NCBI GenBank assembly: GCA_963768055.1
Contig: CAVYGN010000001.1
Location: forward strand, 224,001 to 288,000
Origin: an uncultured Spirochaetota bacterium
GTDB taxonomy: Bacteria > Spirochaetota > Brevinematia > Brevinematales > JAOACQ01
Direction: 5' to 3'
DNA: 64,000 bases
Positions 1 through 64,000 of this stretch are shown here, piece after piece. Each line of letters begins with the position of its first letter. The first letter of the stretch is position 1. Under the pieces are notes generated by a model, which worked only from the letters and a program-made list of their open reading frames with translations, was not told the DNA's origin and did no database searches. The translations under genes and the position numbers were made by a program.

Positions 1-948
1 AATTTATTTATAACGAACGTATGCAACCTTGACTGCAATTACTGTTTTGCCAAAGGGATGCTGGGTGAGAAGGGAGTGAATGAGTTCTCGCTGGATGAAA
101 TTAAAACCGCGGCTTCTTTCGTCAGATCCTCAGGCAAGGGCGAGAATAAAAAAAATAATATTATTTCCATTCTCGGCGGAGAACCGACCCTTCATTCGAA
201 ATTCAGGGATATTATCGATTATCTGACCGGTAATGGATTTATTGTCAAGCTTTTTACCAACGGCACTTTTCCTGCGGCGATTTCTGATTACCTGAAAAGT
301 CTTAAGCCCGGCCTTTTATATATTATACTTAATATGAACCGCCGGGAAAATTATTCTGATGTGAAGTGGAACAACCTTGAGCGTAACCTGCGTACATTGA
401 ATTCTATGATTACCCTGGGGATGACTATTTATGAGAAGAAATTCGATTACAGGACCATCCTTCAGTATATCGAAACATATGATTTGAGGAAAGAGATAAG
501 GCTTGGTATTTCCCTGCCCATTGTCAACGGAATAAATGAATTCGTCAGGTTTGATGATGTAAGGGAAATCGGCGGACGGATTGTCGAATTCAGCGGGGAA
601 GCCTTTAAAAAGGGCATAATCGTCGGCTTTGACTGCGGATATGTCATGTGCATGTTCACAAGGAAGGAGCTCGGCATATTGCAGTCGAATAATGCGAATC
701 TGAATTTTCTGTGCGACGGGGCGATCGATATCGGGAAGAACGGGCGTGTATGGAGGTGTTTCCCGTTATACAGCATCTATAATACCAATATCGGGAAATT
801 TGATTCGGTAAGATCGCTCAAAGAATATTACAACTCGGCTCTGCCTGCGAAAGTAAAGGGGATATCCGGGAATTGCTCAGACTGCGATTATTTTAAAAGG
901 CGTATTTGCTCCGGAGGATGCTATGGATTTGAATTTATACAGCAATGA
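1..948 (+). CDS. Radical SAM/SPASM-domain enzyme (5'-truncated by window edge)
   Basis: Frame 1 is open from base 1 and reads NLFITNVCNLDCNYCFAKGM, so the CxxxCxxC motif lies upstream of the ORF-track start at 58. GGEP motif; C-terminal SPASM-like cysteines (C..C, CxxCxxxxxxxCxGGC). Confidence 0.9.
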   Translation, partial: NLFITNVCNLDCNYCFAKGMLGEKGVNEFSLDEIKTAASFVRSSGKGENKKNNIISILGGEPTLHSKFRDIIDYLTGNGFIVKLFTNGTFPAAISDYLKSLKPGLLYIILNMNRRENYSDVKWNNLERNLRTLNSMITLGMTIYEKKFDYRTILQYIETYDLRKEIRLGISLPIVNGINEFVRFDDVREIGGRIVEFSGEAFKKGIIVGFDCGYVMCMFTRKELGILQSNNANLNFLCDGAIDIGKNGRVWRCFPLYSIYNTNIGKFDSVRSLKEYYNSALPAKVKGISGNCSDCDYFKRRICSGGCYGFEFIQQ

Positions 949-1705
949 TATGACAGTCCGGCTGTCTGCAGGAAAACGGCGTAAAAGTTTCCCCGACAGA
1001 CTGCCCGAGCTCAAAGGAATCCTTGAAATAAACGGCATTAAAAATGTCATTATTACATGCGGCCGGGACATTCAATATAATATTGATATGATGTCGCTGG
1101 TCATGGACAAATTCAACGTGTGGCTTGAATGCGATCCCGGGGATTATCTCCTTTATAGCAAGGCCGTCAAAGAGATCTCGCCACGCAGGGCGACGGTCAT
1201 GCCGGGATTCAGGCTTGATGGCGAAGGGATCTCCGGCTTCAGGCTGTTCATGAAGAACACTGACTTTGACATGGAATTGTCGGTGTTCATAAAGACCGAT
1301 AAAAAGAATAATGAGGACGGTAAAACGGTTTTAAGGGAAATGATGTTAATTGCGGGAGAGAGGCCTGTAACTTTCTATTGGGATTGCGGGCTGTTATTCT
1401 GCGATTTCAATGATGAGGAGCTGCTGGGATATTTTATTGAAAAGGGGAGTATGATGAGGTTTTACTGCGCGCCTGTGATGAATATAGACACAGGGTTTAA
1501 AATGAGTTTCTGCCCTTCCCTTAAATTGCGCGGCATGGATATTTTGAAGAACAGTCTTTTTATGGAGAAATCCGGCAAAGCACTGAAAAAGCTGGATTCG
1601 TACTGGAACTTCGGGATATTCGGAAAATGTTCTTCATGTCCTAATTTTCTTAAAGTCTGCTCCGGCGGCTGTAAAGCGGCAGTTAAAGAGAGTTTTCAAA
1701 ACTAA
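923..1705 (+). CDS. SPASM-domain protein; degenerate radical SAM paralog lacking CxxxCxxC
   Basis: C-terminal half parallels the flanking rSAMs (WDCGLLFC ~ FDCGYVMC ~ FECGVPHC; CSSCPNFLKVCSGGC), but there is no N-terminal SAM-cluster motif or GGEP. Confidence 0.7.
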   Translation: MDLNLYSNDMTVRLSAGKRRKSFPDRLPELKGILEINGIKNVIITCGRDIQYNIDMMSLVMDKFNVWLECDPGDYLLYSKAVKEISPRRATVMPGFRLDGEGISGFRLFMKNTDFDMELSVFIKTDKKNNEDGKTVLREMMLIAGERPVTFYWDCGLLFCDFNDEELLGYFIEKGSMMRFYCAPVMNIDTGFKMSFCPSLKLRGMDILKNSLFMEKSGKALKKLDSYWNFGIFGKCSSCPNFLKVCSGGCKAAVKESFQN

Positions 1706-1724
1706 TTATCACAAGGCGGTAAAT

Positions 1725-2684
1725 ATGCCAAATCTTATGATTACCAATTATTGCAATCTTGCATGCCCTTATTGTTTCGGCATTGAGCAGATGAGCCCGA
1801 ACTGCTCCCCGCAATTTATGACGCGCGATACATACTTGGATCTTCTCGGATGGATGAAAACATCGGAGCTCGATTATTTTCATCTTATGGGCGGCGAGCC
1901 TACGCTCCACGAGGATTTTCTCTGGATGCTGGAGAAGGCTTCGGAAAAGGGTTTCAAAGTGGATGTGTTTTCAAACGGAATAACAGATTTTTCTGATGAT
2001 GAGATCAAAATGATAAAGGAAAAATCCCGATTCTGGATCGTAAATGTAAACGATCCGAAAAACTACAGCGCGGATAAGGTCGCAAGGCTTGAGAAATTGC
2101 TTAAGGGCCTGAACGACAGTGCATCCATCACCTTTAATATAACGGATGAAGATTATGATCCTTCCTATGTAATAGATTATATAAACAATTTCAAGCTGAG
2201 GAGGGATATAAAGCTGGGTATCGCCCTTCCGACACTAAACCAGGAAAATAAGTTTGCATCAACCGAGGATTTTGCCGGATTGTCCAGAACAGTTGTCGAA
2301 TTGTCCTACAGGATGAAAAAAGAAAAAATAATGGGCGAGTTCGAATGCGGCGTCCCGCACTGTTTTTTCAATAATAGGCAGAGGACAATTATAAAAAAGA
2401 ATAACTTTGCCAGTTTTTCCCAGTGCTGTTCCATGCTCGATATCCTTCCCGATGGAAATGCCATATATTGTCTTCCCCTTGCCAAACTACTGAAGGAACA
2501 TTATTCCAGATTCAAAACCTACCTTGAATTATGGACCTATTTCCAGGATTATTACAGGCCTTATCGAAGCGCAGGGTATAAAAAGGAATGCCTGACCTGC
2601 AAGTGGAAGTGGAGCTGCAATGGAAGCTGCCTTTCACGGATAATGCCTTATTATATCGGGGCAGGTGATGAAGCAAAGCTTTAA
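1725..2684 (+). CDS. Radical SAM/SPASM-domain enzyme
   Basis: CNLACPYC motif, MGGEPTLH, C-terminal CLTCKWKWSCNGSC. Confidence 0.92.
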   Translation: MPNLMITNYCNLACPYCFGIEQMSPNCSPQFMTRDTYLDLLGWMKTSELDYFHLMGGEPTLHEDFLWMLEKASEKGFKVDVFSNGITDFSDDEIKMIKEKSRFWIVNVNDPKNYSADKVARLEKLLKGLNDSASITFNITDEDYDPSYVIDYINNFKLRRDIKLGIALPTLNQENKFASTEDFAGLSRTVVELSYRMKKEKIMGEFECGVPHCFFNNRQRTIIKKNNFASFSQCCSMLDILPDGNAIYCLPLAKLLKEHYSRFKTYLELWTYFQDYYRPYRSAGYKKECLTCKWKWSCNGSCLSRIMPYYIGAGDEAKL

Positions 2685-4419
2685 TGCGGTCTTATTTATC
2701 AAAAGCATAATGAAGTTCCTCTCCCCGTACATCAGAAGATACGGGAATCTAATAATAATCGGCGCGGCTATTTCATGCACCATGGCGCTTGTTAACTACT
2801 TCAACTTAAGGATCATTAAAAACGTATTTGACGAGAAATTATACAACAGCGGGTTATTAACAATCGGCAGGTCTTTATCAATGGTGCTGGGAGCTTTTCT
2901 TATGTACTACGGATTAAACTATTTCTTAACAAACATGAATAACAACATAATGCTTTCGATTAACCGAGATATAATCAGGGATTTCTATATGAGAATCTGC
3001 AGTTTTTCAATGATCTTGATGAACGAATTTTCCCCGGGCCGGCTTATGACGTTATTATTGAATGATATAGTCCAGATTACTCCTTTCGTCAATCTTATAT
3101 TCATCGAGCTGGTTAAAAGTTCATTGATCTCTGCTGTAATACTTGTATATCTTTTCAGCATATCCTGGGCTTCGGCTATAATACCCCTTGTTATGATTAT
3201 GGTTTTCCTTTTAATAAACAGGTATTTCAATTCGCGGATGCGAAAGATGAAGCCGGCGATCCAGAAAACCCTTGAAATGTTCAATAATAAGCTTCTTGAC
3301 CATTTCCAGGGAATTAAGATCCTCAAGGTATACGACCTCGACGATTATGAAAAGGGAAGGTTTTCAGAATTAAACCAGACGGTTACAAGCCAGAACCGCG
3401 GTATTCTTAAGATGGAGAATTTAAAGAAGAACACCGCCGAAATCCTTGCCGTTCTTTTCATATGCGCCGCCGCCTTCACCGGATTTATGCTTGTCAGGGA
3501 GAATATTGTCACGGCGGGGATTGTTGCGGCTGTTTTATTCGCCTGTTTTATCCTGAATAATGAACTCAAGACCATGTTTGAAATATTTTCACGGGTTTCC
3601 CTTATGTCCGTTCATCTGGAAAGGATTGAAAAGGCTTTTAAAATATCCGGAGAGAGCCCCGGCTATTCAGGCAAAGAGGGGTTAAAGACCATACTTAATG
3701 ATCCGGTAACGTCCATCTGCTTTGAGAATGTGGATTTTAAGTACTACTCTAACTATATCCTCAAATCCGTGAACTGTGTTTTTAATACCGGGGCGGTAAT
3801 AGGGATAACAGGCGAATCCGGCTTTGGCAAATCTACAATGCTGAATCTGATGCTCGGACTTATAGCCCCGGGCGAGGGGGCAATAAAGATAAACGGCATG
3901 CCCCTTGAAAGTCTCGAGGTTAAAAATTATTTGAAACACATATCTTATCTTTCGCAGAGGCCGTTTTTATTCCAGGGCTCTTTTAAGGATAATATCGCTT
4001 TCGGCGAGCGGGAAGTCGACATTGAAAAGATGGTCAGGGCTGCAAAATCCGCGAACATTCACAAGTTTATCACAGCTACCCCCATGGGTTATGATACTGT
4101 GATTTCCGAGGGAGGACTTTCAATATCCGAAGGGGAGAAAAAAAGGGTTGAAGTCGCCAGGGCCATATATAAGGATTCTTCAGTTATTGTATTTGACGAA
4201 CCTACGGAAAGCCTTGATCTTAATAATAAGTTTGCCATCGTCGACATGATCAAATCCCTCAGGGAAAAGATCATCGTCGTGGTCAGCCATGATCTTTATA
4301 CCCTTGAAAGGTGCGACAGCTGGCTAATGATAACCCAGGATAAGCGGGTCAAGGAGATCAATGCTTTCGAAAAGCTTTATGAGGAAATAATGGGCGGGAA
4401 TAAACCCTATGAGTCATAA
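2668..4419 (+). CDS. ABC exporter, fused TMD-NBD (peptide/MsbA-like), no C39 peptidase domain
   Basis: About 6 TM helices, Walker A GESGFGKST, atypical signature ISEGEKKR, Walker B VIVFDEPT, H-loop VVSH. GTG at 2665 is an alternative start. Confidence 0.9.
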   Translation: MKQSFNAVLFIKSIMKFLSPYIRRYGNLIIIGAAISCTMALVNYFNLRIIKNVFDEKLYNSGLLTIGRSLSMVLGAFLMYYGLNYFLTNMNNNIMLSINRDIIRDFYMRICSFSMILMNEFSPGRLMTLLLNDIVQITPFVNLIFIELVKSSLISAVILVYLFSISWASAIIPLVMIMVFLLINRYFNSRMRKMKPAIQKTLEMFNNKLLDHFQGIKILKVYDLDDYEKGRFSELNQTVTSQNRGILKMENLKKNTAEILAVLFICAAAFTGFMLVRENIVTAGIVAAVLFACFILNNELKTMFEIFSRVSLMSVHLERIEKAFKISGESPGYSGKEGLKTILNDPVTSICFENVDFKYYSNYILKSVNCVFNTGAVIGITGESGFGKSTMLNLMLGLIAPGEGAIKINGMPLESLEVKNYLKHISYLSQRPFLFQGSFKDNIAFGEREVDIEKMVRAAKSANIHKFITATPMGYDTVISEGGLSISEGEKKRVEVARAIYKDSSVIVFDEPTESLDLNNKFAIVDMIKSLREKIIVVVSHDLYTLERCDSWLMITQDKRVKEINAFEKLYEEIMGGNKPYES

Positions 4420-4903
4420 TAACGACGCCCGGCCCGGTTTTTTTAGTTCCTATTTGCTGGGACTGAGGATCGCGGGCATAAAAAAGTTTTTCAAGGGAAA
4501 TATAACTGCCATCGTACGCTCGCTTAGATTGATAGGCAGAGGGCATTTTATCAATAAAAGCGATTACATTGAGTTAAAAAAACTTCTATCGAGGGTCTAC
4601 ATATTTTCGCCCTGGATGTGGAAACAGAAGTGCCTCTACATCTCGCTTATGGAATATTATTTCTGCCCGGGCGCAGTCCTGAACATCGGGTTTGATATTT
4701 CGGAAATGAAAAATGAAGGACATTGCTGGATTACTATGGACGGGCTTATCCCTGATAAAGACCAGGAGAATCTGTGGTTTTCCAATCATTACAGGATATA
4801 TTTTTCAAGAAAAGGCGATGTGATATACTGGCTGCCGGCAAAGTACAGGGAAACTGAAAAGGTTTCAAAATTATTCGGTTTTATGAAGGGGGTAAGGCAA
4901 TGA
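4409..4903 (+). CDS. Lasso-peptide B2-type (transglutaminase-like) leader peptidase
   Basis: 164 aa; KCLYISL and GHCWITMDG match the CLxxSL / HAW..D Cys-His-Asp pattern of the B2 family. Confidence 0.75.
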   Translation: MSHNNDARPGFFSSYLLGLRIAGIKKFFKGNITAIVRSLRLIGRGHFINKSDYIELKKLLSRVYIFSPWMWKQKCLYISLMEYYFCPGAVLNIGFDISEMKNEGHCWITMDGLIPDKDQENLWFSNHYRIYFSRKGDVIYWLPAKYRETEKVSKLFGFMKGVRQ

Positions 4904-6345
4904 AGAGGGTCGCTCTTATATCCCTCAATGTGAGGGGCTATTATTCGACAGCCCTGGACCTTATATCCGGCTATGCCCTGGGGGACAGCGAGATAAGAGA
5001 AAACTACTCCTTTCGTATTTATAATGTTTCCATGAAAATTGTTAAAAAGGTCCGGCTTTATAAGCCGGGGTTCGCCGATTTTTTTATCGGCTTATTTAAA
5101 GACTGCCTGCTGTTTAATTTTAAACAAGCCGATATACGGATTAAACAAGCGCTCGAATATAACGGATTCTATGTCAGGGTTTCTGAAGCCATGTCGAGGC
5201 TGGCTGCTTCAATAAAGATCCTCGCTGGTTTTCCTGATATTGTAGGGTTTTCATGCAGCGTATGGAATATCCGGGAATCTCTAAGAACAGCGGCTTTGAT
5301 AAAAAAGTTCAGACCCGGGGTGATTCTGGTCTTCGGCGGGCAGGAGGTGACCAATTCGGGGCCTGCTTTTGCCGCTGCTTATCCCTTTATCGATTATGTC
5401 GTCGATGGGGAAGGCGAACAGACCTTCAAAGAAATTCTTCTTTCGCTGCTTAAACAAAAGCAGGCTCAAACAGCTCCCATACCCGGATGCGCGGTGAATG
5501 GCGCCCCGTTTATTAAAAGAGAGCCGATAGCCGATCTTGGCGGTGTGCCGACCCCTTACCTGTCGCTGATAAAGAACAAGAAAATGATGAAGGTTGTCCT
5601 GGGATCGAAACTCGGATGCATGATAGAGTCTTCAAGAGGCTGCCCGTTCAAATGCACCTTCTGCTTCGAATCCGACCGTTTTAATTCTGTGCGCTACAGG
5701 CCTTTAAAAAATATCACTGATGAATTAATGCTATTATCATCTCTTGGCGCTTATGGTTTTCATATTCTCGACCCGACCCTCTGCGGACTGAATAAGGGCA
5801 GGACCAGGGAGATAGCTGACATAATCCGCAGCATAGAGGGCCATGAAAATTTTAAAATTTCAGTAGAGGTATACCTCGATTACCTGATCGAGGGGATGAT
5901 CGGCGATCTCGATGTGTTTTATTCTTTTGATGCCGGGCTCCAGACTGTAAATCCCCATGTTTTAAAAAAGATAAGGCGGGTATGGAACCAGGAGCGGTTT
6001 ACACGAGGGTTTTCACTGCTCAAGCAGTTAAAAGGAAAGATTATTGCGGTGTACCTGATTTTCGGCCTGCCTGGGGAATCCTATTTCAGCTTCATAAAAA
6101 GCGTCATTTACGTTTTAAGCCTTGAGCCCGATTTATTTTATGTTAACAAGTTAAGCCTCCTCTCCGGTACGTCCCTGAGGAGGGACGCTCCGGCCTTAAA
6201 ACTGGATTACTCGGAGTCTCCTCCTTATCATATCAAATCCACCCCGGATTTTTCCGAAGAGGAGATAGGGCTTTGCGATATATTCACCAAGAGCATGATG
6301 TGGGAATTCAACACATACAATTATAGGAGAAGTATTAATGCTTGA
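4900..6345 (+). CDS. Cobalamin-binding radical SAM enzyme (putative methyltransferase)
   Basis: B12-binding domain (DIVGFSCSVWN, VFGGQEVT, GEGEQTF) followed by SRGCPFKCTFC and IFGLPGES. Confidence 0.88.
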   Translation: MKRVALISLNVRGYYSTALDLISGYALGDSEIRENYSFRIYNVSMKIVKKVRLYKPGFADFFIGLFKDCLLFNFKQADIRIKQALEYNGFYVRVSEAMSRLAASIKILAGFPDIVGFSCSVWNIRESLRTAALIKKFRPGVILVFGGQEVTNSGPAFAAAYPFIDYVVDGEGEQTFKEILLSLLKQKQAQTAPIPGCAVNGAPFIKREPIADLGGVPTPYLSLIKNKKMMKVVLGSKLGCMIESSRGCPFKCTFCFESDRFNSVRYRPLKNITDELMLLSSLGAYGFHILDPTLCGLNKGRTREIADIIRSIEGHENFKISVEVYLDYLIEGMIGDLDVFYSFDAGLQTVNPHVLKKIRRVWNQERFTRGFSLLKQLKGKIIAVYLIFGLPGESYFSFIKSVIYVLSLEPDLFYVNKLSLLSGTSLRRDAPALKLDYSESPPYHIKSTPDFSEEEIGLCDIFTKSMMWEFNTYNYRRSINA

Positions 6346-7246
6346 TTATCATAATACTTGCGTCTGCGAGGGAGCGCCATGGTACGGCAATATACCTGTT
6401 ATTAATGAGGAGGGGTGTTCAGCCCTTCCGAAAGAATCGGTGATAAAGGATATAAGGGGCGGAAGAGAAAAAGGAAATATAGCACTTACAGGGGGCGAAC
6501 CGCTCATGCATCCGGATATCATGGATTTTATTTTTGAATCCGCCTGCCTGGGTTACCGGAGAATAAAGCTGATGACTGGCGGCAGTAGATTAGCCGATAC
6601 AGGTTTTCTGAAATCGCTGATCTACGCCGGCGTTTACTTGTTTGAAATCCCGGCATGCAGCCCGGATGACCTGACAAAAAAAGATCCTGTCAGATCGGTT
6701 AGAAAATCCTCGGAAGGGCTCAGGAACATCAGGAAAATAGCAGAACTTGACACATATTTTTACAACATATATGTCGCCCTCGTTTTGCCGGTTTGTTCCC
6801 TGAACTATGGAATTCTTGAAGAAATACTTGGTGCAGTGATAGAAGACGTCAAAGTCGACAGGGTTATATTCTGCTGGGGAGAGCCGGGTTTCGATATCCG
6901 GAAAGCGGGTTTATCCCTGGGCGGGGCGATCGGGAAATGCGTTAAAAACAAGATATGGGCATTTACGCGGGGGATCCCCCTTTGCGCCATTCCCGGAAAT
7001 CATATATACCATATGGAAGAGCTGTATGTTTCCGGCGCTCCGGATACGGGTTTCGACCTTTCAGGGCCATGCAGGGAATGCTGGGCTAGAAGTCTGTGCC
7101 GGAGATTACCCGGCCCGCTTGCTTCCTTCAAATATGCGTGGAATCCGAGGGCTGTCGAAGCTGAAAAATATACTCCTTATGTAAAGGACATCCTGGAAAA
7201 GGGATACGTTTTTGATGCTGAAAATGAAAAACTTTACAGCTCATAA
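6338..7246 (+). CDS. Radical-SAM-fold protein with degenerate cluster motif (HxsC-like appearance)
   Basis: LTGGEPLMHPD retained; N-terminal YHNTCVCE instead of CxxxCxxC; C-terminal IPLC...CRECWARSLC. Confidence 0.65.
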   Translation: MLDYHNTCVCEGAPWYGNIPVINEEGCSALPKESVIKDIRGGREKGNIALTGGEPLMHPDIMDFIFESACLGYRRIKLMTGGSRLADTGFLKSLIYAGVYLFEIPACSPDDLTKKDPVRSVRKSSEGLRNIRKIAELDTYFYNIYVALVLPVCSLNYGILEEILGAVIEDVKVDRVIFCWGEPGFDIRKAGLSLGGAIGKCVKNKIWAFTRGIPLCAIPGNHIYHMEELYVSGAPDTGFDLSGPCRECWARSLCRRLPGPLASFKYAWNPRAVEAEKYTPYVKDILEKGYVFDAENEKLYSS

Positions 7247-8384
7247 AGGCTTGCCGGAAAACCGCGCTATCGTCCTGACAGCCCTTGACTGTCATGATAA
7301 TCCTTATCTCGATGATAAAATAAGAGAAGCGGTAAAAGGGATCAAAGACTGGAATTATGTGGCCTTCCATCTTGTCCACCATGGCACGGCCGGCATGTTT
7401 GCAAGGCATGGGGCACGGCTGGGCCTGGAAAATAATATAGACGAAAATTTCCTCCGGGAAATCAGGCTTCGCGACAAGCTTTTCAGGTTCAGAAACGCCA
7501 GGTATTATAAAGAAATGTCCAGGATATCCTCCCTTTTCGAAAAAAACAGGGTATCAATGACTTTTGTAAAGGGCGCACAATTAGTAGCCGCAGGGCTCAT
7601 AGAGCCGGAAAACAGGTTCATGAACGATATCGACTGCATTGTGCCCATTGAAGAAGCGGGCAAGGCCAGGGAACTGCTCCTTGGCGGCGGATATGCCGAG
7701 CAGGGAGAAAATGATTTCGACTGCCGGTATGACCTTAAAGGGGAGATGAGGTTTATTAACATAGAAGACAGGGAAATTTCTGTAGATATAAACATCCTTC
7801 TCAATAAAAACCGGGAACTCCTGCATTGCTACCCTTTAAAGACAGAGGATATGCTCTCCCGTTTAACATGGAAGGCCGGAAAAGGCCTTTCATACAATGA
7901 AATTGAAAACGAATTCCATTTTATATATTGCCTCTACCACCATGCGGCGCTGAATTATTTCTGGAGGCTGAATTGGCTTAACGACCTTTATATCATGTTC
8001 AAAAAAGCTAATATCGAAAGATTATTTTCATATGCATCCAGGTACAAGCTTGGAAGGGTCCTGGACCTTTTCCTCGATATTCTTTCGGCGCATTATGATA
8101 TAAATACTCCCCGGAAATCAAAGGGGATCAATATAGGGCTCAGGAGGCTTTATCTCGATCCTTCATGTTCATTTGCGGACCTTGAAACGATCGACAGGAA
8201 CGAATCGGTCCGCATATTCATGATAGACAGAGTACTCGACCGCATAATATTTTTAATCATGAAGGTCTTTTCTTCTCCCGAAACCCTGAGGATTTATTAT
8301 AATTTGAACCCTTCTTCCGGCATATTTTATGTTTACGGAGTACATGTTAAGAATTTATTTAAAAGAATAATAACTAAAAGGTGA
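7212..8384 (+). CDS. Nucleotidyltransferase family protein (NTP_transf_5 type, as in lasso-peptide clusters)
   Basis: KGAQL...RFMNDIDCIV catalytic motif; HHAA...RLNWLNDL C-terminal motif. Confidence 0.8.
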   Translation: MMLKMKNFTAHKGLPENRAIVLTALDCHDNPYLDDKIREAVKGIKDWNYVAFHLVHHGTAGMFARHGARLGLENNIDENFLREIRLRDKLFRFRNARYYKEMSRISSLFEKNRVSMTFVKGAQLVAAGLIEPENRFMNDIDCIVPIEEAGKARELLLGGGYAEQGENDFDCRYDLKGEMRFINIEDREISVDINILLNKNRELLHCYPLKTEDMLSRLTWKAGKGLSYNEIENEFHFIYCLYHHAALNYFWRLNWLNDLYIMFKKANIERLFSYASRYKLGRVLDLFLDILSAHYDINTPRKSKGINIGLRRLYLDPSCSFADLETIDRNESVRIFMIDRVLDRIIFLIMKVFSSPETLRIYYNLNPSSGIFYVYGVHVKNLFKRIITKR

Positions 8385-9415
8385 ATTTGATTATGGAAGA
8401 CCGCGCTGGCAGGTTTTTTTCTGGAAGGCTGAAATGCACCCTCGCCCTGAATATTCATGGGACTCTCCTCCATTTATTATGCGACGACCGCAAGCTTCTC
8501 CAGCTTATAAAAAGGCATCTGAAGACCTACTGGGTAGGGCTTGAAAAAGGAAAAAAACCGGACATGGCCTGTTCCATTATTACCCTTCCCCGTAATGACT
8601 TCGATACAGTCCTTGGAAATTATAAAAGAATGAAAAAAATCAAAAACGACGAGGACCTTGATATCAGGTACGGTAAGGCCGGGCCGGAATATGTTTTTGG
8701 AGTAAATGGGGAATGCATCATCCTGTTCAATGGATCAGATGACGACTGCTGCTGTATATTGCTTAAAACAGACGATGGCGGAATACTTGAACCTATGATA
8801 TTTATGGATATCCTTCTGATAGAATGGCTTAAAAACAGAGGGTTTTATTTTATTCATGCCTCGGGCGTCTGCTCCGGAGGCAGGGCTTTTCTTTTTATCG
8901 GGCCGTCGGGAAGCGGCAAATCTACGGCGTCCCTTATAGGCGCTTACAGCGGGCTGGATTTTCTCGGCGACGACCTGATCATTTTAAAAAAATCAGAAAG
9001 CGGTTTTTACGCTTATTCCTATAATGTTAACGTGAAAGTCAACAGGGACATTATGGAGAAAATGGATTATTTTTCCCGGCCTATTTTCCGCGGGAAAAAA
9101 TATGATACGCTTCAGTTCAGCCTTAAAAAACATTTCAGGGTGGATATTTGCAAAAAAGCGCCCGTAGAAAAAATTTATTTTATAAAAAAGAATAACCCTT
9201 TATGCGTCCTGAGCACGGTGGAGGCATACCCTTTGCTGTTAAAGTCAGTCTGCTTTCCGGGGCGGGACAGGTTTAAGCTGGAGCATTTTCAATTATTTCA
9301 GGATTTTTTAAGGTCTGTCAAGTCCTTTACTGTCGGGCATGAAGATATTAATAATAATTTTGCCGCGCTGGTAACCCCTGATATATCCTCTATGCGGCTT
9401 CGCGGAAAGCTTTAA
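8381..9415 (+). CDS. HPr-kinase-like (PadeK/ThcoK-type) peptide kinase
   Basis: IHASGV, Walker A GPSGSGKST and LGDD motif; cluster context. Confidence 0.78.
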   Translation: MNLIMEDRAGRFFSGRLKCTLALNIHGTLLHLLCDDRKLLQLIKRHLKTYWVGLEKGKKPDMACSIITLPRNDFDTVLGNYKRMKKIKNDEDLDIRYGKAGPEYVFGVNGECIILFNGSDDDCCCILLKTDDGGILEPMIFMDILLIEWLKNRGFYFIHASGVCSGGRAFLFIGPSGSGKSTASLIGAYSGLDFLGDDLIILKKSESGFYAYSYNVNVKVNRDIMEKMDYFSRPIFRGKKYDTLQFSLKKHFRVDICKKAPVEKIYFIKKNNPLCVLSTVEAYPLLLKSVCFPGRDRFKLEHFQLFQDFLRSVKSFTVGHEDINNNFAALVTPDISSMRLRGKL

Positions 9416-10086
9416 ATCTTTTTTGAATGCAGAATATCCTGATCTTCAAACATCATATCAATTTCTATATTATAAGATAAGATTATATTTTCAGTATTTT
9501 CAACAGATTCGGGAATTTTATCAAATATCTTATTGAATGCATCGACCGCTTCGGGGGAAAACTGGTCACCTGAGTGGTTATTTATCTCTTTATAAGCATA
9601 TTCATAAGAGAGCTTCTTTCGATAAGTCCTGTTCGAAGTAATTGCATCAAAACTATCAGCGACGGCAATAATACGTGATTGAAAAGGTATGTCTTCACCG
9701 GAAAGATTTGAGGGATAGCCCAGCCCGTCAAATCTTTCATGATGGTATAAAACAATTTCCGCTATTTCATTGAATATTGGAAGATGTTTTAGGATGGTGT
9801 TACCTATCGCCGAGTGTTTTTGTATAATGAATAATTCATTTTTATCAAGAGCACCGGGTTTGTTCAAAATAAAATCAGGGATACCTATCTTTCCTATATC
9901 ATGCATATGGGCGGCATAATGAATGATTTCAATTTGATTATCGGGCAAATTCATTTCTTCCGCAATCAGCAACGATACGGCTGCAACCCTTTCAGAATGT
10001 GAATAAGTATATGGATCGCGGAAATTCAGAATATTATTGACAATATCTATTAATTCATCTACAGAAAGATTGTGATCTTTTATCAT
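9412..10086 (-). CDS. Stand-alone HD-GYP phosphodiesterase
   Basis: HSERVA, HDIGKIG, HHERFDGLGYP, VADSFDA. Start moved to ATG 10086 (MIKDHNL), which has a purine-rich RBS. Confidence 0.9.
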   Translation of the reverse strand: MIKDHNLSVDELIDIVNNILNFRDPYTYSHSERVAAVSLLIAEEMNLPDNQIEIIHYAAHMHDIGKIGIPDFILNKPGALDKNELFIIQKHSAIGNTILKHLPIFNEIAEIVLYHHERFDGLGYPSNLSGEDIPFQSRIIAVADSFDAITSNRTYRKKLSYEYAYKEINNHSGDQFSPEAVDAFNKIFDKIPESVENTENIILSYNIEIDMMFEDQDILHSKKI

Positions 10087-10250
10087 TAAATATCTTCCCC
10101 TTTGATTTACTACAATATACCGGGACAGTAAACTTTGAAAACGCCGGTGCATGATTATAACATGGAGTTTAATGTTTTGCGGTTTTATTATACTTCATAA
10201 TTATTTTGTCTTATATTCGGTCGAAATATCGGCCAATATGAATTTACCTC

Positions 10251-10279
10251 TTGACTCGATATTAAAAATAAGATACAAT
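10251..10279 (+). promoter_or_regulatory. Sigma70-like promoter TTGACT-N17-TACAAT
   Basis: Seen directly; it lies inside the ORF-track N-terminal extension and supports a start at 10313. Confidence 0.55.
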
Positions 10280-10312
10280 CAGTCATTAAAGAATATTAAT
10301 AGCGGTATCAAA

Positions 10313-10645
10313 ATGGAACAGATGTTTTACGAAGGAAATTACAGTGTTGCTGTTAAAAATGGGACTGTAGAAATCATCGGGAAAGTCGATTCCATAGATT
10401 ACTCGAAGTTAATATCATATCTGAGTACGAATATCGATCAGTCAGGTTTTGAAAATATCAGTATCGATTTCAGAAAAGCAATTTTCATCAATTCCCTTGG
10501 TATTAAAGTTTTCGCGCGTTTCATTTATACCGCTAAGAGCAGAATTGTTTTAATAATCGATTCCTCCATTGAATGGCAGAATATCGCAATCGCACCGCTA
10601 GTTAATATCAGACCGGATGGGCAGGCTATCTTAAGGGCTTATTAA
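10313..10645 (+). CDS. STAS-domain protein (anti-sigma antagonist-like, slr1659-like)
   Basis: IDFRKAIFINSLGI with phospho-acceptor-position Ser, plus WQ motif; paralog of 11580-11903. Confidence 0.7.
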   Translation: MEQMFYEGNYSVAVKNGTVEIIGKVDSIDYSKLISYLSTNIDQSGFENISIDFRKAIFINSLGIKVFARFIYTAKSRIVLIIDSSIEWQNIAIAPLVNIRPDGQAILRAY

Positions 10646-10663
10646 ATAAGGCTGCTGTTTTTG

Positions 10664-11356
10664 TTATTTATATATCTTCCTGATAGAAGCGACAATTATC
10701 CCCAGGATGTATTTTTTATCATCTTTCCCAAAGTTTTTCATATTAATTATATCATCATTTTCAAGCACGGTATTTTGAGATTCCGATAATGAATGAAGAA
10801 ACTTTTCAATCATATTCTGGTTGACCTGTATGGAATAAAAGGAATCTCCGGTACTGTTGAATAGCTGGCAAATTTCAATTTTGTTTCCACTGCGCATGGC
10901 ATAATATCTTTTATCTACAACCCGGCTGAAACCCCGGCGAATGATATGTGTGATATTTTCCGCCTCTTTAAATAGAAAATAGATATTGTCGATTTCTTCC
11001 TGGGTAAGGTTTGATATTTTGTCATCAAAGATATCATTATCGATGATATCCAGCGAAACCTTTTCATATTTGTAAGTGTTGTTCCAATCGTCAAAAGCAA
11101 AAAGCAACTCATCTTTTGAAAAATCAGAGAAGATCCTGAGTGAAATCAAAGGGCTCCTGGCAGGCAGGAAATATTCGACTGGTTGTTTAAAAACTATGGA
11201 AAGTTTTTCAATATCTTCATATTGGGGCATTCTCTCATTTTGCTCCCATTTTGAAACAAGATTGGACGATACCTTCAATTGATCGGCTAATTCTATTTGC
11301 GTCCAGTTTTCTTTTTTTCTGAACATTCTTATTTTATCGCCGATAGTCATAAACAT
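10664..11356 (-). CDS. XRE-family HTH transcriptional regulator
   Basis: IGDKIRMFRKKENWTQIELADQLKVSSNLVSKWEQNERMP N-terminal HTH; unknown C-terminal domain. Confidence 0.85.
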   Translation of the reverse strand: MFMTIGDKIRMFRKKENWTQIELADQLKVSSNLVSKWEQNERMPQYEDIEKLSIVFKQPVEYFLPARSPLISLRIFSDFSKDELLFAFDDWNNTYKYEKVSLDIIDNDIFDDKISNLTQEEIDNIYFLFKEAENITHIIRRGFSRVVDKRYYAMRSGNKIEICQLFNSTGDSFYSIQVNQNMIEKFLHSLSESQNTVLENDDIINMKNFGKDDKKYILGIIVASIRKIYK

Positions 11357-11480
11357 TTCCTTGTATTATTTTACTATATATAAATTATTATTTCAAGAGA
11401 AAAGAAAATTTTATTAAAAAATTAATTTCAAATTATTACAATGTTTTATTATATATTAATAAAATACAATAATAATTGAT

Positions 11481-11536
11481 AAAATGTACATTATTGTACA
11501 TTTTCTATTGACAAAAAAATTTACTTGTGATAATAT
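11481..11536 (+). promoter_or_regulatory. Palindromic operator AAAATGTACA-N4-TGTACATTTT abutting promoter TTGACA-N17-TAATAT
   Basis: Perfect 10-bp inverted repeat at 11481-11504; -35 at 11508-11513; -10 at 11531-11536; lies between the divergent XRE gene and the signalling operon. Confidence 0.65.
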
Positions 11537-11579
11537 AGGATAATAGCGCATAAGGTATTATTAATTCTGGAGGCAGATT

Positions 11580-11903
11580 ATGGAGTATAAAGACGAGGCG
11601 TTCACAATTACTTTTGAAGGAACGAAAATTTCGTTTAAAGGTAAAATCGAAAAATCGAATTATGAAGATCTATCGGCCTTTCTCAAAAAGGTTGATAATA
11701 ATGTCAACGATACCGAAATACAGGTTGATCTTCGCCAGCTTGATTTTCTGAACTCCAGCGGTATAAGGAGCCTTGCGGTATTTTTCCTTGAATCAAAAAA
11801 GAATATCAGGATTATCATAGATCCGGGCAAGACCTGGCAAAAGGTCGGAATTACTCCTCTTGAAAGTTTAAGAGAAGCAGGAAAGGTAAAAGTTTCCGAA
11901 TAA
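11580..11903 (+). CDS. STAS-domain protein (slr1659-like)
   Basis: VDLRQLDFLNSSGIRSL, WQ motif, GGAGG RBS. Confidence 0.8.
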   Translation: MEYKDEAFTITFEGTKISFKGKIEKSNYEDLSAFLKKVDNNVNDTEIQVDLRQLDFLNSSGIRSLAVFFLESKKNIRIIIDPGKTWQKVGITPLESLREAGKVKVSE

Positions 11904-11923
11904 ATATATTTTGAGAGGGATTT

Positions 11924-12451
11924 ATGGAAGATACTACTGATTACCAGAATATCAAAAAACATCAGGATTTTGAATATTTTTTCCGTTTTATGAAAACGGA
12001 AGATAATTTTGAAGAATTATGGAGGATGAAATCAAGTGCGCGTGAAAGCTTAAAAGAATGGCTGATGTCTACTCACGCTGTCCCGAAAAAGGCTGAAGTA
12101 ATTTCAAATTCGGCAAGCGAACTTATTGAGAATTGTATTAAATATTCAATAATGAACGCCCACTCATTCGTATATATTCAGGTAATGGGAAAGACAGTCA
12201 CAATTGAGACGATGAATTCATCAAACCCCGAACAAAAAAGTAAGATCGCAGAATACATGCATTTCATAAATACTAATTCCAAGGACAATCCCACAAGATT
12301 ATATCTGGAAAAGATAGCAGAATCGGTCCATACAGGTAAAAGCCAGATCGGACTTCTCAAGATTCTGATGGAAACTAAAGGCACCCTGGAAATGGTTGAC
12401 CATCCGGGAGAGGAAAATATTGTTCACATCAGGGTCAGGATGAACGTCTGA
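11924..12451 (+). CDS. GHKL/anti-sigma-type Ser kinase-like protein (slr1658/SiaB-like)
   Basis: N-box ASELIENCIKYS; G2-like SQIGLLKI. Confidence 0.65.
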   Translation: MEDTTDYQNIKKHQDFEYFFRFMKTEDNFEELWRMKSSARESLKEWLMSTHAVPKKAEVISNSASELIENCIKYSIMNAHSFVYIQVMGKTVTIETMNSSNPEQKSKIAEYMHFINTNSKDNPTRLYLEKIAESVHTGKSQIGLLKILMETKGTLEMVDHPGEENIVHIRVRMNV

Positions 12452-12476
12452 GTTCCGGCTTTAGGGGGATAAGATC

Positions 12477-12995
12477 TTGACTGATGATATCAGGTATAGG
12501 GAAACCAGAGATTTTGAATACTATTTTCGTTTTAAGAAACTCCCTGAAAACTTTGAGGAACTATGGAGAATGAAATCATCGGCCCGGGAAAGCCTCAAGG
12601 AATGGCTTGTTGCAGTTAAAGCCGGATTCAAAACGGCTGAAGTGATCGCGAATTCGGCCAGTGAACTTATAGAGAACTGCATTAAATATTCCGTTATAAA
12701 CACCTTTTCTTCTATTTATATCTCGGTCATGGACGGCTTTGTACGGATAGAAACAGTCAACACCGCGTCTGATAATAACAAAAAGGTGCTGACACAATTC
12801 ATAGAAATTATTAATTCTCAGAAGGAATCCCTTGCATCTCTATTTTTAAAAAAAATCATGGACTATGCAGAAAACATTACCAGTCAGATAGGCCTTATTA
12901 AGATAATGATGGAATCGAGGGGCGTTATCCGCCTTATCGACAATAGTAAAGAAAACGATATTGTTTGTCTCAGGTTTGAAATGAAAACAAATTAA
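12477..12995 (+). CDS. Second GHKL/anti-sigma-type kinase-like paralog
   Basis: Shares ENFEELWRMKSSARESLKEWL and SASELIENCIKYS with the preceding gene; TTG start after GGGGGA. Confidence 0.65.
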   Translation: MTDDIRYRETRDFEYYFRFKKLPENFEELWRMKSSARESLKEWLVAVKAGFKTAEVIANSASELIENCIKYSVINTFSSIYISVMDGFVRIETVNTASDNNKKVLTQFIEIINSQKESLASLFLKKIMDYAENITSQIGLIKIMMESRGVIRLIDNSKENDIVCLRFEMKTN

Positions 12996-13010
12996 AGGGG
13001 CCTTTTTAAT

Positions 13011-14237
13011 ATGACTGAAATAGAAATCACCAGGGCAATTATAATTATAGCCTTATATCTATCCGTTGCCGCTTTATCTTTATTTTTACTTACCGGCAAA
13101 TATTCTGGTATAATATTATCGGCGATCGGCGCCCTGTGCCTTTTAATATTTATTCCGGCCGGTTCAATACCCGGTTACTCATTTGGGGCAGGAATCGTCC
13201 TGGAAGGGTTTATACTTTTTTTTTACCGGCTTAAGGAGAAGAGGGAGAAGTATTCTCTAATTAAGGATAAAGTTTCATATGAATCCGGTAATCAAATGAC
13301 TATTTTAAAGGATGACCTTGGAAGGAACCTGTCGGAAATTAACGGAATGATTAAAGCTTATTCAGGTAAAGTTGATACCCTTTTCTTTTCATCGCTGGAA
13401 TTGAATTCCAAGGTCAACAAGACTTATGAAGATTGGCAGCAGCTTATGGATTCCATTGAAGGTATCGACACCGAGGTCGATAAACAGGATAAGGTTGTCG
13501 AACTTGATATATTAAAACAGCAGGAGCTATACCGGAAACTTGAAAGCCTGATGGAAACCGTGCATAACGCCGGGGAAATCAATAAAGTTTTAAAAGATAA
13601 CGCTGAAATGGGAAAATCGGGCCTGAATACGGTTTCCGAATCAAACAAAAAGTTTTTTAATTACCAGAAAAAAATGACGGCTATTAATAAACTGATACTC
13701 GATATTGCGGTCAGGACACACATTCTCTCCCTGAACGCGTCTATCGAAGCTACAAAAGCCGGGAATTACGGCCATGGTTTTTCAATCGTGGCGGCGGAAG
13801 TAAGGCGCCTGGCGGATGAAACACGCCGTCAATCCGGAGAAATAAACAATCTAATTAGCGGCATGAACACTGAAATAGATGTCAGTATCCATGTAATGGA
13901 TGATGTATATAATAACCTCATGATGATATTGGAGGGCATCGAAAAGTCATACCCGGTTATTACCGGGATCGGCGAAGCGATGACTCAAATCATGGAAGGA
14001 GGGAAGCTGACACGGGAGAATATCCGTAGTTTGAAGCAGGGCATGTTTTTAATTAAAGAAAATACCGAAAAGGAAGGAAAGATAGCCCGGGATTATTATA
14101 ATACCTTTATCAGCTTGAAGGATTACTTTATCATGCTTGCAAAAACTATTGACGAATTGAAGGATTATAACCAGAAATCATTTAATTTTCTTAAGAACAT
14201 CGATTTCCTTAAAGATTCCCCTAAAATGGAGGGCTAG
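13011..14237 (+). CDS. Membrane-anchored methyl-accepting chemotaxis-like protein
   Basis: N-terminal TM helices; signalling tip IAVRTHILSLNASIEATKAGNYGHGFSIVAAEVRRLA. Confidence 0.8.
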   Translation: MTEIEITRAIIIIALYLSVAALSLFLLTGKYSGIILSAIGALCLLIFIPAGSIPGYSFGAGIVLEGFILFFYRLKEKREKYSLIKDKVSYESGNQMTILKDDLGRNLSEINGMIKAYSGKVDTLFFSSLELNSKVNKTYEDWQQLMDSIEGIDTEVDKQDKVVELDILKQQELYRKLESLMETVHNAGEINKVLKDNAEMGKSGLNTVSESNKKFFNYQKKMTAINKLILDIAVRTHILSLNASIEATKAGNYGHGFSIVAAEVRRLADETRRQSGEINNLISGMNTEIDVSIHVMDDVYNNLMMILEGIEKSYPVITGIGEAMTQIMEGGKLTRENIRSLKQGMFLIKENTEKEGKIARDYYNTFISLKDYFIMLAKTIDELKDYNQKSFNFLKNIDFLKDSPKMEG

Positions 14238-14238
14238 C

Positions 14239-15243
14239 ATGGATAGAGCTGCAAATCCTGATATCCTTGAAAAAATGCTGGCGGGAATATCCGATGCAGT
14301 CATATATACCGATCTTAAATTGAAAATTTACTTTTATAAGGGCGGGGCTCAAAAAATTTTTGGTTATCTTGAAAGTGAGGTTAAAGGAAAAGAGCTGTCA
14401 TTCCTGATAGACAATATAGCAACAATTTATAAGGAATCAGTTAATTTTGGCCCGGTCAAAGACTTAATATGCAAAAACAAGGATGGAAAGGACGTTAAAG
14501 CTGACCTGATAAACTGTACGGTGTCCGAAAGAGAGGGAATAGTATGGATTTTCAGGGAACAGACTGAAAGGAACCTTGTTGAGATTTTTCTTGATATGTA
14601 TCATGACAATATTGAAAGGGAACTTTTGCGCCAGGTCAATGAAAAAACTCATGCCCTTGAAAATCTAACCCTCGCACTTGTCAATGCCCTTGAAAACGCC
14701 AACCTCCTGAACGATACCGAGACGGGCAGTCATATTATAAGGGTAAGCGAGTTTTCCGGCCTTCTTGCCGAATGCCTGAATGCAAGCCCTGACTTTATTA
14801 AACGGATCAAGCTTTATTCCCCTCTCCATGACGCAGGAAAGGTCGGCATTCCCGACCGGCTGTTGAAAAAACATGGAAGATATACGCCTTCGGAAGCAAA
14901 ACTCATGCAGGAGCATGTCATAATTGGAGGCAGGATGCTTGAGAGTAAGGAAATCGACGATATGGCTAGAAATATTGTGCTTTACCATCATGAAAAATGG
15001 GATGGAAGCGGTTATGTTAAAGGCCTTAAAGGCGAAGAAATACCTTATGAAGCGAGGATAGTCGCTGTAGCAGATATATACGACGCCCTGCTTTCGAAGA
15101 GGGTGTATAAAGAGGCTTACCCGAAGGAAAAGGCGCATAAAATCATAAAAGAGCTGGGAGGAACCGAGCTTGATCCCGTTATCGTAAAGGCCCTGCTGGA
15201 TAATTCCGCCAGATTTGAAGATCTTTTCGACCGTAACAACTAA
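14239..15243 (+). CDS. PAS + HD-GYP phosphodiesterase (GYV variant)
   Basis: PAS N-terminus; HIIRVS, HDAGK, HHEKWDGSGYV, VADIYDAL. Confidence 0.88.
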   Translation: MDRAANPDILEKMLAGISDAVIYTDLKLKIYFYKGGAQKIFGYLESEVKGKELSFLIDNIATIYKESVNFGPVKDLICKNKDGKDVKADLINCTVSEREGIVWIFREQTERNLVEIFLDMYHDNIERELLRQVNEKTHALENLTLALVNALENANLLNDTETGSHIIRVSEFSGLLAECLNASPDFIKRIKLYSPLHDAGKVGIPDRLLKKHGRYTPSEAKLMQEHVIIGGRMLESKEIDDMARNIVLYHHEKWDGSGYVKGLKGEEIPYEARIVAVADIYDALLSKRVYKEAYPKEKAHKIIKELGGTELDPVIVKALLDNSARFEDLFDRNN

Positions 15244-15268
15244 AATTATTCAAGAGGTAGATAATTAT

Positions 15269-16339
15269 ATGCCCTATATAAAATTCTTTTTATTGATAAT
15301 AGCAGGTCTGGTTTTGCTGCTGGCGGGATGCGCAATATTCATTCTGGATTTCTTCGGAATAAACCCGGGCGGGATATCTATGGCCGTTGTCTTTACCTGC
15401 TTAATGTTGAATGTATGCCTGGGATTATATTATCTTGTAAAAAACTACAGTACATGGCAGTCTTTTAACAACGAGGAGTTTAAAGAAAAATTCATACCGG
15501 GTCCGGGAATGATGCTGGAAATAATGCATCATGCGATTGTACAGAAAAAGGCTATTATTCAACTTGAGAATGCGATCGAGGAGGATAAAAAGATCGATAA
15601 CGCAATGGCGAAATACTTTGACGCTCTCTATACGGAACTCCTGAAACTGGCAGACCAGAGGGAAAAGGAATTACAAAAAGACAAGTTTATCGACAGGGTT
15701 ATGGAAGCCATCTATGATAATATTCACATTGCCCTTCATGATATGGTAAATGAGAAAACCAATAACCTTGAAGAAGCCCAGAATACTATAAAGAAATATG
15801 AAACATATATAAAGGAAATAATTCATGAAAAAACAAAAAAACTTAATGAAGAAAACTTGAAATTGAGGGAGATGGCAATCACCGATGATCTGACCGGTTT
15901 GTGCAACCGCAGGGGTTTTATGATGTTAACCCAGGAAAGAATGAATGAAGCGGTACGGCAGAAACAAAGAATATCTCTTCTGTTTATTGATATTGATAAC
16001 TTCAAGGGAATTAATGACGCATTCGGTCATGATGAAGGCGACTATCTTCTTAAGCAGACTGCCAAAGTGCTCTGCAGCAGCCTGAGGAGTGATGATATAA
16101 TAAGCAGGTATGGCGGAGATGAGTTTGTCGTTTTTATGCAGTCGGTAGATACGGATGCGGTCATAACGAGAATCGATCAGAATTGTGAAAAATTCAACAG
16201 GGATTCTTCAAAGGTTTATAAGTTATCGCTCTCAATAGGGAACTGTTCGCTTTTCCCTGATTCGCAGAATGCCATTGACATTATGATCAGGGAGGCTGAC
16301 AATAAAATGTACCTTAATAAATCGATCAGAAAAAGATAG
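15269..16339 (+). CDS. Membrane-anchored diguanylate cyclase
   Basis: 2 TM, coiled coil, RSDD I-site and RYGGDEF; start at ATG 15269 after GAGG. Confidence 0.9.
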   Translation: MPYIKFFLLIIAGLVLLLAGCAIFILDFFGINPGGISMAVVFTCLMLNVCLGLYYLVKNYSTWQSFNNEEFKEKFIPGPGMMLEIMHHAIVQKKAIIQLENAIEEDKKIDNAMAKYFDALYTELLKLADQREKELQKDKFIDRVMEAIYDNIHIALHDMVNEKTNNLEEAQNTIKKYETYIKEIIHEKTKKLNEENLKLREMAITDDLTGLCNRRGFMMLTQERMNEAVRQKQRISLLFIDIDNFKGINDAFGHDEGDYLLKQTAKVLCSSLRSDDIISRYGGDEFVVFMQSVDTDAVITRIDQNCEKFNRDSSKVYKLSLSIGNCSLFPDSQNAIDIMIREADNKMYLNKSIRKR

Positions 16340-16347
16340 GGAATCTT

Positions 16348-17967
16348 ATGGAAAAAAGAATAAATGGCGACCTGGCCTCATCCGTTATTGCCGACTCGAG
16401 CATGGGTATATTGATCTTAACAAAAGAACTGAAATGCATATATGTTAATCCTGCAGTCGAAAAAATAACCGGGTACGCCCCTGAGACGCTAATAAATACC
16501 AAAGCATTGACAACGCTTTACAATGTTGATGAAAAATATAGAGATATTGAAAATATTTTTTTAAATATGAAGGATAAGGATGTAATCGAAAAGGATGTTA
16601 AAATAATCAAAAAAAGCGGCGATCCAGTCTCTATCAATATGTCGGGTTTTGGAACGAAGACAAGGGCAGGGGATTTTCTGATCATGATTATCCAGGACAT
16701 CTCGAACAAAAAGGTCGTTGAAAAAATGCTCGAATCGAGTATTGACGGCTTCATACAAACAACTATAAACCTCGATCAGGCAATAAAGACAATAAATGAA
16801 CAGAAAAATGCGCTTGATCTCTATAAAAAAAATATTGAGAGGGAGCTCGATATAGCCCGGTCAGTACAGAGAAACATAACTCCGGAAAATTTTTTTTCAA
16901 ACGATTTTGTCAGCATGTGGGGTGCTTCCATGCCAAGCACAGAACTCTCCGGGGATTATTTCGATTATTTTATGTTCGACACATCGAAACTTGGAGTAGT
17001 TATAGCGGATGTTTCAGGTCATGGGGTGCCTTCGGCTCTGATTACAACAATGATCAAGGTTTGTTTCGATCGTTATGCCAGGGAATATGTGGAAGTTGAA
17101 AATGTCTTCAAACTTGTAAATAAAGAGATTGTAAATATCCTCAGGGATACCGGTTTTTATCTGACCGCATTTTACAGTGTAATAGATCTTGATATTATGA
17201 CTATCTCATGTGCAAGCGCCGGCCATGACTCCGCCCTGTGCTATTATCCTGAAAATGATGAAGTGATCGAAATCGGTATAACCGGTAAGGGAAGCATTAT
17301 AGGATGTTTTGATAATGCGGAGTATGAGTCCCGCAAGTATAACCTTAAAAAAGGCTGCAAACTTATCTTTTTTACCGACGGCTTTACGGAGGCCCGTAAT
17401 AAGAACGGAGAATTTTTCGGGAAAAACCGCTTGAAAGAGTATTTAAAGGAAAACAACAAACTTCCAGCGAAGGATTTCGGCGAATCATTGATATGCCTTT
17501 TAGACAAATATTATGAAGGGGCTGAGCCGAACGACGATAGAACGCTTTTCATCATTGACATAATTAATGTTCCTGATTTAAATGCTATGCAGGGTGATAA
17601 AATAGAATCGATAATAGATACCGCTTTTAAAAACGGGCGTAAGTATATTAAAAATAAAGAATTTAATGCCGCTATCAATGAATTTCAAAAGGTAGTCGAT
17701 CTGGACAGCGGCAATTTCGGCGCTTATTCCTATCTGGGCCAAATCTTCGGAATTCTCAGGGACTTTAATAAGGCCGAGAAATTTCTTTCTAAATCAATTG
17801 AATTGAACAGCAGTTATATAGAGGGTTATTATTACATGGGAAGCTTATTGTATAATCAGAAGAGATTCACGGACGCTAAAGTTTACTGGATGAAATTGAA
17901 AAACATGGCTGATAATTTCAGGAATATCAACTACTATCTTAAAAAAATCGATCAGATGAATATCTAG
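16348..17967 (+). CDS. PAS + SpoIIE/PP2C phosphatase + TPR protein
   Basis: SGDYFD, IADVSGHGVPSAL, FFTDGFTEA, DDRT; C-terminal TPR repeats. Confidence 0.9.
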   Translation: MEKRINGDLASSVIADSSMGILILTKELKCIYVNPAVEKITGYAPETLINTKALTTLYNVDEKYRDIENIFLNMKDKDVIEKDVKIIKKSGDPVSINMSGFGTKTRAGDFLIMIIQDISNKKVVEKMLESSIDGFIQTTINLDQAIKTINEQKNALDLYKKNIERELDIARSVQRNITPENFFSNDFVSMWGASMPSTELSGDYFDYFMFDTSKLGVVIADVSGHGVPSALITTMIKVCFDRYAREYVEVENVFKLVNKEIVNILRDTGFYLTAFYSVIDLDIMTISCASAGHDSALCYYPENDEVIEIGITGKGSIIGCFDNAEYESRKYNLKKGCKLIFFTDGFTEARNKNGEFFGKNRLKEYLKENNKLPAKDFGESLICLLDKYYEGAEPNDDRTLFIIDIINVPDLNAMQGDKIESIIDTAFKNGRKYIKNKEFNAAINEFQKVVDLDSGNFGAYSYLGQIFGILRDFNKAEKFLSKSIELNSSYIEGYYYMGSLLYNQKRFTDAKVYWMKLKNMADNFRNINYYLKKIDQMNI

Positions 17968-18066
17968 GGCCGTTCAAACAATAAAAAATTGTGTATTGTT
18001 TTGAATCCGGCGGAAAAGGGGATGCTCTGAGAGATCTCTCCGTTTCTCTGTGCCTCCGTGTAAAAT

Positions 18067-18095
18067 TTGACACGACCGTTATGATGAATTATATT
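18067..18095 (+). promoter_or_regulatory. Sigma70-like promoter TTGACA-N17-TATATT
   Basis: Seen directly upstream of the YHS small gene. Confidence 0.5.
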
Positions 18096-18124
18096 TTATC
18101 CGGTCTAACCGGCGGAGGTGATTT

Positions 18125-18280
18125 ATGAAAGTGAAAGATCCGGTATGCGGAATGGAATTTGAAAAATTTGAAGCACAGGCCGAATTCGAGATCGAGGACA
18201 AGGATTTCTATTTCTGTTCAACGGAATGCAGGGATGAATTTTGCAAAAACCCGAAGAAGTACATGAAGGCTGCGGTATAA
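18125..18280 (+). CDS. YHS/TRASH-domain small metal-binding protein (51 aa, absent from ORF track)
   Basis: MKVKDPVCGMEFEKFEAQAEFEIEDKDFYFCSTECRDEFCKNPKKYMKAAV; DPVCGM and YFCS..C motifs; GGAGGTG RBS. Confidence 0.88.
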   Translation: MKVKDPVCGMEFEKFEAQAEFEIEDKDFYFCSTECRDEFCKNPKKYMKAAV

Positions 18281-18282
18281 AA

Positions 18283-18630
18283 TTATTTTTTATTTGTCAG
18301 CAGCAGGCTTTCATATTCCGACTTTATTTCTTTATTTTGCGGATAATCTTTAGGAATGATCTGCAGTGCCATCCGGAGCATATTAAGGTTGGGCTCCTGT
18401 CTGCACCATTTAGCGATATCTCCGGCTAAAATACAAGAGTATTTACTATTATGATATTTATTAAAAAAAACCGATGCGTCTTTTAATGACATAGATGATA
18501 AAACCCTTTCATATTCTTTTTTATCCTGCTCGAATAAGGTTAAATAAAGAACAATTGAAAACAAAATAAATAAAAAGATCGCTGAAAAAACCAAACGGCT
18601 TCTCTTGATCTTTGGATTATTTTTATCCAT
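18283..18630 (-). CDS. Hypothetical single-TM protein
   Basis: ORF with one hydrophobic helix; start uncertain (18630-18687). Confidence 0.5.
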   Translation of the reverse strand: MDKNNPKIKRSRLVFSAIFLFILFSIVLYLTLFEQDKKEYERVLSSMSLKDASVFFNKYHNSKYSCILAGDIAKWCRQEPNLNMLRMALQIIPKDYPQNKEIKSEYESLLLTNKK

Positions 18631-18698
18631 GCAGTCCATTCCAAAAAAGCTTATATGGCCCCTTCGAGCCTTTATCGAGAAGGCCATATAATAAAGTT

Positions 18699-19169
18699 TT
18701 ACTTGAAAATATCTTCTTTAGATACAAGCTTGCAGGTTGTGATTTCCGGATATGCCCTATCCTGTAAAACCTCTTCCAGAGTCGGCCTTCCGATCCAAAC
18801 GCCCATCGATATCGATATATAAACATAGTAAGATTCGCCCTCTTTCACATCCATGAGTATTGAGCTCTCTGCCTCCGAGGCCATCTTCGACCAGAAACGG
18901 TATTTGCCGGGAGTGACGATAAGAGGATAGTAATAACCGTTTTCGATTTTTACGAATTCTTCTGTACTATCGTTTTCTTTTATACCCGCATCAACGGAGT
19001 GACCAAACATAGACCAGGGCCTGTAAAAATAAACAACAGCCTTCCCGGTTTCAATCGGGGTCGCTTTTATAAAAGCCGGCCCTGTTGCGGGCATGCCGCA
19101 GCTGTTTAGAATAAAAAATACCGCGGTAATTGTCATAAGCAGGATTATCGATTGGAATTTTTTTAACAT
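18699..19169 (-). CDS. Lipoprotein, DUF2846-like
   Basis: Signal peptide with LNSC lipobox; KAVVYFYRP...NGYY...PGKY pattern. Confidence 0.7.
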   Translation of the reverse strand: MLKKFQSIILLMTITAVFFILNSCGMPATGPAFIKATPIETGKAVVYFYRPWSMFGHSVDAGIKENDSTEEFVKIENGYYYPLIVTPGKYRFWSKMASEAESSILMDVKEGESYYVYISISMGVWIGRPTLEEVLQDRAYPEITTCKLVSKEDIFK

Positions 19170-19367
19170 AAAACCTCCTATAATAAAATTAAATAAAATA
19201 ATTTTCTTCTTTAAAATATATACATATTACAACAGTCGTAGTATTGTAATAAAGTCATGAAAAAATTTCAAATAAATAAATTTATGTTAAAAAATATATT
19301 GATATTTATAATATATAAATTATAATGTCTAAGCTATTAGAAGGATATTTAACGGTAGGAGGATTTT

Positions 19368-19982
19368 ATGCAGTTCAGACCTTTTGAGAATGGGATCGAA
19401 GTGAACGGGCAGACTGTATTTTCAGTCGTGGACGGGCTTGGGCATTTCAAAAGTATCGCTAAAAACGTTCTTTTATCGGTAGGGATCGGTACTGAGGAAA
19501 ATGGGGAGTACAAGATAAACATGGAAGGATGGTACTCTCATGACAACTGGCTGAAAGCGTTCGAGAAAATAGCAAAAGAGATCGGAGATTTTACATTAAA
19601 GCAGATAGGCTTGAAAATTCCAGAAAACGCCAAATTTCCACCCTGGGTTAAAGACATCGACAGCGCTATTCAATCTATAGATATCGCATATCACATGAAC
19701 CACAGGAAAGAGGGCCTGGTCCTGTTCGATGTTAACACGGGAGTAATGAGAGAGGGGATCGGGCACTACGGTTACCAGAAGATCCCGGACCAGAATATGA
19801 TTATCAGCGAGTGCAAGAATCCTTATCCCTGCGCCTTCGATGAGGGGATCATAACTACAATGGCGAAAAAATTCGAGATTTCTGCCAGTGTTTCCCATGA
19901 CGACTCAAAGCCCTGCAGGAAAAACGGGGCCGACAGCTGCACATACATTATAACCTGGCGTCCCTCGGTGAGCATGGCTTAA
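19368..19982 (+). CDS. Conserved hypothetical protein, V4R/H-NOX-like fold
   Basis: NPYPCAFDEGII and CRKNGADSCTY Cys pattern typical of V4R-like domains; AGGAGG RBS. Confidence 0.55.
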   Translation: MQFRPFENGIEVNGQTVFSVVDGLGHFKSIAKNVLLSVGIGTEENGEYKINMEGWYSHDNWLKAFEKIAKEIGDFTLKQIGLKIPENAKFPPWVKDIDSAIQSIDIAYHMNHRKEGLVLFDVNTGVMREGIGHYGYQKIPDQNMIISECKNPYPCAFDEGIITTMAKKFEISASVSHDDSKPCRKNGADSCTYIITWRPSVSMA

Positions 19983-19994
19983 AATTTCATAAGC

Positions 19995-20780
19995 CTAGGC
20001 CTGGTCCGCAAAGCTCCACCAGGAAAACGTTCCGAATAAACCGGCGGCGACCGCGGCGGAATAAATGATGTAACTTACAGTTCCCAGCCGGGCGTTTTCC
20101 GGACCGGCTATTCCTATGTAATATGCAGGGATGGCCCAGGGAAAATACTGGCCGTAACCCATCACCGATGATAAATTTGTTAAAGCGATGGTCAATATCA
20201 GGAAACCGATGGGGGGCAGAAAACCGCGCCCGGCGCTTGCAAAAAAAGCTACCGGCGTAATAAGAAGGATGATCATTGAACTTCCTGCCGCATAATCGGC
20301 AATCCATCCTACTAAAACTACGGGGTTCCAGCCCGGTAAAGAGAGCAATTGCCCTGTCAACAGCCAGAAGGGAAATATTATAGCCGCCAGTAGCAGGCAC
20401 CATATTGACGCCGCGATAAATTTTGACAGTACGATCGTATGCCGGGCGACAGGCAGAGCCAGAAGATCCTTTACGGTATGATCCGAATATTCCCTGCCGA
20501 ATATCCAGATCGTAACAAAACCGAAGCCGAGCAAACCCGCTATTGCCGTTACCTGTACAAGCATCATGTGATAATTCATCCAATCTGCTTTTCCAGCCGT
20601 AATTGCCGCTTTTGTTCCTATCAGGCCGTATTTCTTCGCGGATTCCGGATCTTTCATAATAAACATCATAAAACCGACAGCCAGTATAACAAAGAGCATA
20701 AACAGGATGGATACCCAGAAAATTTTAGATTTCAGTATTTTGAGGGCCTCCGCCCAGAGAGAAGCGGTCAAGCCTTTCAT
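19995..20780 (-). CDS. ABC transporter permease (BcrB/lantibiotic-immunity type)
   Basis: 6 TM; FGREYSDHTVKDLLALPVAR motif; YFPWAIP. Start at ATG 20780 overlaps the ATPase stop. Confidence 0.85.
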   Translation of the reverse strand: MKGLTASLWAEALKILKSKIFWVSILFMLFVILAVGFMMFIMKDPESAKKYGLIGTKAAITAGKADWMNYHMMLVQVTAIAGLLGFGFVTIWIFGREYSDHTVKDLLALPVARHTIVLSKFIAASIWCLLLAAIIFPFWLLTGQLLSLPGWNPVVLVGWIADYAAGSSMIILLITPVAFFASAGRGFLPPIGFLILTIALTNLSSVMGYGQYFPWAIPAYYIGIAGPENARLGTVSYIIYSAAVAAGLFGTFSWWSFADQA

Positions 20781-21712
20781 TGTATGCCTCCGTTCATCCC
20801 GACGGTCATTCCGACCGTCCTTAGAAAATAGGTTTCCAGGTCTTCTTCTTCGAGTTTCAGCATTACGGGAGGGCATCCGGCATGAACTAAAAGTTCGGAA
20901 ATCATTTCAGGATGGCTTAAAGCCTTTCCGCCTTTCAATTCAAGAACGCCATCCTCATTTAATTGAAAAGAATGCCCCTCCTTTTCCAGTGCCGCACCTG
21001 CCGCGTTTATATCAAGGGCCTTTATGAAAAGGCTCCTGCGCCTGTACAGGTCGAGCTTATCCGTGTCTACTTCCTGTATTATGCGTCCTTTATGGATGAT
21101 CCCGATCCGTGTAGCAAATTTCGATATCTCCCCCAGTATATGGCTTGATATAAAAATAGTCGTTCCATGGTTATGAGAAAGGTCTATCATCAGTTCCCGT
21201 ATTTCGGCAATTCCGGCCGGGTCAAGGCCGTTGGCCGGTTCGTCAAGGATCAAAATACCGGGATTGTGGATCATCGCTTTGGCGAGGCCCAGGCGCTGGG
21301 CATTTCCCAGAGATAGGTTTTTCGCCTTTCTATTCCGATACTGGACAAGCCGGAGTTTTTCCATGACCTGATCGACGCTTTCCCGGCTTTTTAAAAAACG
21401 GAGCCTGCGGACAATTTCAAGGTTTTCATAAACAGTAAGGTCAGGATATGAAAATGGGATCTCCACAAGGTATCCCGTATCCTTCCATAATGAAGTATCG
21501 CCCGCTCTGACCGGCTTGCCCTTAATATAAACAGCTCCCGAAGAGGGGCTTATCATACCCAGAAGCATCCTGATGGTCGTTGTTTTCCCGGCGCCGTTCA
21601 ACCCCAGAAAGCCGTATATTTCACCCTTTCTGACGCTGATGGATATATCATCCACAGCGGGTACCCTGCCGAAATTCTTCGACAGGCTGTCTGTTTTGAT
21701 AATCTCTTCCAT
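20777..21712 (-). CDS. ABC transporter ATP-binding protein (BcrA-like)
   Basis: GLNGAGKTT, LSLGNAQRL, LILDEPANGLD, ISSH. Confidence 0.92.
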   Translation of the reverse strand: MEEIIKTDSLSKNFGRVPAVDDISISVRKGEIYGFLGLNGAGKTTTIRMLLGMISPSSGAVYIKGKPVRAGDTSLWKDTGYLVEIPFSYPDLTVYENLEIVRRLRFLKSRESVDQVMEKLRLVQYRNRKAKNLSLGNAQRLGLAKAMIHNPGILILDEPANGLDPAGIAEIRELMIDLSHNHGTTIFISSHILGEISKFATRIGIIHKGRIIQEVDTDKLDLYRRRSLFIKALDINAAGAALEKEGHSFQLNEDGVLELKGGKALSHPEMISELLVHAGCPPVMLKLEEEDLETYFLRTVGMTVGMNGGIQ

Positions 21713-21729
21713 GTATATTAAACGCTCCT

Positions 21730-21946
21730 TTAGTCCGCTATAATAAGATAGCCGGCAAGCATATCGATTAAAAGCTCCTTTGTTCCTTCAAAGTCAATTT
21801 TTCCGATATCCTCGTGATGCATAATAAAATAAAACAGCGACAAAAAAAGACCGCTCAGGGCTTTCAGGTCAATCCTCCTGATCCAGCCCTTTTCCATCCA
21901 TGGGGTAAACAGCTTCGCTAAATCTCCGAAATTGCTATCCGCCGTT
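21730..21946 (-). pseudogene. 3' remnant of a TetR-family regulator (HTH lost)
   Basis: WMEKGWIRRID...HHEDIG...TKELLIDML resembles TetR C-terminal domains; the 5' end is replaced by peptidase-derived sequence. Confidence 0.5.
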
Positions 21947-22047
21947 TCAATCGAAGGTAAGGGTTTCCTGATCACGGAGTTTACGAACCCGTAGGTAATC
22001 CAGCCGTTGCCGCCGAAACCGTATTGTCGAATTTAGCCCCCAGGGGA
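21947..22047 (-). pseudogene. Collapsed remnant of a second C1-peptidase gene copy
   Basis: Encodes PLGAKFDNT (peptidase residues ~40-48) joined to GFGGNGWITYGFVNSVIR / ETLTFD* (cf. intact GWISYNFLNSVIREALTFN*), with a 1-nt deletion. Confidence 0.75.
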
Positions 22048-23319
22048 TCAATGGGTCATTACTGACAGGCGGCCGCTGTAACCCCCGTCGGAAAAAGCGA
22101 CGTACGGGGTAGTGCCACAGACCGCCAGGGATGCGTAAGCCGAACCCCCCCATGAAAAATCCGGAAGGCCTACAGCCTGCCATGAAGATCCCGAATATTC
22201 CATTACGGTGACGCTGTTGACGGTCTGGCCGTTCGCGCTGTTTAGATTCATCTCGTCGATAAAACCTATGAAGGTATTGCCGGCGCTGTCGAAAGCCAGG
22301 CTGACGCTGTTGGCATAGGAGTTGTATATTGGACAGTTGCCTATGTAACACCACAGTCTGTTATTAAGCACTGAAACGCCGCCCCAGACAATTTCGTTTA
22401 AAGCCGCGTAAAGGTATCCGTCTTTGGCATTTACGGCTATAGCAGGGTACTGGGCCTGGTTATGGCCTATAGAAATAATGAATTCGGAACTCCATGAGGA
22501 AGAGGCGGTATTGCTTACAATAGCCGCGGGAAGGGTGGCAACGCTTAAATCGTAATATGCTACATATATATTGCCGCCGCCGTCTATGGCCATCGAAGTG
22601 TAAGCCGCCGCTCCGGGAGTTACGCCTGTTCCGATGGAAGACCATGAAGTGCCCGATCCGGAATACTTCATCACGGTTGCCTTGCCGCTGTTGGCCCCGT
22701 CACTGTAAACGATATAGGGTGTATTATTTTTATCGAGTTTGATGCAGGTATAGGCAGCCTTTCCAGCGGAGACCGTACCAATAGAAGACCAGGTGGTTGG
22801 GGTGCTGATATTGCATTGCATTACCGTGGCCTTGCCGCCGCTGGCGTAATCCTCGTAAACCACGTAAAGAATATTGGGAGTTGCGTTAGTGTCGATCGCG
22901 AGCGACACCCAGTCGGCCTGGCCCGCCGATATACCGGCGCTGTAGGTGCTCCCGCCTGCATACGACCAGCTTCCGCTGCTATATTCCATGACCAGCAGCT
23001 TTCCGCCTATGCTCGAATCCGAGAAGGCCGCGTAAAGATTGCCGGAGACGTCAAATGCGGCCGAAGTATATTTCGCCCTTCCGGGGGAAAAACCGGGCGC
23101 GCCGACATAGTTCCAGCCTGAATTCACAGGAGGCGTCCAGGGCGTTATCACAGTCGGGGTAGGATTGTAGCCGGAACTTGAACTGGAACTCGAGGATGAA
23201 CTCGAACTCGATCTTAAACTCGAACCTCCTTGATCCGATCCGGAACCCGGGGAATTCGAGCAGGAAAACATGAAAAACAAAAGTATAAAGACCGATAATG
23301 GGTAATTAGCAGTCCCCAT
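22048..23319 (-). CDS. Surface lipoprotein with Ser-rich linker and repeated beta-propeller-like blades (copy B)
   Basis: MFSC lipobox, poly-Ser, repeated SLAxD/PYxxYSD/GKATVM/W..VG units. Confidence 0.75.
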   Translation of the reverse strand: MGTANYPLSVFILLFFMFSCSNSPGSGSDQGGSSLRSSSSSSSSSSSSSGYNPTPTVITPWTPPVNSGWNYVGAPGFSPGRAKYTSAAFDVSGNLYAAFSDSSIGGKLLVMEYSSGSWSYAGGSTYSAGISAGQADWVSLAIDTNATPNILYVVYEDYASGGKATVMQCNISTPTTWSSIGTVSAGKAAYTCIKLDKNNTPYIVYSDGANSGKATVMKYSGSGTSWSSIGTGVTPGAAAYTSMAIDGGGNIYVAYYDLSVATLPAAIVSNTASSSWSSEFIISIGHNQAQYPAIAVNAKDGYLYAALNEIVWGGVSVLNNRLWCYIGNCPIYNSYANSVSLAFDSAGNTFIGFIDEMNLNSANGQTVNSVTVMEYSGSSWQAVGLPDFSWGGSAYASLAVCGTTPYVAFSDGGYSGRLSVMTH

Positions 23320-25374
23320 CAAACCCTCCGCAGCGGTCATGCCGGAATTTTCAATTGAAGGTAAGGGCTTCCCTGATCACGGAATTTAAAAAGTTATAGC
23401 TTATCCAACCGTAGCCGCTTATGCCGTAGCCTGTAGTCCACGAGTTTACGAACTTGAACGCCCCTAGCGAATCGTCATAGCCTACGAGGCAGACGGCATG
23501 CCCGCCCCTGAAATAGCTGTATACATTGTAATAAGTTATCCCGCCTACAACTATCGTGGCGTTATTATAGGCGTTTGTCGTATCGTAAACCGGGTTTGAA
23601 GAGCTCAGGAGGTCGAAATCAGGCGTGTAGACCATAAAAGCTATCACGACCGGAGTCCCCGCCGCGAGGAGAGTTTTGATAGTGCCGGCGTCCTGGTTAA
23701 CGAACTCCCAGCCCATCTGGGGGTATTTGCCTGCCGTTGTTTTCGGAATTTGGGACCAGCTCGAATTATCGTAAGGAAAATCGTATAAATCGAAATGGTC
23801 GCGGGTGTCGCAGCCGTTAAGCATTATCAGGCTGAAGGCGTCGGAGGGGAAGGAGCCGTTGTCATAGCCCGTATTTATCTGGTAATAAAGCCAGGAAGGA
23901 GAAAACTCGTCCGCCAAAAGGGTAGGGTCCCAACCTTTTGCAACCGTCTCTATATAGGTTAAAAGGTAATAAGCCGTGGCCCAGGCGACGCAGTCCCCGT
24001 TATTTCCCTGGTCTCCGACCGGGGGCATATTGGCCGAGAGGTCGACGCTTGCCGGAAGCGTCCCCGGGGCTTTCAATGTCAGTTTTTTGGCAGCAAAAGA
24101 CGCCGAAGCGGTGTTGTCGAATTTGGCACCCAGGGGGTGCAGGCCCGATAATGTTTTATTGGACGGCCCGCTGTTGTCCGATGGGGAAAACGCCGAACAG
24201 GAAGCCAGGATTACAAAGAAGGCCGGTAAAATGCATTTAAATATGATTTTCATAATAACCTCTAAATTTATCAGTGGGACATTACTGACAGGCGGCCGCC
24301 GCAGCCCCCGTCCGAAAAGGCGACGTACGGGGTATTTTTATAAACCGCCAGGGAGGCGTAAGCCGAACCACCCCATGAAAAATCGGGAAGGCCTACAGCC
24401 TGCCATACTCCTAATCCGCCCGAAAACTTCATAACGGTGACGCTGTTGACGGTTTTACCGTCGGAGCTCCCGGTGTTCACCTCGTCGATAAAACCTACGT
24501 AAGTGTTATTGTAGCTGTCCCAATCAAGGCTGATGCTGTCCGCTTCGGTATAGTACGCGGGCAGGCTGACGCTGATATAGGACCACGAGCCAAGACCGTA
24601 ATTCTGCACCGTGACACCCCCCAGAAAAAGTTCGCTTAAAGCAATGTAAACTAGGCCGTCATGGGCATTCAGGGCTAAAGCGGGGTATTGGGCCTGGGTA
24701 TTGTCATATGAAACAGGAGTTTCGGCGCTCCACACAGCGCCGTTATAACTTACAACAGCCGCTATGAGGTTGTTGGCCAGATCGCAATAGGCCACAAATA
24801 TATTGCCGCTCCCGTCTATCGCCATCGTAGTGTAAGACGCCGCTCCGGGAGTTATGCCTGTCCCGACTGCCGACCAGATTCCTCCGGAATGCTTCATAAC
24901 GGTGGCCTTGCCGCCGTTGGCCCCATCGCTGTAAACGATATAGGGTGTATTATTTTTATCGAGTTTGATGCAGGTATAGGCAGCCTTTCCAGCGGAGACC
25001 GTACCAATAGAAGACCAGATGGTTGGGGTGCTGATATTGCATTGCATTACCGTGGCCTTGCCGCCGTTGGCGTAATCCTCGTAAACCACGTAAAGAATAT
25101 TGGGAGTTGCGTTAGTGTCGATCGCGAGCGACACCCAGTCGGCCTGGCCCGCCGATATACCGGCGCTGTAGGTGCTCCCGCCTGCATACGACCAGCTTCC
25201 GCTGCTATATTCCATGACCAGCAGCTTTCCGCCTATGCTCGAATCCGAGAAGGCCGCGTAAAGATTGCCGGAGACGTCAAATGCGGCCGAAGTATATTTC
25301 GCCCTTCCGGGGGAAAAACCGGGCGCGCCGACATAGTTCCAGCCTGAATTCACAGGAGGCGTCCAGGGCGTTAT
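22704..25374. repeat. Near-identical direct repeat of ~445 bp (22704-23148 vs 24930-25374)
   Basis: Aligned by eye at offset 2226 with only a couple of substitutions; the 3' ends of both genes are also similar. Confidence 0.85.
23351..24253 (-). CDS. Papain-like (C1) cysteine peptidase lipoprotein
   Basis: LASC lipobox; DQGNNGDCVAWA, GGHAVCLVGYDD and NSW catalytic motifs. Confidence 0.9.
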   Translation of the reverse strand: MKIIFKCILPAFFVILASCSAFSPSDNSGPSNKTLSGLHPLGAKFDNTASASFAAKKLTLKAPGTLPASVDLSANMPPVGDQGNNGDCVAWATAYYLLTYIETVAKGWDPTLLADEFSPSWLYYQINTGYDNGSFPSDAFSLIMLNGCDTRDHFDLYDFPYDNSSWSQIPKTTAGKYPQMGWEFVNQDAGTIKTLLAAGTPVVIAFMVYTPDFDLLSSSNPVYDTTNAYNNATIVVGGITYYNVYSYFRGGHAVCLVGYDDSLGAFKFVNSWTTGYGISGYGWISYNFLNSVIREALTFN

Positions 25375-25536
25375 TATAGTCGGGGCCGGATTGTAGCCTG
25401 AACCGGAGCTCGAGGATGAACTTGACCTTGAACTCGAACCGAAACCCGAGCCGGGCCCCGCACCCGGCGACTGCGGGCATGAATAAAAAATCAATAAAAT
25501 TATAAGGATTGAACAAAGATTAATTACACGGCGCAT
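24271..25536 (-). CDS. Surface lipoprotein, paralog of 22048-23319 (copy A)
   Basis: FYSC lipobox, poly-Ser, near-identical N-terminal half to copy B. Confidence 0.75.
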   Translation of the reverse strand: MRRVINLCSILIILLIFYSCPQSPGAGPGSGFGSSSRSSSSSSSGSGYNPAPTIITPWTPPVNSGWNYVGAPGFSPGRAKYTSAAFDVSGNLYAAFSDSSIGGKLLVMEYSSGSWSYAGGSTYSAGISAGQADWVSLAIDTNATPNILYVVYEDYANGGKATVMQCNISTPTIWSSIGTVSAGKAAYTCIKLDKNNTPYIVYSDGANGGKATVMKHSGGIWSAVGTGITPGAASYTTMAIDGSGNIFVAYCDLANNLIAAVVSYNGAVWSAETPVSYDNTQAQYPALALNAHDGLVYIALSELFLGGVTVQNYGLGSWSYISVSLPAYYTEADSISLDWDSYNNTYVGFIDEVNTGSSDGKTVNSVTVMKFSGGLGVWQAVGLPDFSWGGSAYASLAVYKNTPYVAFSDGGCGGRLSVMSH

Positions 25537-25619
25537 TATGCCTCCTTTGATCGTTATTATCATGAAACAATATATAAATTATACGTTGTTTTAACAAAAA
25601 AGATGAAATTTTGACTGAA

Positions 25620-25892
25620 TTATTTTAATGAAGCGTATGTAACCTCAATCTTTATATCATGCCCTTCCGGAAGGATCACATAACCTTCCTTAGGATTGAA
25701 GTTCGGCCAGTCTTTGCCGCCGATAGCAACGCTTTTTATAACAATATGGGGGTCTTCAGTCAGCATTACGTAATGCCTCTCGCCCGCTTTCGCGGAGCCT
25801 ATCCTGAAATAAAGCGATGGCTCCTTTTTTTCCACGTAAAGGCTGAGGTAAAGATAATTGAAAAGGGCATGTTCCATGGTGCGGTAAGCGGA
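25620..25892 (-). pseudogene. Probable C-terminal fragment of an AGE-family (N-acylglucosamine 2-epimerase-like) protein
   Basis: SAYRTMEHALFNYLYL...IKSVAIGGKDWPNFN...LPEG resembles C-termini of that family; in-frame stop directly upstream, no RBS. Confidence 0.35.
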
Positions 25893-25975
25893 TTATATTT
25901 GAAATTTTCAATTCAAACATTCTAACATTAAATCGCCTTTTATAATAAACAGGAAAGGAGCCGGACGATAAGGCA

Positions 25976-28285
25976 TTAACAGGGCTCAATCCGCTGGCCG
26001 GCTTTTTTTTTCATCTTATCCTTATACAGCTCGCTGTCGGCGATCGCCATAATTTCGCTGAAGGTCAGAGGGTTCTTATGATCGAATTCAGCGGCGCCGA
26101 TGCTTATCGAGAGTTTATAAGGCTTCCCGCTCTTAAGATTGAATTCGTTAAGATTTTTACACAGCTTGTTTTTGATAAGGTCCAGATTCTCGCTGTAAGA
26201 ATCTATGACGATTACCGTAAACTCATCGCCGCCCATGCGTGCGACAATATCGGACTTTCTCAGGCAGTCATGAAATATTTGAGAAGTCGCCTTAAGCGCT
26301 AAGTCGCCTTCCTTATGTCCGTAATTATCGTTGATCGGTTTTAAACCGTCCATATCCGCGAAAAACACAAGGAAGTTTTTCTTATTCCTTATGGCCAGTT
26401 TTAACTGCTGTTCTCCAAGCTGAATGAATCCCCTCCTGTTGTATAATCCGGTCAATTCGTCCTTTAGAGAGAGATTGTAGAGGTTGTCGTTAATTTGTTT
26501 AAGTTCATCCAGGGTATCGCTTAATTTTTTCTCGGTCTTTTTCTGGTCCTTGAATATAAGCGCCCCTTTTATCGAGCTCGATATCTGGCCGCTTAATGTC
26601 GAATAGACAAGCCCTTTCGCAGTATCGGAATCGAAGATGATAAAGCCGAATATTTCATTGCCGAAAAAGAGGCTTTCGATAAGGAGGCTGTATCTTTTTC
26701 CTTTAACTCGCAGGGTTTCCGGCAGTAATTCAGAGGAAATGTACATCCTGTCGCTGTCGCCTATTTCTATAGGTCCATTATTATAGGCAAATATCAATCT
26801 TGCCCATTCCAGGGGATCTTTATCTTTCGAGGAATAATTTTGGGGTTTATCGAAAAAGGATATATAGCATGAATTAATGCCGAGGGATGGAAGCTCCTTT
26901 TCTATCGTATACATCAATTTGTCGATGTCGAACATTGTGATCAGCGTCTGGCTGATGCGGTATAAAATGGTCGCCTGTTTTTCCCCCATTACACGCTGGT
27001 ATAATGTCCTGCGCTTGACAGTTTCGCCGATCAGGATGGTTGAAGAATACCAGATATCGGAAGCCTTGTCCCTGGTCTCGTAATCCGTCATTAAAAACTG
27101 GGTCTGCGCTTTAAGTGACGCCAGGATTCCATGCCAGACCGAGATATCCATTTCATCGCTCGCGGATTCGCTTAATATGTCATTCAGGGTATTCAGGAAA
27201 ACATTTTCCCCTTCTTTAGCATTAAAAAGCTGTCCGGTAAAGGCTGACAGGAGCCTTTCGACCCGGATTTTAATTTTCCTTGTATTAAGACCAGCCGCTT
27301 TTACCGATTTCAGGGCTTCGCTTATTATATACTCTTTATGTTTTTTCAAGGCTATCCTGATTTCTTCGATGGTTAATACGGGAATGTCTGCTTGAATTTC
27401 AGTTTGTACGTAATCCGTGCATCCGCACGAATGCCTGATTATTATATCTGTTTCAGGAGTTTTGGCGGACGGTATTGAAACCCCTGCTATTTTTGCCATT
27501 ATCATATCGACTGCAATTTCACCTAATTTCTCAGTAGGCTGCTTTACAGTGGTAAGGGGCGGGTCGAACGCGTTAGCCTCTTCAATATCGTCGAAACCGG
27601 TAACTGCTATCCGTCCGGGTACCGGTATTTTTCTCCTTTTTAATTCCGATATGACCCCGAAAGCCATATTATCATTTGCGCAGACTATTGCGTCAGGCTT
27701 TTTTTTATTTTCATCGAAGATTTTCCTGACGGCATCGATTCCGGAGGGTTGAAGAAAATCCCCAACGGCGACAAGGCTCTCGTCGTAAATTATGCCGTTA
27801 TTTTCAAGCGCGTCCCGATAAGCGCGAAACCTTTCATCAGCCTCGGGGATGCCCTCCGGGCCTCGTACGAAAGCTATGCTTCTATACCCATGTGTTTTGA
27901 CGAGGTGTTCGGTGAGTTTCTTTATGCCGTCGTAATTCTCCACGTAGATGCTCGGTATTTTATCCAGCGGAGTGCCTATGCTGATCGTGGGTATAGGACT
28001 GAAATTTTTATGAAATTCATAAAGCTTTTCTATGCTTGTGTATGAACCGATCGAACCGGTAATAATAAGGCCGTTTATGTCCTTCCTGCCTATCAGTTGG
28101 TAGATATTATTCCGCTGGTATTCAAATTCATTATTCGGCGAATACTCGAGGGTGCCTCCGACAAAGCATATCAGGTTTGTCTTATGTTTTTTAGAGCCTT
28201 TGACAACCCCTTCCCAGATAGATGTCTGGTAATTGCCGAAGCTTACAACATTATCGATCAGGAAACCTAGAGTTATGACACCCAT
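25976..28285 (-). CDS. LacI-type ligand-binding domain + GGDEF diguanylate cyclase
   Basis: No HTH; DAIVCANDNMAFG, TGFDD, PPLTTVKQP, RHSCGC; C-terminal RKSD...RMGGDEF. Start moved to MGVITLGF. Confidence 0.88.
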   Translation of the reverse strand: MGVITLGFLIDNVVSFGNYQTSIWEGVVKGSKKHKTNLICFVGGTLEYSPNNEFEYQRNNIYQLIGRKDINGLIITGSIGSYTSIEKLYEFHKNFSPIPTISIGTPLDKIPSIYVENYDGIKKLTEHLVKTHGYRSIAFVRGPEGIPEADERFRAYRDALENNGIIYDESLVAVGDFLQPSGIDAVRKIFDENKKKPDAIVCANDNMAFGVISELKRRKIPVPGRIAVTGFDDIEEANAFDPPLTTVKQPTEKLGEIAVDMIMAKIAGVSIPSAKTPETDIIIRHSCGCTDYVQTEIQADIPVLTIEEIRIALKKHKEYIISEALKSVKAAGLNTRKIKIRVERLLSAFTGQLFNAKEGENVFLNTLNDILSESASDEMDISVWHGILASLKAQTQFLMTDYETRDKASDIWYSSTILIGETVKRRTLYQRVMGEKQATILYRISQTLITMFDIDKLMYTIEKELPSLGINSCYISFFDKPQNYSSKDKDPLEWARLIFAYNNGPIEIGDSDRMYISSELLPETLRVKGKRYSLLIESLFFGNEIFGFIIFDSDTAKGLVYSTLSGQISSSIKGALIFKDQKKTEKKLSDTLDELKQINDNLYNLSLKDELTGLYNRRGFIQLGEQQLKLAIRNKKNFLVFFADMDGLKPINDNYGHKEGDLALKATSQIFHDCLRKSDIVARMGGDEFTVIVIDSYSENLDLIKNKLCKNLNEFNLKSGKPYKLSISIGAAEFDHKNPLTFSEIMAIADSELYKDKMKKKAGQRIEPC

Positions 28286-28475
28286 AAATACCCCATCACA
28301 ATATTTTACCGTTTTATCGGAAATTTTACAATTGCGGAAGTGAAAAATAATTTGTAGCTTTTCAAACTCAGGCTGAATCAAATTAGGGCTGTAACAATGA
28401 ATTTATTGTGTTTTTTTTAGAATTGGAATAAACTTTTTCGGGTTTGGGGTAACATTTTTTTATTCGGAGATATTT

Positions 28476-30434
28476 ATGGGGTTTATTAAACGCCTGAATA
28501 TCGGTCTTATGATAGATGATCTTGACGGGGAATACCAGCGGACTATATGGGCAGGCATAGAAGAAACCGCTAAAAGAGCCGACGCAAATGTCATTTGTTT
28601 CGCAGGCGGCGAGATCGAAGCCCCTTACGAATACAGATATCTGCACAATGAGGCATACGGCCTTATTTCACCTGAAAACATCGACGGGCTTATCGTAGCG
28701 TCGACCGTGATGGCCACATACAGCGGGAATGAAAAGCTGAGGGAGTACTGCAGAAGGTTCGAACCCCTTCCAATGGTAAGTCTCGGCTTCAAACTGCCCG
28801 GCATGACCTCCATTGCCATTGAAAGTCAGGAAGGAATGTCGGAAGTGATGGACCATCTGATTGAACTCCATGGCTTCAGGAAATTCATATTCCTGGCAGG
28901 ACCTTCTTCAAATGAAGACGCTTCCAACAGGCAAAGGCTTTTCAAAGAAGCCCTGTCTTCGCATGGGATAGAAATTAATGACAATATGATTAAACAGGCC
29001 GGTTTCCGATCCAGCCTTGCCTTCGAGGTAGTTGGTGAACTTCTTCGGCAAGGGCATGATTTTGAGGCGATAGTGGCCGCGAACGATGATATGGCACAGG
29101 GAGCAATGAAAGCCCTCGAGGCGGGAAATATAGTTTTACCCGACCAGGTTTCGGTTACCGGTTTCGACGATATAGACAGTTCAAGGTTCATGATACTGCC
29201 GCTGACGACAGTCCGCCAGCCTACCTTTGAAATGTCGAAAAGGGCCGCCGAGCTCCTGTTGAAAAAAATAAATGGGGAAAACTGCCCGGACCTCGAATTG
29301 TTCAAGACCAAGTTAGTAATACGCCGCTCCTGCGGATGCTTTTCACATGAGACGTCCGAAGCTGCGATCCCCGGAGGGGGCGGAGGGGAGGCAGATTTTT
29401 TCAAAATCAAAACATCGATCATATCTGAAATACGGGAAATCTATTCCCCCTTCGGCACTCCGATACCGAAATCCGAACTGCTCAACCAGGTCCTTGACGC
29501 TTTTAAAGCCGCATTATCCGGCGAAACCACTAAGAACACATTCCTGCTTATTCTTGACAGGACGCTGAGGCAGTCATCCATCGAGGGCGTCGGCGATACT
29601 GTCTGGGAGCATTTTATATCCATTACAAGGAAGAACGTGATACCGAATTATTACGGCCGGACCGAAACGCTGATCAAGGCTGAAAACATGCTGCACCAGT
29701 CGAGAATTTTAATTAAGGATATGGCCAATCAGATCCAGTCGAATATAAGGTTCCAGGCGGCTGAAAGCGCGAAGACGCTTCAATATGTTATAGATACTTT
29801 GATCGGTTCATTCGACTTACCGACGCTGCTCAAAAACCTTGCGGGGGAATTGCCGAAGATAGGCATAAAAATCTGTTATCTATCACTGCATGCCTCGGAA
29901 GATAAAAAATTTAAAGAAGCCAGGCTTTTATTGGGTTTCAATGAAAAAGGAAGAATAAGTCTGGATGACAAGGGCTATTTTTACCGTGCGGATCAGCTTT
30001 TCCCGCGAGATTTATTGGATCATGAAATAAGATACAATTTCATTGTTGAAACACTTGTATTCAAAACAGAACAGCTCGGTTTCATCATTTTTGAGTTCAA
30101 TCCCCATGCGGGGATCTCGAGCCTGGCTTTAAGCGAATTGATCAGGAGCGCGCTCAAGGCTTCAATGATGGTCCAGGAAATACTCGAAAAGGATAAGGAG
30201 TTGTCCACCCTGGACCGGTTGAAAAAAGATTTCATAGCTAACATAACCCATGATTTCAGGTCGCATGTTACAGTGATTATGAACTCTGCCGAACTTGGCC
30301 GTAGTTACGATAATCCTGAGAATTTCGGCGAAGTCCTGAAAAGGTACGAAACTATCTATAATGCAGCTGTAAAGGTTAAAATGACTATAGACAGGCTGCT
30401 GGAACTGGCGAGCATGGACGTCAAAAACATCTGA
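28476..30434 (+). CDS. LacI-type sensor + HisKA domain, lacking HATPase (truncated histidine kinase)
   Basis: ANDDMA, TGFDD, PLTTVRQP, RRSCGC; H-box FIANITHDFRS; stops right after the dimerisation helices. Confidence 0.75.
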   Translation: MGFIKRLNIGLMIDDLDGEYQRTIWAGIEETAKRADANVICFAGGEIEAPYEYRYLHNEAYGLISPENIDGLIVASTVMATYSGNEKLREYCRRFEPLPMVSLGFKLPGMTSIAIESQEGMSEVMDHLIELHGFRKFIFLAGPSSNEDASNRQRLFKEALSSHGIEINDNMIKQAGFRSSLAFEVVGELLRQGHDFEAIVAANDDMAQGAMKALEAGNIVLPDQVSVTGFDDIDSSRFMILPLTTVRQPTFEMSKRAAELLLKKINGENCPDLELFKTKLVIRRSCGCFSHETSEAAIPGGGGGEADFFKIKTSIISEIREIYSPFGTPIPKSELLNQVLDAFKAALSGETTKNTFLLILDRTLRQSSIEGVGDTVWEHFISITRKNVIPNYYGRTETLIKAENMLHQSRILIKDMANQIQSNIRFQAAESAKTLQYVIDTLIGSFDLPTLLKNLAGELPKIGIKICYLSLHASEDKKFKEARLLLGFNEKGRISLDDKGYFYRADQLFPRDLLDHEIRYNFIVETLVFKTEQLGFIIFEFNPHAGISSLALSELIRSALKASMMVQEILEKDKELSTLDRLKKDFIANITHDFRSHVTVIMNSAELGRSYDNPENFGEVLKRYETIYNAAVKVKMTIDRLLELASMDVKNI

Positions 30435-30790
30435 TAGCCGGCTTTATTTAAACACGAGCATCGTGGAAGTCTTTTATTGACGATCGTATCGATGAGCTTT
30501 TTTGCTTCCCCCTTCATAAACCATCCTCCTTTAAAGGCTGAAAAAATTTTAAATATACCAACAATTATTACCTTCGGCAAGGCATAAAAATATTTTTTTT
30601 ATACTAAAATAATATCTATCGGTGTGCCGTCTTATTAAGCAATATTGCCTGTTTATTAATCAATATTTATCCCAATGATTAAAAATTAGATGTCGTATTG
30701 ATTTTAAAAAATGACGCCCTGCAGGCCTTTAATTCAATAAATTCAGGCACATGCCCCTTGTATGATCCCGTCCGGAAGGTAAATGAAATA

Positions 30791-30806
30791 TTGGTATATA
30801 TCTTGC
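30791..30806 (+). promoter_or_regulatory. Sigma54 (-24/-12) promoter of amtB-PII
   Basis: TTGGTATATATCTTGC: GG-N10-GC spacing, 57 bp upstream of the amtB ATG. Confidence 0.7.
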
Positions 30807-30862
30807 CGGAGGGTCTGAAAGAAGAAAGAAAAAAGAAGACAGAAAGAAGAAGGGAGGTATTT

Positions 30863-32185
30863 ATGTTTAAGAGATTCATGTGTATCTTGCCGGTGCTGAT
30901 GCTGCCTGCTGTGATTTTCGCGCAGGATAAAGGCGCAGCTCAGATCAATCCGGGCGATTCCGCCTGGCTGCTTACATCGAGCGCACTGGTGCTGCTTATG
31001 ACAATGCCGGGTCTCGCGCTCTTTTACGGCGGTATGGTCAGGAAAAAGAACATTCTCTCTACAATGTATTACAGTTTTGCCGCTGCTGTAATAGTCAGCG
31101 CCCTCTGGGTTATCGTTCAATACAGTCTGTCATTTGGCGGGGACACAGGCGGAATAATAGGCAACCTTGATAAGATCTTTTTCAAGGGTGTAACCCGTAA
31201 CAGTGTTTGGGGCGGGGGCGCCATTCCCGAGCTGGTTTTTGCCGCTTTTCAGCTTATGTTCGCGATCATCACGGTTGCGCTTATATCCGGGGCCCTGGTT
31301 GAAAGATTGAATTTCGGGGCATGGACCGTGTTTATCATCCTATGGACGCTGATCGTTTATACGCCGCTGGCCCACTGGGTCTGGGGAGGCGGATGGCTTT
31401 CAAGGCTTGGAGATTTTTTAGGGGCTCCCGGGCTCGGCACTCTTGATTTCGCCGGCGGGCTCGTGGTCCATCTTTCATCCGGAATTTCTGCACTCGTAGC
31501 GGTCCTGTATCTCGGGGAAAGGGCCAATTTCAAAAAAGACCCAGTCATGCCCAACAGCATAACCATGACTTTTATCGGCGCCGGCCTGTTATGGTTCGGC
31601 TGGTTCGGTTTCAATGCCGGCAGCGCGTTGTCAGCAGGCGGATTGGCCGGCAGCGCTTTTATGGCGACCAATACGGCAGCCGCTTTCGGGGCGATTACCT
31701 GGATGCTGATCGAATGGATAAGAATTAAAAAACCCAGTGTTATCGGCGGAACAAGCGGACTTGTGGCCGGACTTGCGACAATCACGCCTGCGGCAGGTTT
31801 TGTCGATATACCGGGGGCGATAATAATCGGCATACTTGCCGGATTATTTACATATTTCTTCGTAGCTATAGTTAAAAAAGCCTTAGGATACGATGATTCC
31901 CTCGATGCCTTCGGCATCCATGGAGTAAGCGGCACATTGGGATTACTTCTTACAGGACTTCTTGCAAATCCGTTAGTGGGCGGGGCTGCAGGCTTGTTTT
32001 ACGGCAAACCGGTCCAGTTCTTTATTCAGCTCATCGCTGTGTTTGCGGGAATAGTTCTTTCGGTTGCAGGTACCCTGATTATCTTGATATTAATAGACAA
32101 GGTCTTTAGAATCAAGCTGAGGGTATCCGGACAGGTTGAAGCGTCCGGTCTGGATATGGCCCTGCATGGAGAACAGGAAGAATAG
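30863..32185 (+). CDS. amtB: Ammonium transporter
   Basis: PGLALFYGG, FQLMFAIIT, DFAGGLVVH, LWFGWFGFNAGS, DDSLDAFGIHG; ATG 30863 after GGAGG. Confidence 0.97.
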   Translation: MFKRFMCILPVLMLPAVIFAQDKGAAQINPGDSAWLLTSSALVLLMTMPGLALFYGGMVRKKNILSTMYYSFAAAVIVSALWVIVQYSLSFGGDTGGIIGNLDKIFFKGVTRNSVWGGGAIPELVFAAFQLMFAIITVALISGALVERLNFGAWTVFIILWTLIVYTPLAHWVWGGGWLSRLGDFLGAPGLGTLDFAGGLVVHLSSGISALVAVLYLGERANFKKDPVMPNSITMTFIGAGLLWFGWFGFNAGSALSAGGLAGSAFMATNTAAAFGAITWMLIEWIRIKKPSVIGGTSGLVAGLATITPAAGFVDIPGAIIIGILAGLFTYFFVAIVKKALGYDDSLDAFGIHGVSGTLGLLLTGLLANPLVGGAAGLFYGKPVQFFIQLIAVFAGIVLSVAGTLIILILIDKVFRIKLRVSGQVEASGLDMALHGEQEE

Positions 32186-32226
32186 TATTTCGTGTATGAA
32201 CATATAATGGAAATAAGGAGAAGGAT

Positions 32227-32565
32227 ATGAAAAGGATTGAGGCAATAATCAGGCCTGAGAAGATGGACGCCGTCGTTGAGAAACTCGGCGAACTTGGCTA
32301 TCCGGGATTGAATTATACTGAGGTCCAGGGTCATGGGCGTCAGAAAGGCATGAAAGAGATATTCAGGGGCAGGGAATACGATATAAAATTCGTTCCTAAA
32401 ATAAAAATAGAGATAGTAGTTAAGGACAGCCAGGCCGACAAAATTATCGAGGCTATCATAAAAGTCTCGCAAACCGGCCAGATCGGTGACGGGAAGATTT
32501 TTGTCAGCGATGTAATCGAGGCTATCCGGGTAAGGACCGAAGAGCGGGGAGACGAAGTGCTTTAG
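32227..32565 (+). CDS. glnK: P-II nitrogen regulatory protein
   Basis: 112 aa; GHGRQKG, Tyr51, TGQIGDGKIFV; linked to amtB. Confidence 0.93.
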   Translation: MKRIEAIIRPEKMDAVVEKLGELGYPGLNYTEVQGHGRQKGMKEIFRGREYDIKFVPKIKIEIVVKDSQADKIIEAIIKVSQTGQIGDGKIFVSDVIEAIRVRTEERGDEVL

Positions 32566-32612
32566 CCAGCCGATATCGTAATCCAAGATGAATATATAAT
32601 AAGGAGACAGAA

Positions 32613-33674
32613 ATGCATCCGAAAGCAGCCGCGCTCGTTCAAAAATATAAGGAGATGAGCGATAGGCTCGCCGCCATGCAGCCGACCGGACAGGAATATA
32701 TAAAGCTAGCGAAAGAAAGGGCGGAGCTTTCCCCCTTCGCGGAAAAATACGATGAAATATTGAAAATCGAAAAAGAAATAGCGGACAACCTGGAAATGAT
32801 CTCTACCGCGGACGAAGAAGAATTTAAGAAAATGGCGAAAGACGACATTGAGAAACTGAACGGCAGGAAAAACGAACTTGAAAAAGAGATCATTAAAATG
32901 CTTCTTCCAAAGGATGAAATGGAATCGAAGAACGTCATCATGGAAATCAGGGCAGGAACGGGCGGCGACGAGGCCGCCCTGTTCGCGGGCGATCTTTTCA
33001 GAATGTATACACGTTACGCCGAATTGAAGCACTGGAAATTCGAGGTGCTCGATTTTAACGATACCGGCCTCGGCGGTTTCAAGGAGATTGTATTTTCATT
33101 AAAGGGAAAAGATGTATACAGAAGGATGAAATTTGAAAGCGGAGTCCACAGGGTCCAGAGAATACCGGAAACCGAAGCCTCCGGACGAATTCATACATCG
33201 ACGGCCTCAGTGGTAGTATTGCCTGAAGCGGACGAGGTGGACGTGAGAATTGACCCGGCGGACCTCAAGATAGATACTTACAGGGCCGGAGGGGCAGGAG
33301 GGCAGTACGTCAATAAAACAGAGTCCGCGGTCAGGATCACTCATATTCCCTCGGGAATAGTAGTGGCCTGCCAGGAAGAGAGGTCCCAGCTTCAGAACAG
33401 GGCAAGCGCTCTAAGGATCCTCCGTTCGAAACTTCTTGACCTTGAGCTGCAAAAAAAGACGGACATCGACAAGGCCTTGAGAAGAAGTTCCATCCGCAGC
33501 GGAGACCGTTCCGAGAAGATCAGGACATATAATTTTCCTCAAAACAGGGTGACGGACCACCGGCTCGGCCTTACGCTTTATAAGCTTGAAATGATCATGA
33601 ACGGCGATTGCGATGAAATGATAAATGCCTGCCTTATAAATGAACAGGAGGAGATGCTGAAATTCCTGGATTAA
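32613..33674 (+). CDS. prfA: Peptide chain release factor 1
   Basis: [14 protein letters not shown] anticodon motif ([14 protein letters not shown]), [12 protein letters not shown]. Confidence 0.97.
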
Positions 33675-33746
33675 AATGTTGTCATTTTTTCCTGTGCAGA
33701 CTAATATTATTGGGCGGGTCTAATAACCTTTATCGAGGTCGAATTC

Positions 33747-36053
33747 ATGCCGGTTAAAAATAAGTATAGAATAGGTATTTTCATCGACTGGGTCTATTCG
33801 GAATACCATCAAAAGATCCTGTCCGGGATCATGGATTATTTCGACGGCCTTCCCGCCGATATCTTTTGTTTTCCGACAGGGCGTTATAAATCGAAGGACA
33901 ACTGGGAAAGAAAAAAGAATATACTTTTCGAATACGTGGATGAAAGCAATACCGACGGCCTGATCGTTTTAACCGATCCGCTTCAATGCGATGTAGGGAA
34001 GAGCAAGTTTTTACGTTTTTTGAAAAGATACGGAAAAATACCGATAGTAAGCATTTCGGTCCAGCTGGACGAGCATTACAGCGTTTTAATAGATAATAAA
34101 TCGGGGATGGAAGCGATCCTCGACCATCTGATAATAAAACACCATTTTGAAAGGATCGCTTTTATAACAGGTCCCGAAGGTTATCACGAATCTGAAGAAA
34201 GGCTGGAAACATTCCTTAATTATTTCAAAACCCATAATCTTCCCGTCGATTCGAATTTAATAATACAGGGCGGCTTTACCGGATTATCGGGCAGGCAGGC
34301 TGTTAAAACTCTCCTCGATGAGAAAAAAGTGAGCTTCGATTGCATAATGGCCGGAAATGACGAGATGGCGATCGGGGCGATCGAGGAACTGACCTCGAGG
34401 GGATTGCAGGTCCCAGGCGATTTATATGTAACCGGATTTGACGATATCAATGCAAGCGGAAGGGCCTCGCTGACCACTGTAAGGCAGCCGATTTACGAAT
34501 TGGGCAGAAAATCCTCTGAAATATTATACGGGGTTTTAACCGGGAAAAAGCCCGAAAGGCTTCACAAGCTGCCCACAACACTTGTTATAAGGGAAACATG
34601 CGGGTGCAGGCTGCAAAGGCTCCTCAATACAGCCGTATGGAAAAAGGGGCTTACCGAACCGGCAGAGGATTTTGAAGAGAATTTTACTCTTGCACGGGAA
34701 AAAATAATTAACGAGATTATATCCGGCTGGCCCGTAGAAAAATATTTTGAATTGAAATCCGAACTTTTTCCTTGGCTGGATACTTTATGCTCGGAACTTG
34801 TCGAAGCCTACCGGACTAACGAGGTTAAAAAAATAATAGACGCCTGGGGCAGGATAATTTTCCAGAGTTATTCGAAAAATATGGACCTGATATTCCTTAA
34901 TGAAATAGTTTCAGGGTTCAGAAGAATTATTTTACGCTGCCGCCTTGATTACACAAAGATTATTTTTTTCGAGGATATTTTTCACCGGATGCGGATAATG
35001 GCCGAGGAGGTTGACCATAAAGAACTTGTATACAGGGAAACACTTTCCATTCTTGAGTTCGGAAGATTCTCCTCGGTAAGCGCAACCCTGTCGGATTCCA
35101 CCGACCTGGAAGGCCTGATCCCGCTAATATATAATGTTCTGAACAGGCTGGAGATGAAAACATGTTTTTTATCGTTGTTCAGGGACCCCGAGAAGCCCCT
35201 CGAATCATCCAGGCTTATCCTGGCTTTGAGCGATAAAAAAAGGCCCGATCTTTCAAACATAAAACCCGATTTTAAAACTAAAGACCTCCTTCCGAATAAA
35301 ATTTATCCCCATGATGGACAAAACCGTTTCATTGTACAGGCCCTTAACGAGAATATAGGAACTGTTATTCTCGATCTAAAGGATTATATCGGGAATGTAA
35401 CCATATACGACGAGCTGGACCTTAAAGTCAGTTCAACGATAAGGCTTATAATGCTGATCGATAAGATTTCAAGGCAGGCTCTTTCCCTGGGAGAGGAAAT
35501 AAAGGAGAGGAAGAAGGCCGAAAAAAAAGTTAAAACCGCTATGTCGAAACTCGAGAAATACAATGAGATTCTTCATGACCTGTCGCTTAAGGACGATCTT
35601 ACAGGCCTGTATAACAGGAGAGGGTTTCTTACCCTGGGAGGGCAGCAGCTTAATTATTCCAGAAGGTTCAATAAGTGTTTTGTCCTCTTCTATTTCGACA
35701 TGGACGGGCTTAAAAAAATAAACGATACTTACGGGCATGAAGAAGGCGACTTCGCCATAAAAAAAACAGCCCTGCTCCTGCAGAAATCATTCAGGTCCAT
35801 AGATATTATAGCAAGGATAGGAGGCGATGAATTCACAGTATTTGCCGCGGATTGCTGCACAGAAGAAGCTGAAAAACTCAAAAAAAGGGTTAAAATACTT
35901 TTCCAGAACTTCAACAATCTTTCCGGTAAAGGCTACAGGCTATCGATAAGTGCGGGGATAGTACCGGTGGATGGGAGCAGCCGGCTCAAGTTTAACGAAC
36001 TGATGGCCCTCGCCGACAGGAAACTTTATGAGGATAAACATAAAGACGGATGA
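33747..36053 (+). CDS. LacI-type ligand-binding domain + GGDEF diguanylate cyclase
   Basis: GNDEMAIG, TGFDD, LTTVRQP, RETCGC; RSID...RIGGDEF. Confidence 0.88.
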   Translation: MPVKNKYRIGIFIDWVYSEYHQKILSGIMDYFDGLPADIFCFPTGRYKSKDNWERKKNILFEYVDESNTDGLIVLTDPLQCDVGKSKFLRFLKRYGKIPIVSISVQLDEHYSVLIDNKSGMEAILDHLIIKHHFERIAFITGPEGYHESEERLETFLNYFKTHNLPVDSNLIIQGGFTGLSGRQAVKTLLDEKKVSFDCIMAGNDEMAIGAIEELTSRGLQVPGDLYVTGFDDINASGRASLTTVRQPIYELGRKSSEILYGVLTGKKPERLHKLPTTLVIRETCGCRLQRLLNTAVWKKGLTEPAEDFEENFTLAREKIINEIISGWPVEKYFELKSELFPWLDTLCSELVEAYRTNEVKKIIDAWGRIIFQSYSKNMDLIFLNEIVSGFRRIILRCRLDYTKIIFFEDIFHRMRIMAEEVDHKELVYRETLSILEFGRFSSVSATLSDSTDLEGLIPLIYNVLNRLEMKTCFLSLFRDPEKPLESSRLILALSDKKRPDLSNIKPDFKTKDLLPNKIYPHDGQNRFIVQALNENIGTVILDLKDYIGNVTIYDELDLKVSSTIRLIMLIDKISRQALSLGEEIKERKKAEKKVKTAMSKLEKYNEILHDLSLKDDLTGLYNRRGFLTLGGQQLNYSRRFNKCFVLFYFDMDGLKKINDTYGHEEGDFAIKKTALLLQKSFRSIDIIARIGGDEFTVFAADCCTEEAEKLKKRVKILFQNFNNLSGKGYRLSISAGIVPVDGSSRLKFNELMALADRKLYEDKHKDG

Positions 36054-36054
36054 T

Positions 36055-37017
36055 TTATAAAGACTCGACCCTTATACCCCTTTCAGAGGCCAGAACAAGC
36101 GACCTGTTCATATTTGACAGTACGAGTTTTTTTCCGCTCCTGTTGATTACAAGCGAGTCGAAAACCCCGGAAATTTCGGTTTCCCCCTCGGTATAATTCC
36201 CGTTGACGTCTCTATCCAGGATCCCTAAGAGTTTATTAAGCGTATCTATTTCACGGGGTGATGAAGTCAAGGCTACAGCGAATTTTTCCTCCATCTTTAT
36301 TACCGCTTCTTCCAGATGTACCGAATTGAGTTTGCGCATCTCGCTGGAGATAAAATCCCGCAAATCGGCCGGATCTTTCCAGCATTTTTCCAGAAGGAGA
36401 AAACGGTCATGAAGACCGGGGTCGGCAATTGAAAGAAAATCTTTAAAATAAAAAGAATTGATAGTAAATATAGATCTTAAGGCCAGGAACCCTTTGCCGG
36501 GTTCAGGAGCTCCCTGTATGAATCTTTTGATTGAAAATATCTCATTACCGCCGTTCCTGAAAATTGCATCGCCCAGCTCGATCGACATAGGATAAAGACC
36601 TTCCGGAGATGAAAAAAAAGTAAGCGAGTCGGAGCCCAGGGGGGTATTCAGAAAATCCTCGACTTTTCCGCAAAGGTCCGGTAGGGCTGACGGATCGAGA
36701 TAAGCCGGCGCGAAAAGGGATAAGGGAGCCATGGAAAAAGCGCATGAAAAGGCTGAAAAAATGAAGATTTTTGCAAAAACGCTTTCCGCAGGAATATTCA
36801 GCGTATCTGAATTGCCGCATAACTGTGAAAAAATCCTGTTTCCGCTGCTGTCTATGACAAAAAGGGGAGAGCCAGGGAAATGTTTTTTCCATGCGTCGTA
36901 ATTTTTTTCATAAAGACTCGATCCCCCCGCATCGATTAGTTCTACCGGGACAGGATCTTTATAAAAAGGGCCAAGATCGAGGGCCCCGGAAAGGAATAAA
37001 ACTATATTCATAGCCAT
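36055..37017 (-). CDS. Degenerate mannose-1-phosphate guanylyltransferase (ManC)-like protein
   Basis: Length and remnants (GGSSLY, KRFIQ, SVHLEEAV, DVNGNY..G, DSLVIN..KKLV) follow the ManC layout, but GxGxRL and other catalytic motifs are absent. Confidence 0.45.
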   Translation of the reverse strand: MAMNIVLFLSGALDLGPFYKDPVPVELIDAGGSSLYEKNYDAWKKHFPGSPLFVIDSSGNRIFSQLCGNSDTLNIPAESVFAKIFIFSAFSCAFSMAPLSLFAPAYLDPSALPDLCGKVEDFLNTPLGSDSLTFFSSPEGLYPMSIELGDAIFRNGGNEIFSIKRFIQGAPEPGKGFLALRSIFTINSFYFKDFLSIADPGLHDRFLLLEKCWKDPADLRDFISSEMRKLNSVHLEEAVIKMEEKFAVALTSSPREIDTLNKLLGILDRDVNGNYTEGETEISGVFDSLVINRSGKKLVLSNMNRSLVLASERGIRVESL

Positions 37018-37925
37018 CCCTCGACAGACTCGCGAATCAAGTGGAAAGCCCGGGCGTCGAACCAGTGTATATCAGAGTTTTTTTTGAACCATGTCAATTG
37101 TCTTTTTGCAAAACGCCTCGTATCTCTTTTAAGATAATATACGAATTCTTCATAAGACCAGAGGCCCGATATATAATTCGAGGCGTGCCTGTATCCGATG
37201 CTCGACAGAGCGAAAGCGTCTTTTCCGAATTCTTTTATCAAATTTCCGGTTTCTTCTATAAGGCCTTCTTCGATCATCATATCTGCTCTCTTTTCGATTT
37301 TCTCATATAAAATTTTTCTATCGCATTCCAGACCGATGATAAACCAGTCGAGTAAAAGCTTCGGGTTGGAGGCTCTAAGTTCCGACATGGGTTTTCCCGT
37401 GCTGTAATAAACCTCCAGCGCCCGAACTATCCTTCTCAGGTCGTTAGGCTCGATTTTAGAAGCGCTGTCAGGATCGTATTTCATAAGCTCGCCATGCAGG
37501 GCCGAGGGATTTTCAGCGGCCGCCCTTTCGGCGAGTTTGTTCCTGATTTCATCGCTGCGCCCCGGACCGCTGAACAGGCCGTAGTACAGGGAATTGAAAT
37601 ACATACCGGTACCTCCCGCCACGATCGGGAGGCTTCCCTTATCCAGGATTTCAGTCATCTTCTCCTCGGCCAATTTTTTATAAATTCCGGCGTTTACACG
37701 GTAGCCGGGCTCGAAAATGTCGATGAGGTGATACCTTACTCCTTGGATCTCGCCTGCCCGGGGCTTTGCAGAGCCTATGTCGAGATGTTTATAGATCTGG
37801 ACGGAATCGCAGGAAACCACTTCGCCCTTAAATAGTCTGGCCAGGGCTATGGCGGTTTCCGTCTTGCCCGAGGCTGTCGGCCCCACGACGGCGAGGACTT
37901 TATTATTTGATTTTATATTCTGCAT
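37008..37925 (-). CDS. miaA: tRNA dimethylallyltransferase
   Basis: GPTASGKT, DSVQIYKHLDIGSAKP, GGTGMY, SIGY, AKRQLTWF. Confidence 0.97.
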   Translation of the reverse strand: MQNIKSNNKVLAVVGPTASGKTETAIALARLFKGEVVSCDSVQIYKHLDIGSAKPRAGEIQGVRYHLIDIFEPGYRVNAGIYKKLAEEKMTEILDKGSLPIVAGGTGMYFNSLYYGLFSGPGRSDEIRNKLAERAAAENPSALHGELMKYDPDSASKIEPNDLRRIVRALEVYYSTGKPMSELRASNPKLLLDWFIIGLECDRKILYEKIEKRADMMIEEGLIEETGNLIKEFGKDAFALSSIGYRHASNYISGLWSYEEFVYYLKRDTRRFAKRQLTWFKKNSDIHWFDARAFHLIRESVEGWL

Positions 37926-38062
37926 ACCATTACACTCTAATAAACACCAAATATGGTTTTATCACAGGGAGACACAGAGGAGCGGAGAGACATTAATAGA
38001 GCAGGTTTATTATAGGGATGAGGTGCAGTAAAGTCAAACAGGGCAAATGGGCGTAAGAGGAT

Positions 38063-38128
38063 GATTTCTCGTCCCCTCCTACAGGGTTACACCCTACGGG
38101 GATAAACGCTCCGCTCCTCGAAATGACA
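38063..38128. repeat. REP-like palindromic element (GATTTCTCGTC...CGCTCCTCGAAATGACA)
   Basis: Intergenic GC-rich element with ends resembling a common short palindromic repeat class; single copy in this window. Confidence 0.35.
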
Positions 38129-38233
38129 TTTCTAGGGTGATAAAAAGCCCTTTTGATTTTCTACCGGCTTCAAGCTCTCGAGTTGGCTCGATAAAAATTG
38201 AATTCATATGGAGGCATGTTGTTTGAGCGGTCC

Positions 38234-38262
38234 TTGACATTTTATCTTTCAAATATTAATAT
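38234..38262 (+). promoter_or_regulatory. Sigma70-like promoter TTGACA-N17-TAATAT
   Basis: Seen directly; same -10 variant as at 11531. Confidence 0.55.
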
Positions 38263-38288
38263 TATACGAGTAAATAAAGGAGGAAGGA

Positions 38289-38771
38289 ATGCAGATATCT
38301 TACATTATTTTTTTAGTAGTATTTATAGTGATTATCGGGATTTGCGCATACTCAGGCACGAGGCAGGGCTTTTTCCGGGCGCTTAACTCCTTTTTAAGGA
38401 TCGCGCTTCCTATGCTTTTATCGGGTATTATAGTCCTTATCGCTTCTCTCATCACAAAACAAAGAATGGATTTGATCTCTTACATTATCGGATTAATAGG
38501 GACTATCATATTTTATCTTGTGCTGAGAAACATAATCAAAGATCCCGAAACAATCAGGAATGCGGGGATAGCGGATTATTTCCTCGGTTTTATTGTAGGC
38601 GTGCTTCAGGGATGGCTTATAGCAGGCTTCCTTGTAGTATATATCAACTATTTTTGTACAATATTGAATTTTCATCCGAATCTAATGGAAATAGCTAAGT
38701 CGCCGTCGCTTTTCGCGGCTATAAGGACGCCGATAGATTGGATTTTATTTTTAAGTTTTATTAAATTATAA
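38289..38771 (+). CDS. CvpA-like membrane protein
   Basis: G..QGFFR and DYFLGFIVGVLQG motifs; 4 TM. Confidence 0.6.
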   Translation: MQISYIIFLVVFIVIIGICAYSGTRQGFFRALNSFLRIALPMLLSGIIVLIASLITKQRMDLISYIIGLIGTIIFYLVLRNIIKDPETIRNAGIADYFLGFIVGVLQGWLIAGFLVVYINYFCTILNFHPNLMEIAKSPSLFAAIRTPIDWILFLSFIKL

Positions 38772-39028
38772 AGGGTTTTAGTTTTTCCAAGGTAATGGTG
38801 ATTGCCTGCAATGGTGATTGCCTGGGGTATGCGTGTAGAATAGGATATTTTCGGGTTCTATATCCATTCTTTTGGGATTCCGATCGCTATATGGAATTGC
38901 CTCTCTTCAGCGGTATTATCATACCCGCTATAGGGAAACTGGAAGTATAGGTAAGAATCCCGACTTAAAAAAGGGACCGAAAAAGGTTTCTTACGGTACC
39001 CCGGGTTTTTATATATAATGGAGGAATT

Positions 39029-39322
39029 ATGGATCACAGTTCTGTAGCGAAGATGTATATCGACGCTGTCAAGAACGACTCGATCGGTTCGTCGACTCTG
39101 ACAAAGCTTCCCGAGCTTGTTTCTTGCGGTGATTGGACCAGGGTGGAAATATTAGGCTCCGTCGACTATATTTCCGATAGGACCAAGATCGTTTATAACG
39201 GGGTCCTCGTTAAATATTCCGGCGGTCTTTACTATATGAGAAAAAAAATTACCGAGGCCCTTGGATCAGTGGATAAAAGATTCAAAAACATAAAAAAAGC
39301 TTTAAATGTGATCCAGGAATAA
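39029..39322 (+). CDS. Hypothetical protein
   Basis: 97 aa ORF with GGAGG RBS; family not recognised. Confidence 0.7.
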   Translation: MDHSSVAKMYIDAVKNDSIGSSTLTKLPELVSCGDWTRVEILGSVDYISDRTKIVYNGVLVKYSGGLYYMRKKITEALGSVDKRFKNIKKALNVIQE

Positions 39323-39330
39323 AAAAGCTT

Positions 39331-40704
39331 TCAAGCGTCAAGTAAAAAAACCTGTTCCTTGAACTTTTTCCCTCTTTCTTCAAAGTTTTTAAACATATCG
39401 TAACTGGCGCAGCCGGGAGAAAGTATAACCACATCTCCCTTCGACGTATGTTCGCGAGCATATCTGACGGCGGAGGAAAGGTCCTCTGCATTGTAACTGT
39501 CGGGAAAAGACAGCTCTTTCTTTATTTTTCCGGAAGCTTCCCCGATAAGAACCAGTTTTTTTAATTTTTTATGGGCCAGCCGTCTTATTTTCTTAAAAGA
39601 AAGTCCTTTGTCCCTTCCGCCCGCGATCAGTACGATAGGGGATTCGAAAGAGAGAAGAGCCTTTTCAAGGGCGTTGACGGTAGTTGACTTTGAGTCGTTA
39701 TAATAATCAACCCCTTTAACGGTCCTTACGAATTCCAGGCGGTGTTCCAGGCCGGAAAAGCTGTCCAGGGTAGCCCTTATGGCTTCATCGCTTACGCCGC
39801 AGGACTTGGATATCAGTATCGCAGCCATTACATTTTCTATATTATGGTCCCCCTTTAGCCTTATGTCTTTCCTTTCAATAAAGGGTTTATTCTTAAGGTA
39901 AATAACAGAGTCCTTCATAAATATATCAGCTTTTTCATTATTGAAGCTGAAAGTCAGCGATCTTGATTTTAAGCCTTTTTTAAGGAAACTGAAATAATGA
40001 GAATCGAGGTTGAGGATGGATAAGTCTTCCGCGAACTGGTTTAAAAAAATATTTTTTTTTGCTTCTGCATAGGAACGGATAGTCCTGTAACGGTCAAGAT
40101 GGTCCTCGGCAATATTAAGGCAGGCGGCGATAAACGGCCTGAATGTTTTAATTGTTTCAAGTTGAAAACTCGATAATTCCAGGACGAAAATCGAGTCCTT
40201 TTCCGCTTTGTCGAAATGGTCGAACACCGGTATGCCTATATTTCCGCCCAGGAAAGCATTTTGCTCTTTTCCGATCATTTTATATACAAGCGTAGTTGTT
40301 GTAGTCTTGCCGTCAGTACCGGTTATGCCTATATACCTGTTTAGGGGAAGATATTCATAAAATAATTCGATATCCCCTATGACCTTAATTTGCCTTTTCC
40401 TTGCTTCTTTAATGAGCGGTATTGAAAGGGGAACCCCCGGGCTTGGAAGGATAAGGCTGATTTGATAATCGTCAAGGATATCAGCCGATTGCCGGCCCAG
40501 GAAATCTATTACAGGGCCTATGTTTTTAAGCTCAGATATCAGTGATTTTTTTTCAGGGTCCGATACAGTATCGGAAATAATTAACTTTAAACCCTTACGC
40601 AGAAGGGCCTTTGCCATTGAATAGGAGGTGCGCTTAGTAAACCCGATTAACAGCGAATAATCACCGGGCATGTTCATTTTGATTTTTTGGAAATTATTTT
40701 CCAT
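39331..40704 (-). CDS. murD: UDP-N-acetylmuramoyl-L-alanine--D-glutamate ligase
   Basis: SPGVP, GTDGKTTTT, GGNIG, ELSSFQLE, DHLDRY, HRLE, NDSKST, LSPGCASYDMFKNFEERG. Confidence 0.96.
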   Translation of the reverse strand: MENNFQKIKMNMPGDYSLLIGFTKRTSYSMAKALLRKGLKLIISDTVSDPEKKSLISELKNIGPVIDFLGRQSADILDDYQISLILPSPGVPLSIPLIKEARKRQIKVIGDIELFYEYLPLNRYIGITGTDGKTTTTTLVYKMIGKEQNAFLGGNIGIPVFDHFDKAEKDSIFVLELSSFQLETIKTFRPFIAACLNIAEDHLDRYRTIRSYAEAKKNIFLNQFAEDLSILNLDSHYFSFLKKGLKSRSLTFSFNNEKADIFMKDSVIYLKNKPFIERKDIRLKGDHNIENVMAAILISKSCGVSDEAIRATLDSFSGLEHRLEFVRTVKGVDYYNDSKSTTVNALEKALLSFESPIVLIAGGRDKGLSFKKIRRLAHKKLKKLVLIGEASGKIKKELSFPDSYNAEDLSSAVRYAREHTSKGDVVILSPGCASYDMFKNFEERGKKFKEQVFLLDA

Positions 40705-41189
40705 TTATTATCGATTTTTTTCAACAGGTAATCCGTGTAAACTATCGATTCCCCCTTCTGATCAGGGACTTTGTCTGGGACTTTGTCTATCGATTTTTTG
40801 GGATTGTCTTCAAGGTATGGTTTACTATCTATTTTCAAAGCCCATTTTACTGTAACGACCATAAGCTGATTTGTAATTTCATTGGTAAAATCCTCGATGC
40901 CGACTAATTCGTAACTTATTATTTTAGCGGACTCCCTTAGCAGCAGCTGCCTGGTTTCGACGTTAGTGACGGCCTCAATTGTCTGCAGCGTCCTTTTTTT
41001 CTCCATTAAATCTGTGACATTCAGCATTTCGGAATAATCGGAATTCATGAGCATAAGGCATGCGGAATTCACAATGGATTTGGGATCTGAATAATCGTAA
41101 GAATATTTATTCTGGTCTGCTGAAAGCATATTTTTCATGATAGATGCGCTTAAAAAAATTATTGCAATGTAGAATACCTTTTTTATCAT
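40674..41189 (-). CDS. Hypothetical exported protein (NTF2/DUF4878-like C-terminus)
   Basis: Signal peptide; ends LKKIDNKWKI. Confidence 0.55.
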   Translation of the reverse strand: MIKKVFYIAIIFLSASIMKNMLSADQNKYSYDYSDPKSIVNSACLMLMNSDYSEMLNVTDLMEKKRTLQTIEAVTNVETRQLLLRESAKIISYELVGIEDFTNEITNQLMVVTVKWALKIDSKPYLEDNPKKSIDKVPDKVPDQKGESIVYTDYLLKKIDNKWKIISKKSK

Positions 41190-41302
41190 TTAACGGCCTC
41201 GCCAAATATTAGTATAACATAATATCGTAAGATAGACAAAAAACTTGATTTTTCGAAGAGGCGATGATAAAATATCTGACAATTTAAATTACGGAGCATT
41301 AA

Positions 41303-42007
41303 ATGGATAATAAGAATTTCTGGCTGTATTTAACGTCAGCCCTGATAGCAGGCATATTGATAGGCGGCGGGGTTGTTTATTTCATTAACGGCGGTACAGG
41401 CGGATCGGGGATGATCAGCATGTATCCTCCTAAATCAAGCCCGGACTGGCTTGCTAAAGTAGATGATTATGTCATTACAACGAACGATTTTGATACAGGT
41501 TTCAGGGCGCTATTGGCCCAGATCCCTGAGGATAAAAAGGCCAATCTTCCGCCCGATATGAAAAATCAATATTTTGAGAGCCTTCTCAAGGAGTACATCC
41601 TGAGCATAAAGGCGCTTAACGATGGTATTCAGAAAAAGCCCGAAAACGATGCCATGCTGAAGTCTTACATCAGGCGGTTTCTTTCAAACCTTTACCTTCA
41701 AATGAACGCGCCGGTCGACAAATCGCAGTTCATCCCTTCAAAGGCTGATATTGACAACTTTTACAGCCAGCATAAACCGGAGCTCGACAGGAGCGGTATG
41801 AAGAGCGATCAGTTGAAGCAGGTCATTGTCCAGGAACTTGAAAGACAAAAAGAACAGGCCTGGATTGAAGAATTGGTTAACAATATAAAAATTTCGATCA
41901 AGGTCGAGAAGAATAATGAGGCTCTGTTAAAGGAAGGCATATCATCGCAGCAGATGAACAAACCGCTCCTTTCCTTGCCTTTGACTCCCGGATCTTCAAA
42001 CAAATAA
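41303..42007 (+). CDS. SurA/PrsA N-terminal-like chaperone (no PPIase domain evident)
   Basis: N-terminal TM; LAKVDDYVITTNDF; C-terminal WIEELVNNIKISIKVE. Confidence 0.55.
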   Translation: MDNKNFWLYLTSALIAGILIGGGVVYFINGGTGGSGMISMYPPKSSPDWLAKVDDYVITTNDFDTGFRALLAQIPEDKKANLPPDMKNQYFESLLKEYILSIKALNDGIQKKPENDAMLKSYIRRFLSNLYLQMNAPVDKSQFIPSKADIDNFYSQHKPELDRSGMKSDQLKQVIVQELERQKEQAWIEELVNNIKISIKVEKNNEALLKEGISSQQMNKPLLSLPLTPGSSNK

Positions 42008-42026
42008 AAGATTAATTTAAAGTATC

Positions 42027-42064
42027 AAAGTCCCCGTCTGTTTAAAAGGGCGGGGATTTTTTTT
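42027..42064 (+). terminator. Rho-independent terminator
   Basis: TCCCCGTC...GGCGGGGA stem followed by a T-tract. Confidence 0.65.
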
Positions 42065-42086
42065 GATCGGTCCCGCAGGAGGCTTA

Positions 42087-43793
42087 ATGCACAAAGGTGG
42101 CGAATCCGCAGTCAACAGGCTGATAGATAAAGCTGTTCCATATGCCGCAGTCTCTCTGCTGGCGTTTCTCGCATGTATCACCCTTGCGCTTCGCGGCGGG
42201 TGGCCGTATAACCACGACGGAAATTCTGTTTTTGTCATGGGGCATGTATTCGGGGATCTGGTAACCCGTTATCATGAATTCTTCCCGGCCTGGACCGCTT
42301 ATGGAAACTATGGGCTGGGATCTCCAATGCCGTTTTTTTACCACCACCTGTATTACTACCTTATTACATTCCTCAATCTTTTTTTTAACGACATTCTCAT
42401 ATCGGTTAAATTTTCGATATTTCTGCTGCTGTCGCTTGGGGGCACGGCTGTTTATCTGACTATTTCCAAGCTTTTCCGGGACCGGTTCTACGGGATAATC
42501 GGAGCCGGGCTTTTCATCTTTTCGACCTATATCTATACTCAATGGCTTATAAGGGGCGCCTTTTCGGAATTTCTGGCGTCAATCATTTTCCTCTGGCTTC
42601 TTTATATATTATTAAGAATAAGTTTTAACTTCAGCGCGGCCAATTTTTTAACGGCAGGTTTCCTTTTTGCCCTTTTGCTTTATGCTCATTCGCTGATATT
42701 CATGTTCTCCCTGTTCGCCTTCGTAATATTTTTAATTGTAAATTTGCCTGAATGGATAAAAAACCCGGTAAAACCCCTATTTTCCTCCCTTTTCCCAATC
42801 ATTTTAGGCCTGCCTTTTGTCATGGCGTATTTCGCTGTCAGGGATTTGTTCGACCTTGATTACACAATAAGGGCTTTTCAGGTCAAAGATAATTTTATAG
42901 AAATTTACAGGTACTTTTTCGATAACCATTACAATATGGGAGAAGCATGGCAGGATTATTCTGTTGAGATCGGACGATTTTTTATACTTCCCCTTATCAT
43001 AATGATCTCCGTTATCCTGATACGGAAAAGAAGCTTACTGCCCGGAGGCCCCGGGTTCACGGACAGCCGGTTAAGAAAATATATTGTTTTTATTATTGCA
43101 GCCTTTGCTTTTTACCTGATTTTACAGTTTCCTTTCACCCTTCCCTTTTACAACGGCTTTATTTTCCTGAAATATGTCCAGTTCCCATGGCGTTTATTAT
43201 GTCTCATCACTCCGCTATCGATAATTATATTCATATATTACTCCAATGCTCTCATACCGCTTTTCACCAGGCCTGACGGAGTAAAAATAGTTAAAATCGG
43301 GCTTGCGGCAGTGCTCTTTATCCAGGTTATCTGGGTAGGCGGGAACTTCGAATTTTACAAATATAAGTCTTTTACCCGCGAGGAACTCCAGAATAATATG
43401 GCTGTTATAAACCTGAAGAATTACTGCAACAGGGACGAATACTTTCCTAAGGGATTCAAGAAGAAGGAAGTATCCTCGACCCTTGAGAACAAGGGCCTTT
43501 CCATAATATCTTCAAGCGACCCGGACCTTTTATATTCTATAAGGGAATTCGACACTATACACATTTCGCTTGCGCCCGGAGGGGGCGGCGAGCTGGTATT
43601 TAACCAGCTTAGAAGCCCTTTTATCACTTTAAAGTTTTCCTCGAATATAAACGTGTCGACGGGTGAATATCAGGAAACTGTCTTTCATCAGGTAAACGAC
43701 GGCAGGACCGCTTCTATCGATATTTCAAAAAAGGATATTTTCGGACTTGACGGATGCTTCTTTAAAAAGAGCCTCGGGGAGCCTTCAAAATGA
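42087..43793 (+). CDS. Polytopic membrane protein, PTPS-related/GT-C-like
   Basis: HD motif, PAW..YGLGSPMPFFY, RGAFSE, QFPWR, EYFP; ATG 42087 after AGGAGG. Confidence 0.7.
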   Translation: MHKGGESAVNRLIDKAVPYAAVSLLAFLACITLALRGGWPYNHDGNSVFVMGHVFGDLVTRYHEFFPAWTAYGNYGLGSPMPFFYHHLYYYLITFLNLFFNDILISVKFSIFLLLSLGGTAVYLTISKLFRDRFYGIIGAGLFIFSTYIYTQWLIRGAFSEFLASIIFLWLLYILLRISFNFSAANFLTAGFLFALLLYAHSLIFMFSLFAFVIFLIVNLPEWIKNPVKPLFSSLFPIILGLPFVMAYFAVRDLFDLDYTIRAFQVKDNFIEIYRYFFDNHYNMGEAWQDYSVEIGRFFILPLIIMISVILIRKRSLLPGGPGFTDSRLRKYIVFIIAAFAFYLILQFPFTLPFYNGFIFLKYVQFPWRLLCLITPLSIIIFIYYSNALIPLFTRPDGVKIVKIGLAAVLFIQVIWVGGNFEFYKYKSFTREELQNNMAVINLKNYCNRDEYFPKGFKKKEVSSTLENKGLSIISSSDPDLLYSIREFDTIHISLAPGGGGELVFNQLRSPFITLKFSSNINVSTGEYQETVFHQVNDGRTASIDISKKDIFGLDGCFFKKSLGEPSK

Positions 43794-45277
43794 AATTAAA
43801 TCGGAACTTTGTTCTCCTTTCTTTTCTGATCATCGCGGTTATCGCGACAAGGTCCTATACGTTATTCAATAATTATATGCTCCTTGACGACCTTAACCAA
43901 TTCCTGGAAGCTAAAAAATTGTATTCCACCCTTACTCTTCCTGTAACAGGCCCTTCTCTTTCAGGCAGTTCCGCCTTGATACCCGGCGGAGGATATTACC
44001 TTCTGCTTGCTATCCCGGGCTTGTTATTTAACAAGCCGGTATTGTTTTCTTTTTACACCGGAATACTTATGCTTTCCGCTTGCGCACTGTTTCTGTTCAG
44101 CGTCCGGAAGCATTACGGGAATTCCGCAGCGCTTGTCGTCGCATCGCTCCTGCTGTTCAGCCCCAGGATGTTTACGATGGAATCGAGCTTATGGAACCCG
44201 CATTACGCCGTCATTCTCAGCCTTATTATGGCTTCCATCCTTATCGAGATTTTTTCAGGGAAAGATCATCCGATCCTCCTGTTTCTATTGCTTCCTTTAA
44301 GCGCGCTCATGTCGCAGGTGCATTTGACCGCGTTTTTTTATCTGCCGGAGATCCTTGCCGTGTATTTTTTGTTTTTTTACAGGGGAAGGAACAGGGGTTA
44401 CTTCTGGCTTGGAATTATCGGAGCGGTCCTACTGTATCTTCCATATCTCGGCAGCGAGATTTCAAACGGTTTCTCCAATACAAGGGCGGTACTTGCGGCG
44501 AAGGGAGACATGAAGATATCAATACCTATACTTACATATCTCATCCTTTTTCCGAGCCTTGATGTAATGGCAAGCGGCGTAATTCCGGTGGGAATGGCCA
44601 TCCTGATGAAAGTCCCATGGTTTTTAATAGTCTTCAGCCTTCCGGTCTATTTTTTAAGCCTTGTTTTTTCCGCATCCTCATACGTCTTTTTTGCCGGAGG
44701 ACTTTATAAAATCGTTTTCAGGAAAGATATTGTTAAATTTACAGGGGAAATCTCTCAGATCGATAGAAACCTGCTGATATTTTTTACACTTGTTGCGGTG
44801 GGGTTGTCAGCCAGTTTTTTAATATTCGGAATTCCGTCCCATCCGATCCACTATTATTATCCCATATACGCTTTTTCATTTTTCCCTGTAATGCTTCTTT
44901 TAAGGCGGCTAAGCGATTTCAGGGTCTTTAACCGTGTATTGGCTCCGGTTGCAGCCGTTATTTTCATAATCGCCGGATCCGAACTGGGCGTATATGATTT
45001 TTTTCACGGGATAAGGCCGTACAGCATGTCAAGGCAGCCCGGCTATGTGATCGCGCTCCTTAAAGACGCCGGAGGAAGAAATTTTTCGATAAAAACGGAG
45101 TATCAAACGCATTTTTATGAACTGGTCGCCACTGAACTGCTCCATGAAAAATGGAATTTTAAAGAAAACGCAGATTTAAAATATATTCTGGATAAAAAGG
45201 AAAACATGACCAACACGGGACAGGCCGTATTGCTGTACGGGGACGATAGAATGGGCTTATACAGACTGAAGGAGTAG
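43790..45277 (+). CDS. ArnT/PMT-like GT-C glycosyltransferase
   Basis: DD after first TM; GP...PGGGYY, WNPH, QVH motifs. Confidence 0.65.
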   Translation: MKLNRNFVLLSFLIIAVIATRSYTLFNNYMLLDDLNQFLEAKKLYSTLTLPVTGPSLSGSSALIPGGGYYLLLAIPGLLFNKPVLFSFYTGILMLSACALFLFSVRKHYGNSAALVVASLLLFSPRMFTMESSLWNPHYAVILSLIMASILIEIFSGKDHPILLFLLLPLSALMSQVHLTAFFYLPEILAVYFLFFYRGRNRGYFWLGIIGAVLLYLPYLGSEISNGFSNTRAVLAAKGDMKISIPILTYLILFPSLDVMASGVIPVGMAILMKVPWFLIVFSLPVYFLSLVFSASSYVFFAGGLYKIVFRKDIVKFTGEISQIDRNLLIFFTLVAVGLSASFLIFGIPSHPIHYYYPIYAFSFFPVMLLLRRLSDFRVFNRVLAPVAAVIFIIAGSELGVYDFFHGIRPYSMSRQPGYVIALLKDAGGRNFSIKTEYQTHFYELVATELLHEKWNFKENADLKYILDKKENMTNTGQAVLLYGDDRMGLYRLKE

Positions 45278-45280
45278 GAT

Positions 45281-46678
45281 ATGGCTGATTCTGAAAATAA
45301 ATCGGCGCTTAAGAAAGGGTTAAACGCAGATAACCTTTTTCTTGTTTTTGCCGCGGCTGCCGTTGTCCTGCTGTACTTCGCTCTCCACCTTAAATTCATG
45401 AGGGAAGACGCCGACGACGCCTGGACCCTTTCTTTCTTCTACAATATTTTCGTAAGGCATATAAGCCCCGAATCGACTTTCGGGAGCGGGCTTGCCAATC
45501 CTCATGTGTTCGGAATGGCGCAGGCTTTTATTTATTCAACTGTTTTCGGTATTTTCGGCTGGACCAAGGATTGCGCCCACTGGATCTCGACGTTTTTCAT
45601 CGCGGCTTCTGCGTCCCTGTGGTATTTTGCTTTAAGAAAATTAAATTTCAGCATGAAGAGCTCGCTTTTATTCGCACTTCTGGTCCTCTGGTGCGAGCCC
45701 TTTTTCAGGGAAGCGAACATAGCCCGGCCGGAAAGCCTTACATTCTTTTTTATATCCCTGTCCTTCGTATTTTTTTTATACGGGAACCCTTTTTTTTCGG
45801 GTTTGTCCGCGATGGCCGCTTTCGAAACCCATCCTATGGGGTTATTTTCAATTTTATTTATAGCGGCTTACATTTTAAGCAAGCTAAAGCGCAATGACTT
45901 CCAGGGGAAGAGATTTTATACTGCAGGTTTATTCGGCTGCGGGATTGCCGCCGGTGTAATTTACTACCTTGCCCTCCATTTTAATTACCTGGGGGCGATC
46001 GGAGATTCTATCCATGGCGCAGTAACCGGCCAGCACCATTCCGTCCTCTATGATTATTTTTTTATTTACAACCCGAGGCATCATTTTATTGAACTTGTGT
46101 TTTTCCTGGCATGCTTCGCTGTATTTTTGATAAGGAAAAAATGGCGGGAAAATTCTTTTGCGCTTTATATGGTAATTTTCGCTTTAATAGCCAATTTTAT
46201 CAATCCAAGGGAAAATTATCATTACACTCTGTATTTTTATATCCCTTTCCTGATGGCGGCTTTTGCCTGCCTTGAAGATACAAAATGGCGAAGGGCGGCC
46301 CCGGCCCTGCTCTTCTTCATGGTTTTGACCTATTACGCTTCCGTCTATTATCATAACGGCTCTTTTGATTTCAACGCAAAGATTAAAGACCTTAAAGCCT
46401 CAATACCAAGTGACGGCCGTCCTATCCTGGGAAGCTCCGATGAGTGGTTCGCTTTTATGGACCGGGATTTTTATCCATCCACTTACACCTGCCGGATAAA
46501 CAGTAACGCTGCGGAGATTTATAATATCGAAGACAACCAGTATAAATACAACGACACTGGAGAAGCATTCGCCGCATATAAGGCGTTTCTTGAAAAGAAC
46601 TATAAAAAATCAAGGGTAACCAGCTTCAATGTGAATAACGAGAGATTCGATATTTATTTATTAAAGAAACCCGGATAA
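45281..46678 (+). CDS. ArnT/PMT-like GT-C glycosyltransferase
   Basis: DADDAW after TM1; ARPE and THP motifs; many TM helices. Confidence 0.65.
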   Translation: MADSENKSALKKGLNADNLFLVFAAAAVVLLYFALHLKFMREDADDAWTLSFFYNIFVRHISPESTFGSGLANPHVFGMAQAFIYSTVFGIFGWTKDCAHWISTFFIAASASLWYFALRKLNFSMKSSLLFALLVLWCEPFFREANIARPESLTFFFISLSFVFFLYGNPFFSGLSAMAAFETHPMGLFSILFIAAYILSKLKRNDFQGKRFYTAGLFGCGIAAGVIYYLALHFNYLGAIGDSIHGAVTGQHHSVLYDYFFIYNPRHHFIELVFFLACFAVFLIRKKWRENSFALYMVIFALIANFINPRENYHYTLYFYIPFLMAAFACLEDTKWRRAAPALLFFMVLTYYASVYYHNGSFDFNAKIKDLKASIPSDGRPILGSSDEWFAFMDRDFYPSTYTCRINSNAAEIYNIEDNQYKYNDTGEAFAAYKAFLEKNYKKSRVTSFNVNNERFDIYLLKKPG

Positions 46679-46693
46679 ATTAACAATATAATA

Positions 46694-46722
46694 TTGACAT
46701 ATATTCCGCCTTTTCTTATAAT
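46694..46722 (+). promoter_or_regulatory. Consensus sigma70 promoter TTGACA-N17-TATAAT
   Basis: Perfect consensus 24 bp upstream of the TraD-like ATG. Confidence 0.75.
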
Positions 46723-46745
46723 TTATCGGAAATTCGAGGCGGAAT

Positions 46746-47768
46746 ATGGACAACGATATATTATACAGGGAGAAATGGGTCAGGGGGACCCGATTTATCC
46801 CGGAAGAAGAATATAACTTGCGAGTGTGCAGGGATATGAAAAGTGCGGGTATAACAGGTCCCGCTATCATGATAGGAAACTGCATCCTTCCGGTAAAGGC
46901 CGAGCCCGAGCATGTCTTTATCATCGGGAAACCGGGAGTGGGTAAATCCGTTCTCATTTATTCCATAGTTGAGCAGCTGATCGAGGACGGCCGGAAGGCC
47001 GTAGTTTACGATTTCAAGGGCGATTTTCTTTCCAGATTTTATAATGAAAAATGCGACCTGATCTTTAACCCGCTGGATGAACGATCCGTCAAATGGAACA
47101 TCATCGATGAGATCGCCTGCGGGGGCCCCTCCGATGTTAAAATTTCAGCAGCCGCAAAAAGTCTGTGCCATTCGCTTATTCCCGAAAGCAGTGAGGCTGG
47201 AAATGAGAAATTCTTCCGGGACGGTGCCAGGGCGGTGCTTAAAAGCCTTATAGACTATCTTATGCTCTTTTGCAGGCCTTCGAACCGCAATAACGAGGGC
47301 CTCCTGGAACTCATCAGCTCTTCGGGAGAGGGCTTGATCGATAAGGTCATGACCGTCAATCCCATAGCAGCCAATTTTATTTCCAGCCCAGGTTCCAGCC
47401 AGGCCGCGGGCGTGCTCGCGGTCTTATCGCAATTTCTTGAATCGCTCTTCTGCATGAATTACCCGGAGGGAAATTTTACCGTAAAAAGATGGCTTTGCGA
47501 CGACAGGCCGGGGATACTTTATGTTACCGGTTTCGCGGACATCCGGGACACCCTGAGGCCGGTCCTGTCGCTTTTAATCGATACGATAGCGAGGAATTTA
47601 CTATCCCTGCCCGACGCTCTCGACCGCAGGCTTTATTTTATTCTTGACGAATTTCCGACACTGCAGAGGCTTAATTCGCTTGTTGAATTATTGACGCTTT
47701 CAAGGTCCAAGGGAGGTTCCGTATGGCTTGCAACCCAGGACCTTTCCCAGGTGGAAATGTTCATGTGA
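46746..47768 (+). pseudogene. 5' part of TraD/TrwB-like type IV coupling protein (DNA-binding ATPase domain), interrupted
   Basis: HVFIIGKPGVGKS, VVYDFKGDF, FNPLDERSVKWN, ILDEFPTL, SRSKGG..LATQD; the frame runs into AT-rich foreign DNA. Confidence 0.8.
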
Positions 47769-47937
47769 AACAAAATCGGAAACTAGAAATATTGAAATTA
47801 AATGAATTATAAAAGAGATAATTTTAAGAATAGAAAAAGAAAGGCTGAAACAGAGAAATATTCAGCAAAAAAATAAAAAAAGAAAGTATGAAACCGGCCA
47901 ACTGTCCAGTGAATACACTAAACCTGATCATGTAATA

Positions 47938-49200
47938 TCATTTTCTTGGACAAGTAATATTAAAACCAAGCCAATTCATGGTTTTTAATGTTCTATCATT
48001 ACAAATTGGAATATTTTCTCTATTTACCCAACCTAACAACTCTTTATATGATGATTGATTCATATGAGAAACTTTAGGTGATTTATTTATTGCATGTACT
48101 AATCTTAAACGAAAATCATCCTTACCAAAAAGTAAAGTACTAATTTTATTTTTTACATTGTTTTCCTTATTCATTACGAAAAACTTCTCTTGCGCATTTT
48201 TAACAAACCTTTCCATATGTTCTCTAAAAGCATTAATGATAAGTAAAGTATCAAATAATTTCTCATAAGTTAATTGGGCAATTGTTTCCTTATTTTTAAA
48301 ATTTGAACTTATCTTATTAAAGTTGTTAACTTCCCAAATTTTTCTATTATAATCCGAATTAATAAATTCCCGCATAAGAGGAGGAATAATTTCTCGAACA
48401 TTTTTTATATGAAGTACCCTTGGGTCAAAATCTTTATCTTGAGAGTATTTTTTTTCTTTTACCCAACTTATAAATTGGTCAATTTCAAGTCTTAATGGGA
48501 GTTCATTTTCTTTAAATAAACGCAAATTCGTATCTTTATAAATTTCTTCAAGTATTTCGTGTTGTTTTAAAAAAGAATCATATTCTTTAGAAAAGTACTT
48601 TTCAACTTCTGGACTAAAATAGTTAGTGATTTCTGCCTTTTTAAGGCTATCAGAATATTCTTTCTGTGGGATATAATCATTTATTTCAATGTCAAATTCA
48701 TTTTCTATATTTTTTATTTTTTCATTATATTCATTTATAATTCTTATATATTCATCTAAAATTTCTGTGTTTAATGGTATCGCTTCATCCCAATATGAAT
48801 TAAAAAGATTTTTCAATTTATCAAATCTTTTATCATTTCTATCAATACTTATGTTTATTTCCTGGTTATATAATGTTCCACCTTTTGTGAGATTAGAAGA
48901 GCCAATAATTATTTTATCTTGAAATACATATAACTTAGGATGGAAATTTTTACCAGTGTAATACCTAATTTCAAGACCTGGTTTGTTTATTATTTCTCTT
49001 AAATTTATAGGATTTGTTCCTGGAGCTAATCTTATAATAAGTCTAATACGGCATTGATTTTTTAGAAGCTCATTAACTAAATCAGAAGAAGAAAAAAATG
49101 CTACAGCTATATCAACATTATAATCTTTATGATTATAAAACTCATGACGAAAGCAATCGTTCTTTGTTTTAGAATTAGTATATAATTCAAAATTTACCAT
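47938..49200 (-). CDS. Phospholipase D-family (HKD) nuclease, restriction-endonuclease-like
   Basis: FHPKLYVF...IIIGSSNLT..G...NQE single HKD-type domain plus long C-terminal domain; very AT-rich. Confidence 0.8.
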   Translation of the reverse strand: MVNFELYTNSKTKNDCFRHEFYNHKDYNVDIAVAFFSSSDLVNELLKNQCRIRLIIRLAPGTNPINLREIINKPGLEIRYYTGKNFHPKLYVFQDKIIIGSSNLTKGGTLYNQEINISIDRNDKRFDKLKNLFNSYWDEAIPLNTEILDEYIRIINEYNEKIKNIENEFDIEINDYIPQKEYSDSLKKAEITNYFSPEVEKYFSKEYDSFLKQHEILEEIYKDTNLRLFKENELPLRLEIDQFISWVKEKKYSQDKDFDPRVLHIKNVREIIPPLMREFINSDYNRKIWEVNNFNKISSNFKNKETIAQLTYEKLFDTLLIINAFREHMERFVKNAQEKFFVMNKENNVKNKISTLLFGKDDFRLRLVHAINKSPKVSHMNQSSYKELLGWVNRENIPICNDRTLKTMNWLGFNITCPRK

Positions 49201-49384
49201 TTGACACCTTGTTTAGGTTTATTTTTTTCATCACATCAATAGCTGTATTAATGAAAAGGACTTTTGCATCCCTATAGGGGCTGAATTTAAGGAAATCTTT
49301 CATTGCAATCCGATAATCTTTCTCAATTTTGGCAGCTTCTTTATCACCTGAATTTTTGTAAGTAAGCGAAAGGAAAATAGACAT
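49187..49384 (-). CDS. Small hypothetical protein or gene remnant
   Basis: 65 aa ORF with a GAGG element upstream; overlaps the PLD gene start. Confidence 0.35.
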   Translation of the reverse strand: MSIFLSLTYKNSGDKEAAKIEKDYRIAMKDFLKFSPYRDAKVLFINTAIDVMKKINLNKVSNGKF

Positions 49385-49496
49385 AATGACCTCTTTTTAA
49401 TAATTTTAATTTATTTCTGCCAAAATGTAAATGGAAAGAAGATTGCAAATAATTGCTAGAAATTTTAAAATTTATTTGATATAAGGAACAAAAAAG

Positions 49497-50462
49497 ATGA
49501 GAAGGCTATATTCGGAAAGAATTGAGTTAATTCAAAAATCTCAAGAAGCCGCTTTATCAGCTGTCCAAATTTTTAATAATCCGAACACTTCATTTAAAAC
49601 AGAATCTTTTATAGTCCTTTTTATAATTGCCTGGGTTTATCTTTTACATGCTTATTATCGATTAAAAAATGTTGATTATCGTTATTATGATATTGTAAAC
49701 GGTCGAAAGAAATATAAATATTTAAATGGTGAAAAAAGATATTGGGAGCTAACAGAATGTATTACTGTAAAAGATTGCCCGCTTGATAAAAATACTGTTA
49801 ATAATCTAAAGTTTCTCATTGAACTTAGAAATAAAATTGAGCATAAAAAAGCTATCGGATTAGATTCTTTTTTATCCGCACGATATCAAGCATGCGCTTT
49901 AAATTATAACTATTATATTAAACTTTTACATGGAGAAAAATATTCTCTTGATAAAAAATTAGCTTTAAGTATACAATTTGCAGAATTAGATTATTCTCAA
50001 GCCACAATTATAAAAGATAAGGAGCAATTAATTCCTAAAAATATTCAAAGTTATATTGCAGGTTTTGATCAAAATCTCACTGATGAAGAATTTAATAGTG
50101 AAAGATTTTCATATCGACTACAGTTTAAAAAAGTAACAGCTAAAAGAAGTGGTCAGGCGGATCGGGTAATAGAATTCTTATCCCCTAATGATCCTTTAGC
50201 AAAAGAAATCCCAAGCGAAAAATGGTTAAATATAGATAGGGAAAAACCAAAATTTTCTCCTACACAGGTATGTGAAAAAATACAAAATCAAGGATTTAAA
50301 TCATTTGACATTAGGCAACATACTAAGTTTTGGCAAAATTGTGACGGAAAAAATCCGGAAAAGGGATTTGGAGTTATTGTAATTAAAACTTGGTGTTGGT
50401 ATCAGAATTGGATTGATTTTATCATAAGTGAATTAACTAAAGAAGCTGAGAATAAAATTTAA
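49497..50462 (+). CDS. DUF3644-like HEPN-superfamily protein (putative RNase/defence)
   Basis: KSQEAALSAVQIFNNP..FKTESFIVLFIIAW..LLHAYY N-terminus; RxxxxH motif LRNKIEH; AT-rich. Confidence 0.75.
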   Translation: MRRLYSERIELIQKSQEAALSAVQIFNNPNTSFKTESFIVLFIIAWVYLLHAYYRLKNVDYRYYDIVNGRKKYKYLNGEKRYWELTECITVKDCPLDKNTVNNLKFLIELRNKIEHKKAIGLDSFLSARYQACALNYNYYIKLLHGEKYSLDKKLALSIQFAELDYSQATIIKDKEQLIPKNIQSYIAGFDQNLTDEEFNSERFSYRLQFKKVTAKRSGQADRVIEFLSPNDPLAKEIPSEKWLNIDREKPKFSPTQVCEKIQNQGFKSFDIRQHTKFWQNCDGKNPEKGFGVIVIKTWCWYQNWIDFIISELTKEAENKI

Positions 50463-50901
50463 TTGTTTGATATTTATATATTGCTGTTTAATTATTCAGT
50501 TAGTGTATACTCTAACTAGACTAATATCTCCCCAATTATAATTCTAATTGATTTACAAAAAGAGTCTAGTTGAAGTATTTGAAATAATATTATTTAATGG
50601 TTACAGTTTACATGAAAGAAAGAGTGTTGAAAATATGTAATTGAGTCATTTTATCTTTAATTCTATAATATTTTTAAGGATGATATATAATTATGGTTAA
50701 AAATATGTATCGATTCAGATGTCCGGGGCCACCCAGATTCCCCAGTAAAAAGGCAAAATAGGGCCATGAGATTCCCCAGGGTCAGGGCCACCACATTCCC
50801 CACTTTTTAGCATCCAGGGCCATGAGATTCCCCACCCACCTTTTCCTGTTCAGAATCTAAAAAATCAAACATACTCTCCGGAAAAAACCGGAGGGGAATG
50901 G

Positions 50902-52374
50902 ATGGGGTACAGATTTATGAACGAACAGGATTACTATGACATTTACAGACGATGGAAAGCCGATCAAAGCATAAGTGAAATTTCCGAACAGGAAAACAGG
51001 GATAGGAAAACAGTCCGACTAGCGATTCAAAAAATTATCGATTACGGCTTTGAAAAGGCGGGAGAAACAATAAGCCGGGAAGAATTCCATCTGAAACGCC
51101 CCTTTGTAGGGCCTCCAAAAAATGAAAATAAGGCAAGCATACTTGAACGATATAAAGATGAGCTGTACGGGCTCATAAATGACCCGAAAAACGGAATGAA
51201 ACCCAAGACAGCCTTTGAAGTTGTCTGTATAAGGCATAATCTGGACATAAGCTATACAAGTTTCAAGAGATTCTCGATAAAGAGCGGCCTTACAGCTAAA
51301 GAATTAAAGGAAACCATCCGGATTGAAACTAACCCTGGTCAGGAGATCCAGCTTGACTACGGCAGGGCCGGCACAATGGAATACCTGGGGCACAACAAGA
51401 TCGTGCAGTCTTTTATCGGAATAATGTCGAGTTCAAGGCTGCCATTTGTTCAATATGTCTATTCACAAAACCAGGAATCATTCGTTGAAAGCAATGTGGA
51501 TATGCTGGAGTTTTACGGCGGTGTGCCTGTAAGAATATCCCTGGACAATCTGAAAACCGGCATCATATCACCGGACCTTTACGATCCTAAATATAATCAG
51601 GCATATGCTGATTATGCGGAGTATTACAATACTTTTCTTGATCCTTGCAGGGTAAGGAAACCAAAGGATAAAGCCAAGATAGAGAGAATGGTCCCTGTTG
51701 CCAGAGAGCTTTTCAGAAAACTTAAAGCCCTTAATCCCGGAGCCTCGTTAAAGGAATTAAACATCAAAGCTCTGGAATGGTGCAGGTATGAATACGGGAT
51801 GAGGAACCATGGAACAACAGGTTTGAAACCAATAGAGGTATTTGAAACGATAGAGAAGCCCCTGCTTAAGAAGCTTCCTGAAGAAAGGTTTAAGACTCCC
51901 GTATGGAAAAAGGCCAAGGTACACCCGGACCAATTTGTCCAGTTCGAGAAAAAGAGGTATTCCCTGCCTCCCAGGTATCGTGGAGAGGAAGTCTTTGTCA
52001 GGAGAACCGGCAATTTAGTGAAGATCTTCTTCCAGTACAAACTTATCCGGGAATTTGTCGTACCAAGAGGACATGCAGCATATGAAAAGACTGATTTTCC
52101 GGAGAATACAAGGGAGATGCTATCCGGGGGATACCCCAAGTATTTATTAGACCAGTCGAGGAAATACGGAGAAGCCGCATACCAGTTGATCTTTCAAATC
52201 CTTGCTGTTCATGCTAATCTGAATTGCCGGAGGGCCCTGGGGTTCTTAAGTGTAATGGAAACATTCTCGAAAGAAGAATACTTTAATAAAGTCTGTGAAA
52301 GAGCAATATCGGCAAAAATAACCGATCCCAAACTATTCAAAAGCTGGATGGAAAATGAAGGAAAGGATAAATAG
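50902..52374 (+). CDS. istA: IS21 transposase (probably slightly truncated by an in-frame TAG)
   Basis: HTH; PGQEIQLDYG, DNLKTG, PKDKAKIER (DDE); HGTTG; YSLP. Confidence 0.92.
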   Translation: MGYRFMNEQDYYDIYRRWKADQSISEISEQENRDRKTVRLAIQKIIDYGFEKAGETISREEFHLKRPFVGPPKNENKASILERYKDELYGLINDPKNGMKPKTAFEVVCIRHNLDISYTSFKRFSIKSGLTAKELKETIRIETNPGQEIQLDYGRAGTMEYLGHNKIVQSFIGIMSSSRLPFVQYVYSQNQESFVESNVDMLEFYGGVPVRISLDNLKTGIISPDLYDPKYNQAYADYAEYYNTFLDPCRVRKPKDKAKIERMVPVARELFRKLKALNPGASLKELNIKALEWCRYEYGMRNHGTTGLKPIEVFETIEKPLLKKLPEERFKTPVWKKAKVHPDQFVQFEKKRYSLPPRYRGEEVFVRRTGNLVKIFFQYKLIREFVVPRGHAAYEKTDFPENTREMLSGGYPKYLLDQSRKYGEAAYQLIFQILAVHANLNCRRALGFLSVMETFSKEEYFNKVCERAISAKITDPKLFKSWMENEGKDK

Positions 52375-52461
52375 GACACCCTGTTTGAAATTTCAGAAGA
52401 AGGGTCTGAAATGACCAGGGACGGCAGCTATTACTTTCAATAGAGATAATGAGGAGGAAAT

Positions 52462-53208
52462 ATGGAACATCAGAATCAGCTTGAGGCAAACTTAAGGAGG
52501 TTAAAGCTTCCTGGGATGCTATTCAACCTTCCTATGCGGATCAGGGAGGCTCAAGAATCAAACCTGGACTATGGAGAATTTTTCTCTTTGTTAGTTCAGG
52601 ATGAATTATGCCAGAGGGATAATAACATGCTCAAAAAGAGGCTGAGAGAAGCGAAGTTCGGCCAGGAAAACACTTTCGAGGGGTTTGATTTTAATTTCAA
52701 TGAGAGCGCTATCCCTTCAAGGCTTATTCGTGAAATCGCGTCCTGCCGTTTCATGGATATGAGACAGTTTGTTGTCATCGCCGGGCCTCCCGGCATAGGT
52801 AAAACATGCATTGCAAAATCAGTCGGCCATGAGGCCTGCAGAAGAGGAAACACAGTTCTTTTCAAGAAAGCCGCGGTTCTTCTTGAAGACTTGAAAAGCG
52901 AAAAGCTTATGTTTAAGAATACTCTATTCAGAAAGTGTATTAAAACAGACCTCCTGATAATAGACGATTTCGGATTTAAAAAACTCGACAATGAAGAAAC
53001 GGAATACCTATACCGGATTGTCGATGAAAGGCTTGGAAACAGGTCCATTATTCTGACAAGCAACCGGCCTCCGGAGGACTGGCTGGCAATCTTCCCTGAT
53101 CCTGTGATTGGAGGGGCTATGCTTGACCGCCTTGTTTCAGGCTCAATTAAAATCCTGGTAAAATCCAAAGATGGAAAATCTTTCCGGAAGGAAGGGAAAA
53201 CTATTTGA
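52462..53208 (+). CDS. istB: IS21 helper AAA+ ATPase
   Basis: GPPGIGKT, LLIIDDFG, TSNR, AMLDRL. Confidence 0.95.
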   Translation: MEHQNQLEANLRRLKLPGMLFNLPMRIREAQESNLDYGEFFSLLVQDELCQRDNNMLKKRLREAKFGQENTFEGFDFNFNESAIPSRLIREIASCRFMDMRQFVVIAGPPGIGKTCIAKSVGHEACRRGNTVLFKKAAVLLEDLKSEKLMFKNTLFRKCIKTDLLIIDDFGFKKLDNEETEYLYRIVDERLGNRSIILTSNRPPEDWLAIFPDPVIGGAMLDRLVSGSIKILVKSKDGKSFRKEGKTI

Positions 53209-53309
53209 AAGTTTTATGATTTCTCTCTAAAATCAAGAACGGTATTTTTCAGGAAAAGGTGGGGAATCTCATGCCCCTGCCACTGGGGAATCTACCCGGT
53301 CCTCGACAG

Positions 53310-53534
53310 GAAGCGGAATATTTACTGGAAACTGTGCAGGATTCCGGCACCGCACAGCAGGGAGGGGGGATATCCGACACTGACGGACTCAGCCGGAATT
53401 ACAACCGGATGCTTGTGACAAAAAACGTGGTGCTTCCTTCGAACATAATGAACATGCAGAAATTCGAGTTCATATTCAGGTCTTATCCCTATTCGTTTGT
53501 TAAATCACGCCTGAAAACAGGCTGGCCTTTATAA
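53310..53534 (+). pseudogene. 3' part of the interrupted TraD/TrwB-like gene
   Basis: EAEYLLET...DGLS...VVLPSNIMNM..FEF resembles the TraD C-terminal motif (DGxS...LVLPSEIMNLP); begins immediately after the IS21 right end. Confidence 0.7.
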
Positions 53535-53549
53535 GGCCGGGAGAAAAAG

Positions 53550-54494
53550 ATGGCAGATCATTTAAGCCTTGCTTTTACACATTTTTTTGGTCATATCGCA
53601 TCAAAATTCATGCCTTATTATCCCCTCGCTGTTCCAGGCGAAGATTTGCTTTGCAGGGCCGCACTGTCCGCCCTTTCGGTTCTCCTCCTGCTCCTGCTGC
53701 AGAATTTAGAGTCCCTCATTCGAAGGCTCATGAGGAGCACCCTCGACAGCTACCGTTATTCGGGCCTCCTTGCCTTTAAGGCGGTCTGGGACGAAATAGA
53801 GAATAAAAACGAGCGTGGGAAATTGAGGCAGTATCTGATCGCCGCCGTCGCGGCGGATTGCCTGATAAGCTTCTCTCTTTTCAGGCATTTGAGCATTGCG
53901 GGGGCTTTTATCGCTGCGCCTTTTGTCGCTCTTACGGCTTGCGCCCTCGAACTTCATCTTGTCCTTTCATGGTTCTACAACAGCAAGCCGTTTCCGGTCG
54001 CCAGGAACCTGATGATATCGAGGCCGGTATTGGCCCTGTTCGCTGTATCGGCAATCTTTTCATTGTTATCGCTCGGCTGTCTTTATTACCGCATTCTGCC
54101 GTCGCTGCCCCTTGTTAAATATCCGGCGCTTCTGGCGATAGTTTCCGGGGCCGTGTCCGGGGCCGTATTATCGCCGAGGCTGGTCCTGCCCGACAGGAGC
54201 GTCAGACTCCTGAAAAGGATCGATTTCGGCTGCGCGGCATGTTTTTACATTATTCCGGCAGCAATGTTATTGCTGATGTCAGGCAAAAACCTTTTCATGC
54301 AGATATCCGCGCCCTTAGACAATTTTCTCCATGCCTGTTTCAAGGCCCCCGGGATAATGATGCCGGTTATGTCGGTATTGCTCATAATGCTGTTCAACGC
54401 CTCAGGGAGCTATCTCGGGCACAGGCTTATAAAGGCGACCCCGCCTGTAAAGAATGAAGATGGGCAGGCCAACCCATTCAGCGGGAGGGAGTGA
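53550..54494 (+). CDS. Hypothetical polytopic membrane protein
   Basis: 314 aa, many hydrophobic segments, 15 bp after the TraD 3' part. Confidence 0.6.
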   Translation: MADHLSLAFTHFFGHIASKFMPYYPLAVPGEDLLCRAALSALSVLLLLLLQNLESLIRRLMRSTLDSYRYSGLLAFKAVWDEIENKNERGKLRQYLIAAVAADCLISFSLFRHLSIAGAFIAAPFVALTACALELHLVLSWFYNSKPFPVARNLMISRPVLALFAVSAIFSLLSLGCLYYRILPSLPLVKYPALLAIVSGAVSGAVLSPRLVLPDRSVRLLKRIDFGCAACFYIIPAAMLLLMSGKNLFMQISAPLDNFLHACFKAPGIMMPVMSVLLIMLFNASGSYLGHRLIKATPPVKNEDGQANPFSGRE

Positions 54495-54498
54495 AGGG

Positions 54499-54772
54499 GG
54501 CCGTTCAAACAACTTCAGGCTTTTATGGAGTCAATTTTTAGCTAGCCGGGATTCGAAAACTTGAACTGCATCATCTCAAAACGGCAGCAAGCGCTGATGG
54601 AATTCTTTTTTAAATTAGAAATATTTTTATTTATCTATATGAATAGATGAATACTCTGAACTGCCTGGGATAAGCGCTTACTGCCACCGTTTTTCGATGA
54701 CAGTTCTTACTTTTTCTCATAATGCGAGCAAAAATTGACTCCATAAAAAACCGCATATTGTTTTGAAGCAGC
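54499..54772. repeat. Long imperfect inverted repeat (MITE-like fold-back element)
   Basis: Perfect 19-bp IR at 54521-54539/54730-54748; further paired arms at 54563-54597/54671-54706 and at the termini. Confidence 0.7.
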
Positions 54773-55388
54773 AGGAAAATGAGTACAAGCGCTTGTTATG
54801 CTGTTTTTCGCCTTGCGTCTCTCCTTCGGCCCTTCGGGCAGAGTCGCGTCTTCATAAATGCGCGAAAAAAATTTACTTCAAGTGACTTTAAACAATAATC
54901 AAGCATAATAAATTTGCTTTTTATGAAATTTATTGCTAAAGTTTATAAAGTGGGGGTATTTTCGGGGATTGGGCAGTTAACCAGGGGGTGGTTAAAGTGC
55001 CTGATAACAATGTTCCGCAATATGTAAAAAGCGGTTTTTATCCGGTTTTTGGCAGAACAGCGGGCATAGCCTGCATAATAGCCGGTTATTTTGCTATGGC
55101 CGGTCCGGTTTTAAATGTCCACATTTTAATGGCAATGATCGGCGGATCAGGCCTTTCCTTTTGGTTCTCTTTAATAGCTTTAATATTATCAATCAATGCC
55201 TCTCTTTTTTATTTTCACGATGTGAAATCACTCTATGTAATTCCGGTTTATACGACAATATTGAAAATAGGGCCCGATTATCCTTATTTGAACCAGGAAA
55301 ACGTAAGTAATGCCGGAATACTCCGGATGCCCGCCGTGTTTTTGAATAACAACGCGAGATTGACCTGCCTATTCCAGGAGGGTCCTGT

Positions 55389-55865
55389 ATGAGAAATTCT
55401 TTGATACCAGGCGGAACAATAGTTTTGTTTACACTGGATGGATCATTTTACGCACTCGATTTATCCACAGTGGAGCGGATAATCAGGGCCGTGGAAATAA
55501 CGCCTTTACCGAAAGCGCCTGAAATAGTTTTGGGAGTGATCAATATGCAAGGGAGGATTCTTACCGTATTGGACATTCGCAAACGCTTTCGCCTGCCGCC
55601 CCATGAAATAAGCGTTGACGACCGGTTCATCATTGCGCTTGCATCTAAGAGGCAAGTTGCATTGGTGGTTGATTCAGTGACAGGCATTCGCGAGTTGACG
55701 GAGAACCAGATAGTGAATGCCGGGAAGACGCTTCCTTTTGCGAAATACCTTAAAGGAGTTGCCAAACTGGAGGACGGCCTGGTGCTCATTCACGACCTCG
55801 GGCAATTCCTCTCACTGGGCGAAGAAAAAAAACTGAATGCAGCACTGTCCGGGGGCCGAGTATGA
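55389..55865 (+). CDS. cheW: Chemotaxis adaptor CheW
   Basis: ITPLPKAPEIVLGVINMQGRILTVLD, LVVDSV. Confidence 0.9.
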   Translation: MRNSLIPGGTIVLFTLDGSFYALDLSTVERIIRAVEITPLPKAPEIVLGVINMQGRILTVLDIRKRFRLPPHEISVDDRFIIALASKRQVALVVDSVTGIRELTENQIVNAGKTLPFAKYLKGVAKLEDGLVLIHDLGQFLSLGEEKKLNAALSGGRV

Positions 55866-57280
55866 ATCACACTCTTCCTGACAGACAATTGTCGCAACTG
55901 AGCGAAATGATAGCAGCTAAGACAGCGCTTCATTTCCCCAAAGAGCGCTGGAATGATCTGGAATATAAAATAATTTCCGCAGCTAAAGAATTCGGTTTTA
56001 CCGGTATGGAAGAGTTTATACAATGGCTTTTATCTTCGCCATTGACCGCTGATCAGATGGATATCCTGGTAAGCCATCTTACCATTCATGAAACCTATTT
56101 CTGGCGGGAACCACAGGTCTTTGAGGCCATTGCAACCCGGATTCTGCCGGAAATCGTCTGTTCGCGAAAGTATGAAGGCAAAAGGCTGAGAATCTGGAGC
56201 GCGGGCTGCGCCACCGGCGAGGAACCATATTCCATTGCAATAGCGCTCAGCAGGACCATACCTGTAATGGAAGATTGGAACATCACAATTCTTGCTACGG
56301 ACATCAATCCCCGGATTCTGCGCAAAGCGATGGCAGGCGTCTACAGTAAATGGTCGCTCCGGAACGCGCCGCAATGGCTTATTGAGGGTTACTTTCATCG
56401 TAAAAAGGAGGGAGTTTTTGAGATCATACCTGAAATCCGGAAAATGGTTGCGTTCGCCTACCTGAATCTGGCGGATGATGTTTATCCCGCCCCGCTGAAC
56501 AATACCAACGCTATGGACATCATCTTCTGCCGTAACGTTCTTATGTATTTTGCACCTGAGCGGGCGCGGCAAGTGGGCCAGGGCCTTTTCCGTTCCCTGG
56601 TGGATGGAGGATGGCTGATGGTCGGGGCCAGTGAACTCTCTCAGCAGATTTTTCCATCCTTCAAACCAATTAATTTTAATGGCGCTATTGTCTATCGCAA
56701 GGGAAACATGGAATCTCAAACCTCCGATGTTTTCACAACTGATGAAAGTCTTCTCAAAACAGAAACAATTCAGCCGATATTAAAGGCCAATGATGAGCTT
56801 GATCAAAAATCGCCGCACGGGAAAGAATATTCCACTGTTATTGAACAGCCCCCGCAAGCAGCCAGCCCAAGAATGGCCGGGAAAATCGCGGAAGAATCAA
56901 TCCGGTCGTTTGCCGACCGGGGCAAGCTCCCGGAAGCATTGTTTTTATGCGAAGAAGCCATTGCTTACGATAAACTCGATCCCGGGCTGTATTATCTGCG
57001 CGCGATCATCCTTCTTGAACTGAACAGGCTGGATGAGGCGGGCGTTTCCCTGAAACAGACGCTTTACCTTGATCAGAATTTTCTCCTGGCGCACTTTGCA
57101 CTGGGCAACATTGTAATGCGGCAAGGTAAAGCAACAGCTGCAAAAAAACATTTTGAGAATGTGCTGACGCTTTTAAAAGATTATAAAGCCGATGAAATCT
57201 TCCCCGAATCCGAGGGCCTGACAGCCGGCAGATTCAGGGAAATTATTCAAGCAACCATGGAAACAGGGGCATTGGCATGA
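55862..57280 (+). CDS. cheR: CheR methyltransferase with TPR domain (WspC-like)
   Basis: ETYFWRE, RIWSAGCATGEEPYS, DIIFCRNVLMYF; TPR C-terminus. Confidence 0.93.
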   Translation: MNHTLPDRQLSQLSEMIAAKTALHFPKERWNDLEYKIISAAKEFGFTGMEEFIQWLLSSPLTADQMDILVSHLTIHETYFWREPQVFEAIATRILPEIVCSRKYEGKRLRIWSAGCATGEEPYSIAIALSRTIPVMEDWNITILATDINPRILRKAMAGVYSKWSLRNAPQWLIEGYFHRKKEGVFEIIPEIRKMVAFAYLNLADDVYPAPLNNTNAMDIIFCRNVLMYFAPERARQVGQGLFRSLVDGGWLMVGASELSQQIFPSFKPINFNGAIVYRKGNMESQTSDVFTTDESLLKTETIQPILKANDELDQKSPHGKEYSTVIEQPPQAASPRMAGKIAEESIRSFADRGKLPEALFLCEEAIAYDKLDPGLYYLRAIILLELNRLDEAGVSLKQTLYLDQNFLLAHFALGNIVMRQGKATAAKKHFENVLTLLKDYKADEIFPESEGLTAGRFREIIQATMETGALA

Positions 57281-57813
57281 AATATGAACCGATAAACCTG
57301 AACCAGGCCGCTATACTTAAATCGCGGGCGAGCATCCTGGCGGAGGAGCCGAAGAAGGCCTCTAAGGAGGAAAGGTTCATCGAAATCGTTGAGTTCCGCC
57401 TGGCGTCAGAGACGTATGGGATCGAATCCTTGTTTATCCGTGAAATCCATCCGTTGAAAGATTATACACCCCTGCCGGGAGTACCTGCCTTTGTCCTGGG
57501 CATAACCAATGTGCGCGGACAGATACTTTCGATCGTTGATCTTAAGAAGTTTTTCAATCTGCCGGACAATGGACTGGGCGAACTCAACAAACTGATTATC
57601 CTTCACAGCGGCCGGATGGAATTCGGGGTCCTGGCCGATGCAATCATCGGTACCCGGTCATTGCCGATTGAATCGGTACAAACTCCGCCTGTAACGGTCA
57701 CTGGGATTGGGGCGGAATATTTAAAAGGGGTGACGGGAGAGGGCTTGATAGTGCTCGATGCGGGAAAGATTTTAAATGACAAGGAGAATATCGTTATAGA
57801 CTTGGTTTCTTAA
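57277..57813 (+). CDS. cheW: Second CheW adaptor
   Basis: TPLPGVPAFVLGITNVRGQILSIVDL. Confidence 0.9.
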   Translation: MKYEPINLNQAAILKSRASILAEEPKKASKEERFIEIVEFRLASETYGIESLFIREIHPLKDYTPLPGVPAFVLGITNVRGQILSIVDLKKFFNLPDNGLGELNKLIILHSGRMEFGVLADAIIGTRSLPIESVQTPPVTVTGIGAEYLKGVTGEGLIVLDAGKILNDKENIVIDLVS

Positions 57814-57873
57814 ATTGAAACCTGATAAAGGTAAAGCAAATTGTCAAAATCTTAACATAAGGAGAAACATACC

Positions 57874-59487
57874 ATGAAATTGTCTGTTGGAATTAAAATC
57901 ATAGCGGGTTATATGCTGGCAGTGGTGGTAATCCTGCTGGTCATCGGGATAAGTTCGTATTCTGCACTGAACAGGCTGATTGATGCCAACAATTGGCAAA
58001 CACACACCTATAAAGTGATGAATGTATTAGAATCAATGCTTTCTTTAATAAAGGATTCAGAAACAGGACAGCGCGGCTTTGTTATTACAGGCGAAATAAG
58101 TTACCTCGAACCTTATGACAATGCAATACCAAAGGTAGATTCCTGCATTGAAGACATTAAGAAACTGACCGTGGACAACCCGGCACAGCAGCGAAGGATT
58201 TCTAGCCTGAAGGTAATTGTGGCCGAGAAGTTCAGCGAATTGCACGAGACGATTTCCTTGCGTAAGGAGAAGGGTTTTGAAAGCGCCCGGCAAGTTATCC
58301 AGATCGACAAAGGCAAGAAAGTCATGGATGAAATACGGGCTCTCATTGACGAAATGGAAAATGAAGAAAATGCGCTGTTACAGCAGCGTACTAACCAAGT
58401 GAATGCCGCCACGTTTTTTGCTAAAAACTTTATTGTCCTAAGTATACTCATAGCGATCATGTTGCTGGTGTTGTTAGGCTTTCTGATTAGCCGTAACATC
58501 GCCAAGCCCATTTTAGCAATCTCTAAAATGGCTTCTCAGGCCGCCAAAGGGGACCTGTCTGGCAACATTCCTATCGATAATCGATCAGACGAGGTCGGTG
58601 TGCTGGCGCAGTCTTTCCATCAGATGGTAGAATATCTCCATTCCACGATAACAGGCATTACCGAAGGTATAGTCCTGCTCAGTTCGTCATCCAACGAAAT
58701 ACTGGCCTCAACCACGCAGGTGGCCTCCGGGACCGCCGAAGCAGCCACGGCCATCAGCGAAACCACCGCCACAGTAGAAGAGGTACGGCAGGCATCCCAG
58801 CTTTCAGCCCAGAAGTCGAAAAACGTACTGGACAACGCCCAGCGCGTGGCCCAGGTCGCTGTCACAGGGCAGAAAGCTACGGAAGAAACGGCGGCCGGAA
58901 TGCGCCATATCAGCGTTCAAATGGAATCTATCGCCCAGACCATTGTCCGCCTGAGCGAGCAGAGCCAGTCCATCGGCGGAATCATCGCTTCTGTCACCGA
59001 CATTGCCGATCAATCAAATCTGCTGGCTGTAAATGCGGCAATCGAAGCGGCGCGCGCCGGAGAACAGGGCAAAGGCTTTGGCGTGGTGGCGCAGGAGATA
59101 AAGAGCCTTGCCGAGCAGTCCAGGCAAGCAACCATGCAGGTACGCACCATTTTGAACGATGTACAGAAAGCCACCGGCGCGGCTGTAATGGCCACGGAAC
59201 AGGGAAGCAAAGCAGTGGAGGCGGGACTTAAACAGTCCGCCCAGGCCGGGGAGGCCATCCGGCAGCTGGCGGAGAGCAGCAGTGAGGCGGCGCAAACAGC
59301 CACCCAGATTGTAGTGTCCAGCCAGCAGCAGCAAATCGGTATGGACCAGATCAAGACGGCTATGGAGAACATTAATCAGGCAGGGGTCCAGACCGCTTCA
59401 AGCATGAATCAGGCGGAAACCGCGGCCAGGAACCTGCATGAGCTGGGGCAAAAACTCAAAGGCATGGTGGACCAATTCAAGATTTAA
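57874..59487 (+). CDS. Methyl-accepting chemotaxis protein with CHASE3 and HAMP domains
   Basis: [18 protein letters not shown] (CHASE3), DEVGVLA (HAMP), [23 protein letters not shown]. Confidence 0.93.
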
Positions 59488-59502
59488 AAGAGGCTGAATG
59501 CT

Positions 59503-61728
59503 ATGGATAAGCAAAAAGACGAATTTTTAAAAAAACTGAGGGCGACATTCCGGATAGAGGCGGAAGAGCATATTCGCGCGATTTCCAAGGGTCTGATGGA
59601 ATTAGAAAAGACCCAGGCACCGGAAAGATGTGCACAGGTGATCGAAACCATCTTCCGGGATGCTCACAGTCTCAAGGGTGCAGCCCGTTCTGTCAGCCTG
59701 CAGACGATAGAGTCTATCTGCCAGCTCATAGAAAGTATTTTCGCCGCTTTGAAACGTCATGAGTTAGTTCTGACTTCAGCGTTATATGATACGCTCCACT
59801 CGGCAATGAATACCATCACACAACTTGTCGCAGGAGCGGAGGAAGAGGGTTCCCCGGCGGTGCAGTCGTTGATCCGGGAACTTACCCGCCAGCTTCATGA
59901 AGAACCCGTCCCCGGCGCCACATCCGTCTCGAGTGAAGGCCATACCAGGCCGCGCATGACGGCGGAGAAATCGGTCGTTATGGCTGAGACCGTAAGGATC
60001 CCAACTTCAAAGCTGGACCCTCTCCTGCTCCAGGCCGAGGAAATGATCTCGTTTAAAATCGCTTCAGGCCGGCGCATGGCCGAGTTGCGGGAGATTAGCC
60101 GTAATCTGGCTTTATGGAAAACAGAATTAGATAAATATAAAAATCGTCAATCCCCCGGACCGGAATGGAATGATCTGTCCGTCCTGTGTGAAGAACGCCT
60201 TATTGATCTTCAAAGCCGGGCGGCAGCTGCGGCCCGGTCGGCGGAACAGGACCAGCGCGCGATCCGGCTCCTTGTGGATGAACACCTGGAGGCGATAAAA
60301 AATGTTTTGATGCTGCCGGTCAGCTTATTGGTAGAGGTTTTTCCCAAGCTGGTCCGGGACCTGGCCTGCAACCAGGGCAAAGAAGTGGAAATGATCATCC
60401 AGGGCTCAGAAATTGAAATTGACAAGCGTATCCTGGAGGAACTTAAAGATCCGCTTATTCATCTTATCCGCAATTGCGTTGACCATGGCATAAAAAAGCC
60501 GTCGGAACGATCCCTTGAGAGCAAACCGCCCTGCGGTAAAATCCTGCTTAAATTCGCCGTGAATGACAGCCGCCGGATGGAGATTTCCCTGTCGGACGAC
60601 GGTACGGGAGTTGATCTGGACAAAGTCCGTGCGGCTTCAAAAAAAATGGGTCTCATACCGGCTGACTCCATAAAAAGTTCCGATCCCCGGGAGACATTAC
60701 AGCTTATTTTCCATTCCGGAATCTCCACCAGCCCTATAATCACGGACATTTCAGGCCGCGGCCTGGGTCTTGCGATTGTGCGCGAGAAAGTGGAAAAACT
60801 CGGAGGAACCGTGTCCGTGGAAAGCCAGACCGGGATTGGCACAAGCTTCCGGCTTCTCCTGCCCATGACGCTCTCGACATTCAAGGGCGTTGTGGTTCGG
60901 TCGAGCGAATATCTTTTCGTGCTGCCTGTAATGAATGTCGAACGTGTATTTAGAGTACGGGAAGATGACATCAAGACAGTCGAAAACCATGAAACAATCA
61001 TGCTTGATGGACAAATACTCCCGATGTCCCGTCTTTCCGATACATTGGAATTGCCCGGCAGAAAAAAGGGGGCCGCAGCGTTAAAAGCAATCAGTCGGCA
61101 AGAGGCAGGTTTCGTTCCCATAATTATCGTTACATCCGCTGAAAAACGCATGGCCTTTCTGGTAGATGAGATCCTGCAGGAGCAGGAAGTACTTGTGAAA
61201 GGATTGGGCGAACAGCTGAAACGCGTTCGCAACATAGCCGGCGCTACAATTCTAAGCACAGGCATGGTCGCGCCTGTGCTTAACGTCCAGGACTTGATGA
61301 AATCGGCTATTAGATCGGCAGCGATTGCCCTGAAAGAACCGGCGGCGGAGAAAACCGCGGCGATGAAGGGAAGGATCCTTGTCGCGGAAGATTCGATCAC
61401 TTCGCGCACGCTTCTTAAAAACATTCTTGAAGCCGCGGGCTATCTGGTTTCTACGGCTGTTGACGGTGCAGACGCTTTAACACAGGCGCTCAGCAATGAA
61501 TTTGATCTGGTGGTGTCTGATGTGGATATGCCGCGGCTGAACGGCTTTGAACTGACAGCCAGAATTCGTTCGGATAAGAAACTTTCCGAACTGCCCGTAG
61601 TTCTTGTGACCGCGCTCGAATCGCGCGAAGATAAGGAGCGGGGCGTCGAGTCCGGCGCCAATGCATATATTGTCAAAAGCAGTTTTGATCAAAGCAACCT
61701 GCTGGAGGTAGTCCGCAAGTTTCTTTAG
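59503..61728 (+). CDS. cheA: Hybrid CheA histidine kinase with C-terminal receiver (WspE-like)
   Basis: Hpt AHSLKGAA, HLIRNCVDHG, DDGTG, SGRGLGL, CheW domain, REC (SDVDMP). Confidence 0.93.
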   Translation: MDKQKDEFLKKLRATFRIEAEEHIRAISKGLMELEKTQAPERCAQVIETIFRDAHSLKGAARSVSLQTIESICQLIESIFAALKRHELVLTSALYDTLHSAMNTITQLVAGAEEEGSPAVQSLIRELTRQLHEEPVPGATSVSSEGHTRPRMTAEKSVVMAETVRIPTSKLDPLLLQAEEMISFKIASGRRMAELREISRNLALWKTELDKYKNRQSPGPEWNDLSVLCEERLIDLQSRAAAAARSAEQDQRAIRLLVDEHLEAIKNVLMLPVSLLVEVFPKLVRDLACNQGKEVEMIIQGSEIEIDKRILEELKDPLIHLIRNCVDHGIKKPSERSLESKPPCGKILLKFAVNDSRRMEISLSDDGTGVDLDKVRAASKKMGLIPADSIKSSDPRETLQLIFHSGISTSPIITDISGRGLGLAIVREKVEKLGGTVSVESQTGIGTSFRLLLPMTLSTFKGVVVRSSEYLFVLPVMNVERVFRVREDDIKTVENHETIMLDGQILPMSRLSDTLELPGRKKGAAALKAISRQEAGFVPIIIVTSAEKRMAFLVDEILQEQEVLVKGLGEQLKRVRNIAGATILSTGMVAPVLNVQDLMKSAIRSAAIALKEPAAEKTAAMKGRILVAEDSITSRTLLKNILEAAGYLVSTAVDGADALTQALSNEFDLVVSDVDMPRLNGFELTARIRSDKKLSELPVVLVTALESREDKERGVESGANAYIVKSSFDQSNLLEVVRKFL

Positions 61729-61752
61729 TAAATCGGCAAAAAGGAGAAAGGT

Positions 61753-62802
61753 GTGATAAAGGTCCTGGTGGTTGAAGATTCGGTTGTTTCCCGGGAATTT
61801 CTGACGTATATTCTCAATTCCGATACCGCGATCCGGGTTGTCGGTACGGCAAATAATGGCCTGGAAGCCCTAAAAACCCTCATGCAATACAAACCGGACA
61901 TCATTACGATGGACATCAATATGCCCGTAATGGACGGGATTGAGGCCACCAGAAGGATTATGGAAACATTTCCGACGCCTATTGTTATCGTAAGCGGAAG
62001 TTCATATGGAAAAGAGGTCGCATCCTCATTTCGCGCATTAGAAGCGGGCGCCTTAACAGTTGTCCGCCGTCCACCCGGCATTAATCATGATGGGTTTGAA
62101 ACGGCATCCAGAGAACTGATAACAACGGTAAAATTGATGTCCGAGATAAAGGTCGTCAGGCGCATCCCCAGGACCGCAAAAGCCCAATCAGCATCTCTTC
62201 CGAAAGCAGAAAAACATTTAATGGAAACAGGCGGGATCCAGGCCGTTGTCATCGGCGCGTCCACCGGCGGGCCGCCTGCGCTGCAAAAGATCCTCTCGGA
62301 TTTGCCGAAAGGTTTTGCAGTTCCGGTGTTTATCGTTCAGCATATTGCGCAAGGATTTTCAGAAGGCTTTGCAAGCTGGCTTTCCAACACGTCCGGATTC
62401 CCGGTAAGCATCGCGTCCCAGGGCGAAATCGCAGCACCGGAGCACGGTTACATCGCCCCGGATGGTTTCCACATCGGCGTGGGAAACGGCCTGCATATTG
62501 AACTCAGCGGCGGCGATCCGGAGAATGGCATGCGGCCTTCCGCCGACTATCTCTTCTGCTCTGCCTCACAGGGATTTGGCCGGAATGCTGTCGGTGTTCT
62601 CCTGACCGGTATGGGCAGAGACGGGGCTTCGGGATTGAAGACAATGAAAGAAAAGGGCGCCATCACTATAGCACAGGATGAGTCTAGTTCCATTGTGTAC
62701 GGTATGCCGGGCGAAGCGGTCAAACTCGGTGCGGTAACATACATTCTTCCGCTGGAAGACATTGCCACCATATTGACCGATCTGACAAAAAAAGTAAAAT
62801 GA
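61753..62802 (+). CDS. cheB: CheB methylesterase response regulator
   Basis: REC domain plus GASTGG, VQHI, LTGMGRDGA. Confidence 0.95.
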   Translation: MIKVLVVEDSVVSREFLTYILNSDTAIRVVGTANNGLEALKTLMQYKPDIITMDINMPVMDGIEATRRIMETFPTPIVIVSGSSYGKEVASSFRALEAGALTVVRRPPGINHDGFETASRELITTVKLMSEIKVVRRIPRTAKAQSASLPKAEKHLMETGGIQAVVIGASTGGPPALQKILSDLPKGFAVPVFIVQHIAQGFSEGFASWLSNTSGFPVSIASQGEIAAPEHGYIAPDGFHIGVGNGLHIELSGGDPENGMRPSADYLFCSASQGFGRNAVGVLLTGMGRDGASGLKTMKEKGAITIAQDESSSIVYGMPGEAVKLGAVTYILPLEDIATILTDLTKKVK

Positions 62803-62811
62803 GAGGCCGTT

Positions 62812-64000
62812 ATGAATGTTAAAAAGAACGTCCCTAAAGAGACGGTTGAACTTCTCATCGTCGAGGACAGCCTTACCCAGGCCGAAAAATTGAAATACCT
62901 GCTGGAACAGGAACATTATAAGGTATCGGTAGCAAACAACGGCAAACAGGCCCTGCTGCTCTTTGACAAACGGAAGCCGTCATTGGTCATCAGCGACATC
63001 ATTATGCCGGATATGAACGGCTACGAAATATGCAGACAGATAAAATCGGACACGGGCAAGGATGAAATCCCGGTGATACTGCTGACTTCCCTTTCTAGTG
63101 CAGATGACGTGCTTGAAGGGCTGGCCTGCGGAGCAGATAATTTTATCACCAAGCCCTACAATGAAGATTACCTCCTTGCAAGTATCCGGCAAATCCTTGC
63201 CAACAAAAGACTGCATAAAGATGAACGCATACGTATCGGTGTGGAATTTATTTTTGCAGGGAAGAAGCGCTTCATCACCGCAGACCATCAGCAGATGCTC
63301 ACACTGCTTATTTCAACGTATGAAGCGGCAGTCCAAAAAAATAAAGAACTGGCGAAGACCCAGGAAGAAATTCGGTCGATAAACGAAAATCTGGAAGACA
63401 TGGTGGAAAAAAGAACGGCGGCGCTTACTTCTGAAAACCAATTACGAAAAAAAGCCGATGAACGCATCCGCAAGTTGAACCGCATTTATGCCACATTGAG
63501 CAATATTAACCAGGCTATTGTACGTGTCCGTGAACCGCAAGCACTATTTGAGGAAGCATGTCGAATTGCGATAGATGAGGGCGGTTTTAAAATGGCCTGG
63601 ATAGGATTGGTTGATCCGGTTACCGGAAATGCAAACCCGGCCGCAAGCGCCGGTATTACAGCCGGCTATCTGGAGAAAGTCCCTATAGTGAAGGGTAATG
63701 ATGTACATAGAATCGGTCCCATCGGACTCGTATTGAAATCCGGGGAACATTTCGTATGTAATAATATGGAAAAAGACCCGTGTATGGCGTCCTGGTGCCT
63801 GAGTCCGTCAACCCCGGACTTCCAATCATTGGCGGCATTTCCTCTGAAGGTGTCCGGCCAGATTCGCGGGGTGTTTATATTGATAGCCTTAGAACCTGAC
63901 TTTTTTGATGAAGAGGAACTCAAGCTTCTGGATGAACTGTCTTCGGACATTTCCTTTGCCATGGAGTTCGCAGTAAACGAGGCACAGCGCAAGCTGGTTG
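62812..64000 (+). CDS. Response regulator: REC + coiled coil + GAF (3'-truncated by window; absent from ORF track)
   Basis: MNVKKNVPKETVELLIVEDSLTQ...ISDIIMPDMNGYE...FITKPY; then RIYATLSNINQAI...EEACRIAIDEGGFKMAWIG (GAF). Confidence 0.88.
   Translation, partial: MNVKKNVPKETVELLIVEDSLTQAEKLKYLLEQEHYKVSVANNGKQALLLFDKRKPSLVISDIIMPDMNGYEICRQIKSDTGKDEIPVILLTSLSSADDVLEGLACGADNFITKPYNEDYLLASIRQILANKRLHKDERIRIGVEFIFAGKKRFITADHQQMLTLLISTYEAAVQKNKELAKTQEEIRSINENLEDMVEKRTAALTSENQLRKKADERIRKLNRIYATLSNINQAIVRVREPQALFEEACRIAIDEGGFKMAWIGLVDPVTGNANPAASAGITAGYLEKVPIVKGNDVHRIGPIGLVLKSGEHFVCNNMEKDPCMASWCLSPSTPDFQSLAAFPLKVSGQIRGVFILIALEPDFFDEEELKLLDELSSDISFAMEFAVNEAQRKLV

Follow-up and report, generated by a model that had tools for sequence, protein, structure and literature searches.

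Among rSAM/SPASM maturases (rSAM, radical SAM), SuiB forms the Lys-Trp cross-link of streptide (PDB 5V1Q). In the triceptides, rSAM enzymes form three-residue cyclophanes on aromatic-x-x motifs, Tyr being a known cyclophane donor, and the genome-mined GeoRSP system (TIGR04355, TIGR04303) associates an HprK-related kinase with PqqD and rSAM/SPASM proteins. The nearest published systems to the operon studied here are the phosphorylated lasso peptide clusters and the cyclase-less linear polyphosphorylated peptides (LPPs, 2026), both of which are without rSAM enzymes. As described in the accessible parts of the paper, the LPP system lppAKBSDN of Paenibacillus alginolyticus (Popov et al., Nat Commun 2026, PMC13381572) combines an RRE, a kinase, an NTP transferase and an exporter and has no cyclase; LppK polyphosphorylates Ser3, just past the leader cut, and D70 of LppB is the Tyr-binding Asp. 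The term "radical" is absent from its text (0 occurrences), and in its supplement Radical_SAM appears only as one column in an 834-domain matrix. In the lasso clusters of the paeninodin/pseudomycoidin type (psmCAKB1B2ND), according to the available portion of the source, PsmK phosphorylates pseudomycoidin and the hexose on the phosphate needs PsmN (PMC6993621).

The nine co-oriented, mostly overlapping genes reported at positions 1-9415 of the window (the whole stretch of 64,000 nt analysed) were all located as annotated on the + strand, with junctions of 4-35 nt overlap or one 19-nt gap. They form the 3' three-quarters of an operon of 13 genes. Its start lies 2.85 kb upstream of the window, and the part outside the window encodes a lasso-B1-type PqqD, a precursor and two more rSAM/SPASM enzymes. 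A precursor and an RRE (PqqD/B1) had been expected upstream of base 1, and their presence had been set as a test beforehand; both were found, here and in homologous loci. A promoter-like TTGACA-17-TAAAAT site lies at window -2979..-2951. We consider it likely that this operon, which has no lasso cyclase, makes and exports a peptide bearing cross-links, methyl groups and phosphate. Its genes are (negative positions are upstream of the window):

-2848..-2582, PqqD/B1 (PF05402 E 1.5e-9)
-2554..-2405, precursor, 49 aa
-2374..-965, rS1, intact rSAM/SPASM, 469 aa
-975..2, rS2, intact rSAM/SPASM, 325 aa
1..948, +, rS3, intact radical SAM/SPASM, 317 aa (Radical_SAM E 1.6e-11)
923..1705, +, rS4p, rSAM-like, 260 aa (weak SPASM match, E 0.0035, below cut-off)
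1725..2684, +, rS5, intact radical SAM/SPASM, 319 aa (Radical_SAM E 4.7e-11)
2665..4419, +, MsbA-like ABC exporter, 584 aa (ABC_membrane + ABC_tran)
4409..4903, +, B2-like transglutaminase-core Cys protease, 164 aa (lasso_biosyn_B2 E 1.1e-4, sub-threshold)
4900..6345, +, B12-binding radical SAM enzyme, 481 aa (B12-binding E 5.9e-14, Radical_SAM E 5.8e-12)
6338..7246, +, rS7, rSAM-like, 302 aa (Radical_SAM E 7e-8)
7212..8384, +, NTP_transf_5 nucleotidyltransferase-fold protein, 390 aa (NTP_transf_5 E 1.6e-27)
8381..9415, +, HPr-kinase/PEPCK-fold P-loop kinase, 344 aa (HprK_rel_B E 6.6e-10, far below cut-off)

Seven of these genes are of rSAM type, five intact and two motif-degenerate. The initial annotation had recognized two intact rSAM/SPASM enzymes, two motif-degenerate relatives and a B12-rSAM within the window, and this was confirmed. 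The CxxxCxxC motif is at residues 10-17 of rS3, which has 8 C-terminal Cys and whose ATG sits 5 nt before the window (G000:C1:223995); rS5 also has the motif and is a paralogue of rS3 (30% identity, E 1e-46). The SPASM Cys sets are complete in rS1, rS3, and rS5. rS4p, which is paralogous to rS3 in its C-terminal half, is devoid of CxxxCxxC and of the N-terminal ~60 residues and retains 8 SPASM-type Cys; a separate gene of this type was not seen in related loci. The other degenerate protein, rS7, is related to rS2 and has C-x-C in place of CxxxCxxC, with the GGEP motif retained. The B12-rSAM, with B12-binding and Radical_SAM domains and CxxxCxxC at residues 248-255, is a predicted C-methyltransferase. 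It is specific to this operon within the cluster type, as a B12-rSAM together with the kinase was observed in 0 of 54 related loci. Among the rSAM proteins encoded here, none scored above a curated NCBIfam cut-off; PqqE and MftC models were among the weak matches.

The structural model of rS1 (pLDDT 89.7) revealed a partial TIM barrel, and the protein has CxxxCxxC and a SPASM tail of 7-8 Cys. Its best match was SuiB, both by fold (Foldseek E 6.6e-11, TM about 0.5) and by profile (E 8e-19), followed by CteB, anSME, ChlB, SkfB, PqqE, and TigE. However, rS1 and SuiB share only ~15% identity, and the first 145 residues of rS1 form an all-helical region that does not resemble PqqD, whereas SuiB has a winged-helix RRE with a beta-sheet. 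Unlike in the SuiB/SPASM maturases, the RRE is here a separate lasso-type B1 protein, and four distinct rSAM families occur in one pathway. The repeated short aromatic-containing core motifs and their predicted rSAM/SPASM modification resemble triceptides; none of the curated triceptide models was matched by operon proteins, and triceptide clusters are not known to carry the B1/B2/kinase/NTP-transferase set. The poly-cyclopropylglycine peptides (TigA/TigB/TigE) show the iterative rSAM/SPASM action on a many-fold repeated motif that is predicted here, but the accessible part of their description gives a TVGG motif, Val chemistry and no lasso-type cassette (PMC9062424). The TigE structure 8VPO was among the fold matches of rS1.

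The 49-aa precursor has 12 Tyr among its last 18 residues, and its leader carries YxxP, the lasso leader motif. A nearly invariant Ser is present at the leader/core junction (V-x-G-S). In the 22 metagenome loci having PqqD and a precursor with the same leader, the cores are made of LYY repeats with 41% Tyr. Across the 19 distinct cores, Tyr makes up 41.4% of residues, Leu 16.9%, and Thr 14.1%; 10 of these cores terminate in YYYH and 7 in YYYY. They differ greatly in length and in the number of repeats (2 to 8 LY units), within which Leu and Thr are conserved to the same degree as Tyr. In this operon a G-rich ribosome-binding site is found ahead of the precursor; among 24 loci, only 3 show an SD-like site there. 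Lasso B1 structures came out on top with the PqqD profile (TbiB1 E 1.3e-13, 9x90_B 1.2e-8, TfuB1 1.6e-6), which together with the YxxP leader bears out the lasso-type protease/kinase/nucleotidyltransferase cassette proposed initially. The invariant Asp of PqqD shares an alignment column with Asp residues of TbiB1, TfuB1, and 9x8z_B. If 9x8z_B is LppB, as we assume, this residue can be read as the Tyr-binding Asp, by analogy with D70 of LppB.

As previously noted, the ABC exporter contains ABC_membrane and ABC_tran and no peptidase domain, and the NTP_transf_5 assignment was confirmed, with an invariant DxD (D139-x-D141). The other two assignments stood in part. The presumed B2-type Cys protease did match lasso_biosyn_B2 (NF033537), but its score was 22.5 bits where 33 are required. 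NF033537 matched 3 of 16 B2-like family members at E<=0.01, PF13471 matched 6 of 16 at E<=1, and hhalign against a true lasso B2 protein gave E 0.013 with a probability of 3.3%. The B2-like profile had no match in the PDB, and two fold searches with a model of middling quality (pLDDT 68.7) returned no informative match. C75, Y83, N92, G104, H105, and W107 are invariant in the 16 members. We call the 4409-4903 product B2-like, a putative Cys protease whose assignment is sub-threshold in every search. Similarly, the HPr-like kinase matched HprK_rel_B but fell far under the HprK_rel_A and HprK_rel_B cut-offs; its profile matched PEPCK and HPrK/P, and G174, G177, G179, K180, and G196-D197-D198 (P-loop and GDD) are invariant. 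GeoRSP membership was rejected on scores of 38.6 bits (vs 200) for the kinase and 23.9 bits (vs 400) for rS5.

A SPASM-tail DNA-pattern scan of metagenomes returned 54 loci. The signature rSAM rS1 was found with the kinase in 31 of them, PqqD in 23 and a leader-motif precursor in 23 (both in 22), the B2-like gene in 19 and NTP_transf_5 in 16. The full ten-gene set was present in 9/54 loci in a single order: B2, rSAM, rSAM, PqqD, precursor, kinase, rSAM, rSAM, ABC, NTP-transferase. Because the same set recurs in synteny on metagenome contigs, its association goes beyond chance. Four rSAM/SPASM enzymes, rS1, rS2, rS3, and rS5, are conserved across the family.

We predict, largely by analogy, Tyr-based cross-linking, phosphorylation of the junction Ser, B2 cleavage and export. 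PqqD likely binds the leader via YxxP, and rS1, rS2, rS3, and rS5 would modify the L-Y-Y-[TSV]-[TS] repeats. Target residues and bond type are inferred from fold and family only, the most likely products being Tyr-based C-C or C-O side-chain cross-links, as by SuiB-type maturases. In this genome only, the B12-rSAM would add C-methyl groups, and the two rSAM-like proteins without a SAM cluster may be non-catalytic partners. The kinase could phosphorylate the junction Ser, as LppK does Ser3 of LPPs, and the NTP_transf_5 protein, by analogy with PsmN, could extend the Ser phosphate. The B2-like protease would cleave near the leader/core junction, after Gly if lasso spacing from the YxxP Tyr holds, and the ABC transporter would export the product.

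The operon has the accessory set of paeninodin/pseudomycoidin clusters as given in the available portion of their description (PMC6993621): B1-type PqqD, B2(-like) protease, HprK-type kinase, NTP_transf_5 protein (PsmN there), ABC exporter and a [Y/W]xxP leader. That it is nevertheless a true lasso peptide cluster, with its cyclase elsewhere or of an unrecognized type, is extremely unlikely. Those clusters have an Asn-synthetase-like cyclase and an Asp/Glu macrolactam acceptor. Such a cyclase is in neither the operon nor the genome: no Asn_synthase over cut-off was found in the whole genome (94.75% complete) or among 42 ORFs of four fully annotated related loci, which argues against a lasso peptide. 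Moreover, Asp and Glu each account for 0.4% of core residues, which generally leaves the cores without an acceptor carboxylate, and Thr is missing from its usual -2 position. In the lasso clusters the kinase targets a C-terminal Ser, whereas the cores here end in Tyr or His and are accompanied by four to seven genes of rSAM type. The cassette without cyclase rather recalls LPPs, so the earlier statement that no characterized pathway matches requires nuance: none was found for the operon, but a cyclase-less relative of its accessory cassette is published. RRE, HprK-like kinase, NTP transferase and MsbA-like exporter are shared, the leader has Y-x-x-P with a His 8 residues past the Tyr in both, and a conserved Ser adjoins the junction, in LPPs the kinase site Ser3. 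An LPP-like linear phosphopeptide, on whose LYY repeats the rSAMs perform L-to-D epimerization (YydG/PoyD type), hydroxylation, methylation or cyclopropanation to yield a linear decorated Tyr-rich product, is thus possible though unlikely. YydG (E 2e-8) and TigE are among the rS1 neighbors, and the equal conservation of Leu and Thr fits as well. However, the closest proteins by profile and fold are cross-linking or thioether-forming maturases (SuiB, CteB), SPASM Cys sets are full, and four rSAM families co-conserved over aromatic-rich repeats better suit multiple cross-links. The accessible parts of the LPP paper (PMC13381572) describe an SpI (SipW-like) signal peptidase instead of a B2-like protease, no rSAM enzymes, and variable cores that are not Tyr-rich.

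PqqD, rSAM/SPASM enzymes and a Tyr substrate also follow the logic of PQQ and mycofactocin, in line with the weak PqqE and MftC matches. A peptide-derived redox cofactor is very unlikely indeed, since PqqD is nearest to lasso B1 proteins and not to PQQ-operon PqqD, an exporter, leader protease, kinase and NTP transferase are conserved alongside it, and variable cores of 2 to 8 LY units misfit a single cofactor. Partner dehydrogenases were not seen at the cluster borders, and the neighborhoods gave no pointer to glycan or cofactor synthesis. Decay or silence of an acquired operon that makes no product, with the motif-less rSAM-like genes as remnants, is also very unlikely. The SAM-cluster motif is missing in 2 of 7 rSAM-type proteins, the operon was absent from the 60 relatives searched, and its order is rearranged relative to the canonical one. 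Yet none of the 13 frames is interrupted and their coupling is tight, the other five rSAMs and the P-loop, DxD, and Cys/His motifs are intact, the motif-less proteins retain 8 SPASM Cys or GGEP, and the operon matches the genome in GC content. Motif-less rSAM-like proteins are known elsewhere, NCBIfam having a curated "pseudo-SAM/SPASM" family (TIGR04347).

The precursor family of the proposed cross-linked phosphopeptide is widespread, and no published description of it was found. At E<=1e-3, its profile recovered at least 200 protein clusters, with no functional name among the clusters listed. The strict leader motif was present in 113 of 120 matches listed, with cores of 40% Tyr. The sources, as named by the databases among the matches listed, are mostly Bacteroidales MAGs, while LPPs are restricted to Bacillota according to the accessible text (PMC13381572). 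The sole close homologue of the operon is on one 16.7-kb contig.

At the start of the window (G000:C1:224001-288000, within a 3.69-Mb genome of two contigs), nine ORFs on the plus strand fill positions 1-9415, with junctions that are either overlaps of 4-35 nt or a gap of 19 nt. Pfam and NCBIfam searches bore out the nine-gene list proposed in the initial annotation, and a motif count refined it. The precursor and the PqqD/B1-type RRE that had been predicted upstream of base 1 were both found there using the genome sequence and Pfam. The operon starts 2.85 kb 5' of the window and, because four upstream genes join the nine of the window, it comprises 13 genes.

Genes in operon order; negative coordinates lie upstream of window base 1.
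-2848 to -2582: PqqD protein, 88 aa (PF05402, E 1.5e-9)
-2554 to -2405: precursor, 49-codon ORF, with AAAGGGGG before it
-2374 to -965: rS1, radical-SAM (rSAM)/SPASM enzyme, 469 aa
-975 to 2: rS2, rSAM/SPASM enzyme, 325 aa (SPASM, PF13186, E 5e-7)
1-948 (true start -5), plus strand: rS3, intact rSAM enzyme, CxxxCxxC at residues 10-17, 8-9 C-terminal Cys
923-1705, plus strand: rS4p, N-terminally short rSAM paralogue, CxxxCxxC absent, 8 SPASM Cys kept
1725-2684, plus strand: rS5, intact rSAM enzyme, CxxxCxxC at residues 10-17, 8-9 C-terminal Cys
2665-4419, plus strand: ABC exporter, peptidase domain absent
4409-4903, plus strand: small B2-like protein (lasso-B2 match below threshold, E 1.1e-4)
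4900-6345, plus strand: B12-binding rSAM enzyme with CxxxCxxC
6338-7246, plus strand: rS7, rSAM-like protein akin to rS2, GGEP kept, just C-x-C in place of CxxxCxxC
7212-8384, plus strand: NTP_transf_5 protein (E 1.6e-27)
8381-9415, plus strand: P-loop protein (kinase; HprK_rel_B match below threshold, E 6.6e-10)

The PqqD gene is preceded by a promoter-like site (TTGACA-17-TAAAAT; 11/12 positions plus a TG extension), which is a consensus match only. Directly 5' of this promoter region, and divergent, an NHEJ pair of Ku and LigD (ligase, primase-polymerase, phosphoesterase) lies on the minus strand at window -6445 to -3066 (L001, the locus of the window region, 5555-8934). The operon ends at a convergent HD-GYP-type (HD_5) phosphodiesterase gene (9412-10152, minus strand), which overlaps the end of the kinase gene by 4 nt. 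Beyond it are a slr1659-superfamily/STAS-like regulator (10151-10645, plus strand) and an XRE-type HTH gene (10664-11356, minus strand), and the stretch 9412-11356 has a G+C content of 31-34% compared with 41.5% for the genome. A signal of horizontal transfer was considered for the cluster and rejected, its G+C content (42.7% vs 41.5% for the genome) not being unusual. Rfam returned 0 matches across the window.

The window precursor (MQKTEEKALKTLSYVKPKTKKHKPVDIVKGSGSLYYYSLYYTYYYYYYY) carries 12 Tyr among its final 18 residues. Since these are encoded by a mixture of six TAT and six TAC codons, a simple DNA repeat does not account for them. The seven-Tyr run of this precursor is unmatched in length in any frame of the genome. 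No second copy was found in the genome, where this is the sole peptide with a YxxP-type family leader. From 23 related loci, 19 distinct precursors were obtained, sharing the leader Y-x-x-P-x-T-[KV]-[KR]-H-x5-V-[QKR]-G-S. Y14, P17, T19 and V28 did not vary among 18 aligned precursors, and H22, G30 and S31 hardly varied. YxxP occurred in 24/24 precursors including that of the window, the selection pattern itself having contained Y..P. The cores are built of L-Y-Y-[TSV]-[TS]-L-Y-Y-(K) units, with 2 to 8 LY units each, and end in YYYH (10) or YYYY (7). Their 497 residues comprised 41.4% Tyr, 16.9% Leu, 14.1% Thr and 9.9% Ser, with Asp and Glu at 0.4% each. At E<=1e-3, a profile of these precursors matched at least 200 clusters of proteins in a collection of 5.8 billion, a lower bound since only 8000 candidates were scored. 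The strict YxxP-bearing leader motif was present in 113 of the 120 profile matches listed, with cores of 40% Tyr (1188/2968). Where the source names the matched precursors, it calls them 'hypothetical protein', and their MAG labels were Dysgonamonadaceae, Tannerella, Bacteroidaceae, Paludibacteraceae, Prevotellaceae, Verrucomicrobiae and Elusimicrobiota. NCBIfam models matched 0/18 of the aligned precursors. An SD-like site was seen 5' of the precursor in only 3/24 loci, the window's included, a scarcity that may be a trait of the hosts and not of the gene.

The CxxxCxxC motif is present in rS1, rS2, rS3, rS5 and the B12-rSAM, and absent from rS4p and rS7. Its combination with a Cys-rich SPASM tail, as in SPASM RiPP maturases, was found in the operon. 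rS3 and rS5 are paralogues (30% identity, E 1e-46). The structural model of rS1 (pLDDT 89.7, pTM 0.87) begins with an all-helical domain (residues 1-145), continues as a partial barrel and closes with a SPASM tail. Residues 1-145 were modelled at high confidence as eight helices and zero strands; hence a fused N-terminal RRE, a winged helix with a beta-sheet, is not seen in rS1, and hhalign against the PqqD family found nothing. The best neighbours of rS1 by profile and fold were SuiB (~15% identity), CteB, anSME, ChlB, SkfB, PqqE and TigE. None of the rSAM enzymes of the operon reached the curated NCBIfam cut-offs.

Among 5.8 billion clusters, rS1 had one match at 51% identity. The kinase had one match at 54%, on the same 16.7-kb JGI contig as the rS1 match, plus two at 34-35%. 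Scans of metagenome and genome contigs with an alignment gave no confirmed relative, and rS1 was not found in the 60 related genomes searched, occurring only in its own among 61. Judging from these searches, close relatives are rare. Distant relatives are many: exhaustive phmmer recovered 655 representatives at E<=1e-3, of which 260 reached E<=1e-10 and 36 reached E<=1e-30. Most of them are 440-500 aa long and have in common the motifs GGEPT, YFATN, FRYN, KPxPxC and a C-terminal CxxCxLYxRxxCQGxCLxxK. The SPASM tail of this family was back-translated to a DNA pattern and run over metagenome contigs, yielding 54 loci of 1.2-18 kb, whose ORFs were classed by tblastn, phmmer, jackhmmer and a small B2 HMM.

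A homologue of any operon rSAM enzyme was found in 53/54 loci and an rS1-type ORF together with a kinase in 31/54. PqqD occurred in 23/54, a precursor bearing the leader motif in 23/54 and both in 22/54; the pairing was broken only in L085 and L114, which are short contigs (2.3 and 5.5 kb). A B2-like gene was detected in 19/54 loci, NTP_transf_5 in 16/54 and an ABC exporter in 26/54. Because many contigs are short, most of the gene absences are uninformative. The full ten-gene set was present in 9/54 loci (L097, L100, L103, L109, L111, L122, L131, L132, L135), always in a single order: B2, rS3, rS5, PqqD, precursor, kinase (one or two copies), rS1, rS2, ABC, NTP_transf_5. Tandem duplicates of the kinase gene occur in 11 of the 32 kinase-bearing loci (L091, L093, L097, L103, L109, L111, L115, L118, L122, L131, L132), whereas the window has one copy. 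In four long loci, the genes outside the B2 and NTP_transf_5 borders are unrelated (cytochrome bd, glycosyltransferase, lipid A acyltransferase, FGE-sulfatase), and neither a cyclase nor a signal peptidase was found among their 42 Pfam-annotated ORFs. A B12-rSAM was present in 5/54 loci and accompanied a kinase in 0/54. The tblastn matches to rS4p in the relatives sit within rS3-type genes. Compared with the gene order and content of these loci, the window operon is thus a rearranged family member with three additional genes, rS4p, the B12-rSAM and rS7.

The five loci with a B12-rSAM (L101, L106, L112, L119 and L129) represent a second cluster type, in which a short (~327 aa) rS1-like rSAM is accompanied by additional rSAM paralogues and either one or two rSAM enzymes that bind B12; no kinase, PqqD or Tyr-rich precursor was detected in these five loci.

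The remaining conserved genes form a lasso-derived module. The PqqD-family profile was significant only against lasso B1 structures, namely TbiB1 (5V1U, E 1.3e-13), 9X90_B (1.2e-8), TfuB1 (6JX3, 1.6e-6) and 9X8Z_B (3e-4), so the operon has the B1-type RRE of lasso clusters. The entry 9X90_B is titled 'lasso peptide biosynthesis PqqD family chaperone'. An invariant Asp of the PqqD family (D71 in the window protein) aligns with Asp of TbiB1, TfuB1 and 9X8Z_B and with Gln of 9X90_B. According to Popov et al. (PMC13381572), a Tyr-binding Asp (D70 of LppB, the RRE protein of the linear polyphosphorylated peptides, LPPs) pairs with YxxP leaders, whereas WxxP leaders pair with a Gln (Q79 of PbaB1). 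We infer that 9X8Z_B and 9X90_B are the LppB and PbaB1 proteins of that study, and the alignment suggests that the invariant Asp fits the YxxP leaders of the Tyr-rich family.

The B2-like protein (90-145 aa) heads the related clusters, and C75, Y83, N92, G104, H105 and W107 were invariant in 16 sequences. With NF033537, the window protein scored 22.5 bits (cut-off 33), and 3/16 members were matched at E<=0.01, all below the cut-off. PF13471 matched 6/16 members at E<=1 (best 1.1e-5) and is carried by 30/30 of the nearest Atlas clusters (scores 0.90-0.91). In hhalign against a genuine B2 protein, the Cys and H-A-W motifs aligned, but at E 0.013. Against the PDB, the B2-like profile had no sequence match and Foldseek with its model (pLDDT 68.7) gave 0 matches at E<=0.001; a wide VIA-align search was led by the N-terminal helices (best Z 6.4), not by the catalytic core. 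The link to lasso B2 is consistent, but weak throughout. According to a 2023 review (PMC10885120), the transglutaminase-like C96 peptidases are the lasso peptide type. The kinase-family profile matched PEPCK (7.7e-7) and HPrK/P (2.7e-6), with an invariant P-loop and GDD motif. The NTP_transf_5 family has an invariant DxD motif, the same in kind as the D134/D136 pair whose mutation inactivated PsmN, the NTP transferase of pseudomycoidin (PMC6993621). The best model for the exporter was MsbA_lipidA (E 1.7e-69), under its cut-off.

Unlike lasso clusters, the operon lacks an Asn-synthetase-like macrolactam cyclase (C protein). The initial annotation had allowed for one upstream, but none of the 13 operon products resembles it. 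Genome-wide, PF00733 had no match over its cut-off (the best one, located on the other contig, scored 20.1 bits, E 7.3e-4), in a genome that is 94.75% complete and with a control that was matched in 11/14 known genomes. The precursor family has the YxxP leader of lasso clusters. Lasso leaders carry a Thr at position -2 and lasso cores an Asp or Glu acceptor at positions 7-9, whereas the family has V-[QKR]-G-S without Thr, and cores with 0.4% each of Asp and Glu. The accessory cassette matches phosphorylated lasso clusters (PMC6993621) and, being cyclase-less, LPPs (PMC13381572). With LPPs, the operon shares the discrete RRE, HprK-like kinase, NTP transferase, MsbA-like exporter and absence of a cyclase. 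LPPs have an SpI (SipW-like) leader peptidase, whereas the operon and four related loci have no signal-peptidase domain and a B2-like protein is present instead. The LPP leader consensus given in PMC13381572, YxxPxVLxHQxIxFETxxS, has Y, Y+3 (P) and Y+8 (H) in common with the precursor family and differs in the remainder; the phospho-acceptor Ser of LPPs, past the cut, is at Y+18, and the near-invariant Ser of the Tyr-rich family at Y+17. Unlike the operon, LPPs lack rSAM enzymes: 'radical' occurs 0 times in the text, and Radical_SAM is just one of 834 domain columns in the supplement (PMC13381572). The operon also differs from the HprK-related kinase B and GeoRSP families of NCBIfam (TIGR04355, TIGR04303), reaching 38.6 bits against a curated cut-off of 200 and 23.9 bits against one of 400. 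Triceptides bear a cross-link from an aromatic carbon to C-beta on aromatic-x-x motifs, and the Tyr-rich cores are full of Tyr-x-x units, a likeness of sequence only. Literature searches on Tyr-rich rSAM RiPPs, HprK/HPr kinase with rSAM, and PF14907, with most subscription journals and bioRxiv supplements outside their coverage, returned nothing pertinent.

A biosynthetic route can be proposed from what the sequences show, namely a conserved gene set, a precursor family, a B1-type RRE and no cyclase. PqqD would bind the YxxP leader, and rS1, rS2, rS3 and rS5 may add Tyr-based cross-links iteratively on the LYY repeats, or perform other radical chemistry. In this genome only, the B12-rSAM would add methyl groups. 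The B2-like protease would cleave near V-x-G-S. By lasso convention, the leader Tyr is counted as -17; with this spacing, the cut is predicted after Gly, with Ser as core residue 1. In LPPs, the Ser three residues past the cut is polyphosphorylated by LppK (PMC13381572). By comparison, the kinase of the operon could phosphorylate the junction Ser, NTP_transf_5 might extend the phosphate in the manner of PsmN in pseudomycoidin, and the ABC transporter would export the product.

We file the operon as a RiPP pathway whose module types are known, but whose precursor family and team of enzymes are undescribed. More tentatively, and with somewhat less than even confidence, we propose a new RiPP class, in which the lasso module for leader handling and phospho-tagging (B1, B2, HprK-type kinase, NTP transferase, exporter) has lost its cyclase and is combined with a fixed set of four different rSAM/SPASM enzymes iterating on L-Y-Y-[TS]-[TS] repeats, giving a rigid, ladder-like polycyclic peptide from a 40% Tyr core with an N-terminal phospho-Ser handle. 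Such a family would be widespread in Bacteroidales and other uncultured bacteria, with the window member at its extreme, as it has 12 Tyr in 18 residues and a B12-dependent methylase besides. If the predicted pathway holds, public data contain an abundant and so far uncharted group of ribosomal natural products, whose precursors form at least 200 clusters, all unnamed; no characterised RiPP with a 40% Tyr core was found for comparison. The four co-conserved rSAM enzymes would then promise new peptide cross-linking chemistry, and the lasso module for leader recognition, proteolysis and phosphorylation would be a portable cassette reused beyond lasso peptides, which would carry the 2026 LPP finding over to radical-SAM pathways and, beyond Bacillota, to other phyla. 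Genome mining can start directly from the conserved leader motif, and the compact version with ten genes suits heterologous expression.

Further loci came from a scan with a seven-sequence alignment that used a generic CxxxCxxC pattern, in which 343/600 stretches were confirmed and 80 kept. The sole contextual relative among these 80 was L003 (1678-6316, an Acidobacteriota MAG), with an ABC exporter, NTP_transf_5 and an rS1-type rSAM at the contig end, then an amidase gene, and no precursor in the available part of the locus. L003 probably represents another branch of this cyclase-less superfamily. L004-L010 (including L006) and L082 were rejected as relatives of the operon, as they hold rS3/rS5-like enzymes (~27% identity) in unrelated metabolic contexts. 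In L082 (4457-14324, a Faecousia MAG), genes for a pair of rSAM enzymes share an operon with those for a B12-rSAM-like protein, an APH-type phosphotransferase and several products that Pfam does not match; this may be another uncharacterised peptide-modification cluster. Within the phylum of the window genome, a B2 match was obtained in just one of 301 sampled genomes (G143), where an HprK-like kinase, PqqD and a true lasso B2 (NF033537, 50.9 bits) are consecutive (L138, 297-1932).
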